From: Ranitomeya imitator
Lineage: Eukaryota
Assembly: GCF_032444005.1 (NCBI RefSeq)
Contig: NC_091282.1
Span: forward strand, 1,016,924,001-1,016,988,000
Direction: 5' to 3'
DNA length: 64,000 nucleotides
This document shows positions 1 through 64,000 of this stretch, piece by piece (within the stretch, counting starts at the first letter, position 1; the number at the start of each line of letters is the position of its first letter). The notes under the pieces were generated by a model. It saw only the letters and a program-made list of their open reading frames with translations. It was not told the DNA's origin and searched no databases. The translations under genes were made by a program, and so were the position numbers.

Positions 1-476
1 TGATAACTGGCTAGTTATTTAAGACATGCGGCTTTGCAGCACCACCTTAGCCTTTTGGCTTTTTGGCTCCACTCCATCATACCTCAGACTCAGCTGAGTA
101 TCCATTCGGCGGTATGCCGTCTTTATAGATTGTTGATAGGGGAGCTTTGATCCATCCATTCAGGTTATATCCTATTTGGGCCACATTTGGCTACCTATAT
201 GTTTGAGCTCAGGTACCCTATTTATATTTAAGAGCTCTTATTCTGTGTTCCTTTGATTATATGTGATATTTACACTGTACTGCTCTTTTTCTTATGGTAC
301 ACCTAGATTTGTCAGTATACGTGATGGTCTGATGGTATATACTTTGTGTATATTGCTGCTTATTTACCAGGACATACATGGGGGTGTGCTACACATTGTT
401 GTATTTTAAGTGTTTTTATGTGTGTTTTTTGTGGTGTTCAATAAACGTGTTTTGTTATTTTGCTACATGGTTGTGC

Positions 477-645
477 AGGCCTGCTTTAGTCCATTCTTTT
501 CTCTTCCTTTTTTACTGTTAAAAAACGGACATGTCAGAGTATTTTGCCCACGGACACACGGTCTGTGGAAACACACCGATATGTGCACAGACCCTTTCAC
601 TTGAATGGTTCTACCTGTGTGTCTCCGACGTGTGAAAACGGCCAC
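477..645. mobile_element. Harbinger-type MITE fragment
   Basis: GGCC...GTGTGAAAACGGCC ends. The internal sequence resembles the copies at 22080-22406 and 24440-24650. Confidence 0.45.
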
Positions 646-730
646 CACACATACTGGACACTCTGGCGTCTGAGAGAGCCATAATGTTGCAAGAAGGTCT
701 TTGTTGGGAATGTAATAGCCAGTTTCCTAC

Positions 731-775
731 TCCACACTGATGAGGGGCAAATAACCCGAAACAGCTGTCTGTGGA
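731..775 (+). ncRNA. Minimal type I hammerhead ribozyme (Penelope-like element/retrozyme type)
   Basis: TCCACA-CTGATGA-GGG(gcaaataa)CCC-GAAA-C(AGCT)G-TC|TGTGGA. Stem I is 731-736/770-775, the CUGAUGA and GAAA core is intact, stem II has 3 bp, stem III is minimal with a palindromic AGCT loop, and the GUC cleavage site follows 769. Confidence 0.88.
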
Positions 776-2199
776 TGGATACCATGTTTTGGCATAGGTG
801 GTTTTCCTTTTTGGATGCTGCCCTTCCCATGGTTGTTCCTTCCCGGTGAAAGACCTGGCTATTTATTGCTTGCGTTGAGAAACACGTGATGGTGTATCCG
901 CGGCTTTTCTACATGCATTTGTTGGGAATGTGTCACCAGAAATAACGCTGGAAATCTGCAGATATGTGGATAATCTGCAGGTTGACAGTGTTATTGTGCT
1001 GTCTGGCCAGTGCTGGACTGGGGAGCCAAGTGCCCACTAGTAACCAACGCTAGGGGCCCACTTTTCAACTACATACGGTACAAATGTGACATTAACACTA
1101 ATCACAAATTTATATAACAATGATCTGGATAGATTGATAAATGAATAAGATGCCGCCTTTGTCTGTACATAGTGACTCAAGTATATAATGCGAAGTACTC
1201 CTCATATAAGAGGGTAGTGCCCACTCCTGCACAGGGGCCCACCAGAGGATTCTCCTGTGGGCCAGGCCAAGCCTGTGTCCGGCACCTGCACGCAGTGGAG
1301 AGAAAATGTTCTTTATTCTCCCTGCCAGCATTCGGCATTCAGTCACAGGGGCGAGGGCGCCGCCGGTCCAGGCACTGCTCTGACTATACAGAGCTGACGC
1401 CGTAGCGGTGCCCTTGGCCCAGACTGACAGCTGGCCTCAATATAGAGAGCGTGTCAGTCAGGGCGGAAGCGTGCACCCCTCACCCCATGACTGAATGCTG
1501 ACTGCTGCCAGGGAGAATATTGTTTTCTCCCCGCGGCACTCGGCTACGTGCAGGCGCCGGGCAGCATACTAATGCTGGTAACCTGCAGACTAACCGCATA
1601 TCTGCAGGTCACCAGCGTTATTCCTGGTGACTAAGGGATAAGGTTTCGCCTTGTGGAGGGTCTCTAGCGCACCTGTTGGATGTAGCGACCCGAAAAGTCA
1701 TTATCGATCCTTTAACGAGCCCTGTCACATGACTTAGGATAAAAGCTAAACCAGGAATCCCAATTTGCAGACATTGGCCATCTCTTAAAGTGCTCTGGAA
1801 ACAGAAAGCTTGGTTCTTATTGGTTGCTTTTAGACCCTTGTAAACAGTGTTGATAAATGTGGCCTTTGGTTCTTATAAAGCAGAGGTGAAAAAAAATATC
1901 ACTGCATCCTTAAATTAACTCTTCAACACCTGTGCACACACAAGCCCGCATACCTTGTTTATTATGTAGCTCCTCCCAGTGACGATACAACTAACCAATC
2001 AGGTTGGGCGAGAACAGCTAGTCACAATCTTCTCTTTTCATTAGCAGCCAGGAATTGTCACTCTTTGCACAAAAGATGAGACAGATGTGTCTCCAATACT
2101 GACATTATACTTGTAGCGCGCAGCAGCCATGTTTGCGTAGTCCGCGGCTATATTTCTGTACGGAGAGGCTTCACAAACATGGCTCCTGTAGTAAGGACA

Positions 2200-2361
2200 C
2201 AAGCTGAGCGTACTTATTTATCCAGCGCTGAGAGTTCGGTTCTGACGTCACTACGTTGTGTGGCACCCACGGCCGGTGTCGCAGAGGAGGGTCTGGGGAG
2301 CGGAGAGCTGTGTGTACGGTTGTGTATCAGACGCGGCTCCGTACAGCGCCGGCCCGGACAG
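2200..2361 (+). promoter_or_regulatory. SCOC: CpG-rich promoter and probable non-coding exon 1 of SCOC
   Basis: Locally CpG-dense, with a palindromic CRE TGACGTCA at 2243-2250 and a strong donor CAG|GTGAGA at 2361/2362. It lies upstream of the SCOC coding exons on the same strand. The TSS position is inferred. Confidence 0.6.
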
Positions 2362-2565
2362 GTGAGACTGCGGCGGGTGTCCGTGTAGTGCTGCCCCAAT
2401 ACTGACATGGCGCTGCCTTCTGGCTGTGTCCTCTCACCTCAGGTGAAGGCTGTCCCTTCTTAGCTTCATCCCATAGCACTTGGTTCCGCCCTATATCAGG
2501 AGGTTCTGGGCGCAGTAGACGCGGGGCTCAAATAGAGGGGCCGTTCCCATCAGTGCTCCACTGTC

Positions 2566-5500
2566 CACCAGTCATGTGTTATACGCTGGCCGTCACCTTA
2601 CTAATGGCACCCGTATCCCAGTGATGGGTGCAGCATCACCAGTCATGTGTTATACGCTGGCCGTCACCGTACTAATGGCTCCCGTATCCCAGTGATGGGT
2701 GCAGCATCACCAGTCATGTGTTATACATTGGCCGTCACCTTACTAATGCACCCGTATCCCAGTGATGGGTGCAGCATCACCAGTCATGTGTTATACATTG
2801 GCCGTCACCTTACTAATGGCACCCGTATCCCAGTGATGGGTGCAGCATCACCAGTCATGTGTTATACGTTGGCCGTCACCTTACTAATGGCTCCCGTATC
2901 CCAGTGATGGGTGCAGCATCACCAGTCATGTGTTATACATTGGCTGTCACCTTACTAATGGCTCCCGTATCCCAGTGATGGGTGCAGCATCACCAGTCAT
3001 GTGTTATACATTGGCCGTCACCTTACTAATTGCACCCGTATCCCAGTGATGGGTGCAGCATCACCAGTCATGTGTTATACGTTGGCCGTCACCTTACTAA
3101 TGGCACCCGTATCCCAGTGATGGGTGCAGCATCACCAGTCATGTGTTATACGTTGGCTGTCACCTTTCTAATGGCACCCGTATCCCAGTGATGGGTGCAG
3201 CATCACCAGTCATGTGTTATACGTTGGCCGTCACCGTACTAATGGCACCCGTATCCCAGTGATGGGTGCAGCATCACCAGTCATGTGTTATACATTGGCC
3301 GTCACCTTACTAATGGCACCCGTATCCCAGTGATGGGTGCAGCATCACCAGTCATGTGTTATACGTTGGCCGTCACCGTACTAATGGCTCCCGTATCCCA
3401 GTGATGGGTGCAGCATCACCAGTCATGTGTTATACATTGGCCGTCACCTTACTAATGGCACCCGTATCCCAGTGATGGGTGCAGCATCACCAGTCATGTG
3501 TTATACATTGGCCGTCACTTTACTAATGACACCCGTATCCCAGTGATGGGTGCAGCATCACCAGTCATACGTTGGCTGTCACCTTACTAATTGCTCCCAT
3601 ATCCCAGTGATGGGTGCAGCATCACTAGTCATGTGTTATACATTGTCCGTCACCTTACTAATGGCTCCCGTATCCCAGTGATGGGTGCAGCATCACCAGT
3701 CATACGTTGGCCGTCACCTTACTAATTGCTCCCATATCCCAGTGATGGGTGCAGCATCACCAGTCATGTGTTATACATTGGCCGTCACCGTACTAATGGC
3801 ACCCGTATCCCAGTGATGGGTGCAGCATCACCAGTCATGTGTTATACATTGGCCGTCACCGTACTAATGGCACCCGTATCCCAGTGATGGGTGCAGCATC
3901 ACCAGTCATGTGTTATACGTTGGCCGTCACCGTACTAATGGCTCCCGTATCCCAGTGATGGGTGCAGCATCACCAGTCATGTGTTATACATTGGCCGTCA
4001 CCTTACTAATGGCACCCGTATCCCAGTGATGGGTGCAGCATCACCAGTCATGTGTTATACATTGGCCGTCACCTTACTAATGGCTCCCGTATCCCAGTGA
4101 TGGGTGCAGCATCACCAGTCATGTGTTATACATTGGCCGTCACCTTACTAATGGCACCCGTATCCCAGTGATGGGTGCAGTATCACCAGTCATGTGTTAT
4201 ACATTGGCCGTCACCTTACTAATGGCTCCCGTATCCCAGTGATGGGTGCAGCATCACCAGTCATGTGTTATACATTGGCCGTCACCTTACTAATGGCACC
4301 CGTATCCCAGTGATGGGTGCAGCATCACCAGTCATGTGTTATACATTGGCCGTCACCTTACTAATGGCACCCGTATCCCAGTGATGGGTGCAGCATCACC
4401 AGTCATGTGTTATACATTGGCCGTCACCTTACTAATGGCTCCCGTATCCCAGTGATGGGTGCAGCATCACCAGTCATGTGTTATACATTGGCCGTCACCT
4501 TACTAATGGCACCCGTATCCCAGTGATGGGTGCAGCATCACCAGTCATGTGTTATACATTGGCCGTCACCTTACTAATGGCACCCGTATCCCAGTGATGG
4601 GTGCAGCATCACCAGTCATGTGTTATACGTTGGCCGTCACCTTACTAATGGCTCCCATATCCCAGTGATGGGTGCAGCATCACTAGTCATGTGTTATACA
4701 TTGTCCGTCACCTTACTAATGGCTCCCGTATCCCAGTGATGGGTGCAGCATCACCAGTCATGTGTTATACATTGTTCGTCACCTTACTAATGGCTCCCGT
4801 ATCCCAGTGATGGGTGCAGCATCACCAGTCATGTGTTATACGTTGGCCGTCACTTTACTAATGGCTCCCGTATCCCAGTGATGGGTGCAGCATCACCAGT
4901 CATGTGTTATACGTTGGCCGTCACCTTACTAATGGCTCCCGTATCCCAGTGATGGGTGCAGCATCACCAGTCATGTGTTATACGTTGGCCGTCACCTTAC
5001 TAATGGCTCCCGTATCCCAGTGATGGGTGCAGCATCACCAGTCATGTGTTATACATTGGCCGTCACTTTACTAATGGCACCCGTATCCCAGTGATGGGTG
5101 CAGCATCACCAGTCATATGTTATACGTTGGCCGTCACCTTACTAATGGCACCCGTATCCCAGTGATGGGTGCAGCATCACCAGTCATGTGTTATACATTT
5201 GCCGTCACTTTACTAATGGCTCCCGTATCCCAGTGATGGGTGCAGTATCACCAGTCATGTGTTATACATTGGCCGTCACTTTACTAATGGCTCCCGTATC
5301 CCAGTGATGGGTGCAGCATCACCAGTCATGTGTTATACATTGGCCGTCACCTTACTAATGCACCCGTATCCCAGTGATGGGTGCAGCATCACCAGTCATG
5401 TGTTATACATTGTCCGTCACCTTACTAATGGCACCCGTATCCCAGTGATGGGTGTAGCATCACCAGTCATGTGTTATACGTTGGCCGTCACCTTACTAAT

Positions 5501-8500
5501 GGCTCCCGTATCCCAGTGATGGGTGCAGCATCACCAGTCATGTGTTATACATTGGCCGTCACCTTACTAATGCACCCGTATTCCAGTGATGGGTGCAGCA
5601 TCACCAGTCATGTGTTATACATTGTCCGTCACCTTACTAATGGCTCCCGTATCCCAGTGATGGGTGCAGCATCACCAGTCATGTGTTATAGATTGTCCGT
5701 CACCTTACTAATGGCTCCCGTATCCCAGTGATGGGTGCAGCATCACCAGTCATGTGTTATACGCTGGCCGTCACCTTACTAATGGCTCCCATATCCCAGT
5801 GATGGGTGCAGCATCAACAGTCATGTGTTATACATTGTCCGTCACCTTACTAATGGCTCCCGTATCCCAGTGATGGGTGCAGCATCACCAGTCATGTGTT
5901 ATACATTGGCCGTCACCTTACTAATGCACCCGTATTCCAGTGATGGGTGCAGCATCACCAGTCATGTGTTATACATTGTCCGTCACCTTACTAATGGCTC
6001 CCGTATCCCAGTGATGGGTGCAGCATCACCAGTCATGTGTTATACATTGGCCGTCACTTTACTAATGGCACCCGTATCCCAGTGATGGGTGCAGCATCAC
6101 CAGTCATATGTTATACGTTGGCCGTCACCTTACTAATGGCACCCGTATCCCAGTGATGGGTGCAGCATCAACAGTCATGTGTTATACATTGTCCGTCACC
6201 TTACTAATGGCTCCCGTATCCCAGTGATGGGTGCAGCATCACCAGTCATGTGTTATACATTGTCCGTCACCTTACTAATGGCATCCGTATCCCAGTGATG
6301 GGTGCAGCATCACCAGTCATGTGTTATACGTTGGCCGTCACCTTACTAATGGCACCCATATCCCAGTGATGGGTGTAGCATCACCAGTCATGTGTTATAG
6401 ATTGTCCGTCACCTTACTAATGGCTCCCGTATCCCAGTGATGGGTGCAGCATCACCAGTCATGTGTTATACATTGTCCGTCACCTTACTAATGGCATCCG
6501 TATCCCAGTGATGGGTGCAGCATCACCAGTCATGTGTTATACATTGGCCGTCACCTTACTAATGCACCCGTATCCCAGTGATGGGTGCAGCATCACCAGT
6601 CATGTGTTATACATTGTCCGTCACCTTACTAATGGCACCCGTATCCCAGTGATGGGTGTAGCATCACCAGTCATGTGTTATACGTTGGCCGTCACCTTAC
6701 TAATGCACCCGTATTCCAGTGATGGGTGCAGCATCACCAGTCATGTGTTATACATTGGCCGTCACCTTACTAATGCACCCGTATTCCAGTGATGGGTGCA
6801 GCATCACCAGTCATGTGTTATACATTGTCCGTCACCTTACTAATGGCTCCCGTATCCCAGTGATGGGTGCAGCATCACCAGTCATGTGTTATAGATTGTC
6901 CGTCACCTTACTAATGGCTCCCGTATCCCAGTGATGGGTGCAGCATCACCAGTCATGTGTTATACGCTGGCCGTCACCTTACTAATGGCTCCCATATCCC
7001 AGTGATGGGTGCAGCATCAACAGTCATGTGTTATACATTGTCCGTCACCTTACTAATGGCTCCCGTATCCCAGTGATGGGTGCAGCATCACCAGTCATGT
7101 GTTATACATTGGCCGTCACCTTACTAATGCACCCGTATTCCAGTGATGGGTGCAGCATCACCAGTCATGTGTTATACATTGTCCGTCACCTTACTAATGG
7201 CTCCCGTATCCCAGTGATGGGTGCAGCATCACCAGTCATGTGTTATAGATTGTCCGTCACCTTACTAATGGCTCCCGTATCCCAGTGATGGGTGCAGCAT
7301 CACCAGTCATGTGTTATACGTTGGCCGTCACCTTACTAATGGCTCCCATATCCCAGTGATGGGTGCAGCATCACCAGTCATGTGTTATACATTGGCCGTC
7401 ACCTTACTAATGCACCCGTATCCCAGTGATGGGTGCAGCATCACCAGTCATGTGTTATAGATTGTCCGTCACCTTACTAATGGCTCCCGTATCCCAGTGA
7501 TGGGTGCAGCATCACCAGTCATGTGTTATACATTGTCCGTCACCTTACTAATGCACCCTTATCCCAGTGATGGGTGCAGCATCACCAGTCATGTGTTATA
7601 CGCTGGCCGTCACCTTACTAATGGCTCCCATATCCCAGTGATGGGTGCAGCATCAACAGTCATGTGTTATACATTGTCCGTCACCTTACTAATGGCTCCC
7701 GTATCCCAGTGATGGGTGCAGCATCACCAGTCATGTGTTATACATTGGCCGTCACCTTACTAATGCACCCGTATTCCAGTGATGGGTGCAGCATCACCAG
7801 TCATGTGTTATACATTGTCCGTCACCTTACTAATGGCATCCGTATCCCAGTGATGGGTGCAGCATTACCGGTCATGTGTTATACATTGGCCGTCACTTTA
7901 CTAATGGCTCCCGTATCCCAGTGATGGGTGCAGCATCACCAGTCATGTGTTATACGTTGGCCGTCACCTTACTAATGGCTCCCATATCCCAGTGATGGGT
8001 GCAGCATCACCAGTCATGTGTTATACATTGGCCGTCACCTTACTAATGCACCCGTATCCCAGTGATGGGTGCAGCATCACCAGTCATGTGTTATACATTG
8101 TCCGTCACCTTACTAATGGCACCCGTATCCCAGTGATGGGTGCAGCATCACCAGTCATGTGTTATACATTGGCCGTCACCTTACTAATGCACCCGTATCC
8201 CAGTGATGGGTGCAGCATCACCAGTCATGTGTTATACATTGTCCGTCACCTTACTAATGGCACCCGTATCCCAGTGATGGGTGCAGCATCACCAGTCATG
8301 TGTTATACATTGTCCGTCACCTTACTAATGGCACCCGTATCCCAGTGATGGGTGCAGCATCACCAGTCATGTGTTATACATTGGCCGTCACCTTACTAAT
8401 GGCTCCCGTATCCCAGTGATGGGTGCAGCATCACCAGTCATGTGTTATACGTTGGCCGTCACCTTACTAATGCACCCTTATCCCAGTGATGGGTGCAGCA

Positions 8501-11500
8501 TCACCAGTCATGTGTTATACATTGGCCGTCACCTTACTAATGGCTCCCGTATCCCAGTGATGGGTGCAGCATCACCAGTCATGTGTTATACATTGTCCGT
8601 CACCTTACTAATGGCACCCGTATCCCAGTGATGGGTGTAGCATCACCAGTCATGTGTTATACATTGTCCGTCACCTTACTAATGGCTCCCGTATCCCAGT
8701 GATGGGTGCAGCATCACCAGTCATGTGTTATAGATTGTCCGTCACCTTACTAATGGCTCCCGTATCCCAGTGATGGGTGCAGCATCACCAGTCATGTGTT
8801 ATACGTTGGCCGTCACCTTACTAATGGCTCCCATATCCCAGTGATGGGTGCAGCATCACCAGTCATGTGTTATACATTGGCCGTCACCTTACTAATGCAC
8901 CCGTATCCCAGTGATGGGTGCAGCATCACCAGTCATGTGTTATAGATTGTCCGTCACCTTACTAATGGCTCCCGTATCCCAGTGATGGGTGCAGCATCAC
9001 CAGTCATGTGTTATACATTGTCCGTCACCTTACTAATGCACCCTTATCCCAGTGATGGGTGCAGCATCACCAGTCATGTGTTATACGCTGGCCGTCACCT
9101 TACTAATGGCTCCCATATCCCAGTGATGGGTGCAGCATCAACAGTCATGTGTTATACATTGTCCGTCACCTTACTAATGGCTCCCGTATCCCAGTGATGG
9201 GTGCAGCATCACCAGTCATGTGTTATACATTGGCCGTCACCTTACTAATGCACCCGTATTCCAGTGATGGGTGCAGCATCACCAGTCATGTGTTATACAT
9301 TGTCCGTCACCTTACTAATGGCATCCGTATCCCAGTGATGGGTGCAGCATTACCGGTCATGTGTTATACATTGGCCGTCACTTTACTAATGGCTCCCGTA
9401 TCCCAGTGATGGGTGCAGCATCACCAGTCATGTGTTATACGTTGGCCGTCACCTTACTAATGGCTCCCATATCCCAGTGATGGGTGCAGCATCACCAGTC
9501 ATGTGTTATACATTGGCCGTCACCTTACTAATGCACCCGTATCCCAGTGATGGGTGCAGCATCACCAGTCATGTGTTATACATTGTCCGTCACCTTACTA
9601 ATGGCACCCGTATCCCAGTGATGGGTGCAGCATCACCAGTCATGTGTTATACATTGGCCGTCACCTTACTAATGCACCCGTATCCCAGTGATGGGTGCAG
9701 CATCACCAGTCATGTGTTATACATTGTCCGTCACCTTACTAATGGCACCCGTATCCCAGTGATGGGTGCAGCATCACCAGTCATGTGTTATACATTGTCC
9801 GTCACCTTACTAATGGCACCCGTATCCCAGTGATGGGTGCAGCATCACCAGTCATGTGTTATACATTGGCCGTCACCTTACTAATGGCTCCCGTATCCCA
9901 GTGATGGGTGCAGCATCACCAGTCATGTGTTATACGTTGGCCGTCACCTTACTAATGCACCCTTATCCCAGTGATGGGTGCAGCATCACCAGTCATGTGT
10001 TATACATTGGCCGTCACCTTACTAATGGCTCCCGTATCCCAGTGATGGGTGCAGCATCACCAGTCATGTGTTATACATTGTCCGTCACCTTACTAATGGC
10101 ACCCGTATCCCAGTGATGGGTGCAGCATCACCAGTCATGTGTTATAGATTGTCCGTCACCTTACTAATGGCTCCCGTATCCCAGTGATGGGTGCAGCATC
10201 ACCAGTCATGTGTTATACGTTGGCCGTCACCTTACTAATGGCTCCCATATCCCAGTGATGGGTGCAGCATCACCAGTCATGTGTTATACATTGGCCGTCA
10301 CCTTACTAATGCACCCGTATCCCAGTGATGGGTGCAGCATCACCAGTCATGTGTTATAGATTGTCCGTCACCTTACTAATGGCTCCCGTATCCCAGTGAT
10401 GGGTGCAGCATCACCAGTCATGTGTTATACATTGTCCGTCACCTTACTAATGCACCCTTATCCCAGTGATGGGTGCAGCATCACCAGTCATGTGTTATAC
10501 GCTGGCCGTCACCTTACTAATGGCTCCCATATCCCAGTGATGGGTGCAGCATCAACAGTCATGTGTTATACATTGTCCGTCACCTTACTAATGGCTCCCG
10601 TATCCCAGTGATGGGTGCAGCATCACCAGTCATGTGTTATACATTGGCCGTCACCTTACTAATGCACCCGTATTCCAGTGATGGGTGCAGCATCACCAGT
10701 CATGTGTTATACATTGTCCGTCACCTTACTAATGGCATCCGTATCCCAGTGATGGGTGCAGCATTACCGGTCATGTGTTATACATTGGCCGTCACTTTAC
10801 TAATGGCTCCCGTATCCCAGTGATGGGTGCAGCATCACCAGTCATGTGTTATACGTTGGCCGTCACCTTACTAATGGCTCCCATATCCCAGTGATGGGTG
10901 CAGCATCACCAGTCATGTGTTATACATTGGCCGTCACCTTACTAATGCACCCGTATCCCAGTGATGGGTGCAGCATCACCAGTCATGTGTTATACATTGT
11001 CCGTCACCTTACTAATGGCACCCGTATCCCAGTGATGGGTGCAGCATCACCAGTCATGTGTTATACATTGGCCGTCACCTTACTAATGCACCCGTATCCC
11101 AGTGATGGGTGCAGCATCACCAGTCATGTGTTATACATTGTCCGTCACCTTACTAATGGCACCCGTATCCCAGTGATGGGTGCAGCATCACCAGTCATGT
11201 GTTATACATTGTCCGTCACCTTACTAATGGCACCCGTATCCCAGTGATGGGTGCAGCATCACCAGTCATGTGTTATACATTGGCCGTCACCTTACTAATG
11301 GCTCCCGTATCCCAGTGATGGGTGCAGCATCACCAGTCATGTGTTATACGTTGGCCGTCACCTTACTAATGCACCCTTATCCCAGTGATGGGTGCAGCAT
11401 CACCAGTCATGTGTTATACATTGGCCGTCACCTTACTAATGGCTCCCGTATCCCAGTGATGGGTGCAGCATCACCAGTCATGTGTTATACATTGTCCGTC

Positions 11501-11617
11501 ACCTTACTAATGGCACCCGTATCCCAGTGATGGGTGTAGCATCACCAGTCATGTGTTATACATTGGCCGTCACCTTACTAATGGCTCCCGTATCCCAGTG
11601 ATGGGTGTAGCATCACC
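2566..11617. repeat. 71-bp tandem satellite, about 128 copies, with higher-order repeat structure
   Basis: Unit CCAGTCATGTGTTATACATTGGCCGTCACCTTACTAATGGCACCCGTATCCCAGTGATGGGTGCAGCATCA, with 70-bp and 64-bp variants. The diagnostic variant TTACCGG recurs at 7865, 9350 and 10764 (periods 1485 and 1414). Confidence 0.98.
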
Positions 11618-13728
11618 GGTGTAATACCAGGATGGTAGGAAGATGGAAGCTTCCATGCTGAGCACAGGGCTAATCCAACAGTGAGACAGCGGTTTGTTGA
11701 CAGAACCCTCCGCACGTAAGAGACCTGGTGGAAAACGAGTCCAACTCCTTGCAGCCAATTAGCCAAACTAGCCACGGACAGCCGGACACTACATGGCTGC
11801 CATTCAGATGTGTGTAATCTATGAGCGCCTTAAGTTCAGCAGTGCGGGTTCCACTCTCGGGGGGAGAGAGGGGTCTCAAGTGTGGGGCCCCTTCCCAGTG
11901 ACATCCAGGGATCCTCATCCCTTATAGGCAGGATTAGGGTCTTACTCCCTTGGTTGGGCGAGACACAGATTTTTTTCGCAGTGCTAGCAATTGATTTTTA
12001 CCTCTTGAGTTACAGCTGCAGTCACTCAATAGTTAAATCCGCAGCTCTACAGGTGGTGTTTGTGCAGCACTACCTCTAGCCCAGCTTCAGACAAGACCCC
12101 TCATTAGGGACACAGGTCCTAGTCTGACGGCTTCTCCGTATAAAGCTGTAAGTCTAGACGTTAGACTCTTCTTTGTGAATGATTTTGGATAAGTGAAGGT
12201 GTCTCCCAAATATCCGCTTGGGTCCAGGCGTCTTAGCGGAGCTATCGGTGCTTGATGTCCCTATGACTACACTTCCTCTTTGAGCCCTGGTTTTATCAGA
12301 ATGTGGATGCAAATCATTGTGCCCCCAATATACCCACTGTTGGAGTAAGTGTGCAGTGTGGAGCCATTTTTGTGCTGACTTGGTTGAATACAGTTTTCCT
12401 ATGTTGATGATACTAAGAGATTAAATAATAAGGCAGATTTCAGTAGTATCCAGGGAACAGCACAATCCAATGCTCCATGCAGGAGCCATCTACTTGGTGG
12501 CACTGTATTCTGTCCTGTGGGCTCGCTTCTGGCATTATACCTACCATCCTATATAATTTTGTGTGCGTGAGGTCATGTGATCGTGCAGGGTAATGAATAA
12601 TTCAGGTAATACTGTCCTCCCCGATGGTAATATCAGCGTGGCTGGAGGAACTTCTTAATGGAGAGCCATTATTGCTCAGGCCTTCCAGGATTAGAATATA
12701 AAGTATTGATGGACTTCAGCCAGTCTTCTGCTTGTGATGTCGCAGTAACCCTGTCACCTTGGCTTGTGTGCTTGTCACTTTCCATTCTGTGTGTCACATG
12801 ATGGCTGACTGACCTGCTTCTCTTTTACCCCTCATGTACCCTACTGAACAGGACCTCTATTGACTAGGTGCCTCCTGGGACTGACCTTAGAGTGGCTCCT
12901 ACAAGATCTCATTTCTGAAATCAGCAGTTATAGTTCTCTAGCTCCGTACAGCCAAATGATGGTGTACGTGGTTGTCCTCTTGTTGGAAAAATACATTATA
13001 AAATACCCAAAAATCAGACCTTGCCTCGTCAATTCCCCCTGATCCCGCTCAGATGATGGGGAATGGATGTTACACCTCATCCGTCTTAAATGGCCTCATG
13101 ACAATGGTCTTTGGGACTTTGGCACTTTTTTTTCTTTTTTTTAAACCTGCTTCTGTAACTCCCAGGGGAGCCACATCTGGGGAAACACATCCCCTGCAGA
13201 GATTTGTGCAGCCATAGAATGCACAGACCAGCCAGGTCTACCAGATTGGGTCTCTGTTGTTGCGCCTAGAGGTAGATCCTGACTGTGAGCCCTCTGGTTA
13301 TGATCTACCTCTGACCTAATGGTTACCTTTTATAGCACTGCCCCAATAAGAATCGCCTGTCACGTTATGTCCCAATAGCTTCTTTTGCTACTGAGGCAAA
13401 GAAAACTATCCAGGACTATTCATTGCTAACTCCTCACTATATGCATGGTGGTGAACGTTTCTTACTGTATTACTTCACAGTCCTGTGCACTGGCACATTG
13501 GTGGGAATAATGCTTCCATCCTACCAAGGGTTTGTGATCTAGAACTGGTAAAACCTCAGATGGGGAATGTGTCCGCTGTATGTTTGCACAGAGAGCATGT
13601 ATTACAGTAGTGGTACTGGAGCAGCGGCTTTATGTATCGGCTTTGTGTCCATCTGCTGATTGATCTCTTCTCTCCTAGATTTTAGCTCCCTGCAGTTGCA
13701 GTTGTCGCCACAAGACTTGCCTTCAACA

Positions 13729-13750
13729 ATGATGAATTCTGACATGGACG
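13729..13750 (+). CDS. SCOC: Short coiled-coil protein, first coding exon (MMNSDMD+G); exon acceptor probably at 13679
   Basis: ATGATGAATTCTGACATGGACG|GTACGG matches the SCOC N-terminus MMNADMD; phase 1 donor. Confidence 0.93.
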
Positions 13751-13908
13751 GTACGGCTCATTATACGCTTCATTACCCGTAATATGCATACATGTATTAG
13801 TGGCATTATCTCAGCGCATCGGCAGCTGCAAAACGAAAGCTGTAGCGTAACATAATAGTTCTTATTAGTGTATTTTTCCTCTTCTAATAGACTCTATTGC
13901 CTTTTTAG

Positions 13909-13992
13909 CTCTTGAAGTAGAAAATCAGGTAGAACTGGAAGAAAAGACGCGGCTTATCAATCAGGTCCTGGAACTTCAGCATACATTAGAAG
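13909..13992 (+). CDS. SCOC: SCOC coding exon 2 (ALEVENQVELEEKTRLINQVLELQHTLE)
   Basis: TTTTTAG|CT...GAAG|GTAAAA, 84 nt, frame-consistent, near-identical to vertebrate SCOC. Confidence 0.96.
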
Positions 13993-14300
13993 GTAAAATG
14001 GACTTACCGTATTTCTTTCCATGTATGTATCCCAGGGAGTATTCCCCGTTGGTAAGTAAAAGATGTTCAGTCCATATGTTGTTGCGTTTTGTTTTTTTTA
14101 ACCTATAGGTGGTACCTGATTATTCTTAGAAAATGTACAGCGAAGATATTATAAGAAAAGGTATATGGAGAAAGCCGTGTTTATACCACCATATTTGTGC
14201 CCACTGGAGCACACGTGACAGAACAACACAAAGCTTTTCTGCCATGTAGTGTAGGAAGAGTTGTCAATCAAAACCTAAACCTTTTACGACCAACCATTTA

Positions 14301-14632
14301 GGGTATGTGCGTACGATGCGGATTTTGCTTCGGATCCGCAGCAGTTTCCCATGAGTTTACAGTACAATGTAAACTTATGGGAAACTGAAAACACTGTGCC
14401 CATGCAGCGGAAAAAAAACGCGCGGAAACGCAGCGGTTTACATTCCGCAGCATGTCAATTCTTTGTGCGGAATCCGCTGCGGTTTTGCACCTGATCTATA
14501 ATAGAAAACCGCAGGTGTAAAACCGCAGTGGAATCCGCACAAAAACCGCCGTAAATCTGCTATAAATCCGCAGAAAAAACGCAGTGTTTTTGCCCTGCAG
14601 ATTTATGAAATCCTCTATGTGTGCACATACCC
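14301..14632. mobile_element. PIF/Harbinger-type MITE
   Basis: TIR GGGTATGTGC...GCACATACCC flanked by TTA/TAA. Confidence 0.7.
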
Positions 14633-14669
14633 TAAATCATTCATCAGACAACTGCCTAAGTTCACTTGT

Positions 14670-16746
14670 CAGGGGCGGACATATACCGCATGTGCAGCCG
14701 CTGCGGCCCGGAGGTTAAGGGGGCCCCCTGCAGGACGGCTAATAATGAGGGCAATCTGGCCTGTTTATCCGGCTCCGTGGGGCCCGTGGCCAGATTGCCC
14801 TCGTGTGCGGCGGGCAGGGAGAGATCCCTGCAGCTCCGCTGCCTGCAAGAGAAAGTGGCAGTGGAGCTGCATCCTGCAGCGATTGTCCTGCTCCCTTCCC
14901 GTGCTTCCTGCGCCTCTCACACAGCAGCGCTGTGCCAGAGAGAGGAAGCTGCCGGCGATGGTGATCCGCAGAGAGGCAGGTGTGTGTGTGCAGTCGCCTT
15001 TTCTGTGAGCTCCTCTTCCCCTTGCACTGCAGCACAATAAACTCTGGTGATTGCTGACTGCAGACTAAAATCTGTGCACAACTTCACTTCAACTCCGACA
15101 AAGCTCCTGCTCTGCATGTGCTGAAGCCAATCAAAGGACAATAAAGTCACATTAGTAGCAGGAGAATGTGCTGGGGGGAGGTAAGGAGAAAAGGGGGCTG
15201 CTCCCTCTGCATTGCATTCACTTTACTGAGCGCCCCATAACAAAGAACAGACAAATTGCTGCCAGAGAAAAACTTTACATCCAAAGCTTTGTAGCAGTCA
15301 TATGCAGCACGGCCAGGCTCCTTCTATGAGATGCAGCAGCTGTGGAGGAGGCTGGCAGCAGTGGTATAGGTGCAGGGGGTCGTCCACTGCAGAGCATCCC
15401 CTCTGCTGCTGCACTCATGGCAGCAAAGGAACCAGAGAATAAAGCCCCCGTCACACACAGCGAGATCGCTAGCGAGATCGCTGCTGAGTCACAAGTTTTG
15501 TGACGCAACAGCGACCTCAGTAGCGATCTCGCTATGTGTGACACGTAGCAGCGACCAGGCCCCTGCTGTGAGATCGCTGGTCGTGTCGGAATGGCCTGGA
15601 CCGTTTTTTGATCGTTGAGGTCCCACTGGGTAGCACACATCGCTGTGTTTGACACCTTACCAACGACCTCGTTGACAGAACGTCCCATTGAATCGTCATG
15701 AAATAGCATCGTTGTACAGGTCGCTATAGGTCGCCGCATCGCTGCTGCGTCGTTGGGGAGATCTCACTGTTTGACATCTCACCAGCGACCACATAGCGAC
15801 GCAGCAACGATCCCTGACAGGTCGTATCGTTGTCGGGATCGCTTAAGCGTCGCTATGTGTGACGGGGCCTTAAGATGCAAAAAAATGGGATCTATCTACC
15901 TACCTATCTATTTATCTATCTATCTATCCCATATCTATCTATCTATCTCCTGTTTATTTATCTACCCCCAACAATGGCAGCTCCTCGTGTATTTGAGATC
16001 TTGGGCAATTCAGATTCACTGGATCAGCTATGAGACTCACACTAAGGCCGGGATCACACATGCGAGAAACACGTCAGTGTCTCGCATGTAAAATCCCTCC
16101 TCTGATGCCGGCACTCCAGAGCGGAGCGTGCGGCCGCATAGCAACACATGGAGCTGCACGCTCCGCTCCCAAGTGCCGGCGCCAGAGCTTGGATTTCACC
16201 TGCGAGATACGGACGTGTTTCTCGCATCTCATCCCGGCCTAAAGGCCTCTGTGCACATTAGAGAGAAATCAACCCAATTTGATCATTTTTGCAGGTTCAA
16301 GAGAGCAATTAATGTATAACCGGACCTGCTGAATCTCCCCAGAGGTGGAGAAAAGGATCAGGCTCTTTGAACATCAACTACTGATCCTCTTCCTCTCCTG
16401 AGAGATAATCCACCATCAGTTTCTGGCAATAACTTGCTCCCCACTCCTTTTGGAAGCACATACGTTCCTAGGGCATCTGAGTGTTCATATATAGTAGAGA
16501 ATTAGAATAGCTGGGGTCCTAACAAATGTTTGATGGTAACTTAAAGGGATATTCCCATCTCCAACATCCTATCCTGATATGTAGTAGGTATAATATCAGT
16601 AATATTAGCAAATGCCTCTAATTAGAAATATAGTATAGTTCTTCTCATTCTCTATGTATATATAATGAAGCTTTGTCGCCATAGAAGGAGAGGGGCCCAG
16701 ACACATTTCTTGCACAGGGGCCCCAAGCTGTCAGTGTCCGCTCCTG
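14670..16746. mobile_element. Non-autonomous hAT element (2.1 kb) with nested MITEs
   Basis: TIR CAGGGGCGGAC / GTCCGCTCCTG and a perfect 8-bp TSD TCACTTGT (14662-14669, 16747-16754). Confidence 0.85.
15443..15869. mobile_element. PIF/Harbinger-type MITE nested in the hAT element
   Basis: TIR (G)GCCCCGTCACAC...GTGTGACGGGGCC with TWA flanks and internal AGCGAGATCGCT palindromes. Confidence 0.75.
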
Positions 16747-17339
16747 TCACTTGTATATGGCCAGGCCAGCTCACGCCCATCTTTGCCCTTTCAGGGATTT
16801 TCCACCATGGACAATTACTTGGAAAGTAGGTATAATGTTGTGTTTGTCTCAAGGGCTTGAACAGGGAAATGAAATGTAGAAGTGGCTACACATAATTATG
16901 CTTCTAAGTGAGGAAACAGCTGTACCGGTCTGCCCTTAGACTCTCTCATACTTCAGTTTTTCACGTATGCCTTCTATCCATGTTTTTCACAGGTAGCACT
17001 CATATCTGTGATAGTCTATGGCGCTCTTTAGTGATGAGCATACATGCTCAGATAAGTGTTATACGAACATGCTCGGGTATTATCTGAGTATCATGGCGTG
17101 CTCAGATTATATGTTTAAGTCCCTGTGGCTGTTAGATAGCCTGGACACGTGGGGATATCCTGTTTTTTTAGGCAATCCCTTCATGTGTTGCAGCTGTCTA
17201 ACAGCCACGAATCATAAAGCCACAGGGACTCTTGACATATTATCCGAGCATGTCAAGATACTCGGATAACACTCGATCATGTTCATATAACACATTATAT
17301 TATAACACAGATATAATTATAATATATATATGGACTTAA

Positions 17340-17825
17340 CCCCTTTCTGACCTCGGACGGGATAGTACATCCGTGGTCAGATACCCCGCTTTGATGCAGG
17401 GCTCCGGCGGTGAGCCCGCTTCAAAGCCGGGACATGTCAGCTGTTTTGAACAGCTGACATGTGCCCGCAATAGCGGCAGGTGAAATCGCGATTCACCCGC
17501 CGCTATTAACTAGTTAAATGTCGCTGTCAAACGCTGTTAGTGGCATTTAACTGGCGCATCCGGCTGGCAAAAAAGCCAAATAAAGAAACAAGTGTGGGAT
17601 TGCACTTTTTTTTGCAATTTCACCGCACTTGGAATTTTTTTCCTGTTTTCTAGTACACGACATGCTAAAACCAATGATGTTGTTCAAAAGTACAACTTGT
17701 TTCGCAAAAAATAAGCCCTCATATGGCCAAATTGACGGAAAAATAAAAAAAAAGTTATGGCTCTGGGAAGGAGGGGAGCGAAAAGCAAACACGGAAAAAC
17801 TGAAAATCCCAAGGTCATGAAGGGG
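17340..17825. mobile_element. TTAA-specific (piggyBac-like) non-autonomous element
   Basis: TTAA|CCCCTTTCTGACCT ... AGGTCATGAAGGGG|TTAA. Confidence 0.8.
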
Positions 17826-18313
17826 TTAACTGTACATGTATTCAGAAAAAAAATTATCTCTCAAAATGGTGCAGGTGCTGCCTGCGCCATTTTACTAGAG
17901 GAAAAAAAATTGCCTCCACCAAGATGGCACCAGTGGTACCTGCGCAGTAGCATCTATCAGCAATTCGATAGATGCTACTGAGCAGACGCCATTTTTCTAG
18001 AGAAAAAAACAAAATAGTCTCCACCAAGATAATCTACAGCGCTATCGGATCGCCAATAGATGCTACTGCTCAGTCGCCGCTTTGAGAGAGAATTTTAATT
18101 TTTTCTTTTCAGAACCAACTGACTGATGGATCCTTGGTTAACTCATTCTGCCACCAGCAGTAGTGAAACATAGAAGCTATAGAAGGCAAACAGTGCAAAG
18201 TTTTTAATGAAATCTGGTTTTTGCTTAATATGTGTTAAACAAAAAATAAAAATTGTTCTTGTATTTCTCCATATCCTTTAAATTTGTCTAACCAGTGTAT
18301 AGATTCTCTTTAA

Positions 18314-18804
18314 TGGAGTTTTCCCACTAACAAAGTTAATTTTAATCAACATTTTAATCAATAGATCTTGGAATAATAATTTCCACAATAGGTAATCTTA
18401 TACATGTGCCCCTGCTGTGTGCTGTGTAATGGCCGTGTCTGACCGTACAGGGACATGGTCTGATCATACCACAGCTCCTGGGCGAGGGGGGAGCAAAGGA
18501 GGATACAGACAGGACAGCAGGGGATCACAGGTAATTCTTTTTGTGAGGCAAAACATTGATTGTTTTTAATCAGCTGCGTTCCCGTGCTGTCCTGTCTGTG
18601 TACTCTTTTGTGTCCTCCCCTGCCCAGGAGCTGCGGTATGATCAGACCATGTCCCTGTACGGTCAGACACGGCCATTGCACAGTATACAGCAGGGACACA
18701 TTTACAAGAGGAACTTTTTTTAAACACATCCAATTGTGAAGCTTGAAGTATTTTTCTGCCAAGCTCTATTAATTAAAATGTACTTTGTTTGTGGGAAAAC
18801 CTCT
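18314..18804. mobile_element. Kolobok/T2-type fold-back MITE
   Basis: TTAA|TGGAGTTTTCCCAC...GTGGGAAAACCTCT. Long internal inverted arms at about 18410-18490 and 18615-18700. Confidence 0.65.
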
Positions 18805-19205
18805 TACTTCTAAAAAGTAGCTGCCTGTCTGCTAGATGGAGGCGTTTACGAGCTTAATCAAAGCACCCAATACAATAATCAGCTGCTTGCAGCAGGTCCA
18901 CCTCCTCTGGGAGAAGCCTTTAGATGGCCATTCATTAGTAGCCACTTGGCTCTGATGGCTACAGCATGTTGTGAGTCACTTATTGCTGTGGTTCTGCTCT
19001 GGCTAATAGAGGAGGTCCCGAGTTATCCTAATGACACAGACGTAAAAATTTCATTAACATTTAATTTTTATGTATGGATTGTACGCACACCGTATTGTTT
19101 GGATCTTACCGATAATGGCTGTATGTAAATGGATTTAACTGTTACATTGCCTGATATAAATGGTCATCATTATTCCGTATCTCCATCTATTTTGTATCCG
19201 AACAG

Positions 19206-19348
19206 ATCTCTCCGCTCGGGTTGATGCTGTAAAAGAGGAAAATCTGAAGCTGAAGTCAGAAAACCAGGTTCTTGGACAGTACATTGAGAACCTCATGTCC
19301 GCGTCCAGTGTTTTCCAGACAACAGACACCAAGAGCAAGCGGAAGTAA
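19206..19348 (+). CDS. SCOC: SCOC last coding exon ([47 protein letters not shown])
   Basis: AACAG|AT acceptor. The spliced CDS is 22+84+143=249 nt, or 82 aa plus stop. Confidence 0.97.
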
Positions 19349-21237
19349 TGCCTGATTGTGCTGTGTTGTCCTTGTGTCCACTGGTTTTGTTGTACCTGAA
19401 TAGTGAATATGGGTCCAGTTAACAGAGCACATGCTTTCCCTCGGCTAGTACTAAACCTATTGTACAAATGGTGACTGCACGGACAACACTACATTAATAC
19501 AATTGTAAAAAGCGTCATTCTGTAATAATACGTTGTAAAGGACTACAGCACACACAGGAATAACGTCTTAGGACAGCTAATTTATTTTTCCATTTCAGTA
19601 ATTACCCTTGTTATATACAGCAGAAAGTGTTATACCAATACTCCAGTATGAAAGTCCCGCTATGTATGGCGACTGCATCAGTAAGGAAACGGTCAACAGC
19701 AGAGTAGGGCTATACAATATTTTGCATGATCTCCTGTAGGTTTAGTCTGGATTACATTTTGTACAAGGCAGGGACGTAACAACTGGTCAGGGCTTGCAGA
19801 ATACATCTTGTGTCATTGTCTTGGCCATCGTCTGTCTCCTTGGTCTAATAAATGAAGATGGAGAGACCTGCACATCCTTGCTTCGTTATCACTGCCTTCT
19901 GGATTCCCCACTCATAACTGCTGATTGTGTGGGTGGTCCGGCTTAAACAAGTTATCCCCTATCCACAAGATACGTAATAACTTGTGGATCGATAAAGTCT
20001 GACCGCTGAGAATCATGTTAATCATCAGAACGGAGAACTTTTATCTGGGTCTGCTGAACACTGCGCTTGGCTTTTTTTCATCAGTCTCACAGAAAATGAA
20101 TGGTCTGGCGGTCGGGCATCCCAATCTGCTGCATCATGTTGTAACTGCTATACAAATTCTCTGATCTTCTGATCAGTGCGGATCCCACAGGTGGGATACC
20201 CTCCAATCAGCAAGTTATTATCTGTACTGTGGATAGGTGATAACGTGTCTCTAAGTACTGCAGAATGCATTATGTGCTACAGGTGATAACTGGATGCTCC
20301 TACTTGCCTTGTATGAAAGGCTACACGCAGTTTCCTAGCTATGAATACTTGGAATCTGAAAAGTTTTACTCCCTCCTTGGTCCGATGTTGCTTTTGCAGC
20401 ATGTTTTATATATTCATGCTTTTGTTTCTTCGTGTAACATTTTATTGTTGGAAAAAGGCCATTCCTGAGTTTTATCGGCTAAGTGGAAAGCACTGTTACT
20501 GCTATGAAGACTCTTGGCACTTGGGCAAGTGACAATAAGTAAAGTGGCTTATTTTTTATTACTGCCATATTGCATCATTTACTATAATACCAATTATGAT
20601 AAAGCTGCATCAAAATAAACATGGAGCATGGTCTTCAGTCAGTTCACTGTTGGTGATAAGATACTGTCATTGCCTGATAGAAACAGTCAGCAGGCGAGTG
20701 CAGGTTGGTCTGTAAGCTGGCTAATGGCTTCATGGTCAGCAATACCTTTACTGATGAGATTAGCCGGTCCATTCATAGTGTGACGTGGAGCCTCGTGCAC
20801 TCCCATGTGTGTGTCATATGTGAATAATGCCTTGTATGGTCCAGAATAGTATTCTCCCCAGGATCTTCCTAGCTCCCCCTATTTATTAATTTTTGATTTG
20901 TTTGGCTGAGTGAAGGTTTACTAGGTCACAAGTACGGTGTTAGTCTTGTCAATTCAAGCCTTCTGGAGTAGAAACACAGATTCACTAAAGCAGGTACTTG
21001 TATGTTAGACAGATCCATCTAGCGCCTCATTACATGTAATGGACTGCAGTGCATAATATGGCCGTGTATGTACCCTACACCTAGTAACAAACTGAATGCT
21101 CCTTGATGCCCTGGACTGGGTTCCTGCAGTGCCAATCACAGCTTAGCATTGTTTTCTGTAATGTGTATAGTGTCTCAGTGAGATCTAACACTATGAATCT
21201 TTACGTTTACATCCTTAGCCATCCTAATTTATTCTGG

Positions 21238-21262
21238 AATAAAAATATGTTTCTGAAATAAA
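21238..21262 (+). terminator. SCOC: Candidate distal SCOC poly(A) signals
   Basis: Two AATAAA at 21238 and 21257 followed by T/GT-rich sequence. More proximal AATAAA occur at 19847 and 20614. Usage is not provable from DNA. Confidence 0.45.
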
Positions 21263-23383
21263 GTATTTCGTTATTTTAAGCCATTTCTTGGTAACGTCAT
21301 CTTCCTTTTTGTGGAGAAGCTTGTATAAAAACTAGTTTAAAGTCATCCAACAATGGATGGAGAATCTTTTTTCAGAGAGTCGACTTCCAAGAAGTATCTC
21401 CTGTATGGATCTTTTTCCTTCTTTCAAAGAAAAAGTTAGGAGGGTGTTCATTCTGCATGCACTTCTTAACAACACAAAAGAAAGCTTTGGATAAAAACAT
21501 TAGTTTCGTTCTTACATCATAGCTGCACAGTGACCTCAAAATACATCAGTCCTGGAGATGGACTGCAGTCCATAGGCCAGGTCAGTAGTTCTGTGACCAC
21601 TAGACAGGAGGCCTGCAAATCTCCTCATCACCCCCGATATTCCTGACTCGGCTAATCCTATGAAGAGCTGGGAATGCTGGAAGGTAAGGAGATTCACAGG
21701 TCTCCCACCCAATAGTTACAGATTCCGTTCCAACAGCCAGGTCAGTAGTCCTACGAACTAATTCTTGCATCTCGATTCTGATATCTAAAAGGGAACCTGT
21801 CAGCAGGGTTGTGCGCAGTCACCTACAGACAGTGTCAGGTTGGCGCAGTTATGCTAATCAAAATGATACCATGGGAGATGAAATTCGTTAATCTCTATTT
21901 TCTTCTAATGAGGTTCTCGTGCTCCGGGGCGGCCTGTGGTGGGGTCTTCATGTAGTGCTCTGCTTAGGTATTCGTACCAATGGCTTAGGAAAGGTCACAG
22001 AAAAAATCTTTATTTTTAAGGGGAAAGAAAAAAAAAAAAAGAAGATTATTCATTCCTTCTCTCCAGCGAACGCTGCTGGGAAGAAGGGATGAATTCCGGC
22101 TTCAGCACCACACGCGGGGAGGACAGCGCTTACAGTAGCGCTGTCTCCTGCACGGCACACGGACAGCATCCGTGTGCGGTACGTGTTTTACACGGACCCA
22201 TTGACTTTGTGGGAACGCACGGATCACACGGACCCATTAAACACTGACATGTCTCCGTGTTTTTCAAACGGACACACGGTCCGTGAAAACATGCTGACAT
22301 GTGCAGAGACACATTGATTTTAATGTGTCTATGTGAGTCAGTGTCTCCGGTACGTGAGAAAACTGTCACCTCACGTACCGGAGCCACTGACGTGTGAAAC
22401 CGGCCTAAATTGGAAAATAACCCATCAAGTATATGAAATAGTTATTTGAAGTAACAATGGAAATTTGTTATTTTATTAATCTTTGACAACTTTTTTTGTT
22501 CAACACTCAGCTATAAAAGTTTAGGGATAAAATGTACATCAGGTTCATTAGATATAAAGTAGAATATCTTTAGCATCAACATGTAAAACTACACTACCAA
22601 TCAATGACGGCTATGGCAGGCTCACTATTAACCAATTGTTGGGAAGCAGAATTGCAAAAAATACTCAGGTAATAATTCAGCTTAACAAATGTCTAAAGGG
22701 TAAAATCATTTTAACCCCAAATATATTCCTGGGGCAGTAGAAACTGTATTTGATGTTGGACCCAAAATTATGCATATATATTCTATTATTTTGATGATCC
22801 AGCTGTGCTTTATAGTTATCAACGTCAACAGCCTGTTATTGTAACTTCTGAGAAATGTTTCATCTGGAAAAGATTGCAATAACGAGCTCTTCAATCAATT
22901 GCCAACTGAAGTGTTTCTGTTGCCATAAATTGGCTCTAGATGTGGAGCAACTTAACGAGCTTGGCATCACCCCATGGGCTCTTATGTTACTAAAGTCCAG
23001 TGTGGAGCAAAATCTGTGCGACAGGTCTAATGAGATGCGAGTGTAACAAGAAAAATAAATTAAGGGGCACATGGAGCTGCTGGTGACCCCTAGTTGCAAT
23101 TGTCTACATCTGTTTTGGAATTATCTACATCTGTTTTGGAATTAATAAGATATGAGTATAAGGAATTGAGATATGCTCAGCCTAATAATGCGAAACCTGG
23201 ATGCATCCAACATCTCAAAGAAAATCAATGCTTAAATCAAAAATTAAAATGAATGGGAAATGTTTAGATTTGACAAAATCTTGCTCCAAGAGCTTAAATA
23301 TGATTCCATGTCAATCAGCAGGCTGATACAGACTGGTTGGTAAGCCAGCTCTCTAGAACAGTCCCATAAATGTGCTGGAATTG

Positions 23384-23464
23384 TTAATCTTTCCGTACTC
23401 GTCTTTTACGGAGGGACTTCTTCAAGTTATCGCCACCATCTGCGCCTTCGTCTGCCTCTTTCAT
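23384..23464 (-). CDS. CLGN: Calmegin last exon (MKEADEGADGGDNLKKSLRKRRVRKD*)
   Basis: The C-terminal RKRRVRKD is the calmegin ending (calnexin ends RKPRRE). CAG acceptor, phase 0. Confidence 0.95.
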   Translation of the reverse strand: MKEADEGADGGDNLKKSLRKRRVRKD

Positions 23465-26400
23465 CTGTTGAGAAACAATAGAAGTTTTTCGGCTTGGTAA
23501 CGTGGTGGCCTCAGTCAAATGCTTTTCACCTGCTTAAGTATTTGGTCAGTATTTTACCACAGTATTTGGGAGCCAAAACCAGGAGTGGAGCAATCAGAGG
23601 AAGAGTATAATAGAAACATGTCACCACTTCTGTATTTATCACCCACTCCTGGTTTTGGCTTACAAATTCTGAGGTAAAAATACTGAACGTGTGAACATGG
23701 CCTTACAATCCAGAGACGGTCAGCCTCTGCTCCATGCAGGTACGGACTGGGGCTGAATTTCAGCCCTGGCATTTAAAATCACACAGGCGTATGCTGCCCC
23801 CATCCCCAAGCGCCAGATGGGATATTTTACTAATATCACCCTGGATGGAGAAAGCAAGATTTACTACAAGACCAATATTTCTAATGATTCCCGTGGCTGC
23901 TGGGGTAAGTGACGGAGTCACTGACTTTTTGCTCTGTCAAAACTTTTAACAGTATGAGCAACATAGCAGACAAAGCGGCTCATGACCAGACAGGCCCTTC
24001 TGGTATTTCCCAGAATTGCCAGATGGCCAGTCCTATACATTGCACACACTATTGCATCAGAACTTAATTCAGTTCTCTATCCCCTTTTTCCCTCTGTCCT
24101 CTCATGTTAGGGCCAATAACTTTTACTATGAAAATTTGGGAAACCTGCACGAAAAAATTTCCGTTAATATGGGAACAATTTCCCATGATTTCATTTTTAT
24201 TTAACCCTAAATTGCCTGACAGCTTAAAGAGTAGTCTGGTTAAGCTATGGTATTACTTTTTAACAGTACAATCTCGTTTTAACATAGCCTTGAATTATCA
24301 TTATCTAAAATTAGACACTATATGATATGTTTTGTCTGTATGGAAAATCAATATAAGCTACTTATGTTTTGCTACCATTCTGCACCCTCCCTTCTGCATA
24401 AACTTAACAGCCCCATCACACAGTATAGCCGGTATGTCCAGTACATGTGGTGACAGTTGTCACATGTACCGGTGACCCTGACACACGTAGACCCATTCAA
24501 ATAAATGGGTCTGTGCACATGTCAGTGTATTTCCACGAACAGTGTGACTGTGTGCCCACACGTAGACATGTCCGTTTTTTACCGTAGGCACGGGTGGCAA
24601 GACGTCCCACACACGTGCCCAAATTGATGTCTTCCGTGTGGCACGCATCGGCATCAGGGAAGAAGCGCTACAGTAAGCGCTGTTCCCCAGTGGCAGGTGC
24701 TGAAAACATCTCTCATCATTCTCCCTTACTCTGCCGGCGATCGGCGCGAGCAGAGGAGAATGATGATAGTTATATTAAAGTCAGAACGATGACAGAAGGT
24801 GGGGGCTTTTGGGACTCTTACTCCCATCATCCGACAGCAGTGACAGTAAGAGTGGATGATCGGGGTCTTCCTCACCTGCTGCCTGTGATACAACTAAAGA
24901 AATGAATGAAAAACCCGGTGTAGGTTCCCCCTATTTTCTTGAACCAACCAGGCAAAACTCACAGCTGGGGGCTGCAACCGTCAGCTGTCAACTTCAGCAA
25001 GGTTGGTTATCAAGAATATAGGGGTCCCCACCTAGTTTTTTTTAATTATTTCAATAAATAATAAACGGCATGGTGTCTCCCACATTTTTGACAACCAGCC
25101 TTGCTTAAGCTCACAGCTGGGGGCTGGAATTCTCAGGCTGGTAAGGGGCCATTGATATAGGCCCCCCAAACCTAAAAACAGCAGCCAAGATGCACCAATT
25201 CTGGCACTTTGCCCTGCTCTTCCCACTTGCCCTGTAGCGTTGGCAAGTGGGGTTCATATTTGTGGTGTTGATGTCATCTTTGTATTGTCTCTAAGACACC
25301 TCCATTACTAATCCTATAGTTAAATGTAAATAAAAACAGCCAAAATAAAGTCCTTTAATTAAAAAAATGACACAGACTCCTTTATTAATCTCAATTAAAC
25401 CATACTTACGACCTCGCCTAATTCCACCGAAGCCCTCGGTCTCCTGTAATAAAAGTAAAATAAAAAACAACAATATGCCATACCTGTCCATCATTCTGTC
25501 CGATGCTGTAATCCATGTCTGGGGGCTAAATAGTTTTCAACCTGGATGGTGCCAAGATGTGACCGTCCAGGCTGAGAACCACTGGTGAAAGAGCTGCTGC
25601 GAGCACAGCATCATTGACCAGCGGTGACATCATTGAGTCCAGACTGAACTGCGATGACCTCAGGACCATGGGAAAATGCCAGTAATAATGTCACCAGTGT
25701 TCAATGATGCTGCACTCGCACTAGGAGGCTGACATTAAGTGAATATAAAAAAATTAACTCCTCCTCCTCTGCAGTATACACCTACCACTGCCTCCAGCCG
25801 AACCAGTGCATACTTAGTGTCCATAGGAGGCACATGGGTCTGGTCTTCAGACCATAATTTTTTATTTTATTTTTTACTTTTTAATTTTTCAAGGATACAA
25901 GGGTGACGGATCCCTTCAGGGTTCTGATCTCCGCCAACCAACAACAGGCGGGAACATGGAGTGTCACCTCCGCGTACCCCCTACTGCATCGTTCATAGGC
26001 ATGCCTTAGCTCTATTATAGGGGCAACATGTCCCTTCAGGGCACCGCTCTCCCCGTCTCCATGTACCCCCTTCTGCAGCCAGGCTTTCTACTCCCGGACC
26101 AATAGCCCTGACCCATCCTGGGGTTGTTAACCCATAGGATGTACAGAGGCACTGATGGCGTCCGGGCGGCCCCCACTGCATCACTACTGATAGAACAGCA
26201 GTCATGGAAGGAGGTGGACGGTCCCTCTCCACATCCCTAACAAAGGATGGTGGATGGAGGGCTCCTGCACCGTCCACGTTGCAGCACCTGACCTGCAGGC
26301 AAAGCAGTCTGAGCTCTGCGCTTCTTCACAACGGGCCTCTGGATCACTGTGGGTAAGTGCTCGGGTTGGGCTCGGCAGCAGGGCTCCTGTAGCACGTGCG

Positions 26401-27086
26401 CTTTCCCCAGGGCGTTTTTTCTCCCCGGGTGCGTTCCAGTTTATGATAGGCAGTAACCCAGAAGCTCCTCCCACTCACTCAAGTCGTGCCGGAGGCTCCG
26501 CACACTCTTGGCGCTTCTCACTCAAAGTGAGACTGCCTTTCCTGCTCCCGGTGGCCATTTTTTCTTTCCGCCTCTCAGCACGTGTAGGTCAGGATTCTCC
26601 CCTGGCTGCAGGCTCACTCCTGCAATTCCCAGCAGACATCCTATCATCCAGCCATCTCTCTAGCACCAGGAGGACCGTCTCAAAGGGTCACAGGACCTGG
26701 GTAAGTGCTGTCCTGTGACACCCATTGGCCCTTCTCTGCAGTATTTCACTGGTGATTAGCCACCACTCTCCCTATTGGGGCATTTAACAGTCAGGACATA
26801 CTGGGGTACACCATGGCATTCTCTAAGACATCCAAGAGGGCTACCAAAACACAGTGTTTTTCACCTCATGTACCCCTTGCCAGACTTCGTTGCCACGGGG
26901 ACAGAGTACTCCACTCTGCAAGGCCTCTGATCCCGAATGCGCACAGGAGCCCTCCGCCGCTACCGAACCCAGTGTACCTAGTCCTCCTAGTGGGCTTCGT
27001 CACTTTCGCAGTCCATGGCTTCACTAGCTAAAGCAATTGAGTCCCTCCAAGACTCCTTGAGTCAGAGCATTCGTCTGCCTGTCTTA

Positions 27087-27563
27087 GGCCGGAGTCACAC
27101 TACAGCGTAATACGGCCGAGTGCAATGCGATAAAAAATCGCATAGCACTCCGCCCAATGTTAATCTATGGAGCAGCTCCTATTACCCGTTTTTTTTCTCG
27201 GCAGCAGTCAGGATCCGAGTGAAATCGCAGCATGCTGCGATTGGCAGCGTATCTCGGCCGAGACTCGCCAATGCAAGTCTATGCGAGAAAAACTCGCACA
27301 CCACACGGACCATCAGTGGGACATCCGTATGCAATGCGATTTTAACATGAGCTTTTACATAGAGAACTGCTGTATGTAAAAGCTCATGTTAAAATCGCAT
27401 TGCATACTGATGCCATACGGATGTCACACTGTTGCTAGATGCGAAGAAATCACATCCTCGCATTGCACACAGATGACATAAGGATCACTGTTCGGGAACA
27501 TTTGTGCGATTTTCGGCCGTCACAATCGGACCGATTTTTTTATACGGTAAGTGTGACGCCGCC
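27087..27563. mobile_element. PIF/Harbinger MITE inserted in DIRS gag
   Basis: TTA TSD, TIR GGCCGGAGTCACAC/GTGTGACGCCGCC, internal palindrome. Confidence 0.8.
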
Positions 27564-27639
27564 TTAGAGGGTTCGTCCACCACATGGGAACCGTCGGCCT
27601 GCAGGGGCCATTCTCAGTCAAACGATATACAGGCATCTA

Positions 27640-27866
27640 GAAAAATTTTATTATTATTATACATTTTTATAGCGCCATTTATTCCATGGCGCTTTACATG
27701 TGAATACGGGGCAAATATAGACAAGTACATAAGGAGGGAGGACCCTGCCTGCGAGGGCTCACAGTCTGCAGGGGGTGGGTGAGGATACACTAGGAGAGGG
27801 AAGAGCTGGCTGTGCGGCTGTTCAGTAGGTTGAGGATCACTGCAGGCTGTAGGCTTGTCGGAAGAA
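27640..27866 (-). mobile_element. L2/CR1-type LINE 3' end inserted in DIRS
   Basis: Reverse strand ends TGTAAAGCGCCATGGAATAAATGGCGCTATAAAAATGTA(TAA)n, an L2-like tail. Confidence 0.6.
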
Positions 27867-28026
27867 AATGGACCCATAGCATGTCCCCCGGGCCCTCTTG
27901 CGCCTCGGCATCCAAGAGCTCCGTTTCTCTCTCTCCCTCACCAAGGGTTTGCAGCGACCAGTACACTGAGTAGAGTCTGACAGGCCCCTCGACCTTGACT
28001 CGCTAGATGATAATTATCAGGCGACG

Positions 28027-28785
28027 GTGGATAGTCTCATACAGGCCGTCAACCAGACTTTGAAAGTTGATGAGGACTCTACCTCCACCCCGGATCACAC
28101 GGTGTCCTTCAAAATGAACAAACATCCTCATAGGGTATTTGTCAATTACCGCGAGTTTCAGGACATAGTTCGGCGGCATAAAGAGCGGCCGGACAAACGC
28201 TTCTCAGGTCAGAAGCCTCTTAAAGCGAGATACCCTTTCTCATCTGATCTGTGTAAGCAATGGGCAGAATCCCCTCCGGTTGATTCACCTGTATCTCATC
28301 TGGCCTACAAAACGCTCCTATCTTTACCAGACGGATCCTTGATTAAAGATCCCACGGACCATCTGATAGAAAACCTTGCCCGTTTGGTTTTTGAAGCCTC
28401 GGGCTCAGCACTCTCTCCCTCTTTTGCCGCAAAATGGGTAGCCAAAGCAATGGTCTCCTGGGCAGATACTCTGAGCAGGACCATACAGGGTAGTGATCTT
28501 CTCCCGAAGGCAGCGGATCTGGCCAATCAGATCTCTTTGGCCGGGGACTATTTGGTACAAGCTTCTCTGGACGAGGCTAACTGCGCTGCGCTTGCGGCCT
28601 CAAACGCTGTCTCTATTAGGCAGTCACTGTGGCTCAGGGAATGGCAAGCGGACTCTGCGTACAAAAAGTCCCTAACCTCTCTGTCTTACCAGAGCGGTCA
28701 TTTGTTCGGAGAGAAGCTGGATCAGCTTATCTCTGACGCCACAGGAGGGAAGAGTAAATTCTTCCCCCAGCAGAAAGTTAAGTGA
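28027..28785 (+). pseudogene. DIRS1 gag (ORF1) C-terminal part, 252 aa
   Basis: YPF...W..PP.VD.PV..L and R..LWLREWQAD...KKSL..L...G.LFGEKLD.LI..ATGGKS motifs typical of vertebrate DIRS gag. Confidence 0.85.
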
Positions 28786-28994
28786 CCCTTTCGCTGCCCG
28801 CAACAATCACGTTTCTGGTCCTTTTGCAGCAATCCCGGTTGGTCGACTACAGCCAGCTCTTCTTGATCGGGGCGCTCCCCTCATGGGGACAGAGATCCCC
28901 AGGTTTCATATAAGACCAACCAGTCGTGGAAGAGTCAACCTAAGCAGTCCAGAGCTAAGGGATCCAAATCCCATAGATTCTCTTTCTAAATGAC

Positions 28995-29948
28995 TTGTGG
29001 CATTGTCCGGTTGACACCAGCAGAGTAGGCGGTCGTCTACACCGGTTTCGTCATGGAGGTCCTGGGCAAGATGATAGCAGTGATGGAAGCTGTTCCCTTC
29101 ACCCTGCTACACCTCCGTCCTCTGCAGCATGCACTTCTGGCAGCCTGATTTGTCCCTGCGGGTCAAGCAGGGACTCAGGTGGTCCTCTCTCATCCAGGGG
29201 AAATCCTTTCTCCCGGTTCATTGGCTGGTGGTCACTACCGACGCCAGCCTCCTCGGCTGGGGAGCTGTCTTCCGTCACCACACTGCCCAGGGGGGTTGGT
29301 CACATCGGAAATCGTGCCTTCCAATCAACGTCATGGAGATTCGGGCGACCTGGTTGTCCCTGCGGCAGTTCCATCATCTCCTGGCGGGTCACCCCATCCG
29401 AGTTCAATTGGACAATGCCACAGCTGTGACATATGTCAACTATCAAGGGGACACCCGCAGCAGGGCGGCAATGCACGAGGCGGAACACATCCTCCGCTGG
29501 GCCGAAAGAAACCACTCAGTCATGTCGGCAGTTCACATCCTGGGTATAGAAAACTAGATGGCAGACGTCCCCAGCCGTCAAGGTCTCGCCTCGGGAGAGT
29601 GGTCACTTCATCCGGAGGTCTTCTAATAGATTTGTCCTCACTGGGGGACTCCGGATGTGGATCTCATGGCCTCAAGATTAAATGCCAAGGTGTCAGAGTT
29701 CATGGCTCGGTCCCGGGATCCAGAAGCCATCGGGGCAGATGCACTGGTTCTTCTGTGGCACCAGTTTAATCCGTACTTGTTTCCCCCACTTCCGTTAGTC
29801 CTGAGGGTCATCAGGAAGATCAAGGCGGAGGGGTTCCCAGTGATCTTGGTCGCTCCGGACTGGCCATGCCGGGCGTGGTACGCTGAGTTGGTGCAACTTG
29901 TCACCATCCCCTGGCGACTACCAGATCTTCCGGACTTACTCTCCCAGG
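28995..29948 (+). pseudogene. DIRS1 pol remnant: RT core deleted, RNase H and MT domains degraded
   Basis: VGGRLHRF jumps directly to MEVLGKMIAVMEAVPF, with no YLDD. Stops occur at 29555 and elsewhere. Confidence 0.82.
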
Positions 29949-30739
29949 TGTTATGACTTGGTGGTTAGGAGCACCCGAAATGACCTGATGGTTAAACCGA
30001 TACAGGACAAGCTCTGGGAAGTGGGAACTCTGCTGACCGCAATCCCTAATCCTATCACACACACTAGAAATAGCCGTGGAGCGTACCTAACATGGCCTAG
30101 ACGCCTCGACACAGCCTAAGAACTAGCTAGCCCTAGAGACAGAAAATAAAGCCTACCTTGCCTCAGAGAAATTTCCACAAAGGAAAAGGCAGCCCCCCAC
30201 AAATATTAACTGTGAGTAAAGATGAAAGTCACAAACACAGAAATGAAACAGGTTTTAGCAAAGGGAGGCCAGACTAACTAAATAGACAGAGGATAGGAAA
30301 GGTATCTTTGCGGTCAGCACAAAAAACTACAAAAGACCACGCAGAGTGTGCAAAAAGACCCCCGCACCGACTCACGGTGCGGAGGTGCCACTCTGCATCC
30401 CAGAGCTTCCAGCTAGCAAGACAAAATCATGAAAGCAAGCTGGACAAGGAAACAACAGAAAATAACAATCGGGGACTTAGCTTCTTGCAGGAAGAGACAG
30501 GTCACCAGAAAGATCCAAGAGCGAACTGAACCAGTACAGGAACATTGACAGCTGGAATGGAGTAACGATCTGAGTGGAGTTAAATAGAGAAGCCAGCCTA
30601 AGAATAACCTAGGTCACCTGTGGAAGGAACCTCAGAACCAGCAACTCCACTCACAGCCACCAGAGGGAGTCCATGGACAGAACTCGCCGAAGTACCATTC
30701 ATGACCACAGGAGGGAGTTCGATAACAGAATTCACAACA
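29949..30739 (-). mobile_element. Solo LTR (Gypsy, related to the LTR at 62087) inserted in the DIRS element
   Basis: TG...CA ends with duplicated CCCAGG flanks. Removing it restores DIRS LLSQGPICH. The reverse complement begins TGTTGTGAATTCTGT, like 62087. Confidence 0.9.
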
Positions 30740-30847
30740 CCCAGGGCCCGATTTGCCACCAGATCTCAGGGGCCTTGTTTAGCGACATGGCTGTTGAATC
30801 CCGGGTCCAAATTCAAGCTGGATTCTCCAAAGAGGTAGTTTTCCACC

Positions 30848-31695
30848 ATGATTAGCGCTCGGAAGCCTGTCTCGGTGCGCATCTATCACCGCACCTGGAA
30901 AACTTTTTTCGCATGGTGCAGAGACCGCGGTCATCCTCCTCTTGTCTTCTCCATCCCCACCATATTGGAATTTCTTCATTCCTTTCTAGACTCAGGTCTA
31001 GAGCTTAGCTCCCTCAAAGGCCAGATTTCTTCTTTATCTGTTTTGTTCCAGCGCAGGATCGCTTCCAAGTCGCAGGTGAGGACTTTCACTCAGGAGGTCT
31101 CCCACGTGGAACCTTCCTATAGAATGCCTTTGGATGCCTGGGACCTTAACTTGGTCCTAGGTGTTCTACAGGAGACTCCTTTCGAACCACTGTGGGACAT
31201 TTCGCCAAACCACCTTTCATGGAAGGTCGTCTTCCTTGTCGCGGTGACGTCAATTAGGCAGGTTTTGGAGCTGGCTGCCCTGTCCTGTCGAGCTCATTTT
31301 CTAATTTTCCAGCAGGACAAAATGGTTCTCAGGCCATCCCCGTCCTTCTTGCACCTTAATGAGGACATTGCCCTCGTTTTGCCCGGCACCGGTACACCGG
31401 GTTGAAAGGGCTCTTCACACTCTGAATCTAGTGAGAGCTCTAGGTACGTCTCACGGACCGTGCTTTTCCATCAGACGGATGCGTTGTTCGTGCTTCCTGA
31501 GGGTCACAGGAAGGGACTAGCCGTCTACAAAAGCCAGGTGAATATGGTCGGTTATTCAAGAGTCTTTCCGTGTCAGGGACAAGGCTATCCCAGTGGGAAT
31601 TAAGGCATACTCCACTCGGTCGATGGGTGCTTCTTGGGCCATTCGGCACCAGGCGACGGTGGAACAGGTTTGCAAGGCTGCGACTTGGTCCAGTC
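30848..31695 (+). pseudogene. DIRS1 tyrosine recombinase, frameshifted and 3'-truncated
   Basis: ARKPVS.RIYHRTWKTF...LKGQISSLS...R..ELAALS...; a later frame reads KAYSTRSMGASWA (HSTR box). The segment with the catalytic Tyr is missing. Confidence 0.85.
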
Positions 31696-32340
31696 TGTCC
31701 CCCAATGATGCGAAGGAGAAACAGGGTTTTTGTGTAAACGTAAAATCCTTTTCTCCTAGCCACTCATTGGGGACACAGTACCCACCCTGTTGGCCTGATG
31801 GCTATGTTTGTTCTTTTGCTTTGACATGTGTACCCATATTTGATGGTTTTGATCTCCTACTGCTTTGTCACTGTCACTGAGGAGTTAATTTTTTTATATT
31901 CACTTAGTGTCAGCCTCCTAGTGGCAGCAGCATACACCCATGGTCCTGTGTCCCCCAATGAGGTGAAGGAGAAAATCTACTTTTTAGGCAAGTCAACCAC
32001 ATTCACCAGTCAACCACTTTCTTTTTCCTTTCCCCCTTCTACATCATTCTTTAGAACATGCTACCCCCTCGGCACTATTTCCTTCACCCTTTACATGTTA
32101 TTGCACTTTCTATTAATACATACGCAGATACTGACTTGATGAGAGGTTCATCCACCTTGACAATATCTCATTTTGTTTGTAAATGATCCCTCTTAAAAGT
32201 ACATTGCTGTGGAGTATGCTGGCGCTATATAAGTAATAAATATTATAGCTGTACAATACATGTGCGTTACAAACACTTAACATCTGTCAAAAATGAATGT
32301 TAAAGAAGCTCTTCTCCCATCAAAGTTTATATCTTCTTGA

Positions 32341-32961
32341 AGGGAAGCTGTCACCCCCAAAATGGAAGATGAGCTAAGTCCACCGGCATCAGGGGCTTAT
32401 CTACAGCATTCTGTAATGCTGTAGATAAGCCCCTGATGTATCCTGAAAGATGAGAAAAATAGGTTAGATTATACTCACCTGGGCGGGCGATCCGATCCGA
32501 TGGGCGTCGCGGTCCGGTCCGGGGCCTCCCATCCTCATAGGATGACATCCTCTTCTTGTCCTCACGCTGCTGCTCCGGCGCAGGCGTACTTTGTCTACCC
32601 TGTTGAGGGCAGAGCAAAGTACTGCAGTGCGCAGGCGCCGAGCCTCTCTGACCTTTCCCGATGCCTGTGCACTGCAGTACTTTGCTCTGCCCTCAACAGG
32701 GCAGACAAAGTACGCCTGCGCCGGAGCGTGAAGACAAGAAGAAGACGTCATCGTAAGAAGATGGGAGGCCCCGGACCGGACCGCGACGCCCATCGGACCG
32801 GACCGCAGCGTGACCGCCCCTGGATGAGTATAATCTAACCTCTTTTTCTCATCTTTCAGGATACATCGTGGGCTTATCTACAGCATTACAGAATGCTGTA
32901 GATAAGCCCCTGATGCCGGTGGGCTTAGCTCATCTTCCATTTTGGGGGTGACAGGTTCCCT
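32341..32961. mobile_element. Kolobok/T2 fold-back MITE
   Basis: TTGA|AGGGAAGCTGTCACCCCCAAAATGG...CCATTTTGGGGGTGACAGGTTCCCT|TTAA. Almost the whole element is palindromic. Confidence 0.85.
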
Positions 32962-33489
32962 TTAATATATTGCAGTCATCATATCATACAGCACTGTATA
33001 CTTACAATTGCTCATTTTGCCTGTCCACCCAGCTAATTCTTCTCTTTTATCTGCTCTATGTAGAAAAAGAATGTCTCTTGCCTCTGCATTTAACATTACC
33101 CTCTTCATCTCCTGACCCTGCTGCTCCACCCCTGCTCCCTGCCAGGGACTTTTGCAGTGATTTTTGACTCATACAGGAAAAAATTACCTTCTCTTTCTAT
33201 ATACAACTAAAAAAGATTTAGCTAGTCTGTTTTTAATCACATAATGTCATAGACCTAATGGAAAAAAGAAGTATTAACTGGGTAGAAGGGCAAAATGATC
33301 AATTGTAAGTACACAGTTCTACATAATATGATGATTGCAATATATTAAGGGGATAAAATTTTGATGGGAGAAGTGCTTCTTTAAAAACAACAAGGCTGTT
33401 AGGACACATACACAGATACACATACACAGATACAAACCTTCATGTCAGTTTTTGGTGCAGTTTTTTTGAACCAGCAGAGACACATTTAC

Positions 33490-33590
33490 CTCATCATCAG
33501 AAGACGGATTTACTATTTCTCCACCATCTTCATCTTCTTGACTGAATTCCTCATCTTCCTCCTCATTTTCTGTCTTCTCAACGTCATCAC
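33490..33590 (-). CDS. CLGN: Calmegin acidic cytosolic-tail exon (GDDVEKTENEEEDEEFSQEDEDGGEIVNPSSDDE)
   Basis: 101 nt with AG/GT boundaries; phases 1 and 0 fit the flanking exons. Confidence 0.9.
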
Positions 33591-35933
33591 CTAGATACAT
33601 CAAAATAGTAATTTATCATAAAAGAAAATACGTACAACCCAAATAACTAAGTTTGAACAGTTGTATCAGAAGATGCGACAATAACAATGTCTAACAACAG
33701 ATATATAACGAAAAATAGTATATCTGTGTAATAATGTAACTTAAATGAGAACAGTCATCTTGTTATATGTTAACCCTTTAAGCAGATTGTGTGGAGTGTA
33801 GCTTGAACTTCACACACCTCCTAAATATGTCAACATTAATGTATGATCAGGTGACAGAAATGGTCTCGAACAAGAAGCACCACACAAAAGAATATCTTTG
33901 ATGCATTTTTAAAGTAGAAACTTATTCAAATTTTATAACATGTATATAACTGGAAAAGCTGAAAGGGGGAGACCAGGAAGAATAAAGGTCAACTGTCATT
34001 AGGTTTATGCTGCATGAACCATGTTTAAGGGCTCATACTCATCAGCGAGGAAAACGGATGAGTGCAATCCAATAAAAAAAAAAAATCGGATTGCACTCTG
34101 ACCAATGTTAACCTATGAGCCCCTGTTCATCTGCGATTTTTTTTTTTCTCAGCTCAGATTGGGATGAGAAAAAAATTTGCAGCATGTTGCGATTGTCCTA
34201 GTATCTCGGATGAGATTTGCCAATGCACGTGAATGGCTGTGATAAAAAAAAAACGCATGGCACTTGGACCATGTGAGTGCGGTCTGATTTTTATGCACCC
34301 ATGAACCAGCAGAGAGAAAGCGGATAGCTGGGGGCAAAAGTTTATAGCCTGGAAAGGAGGTAATACCCATGGAGCTTCCCAGGCTACTAAAATCAGCTCA
34401 CAGCTGTATACTTACCCTTTCCTGGTTACTAAAATGGAGGACTGCCCAAATAAATGACATAGGGTCCCCCTATAATTAATAACCAGCAAAGGCTAGGAGG
34501 CAGACAGCTGCAGGCTGATATTGATATTGTCCCCATCCCAGACTAAAAACAACAGCTCTACATAAGATGACACTTAGCCTTGCTCTTTCAACTTGCCCTG
34601 GTCGCTTGCCGCAACACTTCAGGCTCTGCTACATCTAGATGGCATACTGCATTGTGGCATGATGTGACTATACAGCCTGCCATCCAGCAGAGACACTGAG
34701 CTGCGCTTGCTTGCTCAGAACCTTGCAGTGAGCTCCCTTCATCTTACTGACATCACCGCGAGTGTGAGAAAGTTCACACGCTCGGGGTGCCGTCAGAAAG
34801 GTCCTGGGAGTTTAGAGCCAATGAACTCTGTTAACCCCTTTCTGCCATTAGACAGAGGGAGGTGGCTTACCAAGTGCCTGCTCAGAGCAGGCACTTGGTA
34901 ACGCTGCACTGCTCTCAGACAGATCGGTGACCTGTCAGAGTGCTGTGCAAACTGGCAGATCACCGATCTGTATTGTCCCCCCCCCCGGGACAAAGTAAAA
35001 AAGTTTAAAAAAAATTTTACAAGTGTGTTAAAAAAAAAAAAAATCCTAAATAATGAAAAAAAAATATATATATATTATTCCCATAAATACATTTCTTTAT
35101 CTAAATAAAAAAAAAAAAACAATAAAAGTACACATATTTAGTATCGCCGCGTCCGTAACGACCCGACCTATAAAACTGGCCCACTAGTTAACCCCTTCAG
35201 TAAACACCGTAAGAAAAAAAAAAGAGAGACAAAAAACAATGCTTTATTATCATACCGCCGAACAAAAAGTGGAATAACACGCGATCAAAAAGACAGATAT
35301 AAATAACCATGGTACCGCTGAAAGCGTCATCTTGTCCCGCAAAAACGAGCCGCCATACAGCAACATCAGCAAAAAAATAAAAAAGTTATAGTCCTCAGAA
35401 TAAAGCGATGCAAAAATAATTATTTTTTCTATAAAATAGTTTTTATCGTATAAAAGCGCCAAAACATTAAAAAAATGATAAAAATGAGGTGTCGCTGTAA
35501 ACGTACTGACCCGAAGAATAAAACTGCTTTATCAATTTTACGAAACGCGGAACGGTATAAACGCCTCCCCCAAAAGAAATTCATGAATAGCTGGTTTTTG
35601 GTAATTCTGCCTCACAAAAATCGGAATAAAAAGCGATCAAAAAATGTCACGTGCCCGAAAATGTTACCAATAAAAACGTCAACTCGTCCCGCAAAAAACA
35701 AGACCTCACATGATTCTGTGGACCAAAATATGGAAAAATTATAGCTCTCAAAATGTGGTAACGCAAAAAATATTTTTTGCAATAAAAAGCGTCTTTCAGT
35801 GTGTGACGGCTGCCAATAATAAAAATCCGCTAAAAAACCCGCTATAAAAGTAACTCAAACCCCCCTTCATCACCCCCTTAGTTAGGGAAAAATAAAAAAA
35901 AATTTAAAAAATGTATTTATTTCCATTTTCCCA

Positions 35934-36210
35934 TTAGGGTTAGGGCTAGGGTTAGGGTTAGGGCTAGGGTTAGGGCTAGGGTTAGGGCTAGGGTTAGGGC
36001 TACGGTTAAGGCTAGGGTTAGGGCTAGGGTTAAGGCTACAGTTAGGGTTAAGGCTACAGTTAGGGCTGGGGCTAAAGTTAGGGTTAGGGTTTGGATTACA
36101 TTTGCGGTTGGGAATAGGGTTGGGATTAGGGTTAGGGGTGTGTCTGGGTTAGAGGTGTGGTTAGGGTTACCGTTGGAATTAGGGTTAGGGGTGTGTTTGG
36201 ATTAGGGTTT
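35934..36210 (+). repeat. Interstitial telomere-like array (TTAGGG/CTAGGG and variants)
   Basis: About 25 near-perfect hexamers to about 36090, decaying beyond. Confidence 0.92.
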
Positions 36211-36229
36211 CAGTTATAATTTGGGGGTT

Positions 36230-38050
36230 TCCACTGTTTAGACACATCAGGGGCTCTCCAAACGCGACATGGCGTCCGATCTCAATTCCAGCCAATTCTG
36301 CGTTGAAAAAGTAAAACAGTGCTCCTTCCCTTCCGAGCTCTCCCGTATGGCCAAACAGTGGTTTACCCCCACATATGGGGTATCAGCGTACTCAGGACAA
36401 ATTGGACAACACCTTTTGGGGTCCAATTTCTCCTGTTACCCTTGGGAAAATACAAAACTGGGGGCTAAAAAATAATTTTGGGGGGAATTTTTTTTTTTTC
36501 ACGGCTCTGCGTTAGAAACTGTAGTGAAACACTTGGGGGCTCAAAGTTCTCACAACACATCTAGATAAGTTCCTTGGGGGGTCTAGTTTCCAATATGGGG
36601 TCACTTGTGGGGGGTTTCTACTGTTTAGGTACATTAGGGGCTCTGCAAACGCAATGTGACGCATGCAGACCATTCCATCTAAGTCTGTATTCCAAATGGC
36701 GCTCCTTCCCTTCCGAGCCCTCCCATGCGCCCAAACGGTGGTTCCCCCCCACATATGGGGTATCAGCGCAGTCAGGACAAATTGCACAACAACTTTTGGG
36801 GTCCAATTTCTCCTGTTACCCTTGGGAAAATATAAAACTGGGGACTAAAAAATAATTTTTGTGGGAAAAAATTTTTGTTTTATTTTTACGGCTCTGCATT
36901 ATAAACTTCTGTGAAGCTCTTGGTGGGTCAAAGTGCTCACCACACATCTAGATAAGTTCCTTAGGGGGTCTACTTTCCAAAATGGTGTCACTTGTGGGGG
37001 GTTTCAATGTTTAGGCACATCAGTGGCTCTCCAAACGCAACATGGCGTCTCATCTCAATTCCTGTGAATTTTGCATTGAAAAGTCAAACGGCGCTCCTTC
37101 CCTTCCGAGCTCTCCCATGCGCCCAAACAGTGGTTTAACCCCACATATGGGGTATCAGCGTATTCAGGACAAATTGTACAACAACTTTATGGTTCCAATT
37201 TCTTCTCTTACCATTGGGAAAATAAAAAATTGGGGGCGAAAAGATAATTTTTGTGAAAAAAAAATGATTTTTTATTTTTACGGTTCTGCATTATAAACTT
37301 CTGTGAAGCACTTGGTGGGTCAAAGTGCTCACCACACCTCTAGATAAGTTCCTTAGGGGGTCTACTTTCCAAAATGGTGTCACTTGTGGGGGGTTTCAAT
37401 GTTTAGGCACATCAGTGGCTCTTCAAACGCAACATGGCGTCCCATCTCAATTCCTGTCAATTTTGCATTGAAAGGTCAAACGGCGCTCCTTCCCTTCCGA
37501 GCTCTCCCATGCGCCCAAACAGTGGTTTACCCCCACATATGGGGTATCGTCGCACTCAGGACAAATTGTGCAACAACTTTTTGGTTCCAATTTCTTCTCT
37601 TACCATTGGGAAAATAAAAAATTGGGGGCGAAAAGATAATTTTTGTGAAAAAAAATGATTTTTTATTTTTACAGTTCTGCATTATAAACTTCTGTGAAGC
37701 ACTTGGTGGGTCAAAGTGCTCACCACACCTCTAGATAAGTTCCTTAGGGGGTCTACTTTCCAAAATGGTGTCACTTGTGGGGGGTTTCAATGTTTAGGCA
37801 CATCAGTGGCTCTCCAAACGCAACATGGCGTCCCATCTCAATTCTAGTCAATTTTGCATTAAAAAGTCAAATGGCGCTCCTTCGCTTCCAAGATCTGTCA
37901 TGCGCCCAAACAGTGGTTTACCTCCACTTATGGGGTATTGGCGTACTCAGGACAAATTGTACAACAAGGTTTGGGGTCCATTTTCTCCTGTAACCCTTGG
38001 TAAAATAAAACAAATTGGAGCTGAAGTAAATTTTTTGTGAAAAAAAGTTA
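36230..38050. repeat. About 390-bp tandem repeat, about 5 copies
   Basis: Homologous ORF starts at 36269, 37042, 37434 and 37825 (steps 773, 392, 391). TCTAGATAAGTTCC...GTCACTTGTGGGGGGTTTC recurs. Confidence 0.9.
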
Positions 38051-39558
38051 AATGTTAATTTTTATTTAAACATTCCAAAAATTCCTGTGAAACACCTGAA
38101 GGGTTAATAAACTTCCTGAATGTGGTTTTGAGAACCTTGACGGGTGCAGTTTTTAGAATGGTGTCACACTTGGGTATTTTCTATCATATAGACCCCTCAA
38201 AATGACTTCAAATGAGATGTGGTCCCTAAAATAAAATGGTGTTGTAAAAATGAGAAATTGCTGGTCAACTTTTAACCCTTATAACTCCCTAACAAAAAAA
38301 AATTTTGGTTCCAAAATTGTGCTAATGTAAAGTAGACATGTGGAAAATGATACTTATTAAGTATTTTGTGTGACATATCTCTGTGATTTAATTGCATAAA
38401 AATTCAAAGTTGGAAAATTGCGAAATTTTCAAAATTTTCGCCATATTTCCGTTTTTTTCACAAATAAACGCAGGTAATATCAAAGAAATTTTACCACTAT
38501 CATGAAGTACAATATGTCACGAGAAAACAATGTCAGAATCACCGGGATCCGTTGAAGCGTTCCAGAGTTATAACCTCATAAAGGGACAGTGGTCAGAATT
38601 GTAAAAATTGGCCCGGTCCATAACATGCAAACCACCCTTGGGGGTAAAGGGGTTAAACTCACTGACGTCAGCGCGAGCGCCATGGAAAAGGTTCTAACGG
38701 CACTCGCGTTGACGTAAGTGAAGTGAACCGAGTTCGTTGGCTGTGAACTCCAAAGATCTTTCTGACGACACCGCGAATGAGAGAAAGTTCACACGTGACG
38801 TCAGTGAGGTGAAAGGAGTTCACCGAGAGGCACTGAGCTCAGCAAGCACGTGCAGCTCAGTGTCTCTACTGGATGCCAGGCTGTATAGTCGTATCATGCA
38901 CCAGTTCAGCCTGCCATCTAAATGTAGCAGAGGTAGATGCGCCGTGGGACAAATGGATTATTATCTTCTTGGAGGACAGGTGAGGAATATGGTTGTTTAT
39001 TATTTTAATTCTGTTACAGGAAACATTGGCTTCAGTGGATTGGGCATTGCGGCGAGTATACGTGTTTTTGGTAAATGTAGATTCATAAAAGCAGTCTGTC
39101 ATTATTTCAGTTAAAGGACTTTTTTCTGGGTGTGTGGTTTTTTTTATACACTATCATTACGGAGTTAGTAATGGGGGCATCTTATAGACACTTCTCCATT
39201 ACTAATCTCTGGGCTTGATGTTACCTGACAATACAAAGGTGACATCAACCCCCCCCCCAACAATAACCCTAATTTCCATCACACCAGGGCAAGTGGGAAG
39301 AGCGAGGCTAAGTGACAGAATTGGCGCATCTTATGGATGCACCTTTTCTTGGACAGCTAAGAGCTGATGTTTTTAGTCTGGGAAGGAGAAAATATCCATG
39401 GCCCCTTCCTAGGCTATTAATATCAGCCCGCAGCTGTCTGCATAGCCTTTGCTGGTTATTAATTATTGGGTAAAAAGCACTCACTCACTATATCTCACTC
39501 ACATATTTACATATATCTTTTTTTGCATCTATTTGTATATCTATCTAATTTCTCTCTC

Positions 39559-39560
39559 TC

Positions 39561-39607
<47 letters not shown>

Positions 39608-40818
39608 GTCTAAGGGGTACTTCCGTCTGTCGGCAACTTCCGTCACGTAAATTCTGCATCGCTGATTGGTCTCGCCAGCTGCCTGTCATGGCTGCCGCGA
39701 CAAATCAGCGACGTGCACAGTCCGAATAGTCCCTCCCCTACTCCCCTGCAGTCAGTGCCCGGCTCCCGCATACTCCCCTCCACTCACCACTCACACAGGG
39801 TTAATGCCAGCGGTAACGAGCCACGGGTACCGCCCTCCGTAAACGCTGCTATTAACCCTGTGTGACCAAGTTTTTACTATTGATGCTGCCTATGCAGCAT
39901 CAATACTAAAAAGATCTAATGTTAAAAATAATTTTAAAAAACTGCTATGCTCACCTTCTGTAGTCCGACGATGCCCTCGCGGCTGCCGCCAGCTTCCGTT
40001 CCCAGAGATGTTTTGCGAAATTACCCAGAAGACTTAGCGGTCTCGCAAGACCGTTAAGTCATCTGGGTAATTTCGCAATGAATCCTGGGAACGGAAGATG
40101 GCGGCAGTCGCGTGCATAGGGACAGCTTCGCTGGATCCTGGCGGGTGAGTATATAACTATTTTTTATTTTAATTATCTTTTTTTAACACGGATATGTGCC
40201 CACACTGCTATATACTGCGTGGGCAGTGTTATATAGTGCGTTGGCTGCATTATATACAGCGTGGCTGCTATATACTACGTGGCCAGTGTTATATACTATG
40301 TGGGCAGTGTTATATACCGTGTGGGCTGCATTATATACTATGTGGCCAGTGTTATATACTATGTGGGCTGTGTTATATACCTCGTGGGCAGTGTTATATA
40401 CCGCGTGGGCTGCGTTATATACCACGTGGCTACTATATAATACGTGGCCAGTGTTATGTACTGCGTAGCCTGTGCTATATATTACATGGCCACTGTTATA
40501 TACTGCATGGCCTGTGTTATATATTACGTCGCCTGTGTTATATACTGTGTGGCTGTTATATACTGCGTGGGCTGTGTTATATACTATTTGGGCTGTGCTA
40601 TATACTGCATGGCCTCTATTAACGCATCAGGTATTCTACAATATGTATGTATATAGCAGCCACATAGTATATAGCACAGGCCACGTAGTATTTGTCTGCT
40701 ATATACTACATGGCTCCTATATACTACGTGGCCTGTGCTATATACTATGTGGCTGCTATATACATACATATATACATATTCTAGAATACCCGATGCGTTA
40801 GAATCGGGCCACCATCTA

Positions 40819-40819
<1 letters not shown>
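39559..40819 (+). mobile_element. Non-autonomous Helitron, copy 1, with internal ~22-bp minisatellite
   Basis: 5' TC...ATAATTGTCTAAGGGGTACTTCCG; 3' hairpin CCCGAT-GCGTTAGA-ATCGGG then CCACCATCTAG|T; no TSD. Confidence 0.85.
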
Positions 40820-40867
<48 letters not shown>

Positions 40868-42714
40868 TTCAAGAATTTTTCCTTGGAAAATTATGTGTAA
40901 GTTACATAAAGAATTGCTATGGTCATGTTAAAATCATATGTAAATTGGATACTAGGTGTTAAAAATCGTATTGTACTCACATGAAAATCATATGACACTA
41001 ACATGACACTCGTCGCTCTTTTCTGGACTGAAATCAACCCGTTTTTTTTTTCACGGTGATTGGTATGAGCCCTGAGAGAAAATTTAGGCCCCGGATTCAT
41101 CAAGATTGGTGATTTTCTCGCAGATCTTGATGAGGGGGAGTGGTGGAGCCAGATGAGTGGCGTCTTCCACAGCACAAATCTTACTCCAGTCAGGGTTCTT
41201 GCTGCTCTGATTCTTGCTGCCAGTGGTTCAGGAGACATAAATTTAATGATAGGTTTCCTTTAAGTATGTCATTAGGTGTATTGGATCCATACTTTCTGTA
41301 CAGTTAATTAAAGGGCATAAATAATAACAGTAATTTTGATGTGTTTCTACAAACACTTTGTTCAGACATATGCGATTCTGCTGCAATGCTAGGTAATTGA
41401 AGCATGCGTTTCATAGTAGTGTGGTATCCAGAACAGAAGTTATACCCACTGTACTATGGTAACTTACAGGCTAATTCTGCCATGTTTCCTCTCTTACTGA
41501 GAGGGCTAACATTTTAATATTTCTTTATAGAAGAAAAAGCTGGTAAATAAGTGTCTTTATTGTTACCTACAGTATTTATCAATTTAACCTGCAATTTTTT
41601 TGTGCCAAAATACAAGACATATTATTTTGTTAGTGAGATGTGAGTTAGGAGAAATTTTGTACATGACCTTCCTAATCAAAGTCAAGAAGAAAATTCTTAC
41701 TTGATGGCGTCTGGCATGTAAGAAGTAATTTCAACCAAAAAAAAATACATTTTTCAAAATGTCTCACAGCAGAGAACTGCTGTGTTTGTGCACAGAATTT
41801 TACAAGGGGTGATTCACTCGCTACTTTACCCGGAAAAATTGCTGTAACTTCTAAAAGAGATGATGTATCGTCCTGAAATTTGGACTGTACATACAATGGG
41901 TCAAGAGAAACTAATGTTTTAAAAAAGGTATTGAACATGTGCCATTCCATATTGTTCAATGTATTCCACAGGATGTCTGGGGTCATAGCCTGAATTTCTC
42001 GCTGTATGTTTTCTCAGAGCGCCTGTAATGTTTGTGGCTTGTTACTGAAAAAAAAAAATCAGACGGTGTTAAATCAGGCGATCTTGGTGGCCACAGTCTC
42101 TTGGAGATTACTCTGTCATCAAATAAGGCTACAATACACAGTTCGGACAGCGGATTTCGACCTTATTTAGAAACTCACTTTGGTACCTCTTTAAGGACTC
42201 AGTTTTCACAATGAAAACACGCTCCTCTAAACTGTATCTGTACATTTTTAACAAATGAAGAAGGAACTTGGCAGGAGTGAAATGCAAGCACCACACAAAC
42301 TACCAACATGCAGAAAGGCGTGTAACAAGTCTATCTAGTAGTTGAAACGACGGGCAAGGTGACAAGTAGGCAAGACCACTAGGCACGATGCAGATTTCAG
42401 AAATGCCTCTTATAAAGCTCCAAGGTTTTATTTGCTAACAATGACTGTTTTAGCACCAGGAGCTTATCGTTGCTGGGATACAGTAACATGTGCCTTCTTG
42501 TAGGACACTGTCTATGGACACTGTATATACAGTGCCTGATGTGGGCGGGGTTAGCTTTCTCAGCTCTGCTTCATGCTAACTCTAAAAGCTCTGACTGTGT
42601 GAGAACTCAGTGATACATCATTGGATTCAGCTTCTCTTTGCCTACATCAGGCTGCTTTCAGACGAGGTAGCAAAACCTGCTGACAGATTCCCTTTAAGCT
42701 ATAACAATACACAC

Positions 42715-42859
42715 CCTTGTCTAGCTGTTCTTCCTGGTGGTCTTCATGGCCTTCTAAATCCCCCTTCTTGATATCTTTCTTGAGAGCAAAATCAGTTTCA
42801 TCAGACTCTAGAAAATCACTCATTGTGAAGTCTGCATCATCTTCTTCTTCTTCAATTTT
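42715..42859 (-). CDS. CLGN: Calmegin cytosolic-tail exon (KIEEEEDDADFTMSDFLESDETDF...EQLDK)
   Basis: 145 nt with AG/GT boundaries, phase 0 to 1, open and acidic. Confidence 0.88.
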
Positions 42860-43018
42860 CTAAAAAAAAAGTGCATTAACGGGTTTATTTCCAGGATCTT
42901 TTGAACTCACTACTTAACATTATTGCTGGTGTACAACAATATTTTTCCTATAACATTTTAGCAGGAAATGTAAAATTGAAATCAATAAATCAAAATGGTA
43001 GAAACAAAAGCAGCTAAC

Positions 43019-43138
43019 CTTTCTGGGCCAGCAAAACAAAACCAGAAGACCCACAGGGAGTGCGGCTGTCAGGATGTATAAGCCCCAGAGCCATGGCCGC
43101 TCATCCGCAGCACTCAGGAGTTGATTAATCATGCCTGG
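43019..43138 (-). CDS. CLGN: Calmegin transmembrane exon (PGMINQLLSAADERPWLWGLYILTAALPVGLLVLFCWPRK)
   Basis: 120 nt containing the ERPWLW-TM-FCWP motif of calnexin/calmegin. Confidence 0.95.
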
Positions 43139-43380
43139 CTGAAAGAAAAGACATAAATGAAGCATCTTAAAGCAGTTGCAGTCCATCAACACAATGGACC
43201 CAGACTGAATCCTGAACCAATTACACCTGATCAACCAGCTGGATTTGGCTTGGAGCATTTAAGACGTTTCTCCATGTCAACGTGTATTAACATTTCATTC
43301 GGGTTGAGTATCTGATACATCTTACCCGTTATTATAAACAAGAAGGAACAATAATAAAGGCCAAGAAAAAGTACATCTTA

Positions 43381-43770
43381 GGCTGGTTTCACACTTGCGT
43401 TGTGCAGGGCTGCGTATTTCCTCGTATTTCCTCCATTTAACCCCGCCCACTGCAGCGCCTCTTCCATTCAGCTCCACCTACGTCAGCATGCGTCCTGTGT
43501 TCCTATCTTTAACATTGGGTACGCAGGCCATGCGAATGCAACATGTTGCGTTCGACGCAGTTCGGCACAGTGTCAAAACGACGCATGCGGAGGCATCAGC
43601 ATACATTCGCAGGCCTGTGTACCCAATGTTAAAGATAGGTACGCAGGATGCATGCCGATGTAGGTGGAGCTGAATGGAAGAGGTGCGACAGTGGGCGGGG
43701 CTAAACGGAGGAAATACGAGGAAGTACACAGCCCTCCGCAACTCTGCACAACGCCAGTGTCAAACCAGCC
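43381..43770. mobile_element. PIF/Harbinger fold-back MITE
   Basis: TTA TSD and TIR GGCTGGTTTCACACT/AGTGTCAAACCAGCC. Confidence 0.82.
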
Positions 43771-44048
43771 TTAATTGCTATACGTGATGTGACATATTAA
43801 TAATAATAATTTGATGTAATCATTCCTTCCACATGGAAAATGTTTTACTTGACCTCTTTGGTTGCAAATGCCAATAAATTATAAAAAATATATTACATAA
43901 AAGATAAAAAGGAGTCTTCGGCTCCAGGTGCCACAATCAATTATGGCACGCCAGCGTGGTATAATACTATACATAAATGTACTTACATACACAGATATCT
44001 GCTCGCTACACCCACTGATACTTATCTTTATATATACAATCACATATA

Positions 44049-45119
44049 TCTATATACATAATTGTCTAAGGGGTACTTCCGTCTGTCTGTCTGTCCTTCT
44101 GTCACGGTTATTCGTTCGCTGATTGGTCTCGGCAGCTGCCTGTCATGGCTGCCGCGACCAATCAGTGACGGCCACAGTCCGATTAGTCCCTCCCCTACTC
44201 CCCTGCAGTTACTGCACGGCGCACGCTCCGTAATCCCCTCCACTCACCGCTCACACAGGGTTAATGGCAGCGGTAACGGCCCGCGGTGTAACGCACTCTG
44301 TTACCGCTGCTATTAATCCTGTGTGTCCCCAACTATTTACTATTGATGCTGCCTATGCAGCATCAAAAGTAAAAATATGTCATGTTAAAATAATTTAAAA
44401 AAAACAAAAAACCTGCTATACTCACCCTCCTCCGCCTTTCTCGCTCCTCTCCACGCTCCCGGGACCGCGCCATTGCAAGCGGCAGCTTCCGCTCCCGTCC
44501 CAAGGCTGGCGTGCGACAAGGACCTGCCGTGATGTCACGGTCATGTGACCGCGACGTCATCATGGGTCCTGCTCACACCAGCCCTGGGACGGGACCGCAA
44601 GCTGCCGCTTGCAATGGAGCGGTCCTGGGAGCGTGGAGAGGAGCGAGAAAGGTGGCGGATGGTAAGTATAGCAGAATTTCAACGGGCTATAGGTGAGTAT
44701 ATGTTTTTTTTTTTTTTTAAGTCTCTATACTACGTGGCTCTGTGCTGGGCAATATCACGTAGTATATTGCCCAGCACAGAGCCACGTAGTATGCTCTGGG
44801 CGTAGTATGCTGGGCAATATAATACGTGGCTGGGCAATATAATACGTGGCTGGGCAATATACTACGTCACTGGGCAATATACTACGTGGCTGGGCAATAT
44901 ACTACGTGACTGGGCAATATACTACGTGAGTGGGCAATATACTACGTGACTGGGCAATATACTACTTGACTGGGCAATATACTACGTGGCTGGGCAATAT
45001 ACTATGTGGCTGGGCAATATACTACGTCGCTGGGCATTATACTACGTGGCTGGGCAATATACTACGTGGACATGCATATTCTAGAATACCTGATGCGTTA
45101 GAATCGGGCCACCATCTAG
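44049..45119 (+). mobile_element. Non-autonomous Helitron, copy 2, with 20-bp minisatellite (44815-45070)
   Basis: A|TC start, the same 5' sequence as copy 1, and the same subterminal hairpin plus CTAG|T end. Confidence 0.87.
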
Positions 45120-45135
45120 TATATATATATTTATA

Positions 45136-45191
<56 letters not shown>

Positions 45192-45508
45192 GATATAATA
45201 ATCGCCAGTTGGGACTTCCAGCCGCTTTCCCCGAATCCCATAAGGCACCGCGGAAGTGTCACTTGCGCCTGCACAAGCGACATACACGTCTCCGCTATTC
45301 CCACGCAGGTGCAGTAACAGCCGTGTTGTTACTACGCATGCACGGGAATACTGGTGACTTGTATGTCACTTGCGCAGGTGCAGTTCGCAACAGCCACAAC
45401 TGCGCGCTCTACCCGCGCATGCATGGTAACGACGCACCTGCTATTGCGCCTGTGTGGGGAATAGCGGGGACGTCTATACACCGCACTGCCAGGCCTATTT
45501 CTAATATA

Positions 45509-47114
45509 CAGTGGGGAAAAAAAGTATTTAGTCAGTCAGCAGTAGTGCAAGTTCCACCACTTAAAAAGATGAGAGGCGTCTGTAATTTACATCATAGGTA
45601 GACCTCAACTATGGGAGACAAACTGAGAAAAAAAATCCAGAAAATCACATTGTCTGTTTTTTTAACATTTTATTTGCATATTATGGTGGAAAATAAGTAT
45701 TTGGTCAAAAACAAACAATCAAGATTTCTGGCTCTCACAGACCTGTAACTTCTTCTTTAAGAGTCTCCTCTTTCCTCCACTCATTACCTGTAGTAATGGC
45801 ACCTGTTTAAACTTGTTATCAGTATAAAAAGACACCTGTGCACACCCTCAAACAGTCTGACTCCAAACTCCACTATGGTGAAGACCAAAGAGCTGTCAAA
45901 GGACACCAGAAACAAAATTGTAGCCCTGCACCAGGCTGGGAAGACTGAATCTGCAATAGCCAACCAGCTTGGAGTGAAGAAATCAACAGTGGGAGCAATA
46001 ATTAGAAAATGGAAGACATACAAGACCACTGATAATCTCCCTCGATCTGGGGCTCCACGCAAAATCCCACCCCGTGGGGTCAGAATGATCACAAGAACGG
46101 TGAGCAAAAATCCCAGAACCACGCGGGGGGACCTAGTGAATGAACTGCAGAGAGCTGGGACCAATGTAACAAGGCCTAGCATAAGTAACACACTACGCCA
46201 CCATGGACTCAGATCCTGCAGTGCCAGACGTGTCCCACTGCTTAAGCCAGTACATGTCCGGGCCCGTCTGAAGTTTGCTAGAGAGCATTTGGATGATCCA
46301 GAGGAGTTTTGGGAGAATGTCCTATGGTCTGATGAAACCAAACTGGAACTGTTTGGTAGAAACACAACTTGTCGTGTTTGGAGGAAAAAGAATACTGAGT
46401 TGCATCCAACAAACACAATACCTACTGTAAAGCATGGTGGTGGAAACATCATGCTTTGGGGCTGTTTCTCTGCAAAGGGGCCAGGACGACTGATCCGGGT
46501 ACATGAAAGAATGAATGGGGCCATGTATCGTGAGATTTTGAGTGCAAACCTCCTTCCATCAGCAAGGGCATTGAAGATGAAACGTGGCTGGGTCTTTCAA
46601 CATGACAATGATCCAAAGCACACCGCCAGGGCAACGAAGGAGTGGCTTCGTAAGAAGCATTTCAAGGTCCTGGAGTGGCCTAGCCAGTCTCCAGATCTCA
46701 ACCCTATAGAAAACCTTTGGAGGGAGTTGAAAGTCCGTGTTGCCAAGCGAAAAGCCAAAAACATCACTGCTCTAGAGGAGATCTGCATGGAGGAATGGGC
46801 CAACATACCAACAACAGTGTGTGGCAACCTTGTGAAGACTTACAGAAAACGTTTGACCTCTGTCATTGCCAACAAAGGATATATTACAAAGTATTGAGAT
46901 GAAATTTTGTTTCTGACCAAATACTTATTTTCCACCATAATATGCAAATAAAATGTTAAAAAAACAGACAATGTGATTTTCTGGATTTTTTTTTTCTCAG
47001 TTTGTCTCCCATAGTTGAGGTCTACCTATGATGTAAATTACAGACGCCTCTCATCTTTTTAAGTGGTGGAACTTGCACTATTGCTGACTGACTAAATACT
47101 TTTTTGCCCCACTG
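45509..47114 (+). mobile_element. Full-length Tc1/mariner transposon (IR/DR type, 1606 bp)
   Basis: TA TSD on both sides. The ~205-bp TIRs begin CAGTGGGG and carry inner and outer direct repeats (AAGTATTT.GTCA). Confidence 0.97.
45875..46897 (+). CDS. Tc1-family DD34E transposase, 340 aa, uninterrupted
   Basis: Paired-like HTH N-terminus, WSDET, HDNDPKH and [11 protein letters not shown], with 34 residues between the second D and the E. Confidence 0.96.
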
Positions 47115-47565
47115 TATATGTGTGTGATAAGTATTGAACACGTCACAAGTTTCTATTTGACATGACATTCTTACCTGATGTCGGTAACAACCCATTCAAT
47201 CCACACAAGCAAAAGAAATCAAACCATAGATGTCCATAATGTTAGTTATATGTAATATTGAGAAATGACAAAGGGAAAAAGTATTGAACGCATACTGAAG
47301 TTTATTTAATATTTCGTACAAAAGCCTTTGTCGGTGAAGACAACTTCAAGACACATCTTGTATGGAGAAAATAGTCAAATGCATTGCACAGGTGTGATTT
47401 TGGTCCATTCTTCCACACAAACATTCTTCAAATCCTGAAGGTTCAGTGGGTTCCTTCTATAAACTATGAGCTTTAGTTCCTTCCATAAATTTTCTATTGG
47501 ATTCAGGTTAGGTGATTGGCTGGACCATTCTAGCAGCTTTATTTTCTTTCTCTGAAACCAATTAA

Positions 47566-47760
47566 GGCTGCCGTCACACTATCAGTATTTGGTCAGTATT
47601 TTACATCAGTATCTGTAAGCCAAAACCAGGAGTGGAACTATTAGAGGAAAAGTATAATAGAAACATATGCACCACTTCTGCATTTATCACCCACTCCTGG
47701 TTTTGGCTTACAAATACTGATGTAAAATACTGACCACATACTGGTAGTATGACGGCAGCC
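47566..47760. mobile_element. Harbinger MITE (TCAGTATTT family; relatives at 23540-23703 and 55725-55900)
   Basis: TAA TSD and TIR GGCTGCCGTCA/TGACGGCAGCC. Confidence 0.8.
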
Positions 47761-48126
47761 TAAGAGTTTTCTTTTGCTGTGTGTATGGGATCATTGTCTT
47801 GCTGAAATGTCCACCCTCATTTCACCTTAATCATCTGGTTAGATGGCAGCAGATTCAAGAATGTCTTGGTACATTTGTCCATTCATCCTTCCTTCAATGA
47901 TATGAAGATTGCCAGTGCCATATGCTGAAAAACAGCCCCACACCATGATGTTCCCACCTCTACACTTCACTGTTGGTATGGTGCATTTGGGGTGAAAAGC
48001 AGTGCCATTTCGCCTCCAAACATGGTGAGTATTACGGCATTCAAAGAGTTTAATTTTGGTGTCATCTAATCGGACTATATTTTCCCGGTATTTTTCAGGC
48101 CAAATGTTGTTGAGCAAACATTAAAT

Positions 48127-48575
48127 GTCCATCCAAGTAGAAAAGAAATGGCAGCACTCACCGATCCTTCCAAGAGAGGTAACTTTATTGGCTTATATTA
48201 AAATCTTCACGGCCGGGTTTGCAGATTTACAGAGTGCGGCAAGCCTGACGACGGCCGTTTCGCGCCCACCTGACGCTTCTACGGGTCAGACTCACCCGTA
48301 GAAGCTCCAGGTGGGCGCGAAACGGCTGTCGTCAGGCTTGCCGCACTCTGTAAATCTGCACCCCCGGCCGTGAAGATTTTAATATAAGCCAATAAAGTTA
48401 CCTCTCTTGGAAGGATCGGTGAGTGCTGCCTTTTCTTTTCTACTTGGATGGATTTTATGACATGTTCGGGCTGAAGCACCCGTGATCTGGCGGTCACACT
48501 CCCATCGCAGGTGAGCAGGCATAATTATCCTCTTAAGCAGTGGTGCTGTCAGCTGTGCTCTCTTGCAGATCGATA
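48127..48575. mobile_element. Penelope-like (pLTR) insertion with an inverted 5' duplication
   Basis: 12-bp flanking direct repeat CAAACATTAAAT (48115-48126, 48576-48587), ~158-bp inverted arms, hammerhead-like motifs and an AATAAA...GGTGAGTGC tail. The family call is an inference. Confidence 0.6.
48242..48292 (-). ncRNA. Hammerhead-like motif with variant core
   Basis: Minus strand reads AGTCTGAC-CCGTAGAA-GCGTC(AGGTG)GGCGC-GAAA-C(GGCC)G-TC|GTCAGGCT: 8-bp stem I, 5-bp stem II and a palindromic stem III loop. Confidence 0.65.
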
Positions 48576-49538
48576 CAAACATTAAATATGCTTAAACGGG
48601 CATTTTGTTCAGCAATGGAGTCTTGCATTGTGAGTGTGCTTACAAGCCATGGAGGTTGAGTGCATTACTTATAGTATTCTTTGAAAAAAATGTACCTGCT
48701 GATTCCAGGTCTTTCTGTAGCTCTCCACAGGTGGTCCTTGACTTGGATAACTCCTCTGACAATTATTTTCACTTCTATGTCCAAAATCTTGAGGGGACCA
48801 CCTGGTTGTGGCCGGTTTATGATGAAATGATGATCTTTCCACTTCCGGGTTATAGCCCCAACAGTGCTCACTGTGACCTTGAGTAGTTTTGAAATTCTTC
48901 TGTAACCAATGCCATCAGTGTGTTTTGCAACAATAAGGTTGCAAAGGTCTTGAGACCGTTCACTGGTTTTACCCATCATGAGATGTATTTTGTGTGGCAC
49001 CTTGGTAATGAAACACCTTTTTACAGGCCATCAGTTGACCCACTTGATATTATTTTCATTAAGTGGCAGGATTGCTTTCTATTTACTGATAGATTGCAGC
49101 TGGTGCTATGACTTTGCATGGCTTTTTGCACCTCTCTTTCTTCATGTGTTCAATACTTTTCTCTGTCATTTTTCATTATTATACATAACTTAATTTATGG
49201 ACATCTACGGTTTGATTTCCTTCCCTGTGTGGATTGGATGGATTGTTACCGACATCTGGTGAGACTTTCATGTCAATGAAAGTTAGAAATATATTTACTT
49301 GGAAACCTGTGGTGGCGTGTTTAATACTTATTTCACTCACTGTATGCATGTATATTGTGAGAGATCAGCTCTATGGTAGACACTGGTTCATACACAAGAT
49401 TCAGCTTGTCGATTCAAACAAACGGGCAATTTCTTAAATATTCATAAACCGTTTGGTTTCACAAAAAAAACAGCCTCTCCCGGGTACAAAGAAGTTATAA
49501 CAGAACAAAAATAGAAAATATCCAGTGCATAAAAAGCA

Positions 49539-50075
49539 CTAGATGGTGGCCCGATTCTAACGCATCGGGTATTTTAGAATATGTATGTAGTTTATTTATG
49601 AAGTTTTCAGAATAATGCAATTTATACAAAGGATTCGGCCGGCCGCGACCAATTAGCGAAGTGTGGTTCAAATTCACCGCGCCAATCCGCGGGCGGACTG
49701 CACCTGTCGCTGATTGTTCGCGGCCGGGCGTGACCAATCAGTGAAGCCAGGACCGGCTCCAGGTTTTTGAGGGCCCCTGGTGAAAGAGTCTCAGTGGGCC
49801 CCCCTCTTTAACACATACCACGATTCATGATGCACAGATACAGTAGAGAAATATAGCACAGCCAAGTAGCGTATAACACAGCCCACGTAGTATATAACAC
49901 AGCTCATGTAGTATATAGCACAGCCACGTAGTATATAGCACAGGCCACGTAGTATATAGCACAGGCACGTAGTATATAGCACAGCCACGTAGTATATAAC
50001 ACAGCCCATGTAGTATATAGCACAGCCACGTAGTACATAGCACAGCCAAATAGTATATAGCACAGCCCACGTAGT
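49539..50075 (-). mobile_element. Helitron 3' end (copy 3) and adjoining minisatellite, part of a composite extending to about 51769
   Basis: Reverse strand has the same hairpin plus CCACCATCTAG|T end. The 5' boundary is unresolved. Confidence 0.65.
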
Positions 50076-50570
50076 AATGCTGGAGACACTGGGGCAGATT
50101 GCTGGACACACTGGGGCAAACTGCTGGACACACGGGGTAATATGCTGGACACACTGTGGCAAATTGCTGGACACACTGTCTGAGGGCAATGCTGGACACA
50201 CTGGGGCAATATGCTGGACATACTGGAGCAGATTGCTGGACACACTGGGGATAATATGCTGGACACACTGGGGCAGATTGCTGGACACACTGTCTGGGGG
50301 CAATGCTGGACACACTGGGGCAATATGCTGGACATACTGGGGCAGATTGCTGGACACACTGGGGGTAATATGCTGGACACACTGGGGCAGACTGCTGGAC
50401 ACACTGGGGGTAATATGCTGGACCCACTGGGGCAGATTGCTGGTCACACTGTCTGGGGGCAATGCTGGACACACTGGGGTAATATGCTGGACATACTGGG
50501 GCAGATTGCTGGACACACTGTCTGGGGCAATGCTGGACACACTGGGGCAGATTGCTGGACACACTGGGGG
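50075..50570. repeat. About 22-bp minisatellite (GCTGGACACACTGGGGCAGATT and variants)
   Basis: Directly visible tandem copies. Confidence 0.9.
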
Positions 50571-51947
50571 CAGGACTGGAGGCATGGGCAGAATGTAGAT
50601 ACGGGGCATGATTGGAGACACGGGGCAGAATGAAAGACATGGGGCAGGATTGGATCATGGGGCAGGATGGATACGATGGAGACAGATGGGGCAGGATGGG
50701 GAGATCATATGGAGTAGAATGGATACTCATGAGGGCAGGATGCGAGAACATATGGCTGGAACCAGGAATGAGATAAACGGGGCCAGGATGGGGAATATTA
50801 TTACCATAGGGGCTAATTAAGGGATATTATTACTGCAGTGATGTATTTATTTTATTTTTTGAGTATACTGTTTTAAATGGAGGGGCGGTCCTGTTACTGT
50901 GCAGAGTGACACTATATCGCCTTTTTTTCTTCATGTGGTATAATATAGAAGTTGTGAAAAATTAAGTAATGTGTTCTGCAAGCGGAGCTTGAGATAACTG
51001 TTATTTCCTGCAGAAACGAGTCCTGCCTGGAAGAAATGATGGCGGTCTGTGCTGGATGAAAGATGAAGGACTTCACCTAGAGACGTCACTGGTGAGTCAG
51101 TGTTACCTATACACTGACACTATACACTGTATACTATATACAGAGGTCATGTGTACAATGTCACCAGTGATCACTGTATTACCTATACATTATATACAGA
51201 GCTCCTGTGTATAATACCACCAGTGATCTTTGTATTACCTCTACACTGACACTGCATACTAAGTACAGATCTCCAATGAATACTGGCACTTATGGTGATA
51301 GTATTGTGTTTTTTGTTTTTTTATTACTGATCAGTATTGTAGTATTCAGTCACTATGTGGTGGTAATATGTGGTCTGGAAATGGTGTTGCGGTATTTGTC
51401 CCTTGTATGTGCTATTTGGTCACCAAGTGGTGGTAATATGTGGTCTTGACATGGTGCGATGGTATTTGTTCCTTGTATGTGATATTATTCGATCACTGTG
51501 GTTGTAATTTGTGGTCTGGTCATGGTGCGGTGGTATTTGTTCCTTGTATGTGATATTGGTCATTTTAAAAATTGAAAAATAAATCAAAATATACCTACGG
51601 TATATTGTATTGCATATTTTAACAAATATTTAATAGGTTACAGTAGAGTAGGGCCCGGCCATTTTTCTGGAATAATCTGGTTCAGGTATATCATGACCCC
51701 CGTCACATGACCGGGGGGCCCACAGTGTCTGAACAGCCCGGGGCCCTGGCTACCCTTAATCCACCCCTGGATCCCACCCAACAATTTCAGCTGCTTGAAT
51801 AACGCAGACCCATAATCCTGGCCCATTAAAACACCTCATCACTATGTGGCTGGAGCCTGCCTCTCTGGGTCCTACATCACCGAGGCTTGGCACCTCGGGA
51901 ACACATACACCTTATAGTGGGATAGGGAGTATAATATTTGATATGGG

Positions 51948-52549
51948 TGTCATGTCGGACGCTATTCACACTAGGGCGTCTGACAGACAGCGGTAATTCC
52001 ACATTTGTCCACTATACGCTCAGTGGCGCCGGCTAGATTTTATCCAGGTTATCCAGGGTTAATCTGGCTGGTAATCTGGTTGGAGGCTGGGTCACGCCCG
52101 TGGCCTTTAAATAGTCATTCTGGACTTTGGGCGTCGCCGATTATAGCTTGTGTCTTGTGCCTGGTGATCTCGGTCTGGAGTGGTGGTCTAAGAGTTGAAG
52201 TATCGTATCTGGTGGTGTATTATCCTTTATCATATTTCTCCTTCCTATATTTGTGTTTATTTTTGCTCTGTGCTCATTATAGTGTTTTCCTGTGTGTCTG
52301 CGGCGTGGTGCGTTTTCAGTTTTCCTTGTCTGTACTTTCTGTGTAGGTTGGTGTGTGGTCTTATCACTGGGTGGCGGGTGGAGGTTTCAGCAGAGGGCTG
52401 AAACAGGAGTTCGGGTCAGGCCTGGCGGCCCAGACAAGCACACCATCAGTGTAAATTCTGCGAGAGGGACATACAGGGTTTTCCCTAGTCTGAGGGATAT
52501 CGCAGGGGCCCGGGTAATCAGCTTTAGTCTACCCAATACCCCCGTGACA
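51948..52549 (+). mobile_element. Solo LTR, 602 bp
   Basis: TGTCA...TGACA termini, a 5-bp TSD ATGGG (51943-51947, 52550-52554) and TATA-like TTTAAATAG at 52106. Confidence 0.9.
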
Positions 52550-52643
52550 ATGGGGCTGTGTAAATTAATCACTGTACATTTTAAATATATCCATACAGAC
52601 ACTTACACACAGAGATATAAATACATATAGGTATACAGCAAAC

Positions 52644-52859
52644 CTCATTGGCACTGGCCACCAGTTTCTTCAGTCCCCAGCTATCAGAAGCCCAACGGTC
52701 TGCCACTTCCTTCTCTGTACAGATAATAAAGTTGTCAAAATAGATATTAGATGTCATTGACCATAGCTCCAAACCAATGGCACTGAAAGGCGTCATTCTG
52801 AATGGATTGAGGTCCTCAAAGTAATGTGGGTTTGGGATTTTACGTGGTTTCCAAATTCC
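52644..52859 (-). CDS. CLGN: Calmegin exon ([16 protein letters not shown]...[18 protein letters not shown]...SANE)
   Basis: 216 nt carrying the calreticulin-family GLELWSM/FDNFII motifs, with AG/GT boundaries. Confidence 0.97.
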
Positions 52860-52950
52860 CTGTACAAAAAAACAACAAAAAAAAACAAATTCAGATCTGG
52901 TATAAAATATAACAGAGTAAAAACTAGTATTGACCATACAGAATAATCAC

Positions 52951-53107
52951 CTGGTAATTAGGGTTCTCAATCATAGGTGGCTTCCATTGTCCCTTGTAAT
53001 TAGGATTGTCTATGAGTGGGGGTGTCCACTCTCCACATCCAGGTGCAGGCTTACACTTCGGGTTTGAAATTAGAGGAGCTTCCCAATCACCATCCATGTC
53101 TTCATTC
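52951..53107 (-). CDS. CLGN: Calmegin P-domain exon ([19 protein letters not shown]...GCGEW...NPNYQ)
   Basis: 157 nt of P-domain type-2 repeats (I.NP.YKG.W). Confidence 0.97.
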
Positions 53108-53847
53108 CTAACAATGTCATATGGGCCCTTCATTACATTGTAATACCACCGAAATAATACACATACATGGAAAACATTGTACTATATCTTCATGGCTGAT
53201 ATTATACATAAACTACAACATATAATTTAATCTGTCACAGCAGCACTGTTCTGCCTCCGCCATCTAATATTGTTACCCTTATTATCTGTTTGCATAATTG
53301 CAGGTTTCTCAGTATGGATATTCATACCTTTATTTGTTTGTGATGCTTTGGCTCCCTCTAGCGGCCAGTTGTTGGCAGTTCAATCTTCTGTGTTTGTATT
53401 ATCCATGTCTCATTCTCCTCCTCCTTTGCAATGCATTCTGGTAGCTCAGCCTCCATTTCCCTCCATTTTTTCCTTTCACTTTCCTCAGTCTGCCTTCAAG
53501 GAAAGACGCTTCACTTCATCCCCCTTGCGATTGCATTGCCGGTATGTCTTTATGCTTCCTATAGATATTTCTGCTCCATATTAGCCTAGCCTAGCCAGTT
53601 GTACTCCCAGTTCAATTTCTAGCCTTCTAAATGTTATGCATAATGTATATCATGTGTATTATGTATCTGTTCTATACCATGCACTGATTCTATGTATATC
53701 ATTGTTCACAGTTTCACCGCATCAATATACCACTACGTTTAATAAAGCACAGACTCAACCACAGTCTCCTTATTGGACCCCGGTATAGCGGTTTAGCTGA
53801 CTGTATAGCTACGTATGAGCCTGCCTCAGCTAGTGAGGACAGAACAA

Positions 53848-54109
53848 GCACAGTGGCTCAGTTGTTAGCATTGCAGCGCTGGAGTCCAGGGATCAAATCC
53901 CATAAAGGACAACATCTGCAAGGAGTTTGTACTGTATGTTCTCCCCGCGTTTGCGTGGGTTTATTCCGGGTTCTCCGATTTCCTCCCACATTCCAAAGAC
54001 ATACTGATAGGGATTCTAGATTGTGAGCCATATCGGGTACAGTAATGATAATGTATGTAAAGCGCTGCGGAATATGTTGACAAAATATAAATAAAAAGAT
54101 TATTATTAT
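53848..54109 (+). mobile_element. tRNA-derived V-SINE with L2-like tail
   Basis: A box TGGCTCAGTTG, B box GGATCAAATCCC, V-domain-like GTATGTTCTCCCCGCGTTTGCGTGGGTTT...TTTCCTCCCAC, tail GTAAAGCGCTGCGGAATATGTTG...(TTA)n. Confidence 0.85.
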
Positions 54110-56944
54110 CTGTCATTCAGTTATACTAATGTCTTCCAAAAATTCAGCAGGCTGCTGATAAAACCCTCATGTAGAGCTGGTGCCTATGCCCTCTGCCTCT
54201 CTCTGACGACGGCGACTCACTCATAGCAGTGGCATCATTCCCTCTCCGTCTACTGATACCCGGGTAGCGCACAAAGGGCGCAGATACCTGGACACTGTGT
54301 TTAGGGAACGAATGGTCCCGTCCTCTTAAAGGGACATCACGCGCCATCCTAAAGTTTCCCCAGCTAATGGTTCGGAGACACACATTACCGTATATAAGGC
54401 ACCTCTACCTGATGGGAAGTGCCTGTGCAATGTTGTAAGTTTGTTCCTAGACACTTTTGTTAGTTTTCAGGTCCCAGTGCTCGTATTTCTGTATACCTGC
54501 CTGTATATCAGCCGTGCCCACCTGCCTGGCTATTAGCCCTGCCTGCCTGCCTGCCTACCCGCTCCTGCCAGTGTTCATCTGTACATCAGCTGGTCAAGTT
54601 CGCACATGCCAGTGCTAATCTGTACATCAGCCAGTCCAGTCCACACCTGCCAGCATTCTTCTGTACATCAGCCGGTCCAGTCCACACCTACCAGTGCTCA
54701 TCTGTACATCAGCCAGTCTAGTTTGTATCCGTGGTTCCTGTGTTCCTACAGTACCTGCCTGCATCTACTGTTCCTTCCTCTGGGTCGTTCCTGCTACCTG
54801 TCGCTAGGGGGTCAGCTGAAATCTTCCTGAGGTCAGTCTTGCAGTAGCACCTGGTCTCACCTTTTTTGTCTCTTCTAGGATCATGGTATCATCAGCCGCC
54901 GTGTATCCTAGGTCAGACTTGGTGAGGCACCTAGATACGCCCCTCCAGGCTTTCCGTAGGCCTTGGCACAGTGATTCTACCACCAAGCCCATTACACCTC
55001 ACAGGATGCCTGGTAAGGTTTTTGCCAGCAAAGAATTGCAATTTTTTGCTGGAACAGCATTAAAAAGTTCCAGCTTGTAAATTACAATACGAGTATGTTC
55101 ACTTCTGTTCATATGTCAGTATAGTGTACATGAAAAGTTAAGGACCTTTGCAGAACAATTTGCTATATTGATGCTGAACTACAGCCGGTATTAATGTCCA
55201 GAGATTTGTACATTTGGTGACCCAATGAAAATGTTGCCTAGTTTACACCTTAATGACATGCCATTTTATTTTTATTTTTTCATCTATACACCCTGAAACC
55301 AGAGCTTTTCATTTTTCCATTGATATTGCTGTATAAGAGCATGTTTTTTCCAAGACAAGTTGTATTTTTCATGTCAACATTTTGGAATATATATAATGGA
55401 TTATACAACATATCAATTTTTTCTTGGGATAAAGAGATTGTGAAAAAAAAAACACCATTTCACCAATGTTTTTTGGTTCTGTCTTAATGGTGTAAACTAT
55501 GCAGTATAAACAATATGATAACTTTATTCTGGGGCTCAGTACATTTATGAAAAGCTACATTGATATAATGATTGCACCGATGAACTGTAATGCTTTTTGA
55601 ATATATCATTGTTTTTATCACTGAAATCTTGCTGAGTGCTGGAACAATCAATTATTTCTACATTGTTTTATAGCATTGAATCCCTGCCTGCACAGCCCCC
55701 GAACACGGACTTCTTCTCTCTGCCGTCACACTAGCAGTATTTGGACAGTATTTTACATCAGTATTTGTAAGCCAAAACCAGGAGTGGAACAGTATAATAG
55801 AAACATATGCACCACTTCTGTATTTATCACCCACTTCTGGTTTTGGCTTACAAATACTGATGTAAAATACTGACCAAATACTGCTAGTGTGATGACAGCC
55901 TTACTTTTCAGGTTCGGCAGCCTGAACAAAGCTTGCAGAAAGACTGCAGCGCTGACAATCAAAAAGCTTTACTGTGTAGACACTTCCGGCTCATTCACAG
56001 CTACAAGTATTGGAATAGGTGTGATTGGCCGATGCACACTATGCAAAAAAAAAAAAAGAAGTGTGATCCTGGCGGCTGCGGGCTGCTCTTTTTAGGCTGA
56101 GGAGGGACAATATCCATGGCCCCTTCCCAGTCTGAGAAGACCAGCACCCAGCGGTCTGCTTTAATATTGCTGGTTGCCAAAACGTGGGGGAATCTCACGC
56201 TGTTTTTAAAAATGATTTATTTAAATAATTAAATATACGGCTTGGGGGTCTCCTCTATTTTTGATAACCAGCCAAGATAAAGCTGACAGCTAAGGACTGG
56301 TTAGCCAGAATAGAGGGCACCCCACAACATTTTTTTTATTTTATTTATTTATTGCACAGGCGCGGGCTAATGAATACTCTCAGCTTCGTATGCCTGCTCA
56401 CGCTGCTATCAGCGAGAGTAGGCGTACGATGATGAGAGTAGTAGTCTCATCAGCCGAAAATTTGACCGGTGGTAACCTTTTTACAGCTGGTAACAGACAT
56501 ACCGGCAATCAGAGCCAGTGTTTCCCACGCTGTCACACAGATGACAGTGTGGGAAACATCGGATGTTTGGGCCCCCCATTCATTTGAAAGGAGTCCTGGT
56601 TTGGGTTTGAAGTCTGGTACCTGAACTGAACTTTTTCTTCAGCTGAACCCTCACTGACCAAAACATCCACGGGTCCACCCATCACCAGTCATAACGACCA
56701 CATACCACAGCTCAATTACCTTTTAGTTCTACTTTAGTCAAATTGTGCACAAAATTGCTCATTTTTTTGCGTTTATATCTACTTAAAATGAGGTGAAATG
56801 TGGACATATGTTTTTAAACACCAATCCTTGATATATTAGTGGAGTGTCTATGCAGTCCTGGGGATTTCTAGTTTCAAAATGTTTTTCCGTGAAATAATCA
56901 AATGCAGGATATCAACAAATATACCAGCACATACACCTTCTTAC

Positions 56945-57058
56945 CAGTCACTTGGCTTCTGAGCCTCTGGATCAGGTACCAGATGAGGCTCACCTTCCAG
57001 CCAGCCTTCTGGTTTCACAGCATTTACATCCTCGATCTTATCAGACCCCCCTTCATCC
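56945..57058 (-). CDS. CLGN: Calmegin P-domain exon (WDEGGSDKIEDVNAVKPEGWLEGEPHLVPDPEAQKPSDW)
   Basis: 114 nt of P-domain type-1 repeats (DP.A.KP.DW). Confidence 0.95.
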
Positions 57059-57885
57059 CTGAAGGAGATATTAGATCTACACTTCAGACACACCATAATT
57101 ATAGCAACAACACACAAAATATACAATACAGTATTGCCACTGATAAGGTCAATTCAGGATAAAAGGAAAATGTGAAACTTAATATTGAATTCAGGGGCCA
57201 AGGAAATGTAAGAGCCAGTACGTAGGTTTCTCTAACGAGAAGGGTAGAAGTTCCTCAAATACAATCAATGGAAATTACAGTGAAGCCCTAGACAGCAGCC
57301 GAAAGATTTCAAGTGCATTTTCAACTTGGCTCTTTCTACAGCAAAATATATGTAACTACTATTTATCAGACTAAATTATTAATTCCCTTTCACTACAAAT
57401 GTGCATCCACTCTGCAGATGACATCACTCTAAAAGTAATATCAGAGGCTCCCCACTTCATCTGGTTACCGACGCTTCTCAGACATAGACTGCCTGAAAGA
57501 CATCATCGCTCAATACATATTATATATTTATTATGTCAGTCCCAGGTTTCTCACGTAAAGCAAAAATCATAACTAAACATTTTTATCCCAGCTTTAACAT
57601 GCAGAATTTTCCATAAATCTCTTAATAGTAGCTAGTGTTGTCACTCGAAGCTTGTGGCCCCCAGTGCAAAATCTCCAACAGGGTTCCCAACTATCACAGG
57701 TCTTTAATAGTGGTAGTCTCCTCATATGGGTTAAAAGGACCTTTTTGGGCTTCTCTGCATCCATTCCTACATGGATTTTAATGGGAATCGGTCACAAGGT
57801 TTTGCTTGCTAATCTGAGAACAGCATGATGTAGAAATAGAGACCCTGATTGCAGCGATATGACACTTACTAAAATCACAGTTATA

Positions 57886-59781
57886 CAGTGCGTTGCGAAA
57901 GTATTTGGCCCCCTGGAACTTTTCAACCTTTTCCCACATATCATGCTTCAAACATAAAGATACCACATATAAATTTTTGGGGAAGAATCAACAACAAGTG
58001 GAACACAATTGTGAAGTTGAACGAAATGTATTGGTTATTTTACATTTTTTTAGAAATTCAAAAACTGAAAAGTGGGGCGTGCAATATTATTCGGCCCCTT
58101 TAACTTAATACTTTGTTGTGCCACCTTTCTCTGCGTTTACAGCTGCAAGTCGCTTGGGGTATGTCTCTATCAGTTTTGTACATCGAGAGACTGAAATTCT
58201 TGCCCATTCTTCTTTAGCAAACAGCTCGAGCTCAGTGAGGTTTGATGGAGGTCGTTTGTGAACAGCAGTTTTCAGCTCTTTCCACAGATTCTCGATTGGA
58301 TTGAGGTCTGGACTTTGACTTGGCCATTCTAACACCTGGATACGTTTATTTGTGAACCACTCCATTGTAGATTTTGCTTTATGTTTGGGATCATTGTCTT
58401 GTTGGAAGACAAATCTCCGTCCCAGTCTCAGGTCTTTTGCAGACTTCAACAGGTTTTCTTCAAGAATGGTCCTGTATTTGGCTCCATCCATCTTCCCAGC
58501 AATTTTAACCATCTTTCCTGTCCCTGCTGAAGGAAAGCAGGCCCAAACCATGATGCTGCCACCACCATGTTTGACAGTGGGGATGGTGTGTTCAGGGTGC
58601 TGAGCTGCGTTGCCTTTATGCCAAACGTATCGTTTGGCATTGTTGCCAAACAGTTCGATTTTGGTTTCATCTGACCAGAGCACCTTCTTCCACATGTTTG
58701 GTGTGTCTCTCAGGTGGCTTGTTGCAAACTTTAAACAACACTTTTTAAGGATATATTTGAGAAATGGCTTTCTTCTTGCCACTCTTCCATAAAGGCCAGA
58801 TTTGTGCAGTGTATGACTGATTGTCCTATGGACAGACTGTCCCACCTCAGCTGTAGATCTCTGCAGTTCATCCAGAGTGATCATGGGCCTCTAGCTTGGC
58901 ATTGAGGACACTTGTCCATATGGTAACTGTGAATGTGCTGTTACAATTGTGTGCAAATATGGATGGTTATTCATACATGTATACCATGGTGATATATATA
59001 TTTAGGTGCCTGTGACTTGGATGTCTTTGTACTAGGGTCTCCCCTTTTTTCTACACGTTTTGTACTATATTGTACTTTTTTTAGAATTGTTTAAATAAAA
59101 TATTGATTTTTAGTATTTTCGTATAGAACTCCTTTGTTTTGTTCTGATTCATGGGCCTCTTGGTTGCATCTCTGATCAGTCTTCTTCTTGTTTGCTTTGA
59201 AAGTTTAGAGGGACGACTGGGTCTTGGTAGATTTGCAGTGGTATGATACGCCTTCCATTTCAATATGATCGCTTGCACAGTGCTCCTCGGGATGTTTAAA
59301 GTTTTGGAAATCATTTTGTATCCAAATCCGGCTTTAAACTTCTCCACAACAGTATCATGGACCTGCCTTGTTGTGTTCCTTGGTCTTCATGATGCTCTCT
59401 GTGCTTCAAACAGAACCCTCAGACTATCACAAAGCAGGTGCATTTATACGGAGACTTGATTACACACAGGTGGATTATATTTATCATCATTAGGCATTTA
59501 GGACAACATTGCATCATTCAGAGATCCACAATGAACTTCTGGAGTGAGTTTGCTGCACTGAAAGTAAAGGGGCCGAATAATATTGCAAGCCCCACTTTTC
59601 AGTTTTTGAATTTCCACAAAAATTTAAAATAACCAATAAATTTCATGCAACTTCACAATTGTGTTCCACTTGTTGTTGATTCTTCACCAAAAATTTACAT
59701 TTGGTATCTTTATGTTTGAAGCACGATATGTGGGAAAAGGTTGAAAAGTTCCAGGGGGCCGAATACATTCGCAACACACTG
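57886..59781 (-). mobile_element. Tc1 element, inactivated
   Basis: TA TSDs and ~210-bp TIRs (CAGTG.GTTGCGAA). The DD34E C-terminal ORF at 58105-58884 is intact, but the N-terminus is split by a 257-bp insertion and an early frameshift. Confidence 0.93.
58893..59149 (+). mobile_element. 257-bp retro-type insertion (Penelope/LINE 3' end) in the Tc1 transposase
   Basis: 11-bp flanking duplication CATGGGCCTCT (58882-58892, 59150-59160), with AATAAA and a T-rich tail. Confidence 0.65.
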
Positions 59782-59994
59782 TATGTACTATATAATGACT
59801 GAGGCATTTTATCAATAGTTCAAAGCCAAGCAAAATCTAGAGATGCATGGCCCTATAATGGTCACAGCCAAAAACCATCAACTCTCCCAATATGGGAGTA
59901 TAGTCAAAATGACCCATAGGACGAAATGGTAACATTTATAGGAGCCATTGATTACTTATTCTGCAATTTATGCTACAATTAATTGTGTGCTTAC

Positions 59995-60184
59995 CAGTCT
60001 TCTGGCTTGACAGCATTAGGATCTGGAATTTTGGGACGTTCATCCCACTCCATGGGCTTTTTTTCTTTTGGATCATCTATTTCTTTAGGAGGATTTAGAG
60101 GCGGGATGACATCTTCCAGAAGACTTCCTTGGCTAACAACTGTCTGATCTATCAGCATTTCATATGTGTTGTCTGACTTTAAAA
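59995..60184 (-). CDS. CLGN: Calmegin exon ([14 protein letters not shown]...[33 protein letters not shown])
   Basis: 190 nt with AG/GT boundaries. Upstream exons were not found in the window. Confidence 0.96.
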
Positions 60185-60905
60185 CTGGAAGGCAACAAGA
60201 ACTGACAAATCTATAGATGTTTTTGTCAAAGTTTCTTTCCATGCAGTGATTAATAATAAATGTCTTATAAAGTAATCTATTCTTTACCTCCATGACAGAC
60301 TAGTACAGGTTGCCAGTAGTAATCAAGATGCTTTAATCATGAAGATCAACTGTATTAGAATATGAAACAGTTTTTTTTTGTAAATTTCTGGTTTGAGTGA
60401 GTAACCTAACTTTTAAGGAATAACATATGAAATATTCTTCAATTTCAATGGCTGCATTATTCAATTCAAGCAATATTTTGTCTACAGGTGAAATTAAATT
60501 ACGACGTCATGTTTGTCCTTGGAAAGAAGCCCCTGGGATATGGATGTCTAGATTGGTTGTTAAGTAGAAATGACACATTAGCAGAAGGCCCAGTTCAGAT
60601 TCGGTCTCTAAACCATATTGTTCACCATATTAAATCTTAGCAGCAAGGTCTGAGATAAAACATCTTCTGGCATGTGAGACAAATAAGAAGATGCCCGGTA
60701 AACCCCACTAATCATTAAAATGGATGTCTCGCTACCCTCTTCCAGGCCCAGTGATTCTTTGTCATTCTTATTAACAACTTGTTTGCAAAAGTGAGTGTAT
60801 AAGGCTGGAATCTCACATCCGCAAAACAAAGACTGTGCTTGAATTGCAAAAAGTGACCCAACCACCTGGCCTCCTGACCTGAGCTAACTACCTCTTAGAC
60901 ATATA

Positions 60906-61028
60906 CAGTGGCATGTAAAAGTTTGGGCACCAGTGATCAAAATTACTGTTATTGTGAACAGTTAAGCAAGTTGAAGATGAAATGATATCTAAAAGGCCTA
61001 AAGTTAAAGATTTCCTTTTGCATTTTAG

Positions 61029-61084
<56 letters not shown>

Positions 61085-61950
61085 CATCTTTTACATTTTA
61101 AAAATTACATAAAGGGTAATGAGCCGATGCAAAAGTTTGGGCTCCCTGCTTGGTTAGTACCTAGTAGCACCAACTTCTGCAAATACTGTATCACAACTTG
61201 TAAATGCTTTATTTAGTCAACCAAGAGTCTTTCAATTTTTTTTAGGGATTTTCATCCATTCTTCCTTGGAAAATTCTTCCATTTCTGTGAGATTCCTGTG
61301 TCATCTTGAATGCACTGCTATTTTGAGGTCTAGCCACAGATTTTCAATGATGTTCACATCAGGGGACTGTGAGGGTCATTGTAAGACCTTCAGCTTGCAC
61401 CTTTTTAGGTAGTCTATTGTGGATTTTGATGTGTGCTTAGGATCATTATTAGTGATGAGCGAGCGTGCTCAAATGAGGAGTTATCCGAGTACGCTCGTGT
61501 CCTAATCGAGTATTTTTGGCAAACTTGAAAAAAAAAATGCTTGAGTCGCTTCGGATGCATGCTCGTGGCTATTCGACAGCCGCAACACATGTAGGGATTG
61601 CCTAACAAACAGAAAATCCCTGCATGTGTTGCGGCTGTTGAACAGCGGCGAAAAATTCAGGTGCTGTGACTCCAGCATTTTTTTAGCACACCAAAAATAC
61701 TCGATTAGGACACGAGTTTGCTCTGATTATCCGAGCACACTCGCTCATCACTAATCATTATCCATTTGTAAAAGCCTTTCAATTTGTTGAAATTGAATTG
61801 AAACCATTCTTCCCCTCTGACCATAAAATGTTCCTTGTGCCATTGGCTACAATACAATCCCAAAGCATGATTGAGCCACCCTCCATGCTTAATGGTTGGC
61901 GAGATTTTATTTTCCTGAAATTCTGTGCCCTTTTGTTCTGGACTGACCTA
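60906..61950 (-). mobile_element. Truncated, degraded Tc1 element
   Basis: TA|CAGTGGCATGTAAAAGTTTGGGCAC end, a GGSIMLWDC remnant and an embedded (TA)n. Confidence 0.7.
61450..61753. mobile_element. hAT MITE
   Basis: TIR TAGTGATGAGCGAG/CTCGCTCATCACTA and a perfect 8-bp TSD ATCATTAT. A degraded relative lies at 17029-17280. Confidence 0.9.
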
Positions 61951-62086
61951 AGTTGGAGTAGTGGTATTGCAACCACTAGAGGCAGCACTGGCAGGTAGCA
62001 TAATCAGGGATAGCCAAGAAGTCGGTACACATGAGCAGCAATGTAGTTTAAAGGAGCAGCGCATAGCATAGTCAGGGATAGCCAAG

Positions 62087-62840
62087 TGTTGTGAATTCTG
62101 TGGCTGAATTCACTCCTGTGGTCACAAGTGGTATTGCAGCCTCTGGGCTTCCTCCCTCAGGTGTTTTGGTGAGCTCGTTGGCTGCCTTGCTATTTAACTC
62201 CACCTGAGTCTGTCTTCCTTGCTCCTTGTCAATGTTCCAGTGTTGGATCTGAGCTACTGCATCTTTCCTGTGGCCTGCTGCTCTGCTAGATAAGTGTTAC
62301 TTTGTTTTTGTTTCCGTTTTTTCTGTCCAGCTGTGCTATTCTCTTTTGCTGGAAGCTCTGAGACGCAAAGGGTGCACCGCCGTGCCGTTAGTTCGGCACG
62401 GTGGGTCTTTTTGCCCCCCTTTGCGTGGTTCTGCTTTAGGGTTTTTTGTAGACTGCATAGTTCTCTTTGCTATCCTCGCTCTGTCTAGAATATCGGGCCT
62501 CACTTTGCTGAATCTATTTCATTCCTACGTTTTGTCTTTTCATCTTGCTAACAGTCATTATATGTGGGGGGCTGCCTATTCCTTTGGGGTATTTCTCTGA
62601 GGCAAGTCAGGCTTGTATTTCTATCTTCAGGCTAGTCAGCTCCTCAGGCAGTGCCGAGTTGCATAGGTAGTGTTAGGCGCAATCCACTGCTGCTTTTAGT
62701 TGTGTGAGGATAGGTTCAGGTATTGCAGTCTGCAGAGATTCCACGTCTCAGAGCTTGTTCTATTGTTTTTGGGTTATTGCCATATCACTGTATGTGCGCT
62801 GATTACTGCACACTGTGTTGCCTGATAGCACAGCATAACA
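62087..62840 (+). mobile_element. 5' LTR (754 bp) of a Ty3/Gypsy retrotransposon
   Basis: TGTTG...TAACA termini, TATA-like TATTTAA at 62191, followed by a leader and gag. Confidence 0.88.
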
Positions 62841-62983
62841 GTACAAGGAGCCCAAACCAATGATTCTCAATAGAGGGAAAAAAGAAGTCCTGACATCATT
62901 TTTTTTTCCTCAGCTCTGTCTTCAGTTTTTTTTTTTTTTTTTTTCCCCTAGACATTAGAGTGCTTCAGGACACAGCTGTGGAC

Positions 62984-64000
62984 ATGGATATTCAGGCTCT
63001 GTGCTCCTCAATGGATAATCTCGTTATAAATGTACAAAAGATTCAAGATACAATTGATCAGAAATCTATGCTAGAACCAAGAATTCCTATTCCTGATTTG
63101 TTTTTTGGTGACAGAACTAAGTTCCTGAGCTTCAAAAATAATTGTAAGCTATTTCTGGCCTTGAAACCTCATTCTTCTGGTAATCCTATTCAACAGGTTT
63201 TGATTATTATTTCTTTTTTGCGCAGCGACCCACAGGACTGGGCGTTTTCTCTTGCGCCAGGAGACCCTGCATTGAGTAATGTTGATGCGTTTTTCCAGGC
63301 GCTTGGATTGCTTTACGATGAGCCTAATTCAGTGGATCAGGCTGAGAAAAATTTGCTGGCTTTATGCCAGGGTCAGGATGATGTAGAAGTATATTGTCAG
63401 AAATTTAGGAAGTGGTCAGTACTCACTCTGTGGAATGAATCTGCACTGGCGGCTTGGTTCAGAAAGGGTCTCTCTGAAGCTCTTAAGGATGTCATGGTGG
63501 GATTTCCTATGCCTGCTGGTTTGAATGAGTCTATGTCCTTGGCCATTCAGATCGGTCGTCGCTTGCGCGAGCGTAAATCTGTGCACCATCTGGCGGTATT
63601 GTCTGAGAGTAAACCTGAGCCTATGCAGTGCGACAGGACTATGACTAAAGTTGAACGGCAAGAACACAGACGTCTGAACAGGCTGTGTTTCTACTGTGGT
63701 GATTCCACTCATGCTATTTCTAATTGTCCTAAGCGCACTAGGTGGTTCGATAGCTCTGCCGTCATTGGTACTGTACAGTCCAAATTCCTTCTGTCCATTA
63801 CCTTGATATGCTCTTTGTCATCGTATTCTGTCATGGCGTTTGTGGATTCAGGCGCTGCCCTGAATCTGATGGATTTGGATTATGCTAAACGTTGTGGATT
63901 TTTCTTGGAGCCTTTGCGGTGTCCTATTCCGTTGAGAGGAATTGATGCTACACCTTTGGCCAAGAATAAGCCTCAGTACTGGGCCCAGCTGACCATGTGC
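62984..64000 (+). CDS. Gypsy (Tf1/sushi-like) gag-protease polyprotein, open to the window end
   Basis: 339 uninterrupted codons, absent from the ORF track presumably because there is no stop: EPRIPIPDLFFGDR, QG...VE.Y...F, CFYCGDSTHAISNC zinc knuckle and FVDSGA aspartic protease, all in one frame. Confidence 0.93.
   Translation, partial: MDIQALCSSMDNLVINVQKIQDTIDQKSMLEPRIPIPDLFFGDRTKFLSFKNNCKLFLALKPHSSGNPIQQVLIIISFLRSDPQDWAFSLAPGDPALSNVDAFFQALGLLYDEPNSVDQAEKNLLALCQGQDDVEVYCQKFRKWSVLTLWNESALAAWFRKGLSEALKDVMVGFPMPAGLNESMSLAIQIGRRLRERKSVHHLAVLSESKPEPMQCDRTMTKVERQEHRRLNRLCFYCGDSTHAISNCPKRTRWFDSSAVIGTVQSKFLLSITLICSLSSYSVMAFVDSGAALNLMDLDYAKRCGFFLEPLRCPIPLRGIDATPLAKNKPQYWAQLTMC

Follow-up and report, generated by a model that had tools for sequence, protein, structure and literature searches.

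The hammerhead core is among the best-mapped relations between sequence and function in RNA, and to our knowledge U4 and A6 are fixed in every hammerhead search descriptor. In an intron of a calmegin-type gene of Ranitomeya imitator, two hammerhead-like motifs face each other with both of these positions changed, and the question is whether they belong to a natural variant of the ribozyme, are the decayed remains of a canonical one or have nothing to do with hammerheads. The window analysed, that is, the whole stretch of DNA, comprised 64 kb without N. Copies of the sequence elsewhere were sought by aligning Logan contigs on 47900-48700 at 80% likeness; the contigs came from two species and from four public runs, three of them DNA (X1, X2 and X4) and one SMART cDNA (X3). 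The reading that we favour, with a probability of about 0.6, is that of an old insertion, dead on arrival, of a Penelope-type element (or of a passenger of such elements) into a Tc1 remnant within the calmegin-type intron, with a CCGUNGA core that would be common to the whole family and part of an attenuated module.

The two motifs form the centre of a palindrome of 325 bp, whose arms (48128-48289 and 48291-48452, 162 nt each) were 96% complementary and separated by 1 nt. Seven of the 162 nucleotides differed between the arms, all by substitution and none by an indel; with the direction of change taken from the contig majority, three differences fell on the left side and four on the right, the latter all inside the motif. 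The left arm (48127-48289, minus strand, reading outward) corresponds to the shorter, inverted copy of an element, truncated at its 5' end at the palindrome centre (48290), which is the truncation point of both copies and lies 2 to 3 nt upstream of the motif's own stem I. The right copy (48291-48575, plus strand, 285 nt) extends from the motif as far as the insertion's 3' end and was colinear with other copies of the family, contigs of which spanned 48328-48520 at 83% identity. Its last 123 nt (48453-48575) form an extension present in the right copy only, which was rarer in the family and whose final 55 nt were absent from the second species. Depth along the right copy was about 3,000 up to 48439 and 270 to 990 thereafter, with a value of 0 for X4 from 48521.

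Two further features of the right copy resemble splice signals. On the plus strand, 150 nt (48419-48568) run from a strong donor-like G/GTGAGT (48418/48419) to a pyrimidine tract and a CAG ending at 48568, and a second donor-like site, CAG/GTGAGC, was present at 48510/48511. Penelope-like elements are known to retain introns.

The insert, of about 449 bp, was flanked by exact 12-bp repeats of CAAACATTAAAT (48115-48126 on the left and 48576-48587 on the right), a target that contains ATT; when extended by two bases, the repeat measured 14 bp with one mismatch. The insertion target was a decayed Tc1/mariner transposase gene on the minus strand, recognised by Tc1 motifs in the translated open reading frames, which occupies 47839-48126 and resumes at 48588-48760. 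Thousands of Tc1 contigs matched this flanking remnant. In other Tc1 copies the target sequence was found once and uninterrupted, with many contigs joining 48125/48127 straight to 48603, and deletion of the insert together with one duplicate restored colinearity with the intact Tc1 at 45875-46897. The exact duplicates, the uninterrupted Tc1 copies and the restored colinearity thus indicate a single insertion event with a 12-bp target duplication.

These junctions also bear on a technical explanation, according to which the palindrome would be an assembly artefact, produced by a chimeric long read of the fold-back type. Fold-backs of Penelope elements do cause difficulties in genome assembly (PMC8557442), and among the contigs listed no independent one bridged the centre at 48290. 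However, the arms differ by substitutions at seven positions, the target duplication encloses the whole insert, the left junction is spanned by a cDNA contig (47931-48183 plus 9) with letters specific to the locus and the right one by a DNA contig (48505-48686), so that we regard an artefact as hardly credible. A contig of the second species contained another joint between opposite strands of this family, at 48231/48359.

The organisation of the insert is in agreement with a Penelope-type origin. Penelope-like insertions are typically 5'-truncated, often with an adjacent inverted copy that is also 5'-truncated; one-sided extensions are frequent, and the hammerhead lies near their 3' end (PMC8557442). 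With purified Poseidon protein, both strands of AT-rich DNA are cut and extended, and reverse transcription starts at internal positions (PMC11167929). Cutting of two strands together with internal initiation would yield two copies with outward 3' ends, matching the arrangement observed here, where an inverted 5'-truncated copy, a one-sided extension and an AT-rich target duplication were all found. By this mechanism, the 3' part of the element would have been placed twice, head to head and in 5'-truncated form, the 3' end of each copy abutting one side of a staggered cut in AT-rich DNA, and the stagger would have given rise to the 12-bp duplication. The two motifs would face each other because both copies start just upstream of the hammerhead-type module. 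No reverse-transcriptase or GIY-YIG gene was found in the insert or in the whole window, and thus the Penelope assignment rests on insertion style and motif type. The source of the 285-nt 3' fragment may have been an autonomous element or else a passenger that is non-coding. A tRNA-derived SINE was rejected, no tRNA-like gene having been found.

Inspection of the better motif (48242-48292, minus strand), together with folding, bore out the hammerhead layout described in the initial annotation. From 48292 to 48242, the minus strand consists of AGUCUGAC, CCGUAGA, A, GCGUC, AGGUG, GGCGC, GAAA, C, GGCC, G and UC, followed beyond the predicted cut by GUCAGGCU. Stem I comprises 8 bp (48285-48292 with 48242-48249), three of which borrow the centre base and the opposite arm, the element's own stem I being about 5 bp. 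The core CCGUAGA (48278-48284) is followed by an unpaired A (48277), a stem II of 5 bp (48272-48276 with 48262-48266, the first pair being G48276-C48262) with its loop (48267-48271), the GAAA (48258-48261), C15.2 (48257), which pairs with G16.2, the palindromic loop GGCC (48253-48256) and GUC (48250-48252), the cut being predicted at 48250/48249. The three-helix order of a hammerhead (stem I, box, stem II, GAAA, helix III, NUH, stem I) was therefore present in a type I arrangement, with helix III made up of A15.1-U16.1 and C15.2-G16.2 around GGCC; positions 15.2-16.2 plus loop III belong to the palindrome ACGGCCGU (48251-48258). G12-A14, the A15.1-U16.1 pair and a cut-site H17 other than G were all found. 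With respect to the core box C3 U4 G5 A6 N7 G8 A9, both copies deviated from CUGANGA in the two positions that had been annotated, U4 to C and A6 to U, and kept C3, G5, G8 and A9. The extra A that had been listed as a further anomaly is indeed present at 48277, but it is no oddity, since it equals the unpaired nucleotide usual in Penelope-type minimal hammerheads (PMC4209133).

Other registers that would offer a canonical CUGANGA, among them the CUGACGA at 48245-48251 of the plus strand, were rejected, as they were without a matching GAAA and stems. As far as we know, none of the hairpin, twister and pistol ribozyme classes fits the motif. The minimal hammerheads of Penelope elements, for their part, are characterised by an unpaired nucleotide after A9, a G10.1-C11.1 pair, a palindromic 15.2-16.2 plus loop III and a short stem I, and they occur in thousands of copies per amphibian genome, with opposite-strand pairs 100 to 700 bp apart (PMC4209133). 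All of these motif signatures were present here, from the unpaired A and G10.1-C11.1 to the palindromic loop III and the short stem I.

The mirror motif on the plus strand (48294-48338, core at 48296-48302, predicted cut at 48330/48331) had been said to share the altered core and to be damaged elsewhere, in accordance with the arm comparison. Its private changes were located at 48293 (stem I, G to C), 48306-48307 (stem II, which reads GCUCC) and 48327 (loop III, which reads GGCU); at the last of these the family majority letter (T to C) gives back the GGCC of the left arm. Folding of this motif was no better than that of shuffled sequence.

Since both arms stem from one insertion, the contigs, rather than the arms, inform on whether the altered core is private to the locus. 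A block of 41 nt (48247-48287, minus strand: GAC, core, stem II, GAAAC, GGCC, GUC and GUC), bounded on one side by the outermost conserved stem I pair and on the other by its partner, showed a depth comparable to that of the Tc1 flanks (20,000 to 37,000) and 10 to 100 times that of the remainder of the arms. In the bin 48251-48277, represented by hundreds of contigs, summed depth (which is not equivalent to copy number) reached 25,211 in X1, 22,519 in X2 and 14,880 in X4. Loose contig ends clustered at 48247/48248 and at 48286-48289, and agreement of the flanks was low (0.38 to 0.65), so that the shared unit is the 41-nt block, set in many contexts.

The contig data are aggregates in which copies below 80% likeness are invisible, and the family consensus was read from the differences listed, beside which there were 170 further ones. 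Among the differences listed, no majority difference was found between 48231 and 48326, core included, and the block showed insertions and deletions only (48265-48273), which in these aggregate data, as distinct from single copies, affected loop II and the two strands of stem II. Letters private to the locus were flagged elsewhere, at Tc1 sites, at 48219 and 48227 in the left arm and at 48327, 48353, 48384 and 48398 in the right arm. With no listed majority difference in the core across hundreds of contigs, the altered core appears as a family trait and not as decay. The proposal that it predated the inverted duplication and might be the family consensus was thus upheld, and the canonical CUGANGA consensus that would have contradicted it was not found among the contig differences listed for the two species. 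Judged by these contigs, the left copy is the consensus, altered core CCGUNGA included, of a very abundant repeat family present in at least two species.

It could still be argued that a CUGANGA hammerhead decayed privately and that both arms took their core changes from one mutated parent, because arms derived from a single insertion event agree with each other whatever the family looks like. Nevertheless, the contigs number in the hundreds and come from two species, with the private letters lying outside the core, and two or three changes within 7 nt would be improbable at a decay of about 2% per arm; we attach almost no probability to private decay. The conservation of the block among transposon copies is partly a matter of youth rather than of selection. 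The block extends 3 nt past the predicted cut, and a pile-up of copy ends at that cut was not seen in the contig data. In the RNA sense, the sequence after the motif was C/U-rich in about 65 to 107 contigs per run, the plus-strand consensus being G-rich with an agreement of about 0.47, which may point to a major subfamily carrying a pyrimidine tract directly after the predicted cut.

Searches in other material were also performed. The pattern of the motif's 3' half gave 0 matches in viral contigs, and three metagenome matches to a 21-nt probe (L001, L002 and L003) were dismissed as chance, since they lay inside GC-rich bacterial coding DNA. No candidate family copies emerged when the open frame of the arm was used for a word search at the protein level. 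The core string retrieved only PCR primers from the literature, and no description of a CCGUNGA hammerhead, or of dendrobatid hammerheads, was found in the literature searched, a search outside which Lunse et al. 2017 fell.

The resemblance to a hammerhead was also weighed against chance. The 31-nt motif pattern occurred in these two places only (0 expected), and the 64-kb window contained no further copies of the motif beyond the pair. A stem-aware hammerhead descriptor that allowed up to two core mismatches found 0.15 loci per 64 kb in Markov-randomised sequence, and thus the shape on its own is weak evidence; the palindrome and the family data, in turn, are not chance. Rfam reported no hammerhead in the region at E <= 10 or in the whole window at gathering scores, a silence without informative value, since Rfam also missed the canonical minimal hammerhead at 727-779 (E <= 10). 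That motif, on the plus strand, is of the canonical Penelope type (CCACA, CUGAUGA, G, GGG-caaauaa-CCC, GAAAC, AGCU, GUC and UGUGG). An alignment suggesting flanks common to it and the variant family proved spurious, and the two families are unrelated.

A reading with no relation to hammerheads, in which the locus would be a fold-back DNA transposon or MITE, or a chance likeness inside a generic palindrome, can invoke the chance rate of the shape and the absence of an Rfam hit, as well as the lowest-energy fold of the single motif, a rod instead of a three-way junction. The Rfam result carries no weight for the reason given, whereas the limit of the family block coincides exactly with the outer stem I pair, and GAAAC, the palindrome and GUC are all retained within it. 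Besides, the arms are unequal by the one-sided 123 nt, and a target duplication of 12 to 14 bp is atypical of cut-and-paste elements. This reading is very improbable, though somewhat less so than an artefact or private decay.

Whether the variant core of our preferred, Penelope-type reading cuts was approached by folding. A single motif on its own folded at -14 to -21 kcal/mol; the hammerhead shape was feasible for the monomer at -14.1 kcal/mol, and the closed rod had the lowest energy. With two sense copies, in contrast, the lowest-energy fold was a double hammerhead (-47.1 versus 2 x -21.4 kcal/mol). U4C and A6U each gave the rod about 2 kcal/mol extra, CCGU being paired with ACGG, and together they reduced the gain from dimerisation from 12.3 to 4.3 kcal/mol. 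In the source element, sense copies on tandem transcripts would pair through ACGGCCGU to form the double hammerhead, and both core changes would tip the single motif toward the closed rod. The letters for chemistry and the cut site were all kept (C3, G5, G8, A9, G12-A14, A15.1-U16.1 and C17). The 3' half of the palindrome and C17 play no part in the rod fold, and no majority change was found there among those listed.

When a type III hammerhead was subjected to complete pairwise mutagenesis, all double mutants within CUGA were of low activity, and no rescue was observed (PMC9901934). Canonical Penelope hammerheads are themselves poor cleavers in vitro (PMC4209133), and the Poseidon hammerhead requires Poseidon's own protein, insertion in vitro being possible without the hammerhead (PMC11167929). 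With the uridine turn altered, cutting is expected to be slow at best and dependent on the dimer and on the element's protein. Our reading is that of an attenuated module, derived from the hammerhead, that is predicted to cut slowly at best and only with assistance; the chances that it cuts at all in vivo would be about even.

A stronger claim, that CCGUNGA is an active natural hammerhead core in a very abundant Penelope-type family of dendrobatid frogs, seems doubtful to us. Somewhat less likely again is a fully functional natural class with efficient self-cleavage in vivo, in which both letters of the uridine turn would be replaceable together. The retention of the catalytic and cut-site letters, of A15.1-U16.1 and of the palindromic helix III in so abundant a family speaks for such a class, as does the lack of listed majority changes in the palindrome's 3' half and C17, where the rod imposes nothing. 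So do single natural variants: U4C is found in a viroid, which remains infectious, and A6C in the phage Bcep176, where cleavage is slow; such changes lower activity without abolishing it (PMC3088659). The pairwise mutagenesis, with low activity for every double mutant inside CUGA and without positive epistasis (PMC9901934), tells against it, however, together with a competing rod stabilised by 4 kcal/mol per monomer through both changes, the poor cleavage in vitro of even the canonical Penelope hammerheads (PMC4209133) and contig data without ends at the predicted cut.

Comparison with known systems places the family close to the Penelope minimal hammerheads (Cervera and De la Pena 2014, PMC4209133), with which it shares the type I layout, the one-pair helix III, a palindrome that permits dimers, the pairing on opposite strands and the position near the element's 3' end. 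It differs from them in its core, where U4C and A6U occur together. Published searches demanded either CUGANGA or a U3-A8 swap, so that a CCGUNGA family was beyond their reach. The natural core variants of Perreault et al. 2011 (PMC3088659) are changed at the same two positions, but they are isolated cases with one change each; here both changes are present, the second being A6U and not A6C, throughout a high-copy family.

Animal non-LTR retrozymes are likewise non-coding, carry a type I hammerhead and are common in frogs, and their mobilisation by Penelope-like elements has been supposed (PMC7229834; bioRxiv 10.64898/2026.07.22.740005). However, they form tandem arrays of 170- to 400-nt units with canonical cores and give circular RNAs (PMC7229834; bioRxiv 10.64898/2026.07.22.740005), whereas the locus studied here holds one 285-nt copy and an inverted partial copy with a variant core, and no direct repeats were found within 47500-49200. 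Naiad and Chlamys Penelope-like elements, which proliferated massively without a canonical hammerhead, show the same tandem and inverted insertions (PMC8557442). Naiads lack the fold altogether, in contrast to the present family, in which the complete fold and the remaining core letters are retained.

As for the locus itself, the translated minus strand encodes calnexin/calmegin-type sequence on both sides of the intron; the upstream exon region (52587-52898) matched the Pfam calreticulin family (PF00262, E = 4.9e-17). With exons on this strand on both sides, the left, better copy is sense to the pre-mRNA, in agreement with the intronic, sense placement of the initial annotation. The head-to-head pairing pointed out in the initial annotation carries no significance for ribozyme function. 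Motifs on opposite strands cannot form a hammerhead dimer within one transcript, which contains one motif and the antisense of the other, and both are locked in a hairpin of about 160 bp that minus-strand RNA of the region was predicted to form (-318 kcal/mol, z = -41). The head-to-head pair reflects nothing more than the inverted layout, with 5' truncation, that Penelope-like insertions usually have (PMC8557442). On these folding predictions the locus is inert, its motifs being on opposite strands and its sense copy buried in the hairpin. The arms look to have decayed neutrally since insertion, as fits the proportion of differing positions (7/162) and the four private changes in the right motif. 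No effect on the host gene was evident beyond the long double-stranded RNA hairpin in the intron.

Several observations were made in the cDNA run X3, whose loose ends contained template-switch oligo sequence. A contig of depth 126 with locus-specific letters crossed the junction between Tc1 and the left arm and ended in non-templated Cs and the oligo near 48192; another oligo-capped end was found at 48399, the two ends being approximately mirror-symmetric inside the two arms. This looks like reverse-transcriptase stops in the RNA hairpin. The ttt at 48184-48186 was read as ccc in the cDNA (A to G on minus-strand RNA), which could reflect editing or another copy.

Other features of the neighbourhood were recorded. 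The Tc1 at 45875-46897 (plus strand) is an uninterrupted open reading frame of 340 aa for a transposase of the Tc1/Sleeping Beauty type, with HTH_SB, HTH_Tnp_Tc3_2 and DDE_3 domains, and may be a young copy. Directly to the left of the Tc1 remnant, a separate hairpin inverted repeat (47565-47761; 71-nt arms, 94% complementary, 55-nt loop) is probably a MITE; its sub-threshold matches to plant microRNA precursor models were attributed merely to the long hairpin. On the plus strand at 28027-28785, an open reading frame of 252 aa matched the Pfam LAP2alpha domain (E = 2.3e-11).

The locus constitutes a clean fossil of the insertion mechanism, in which the fold-back copies, the target duplication and the uninterrupted sister sequence are all preserved. 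If CCGUNGA were an active core, two uridine-turn positions long considered invariant would be replaceable together, and current hammerhead descriptors and covariance models would overlook a whole class. The ribozyme would then be more tolerant than in vitro mutagenesis indicates, perhaps with the aid of a protein or of the dimer. In the other case, Penelope-type elements would keep the fold for a role other than cutting, for example RNA pairing or recognition by the reverse transcriptase. Either outcome would inform what hammerheads do for Penelope-type elements.
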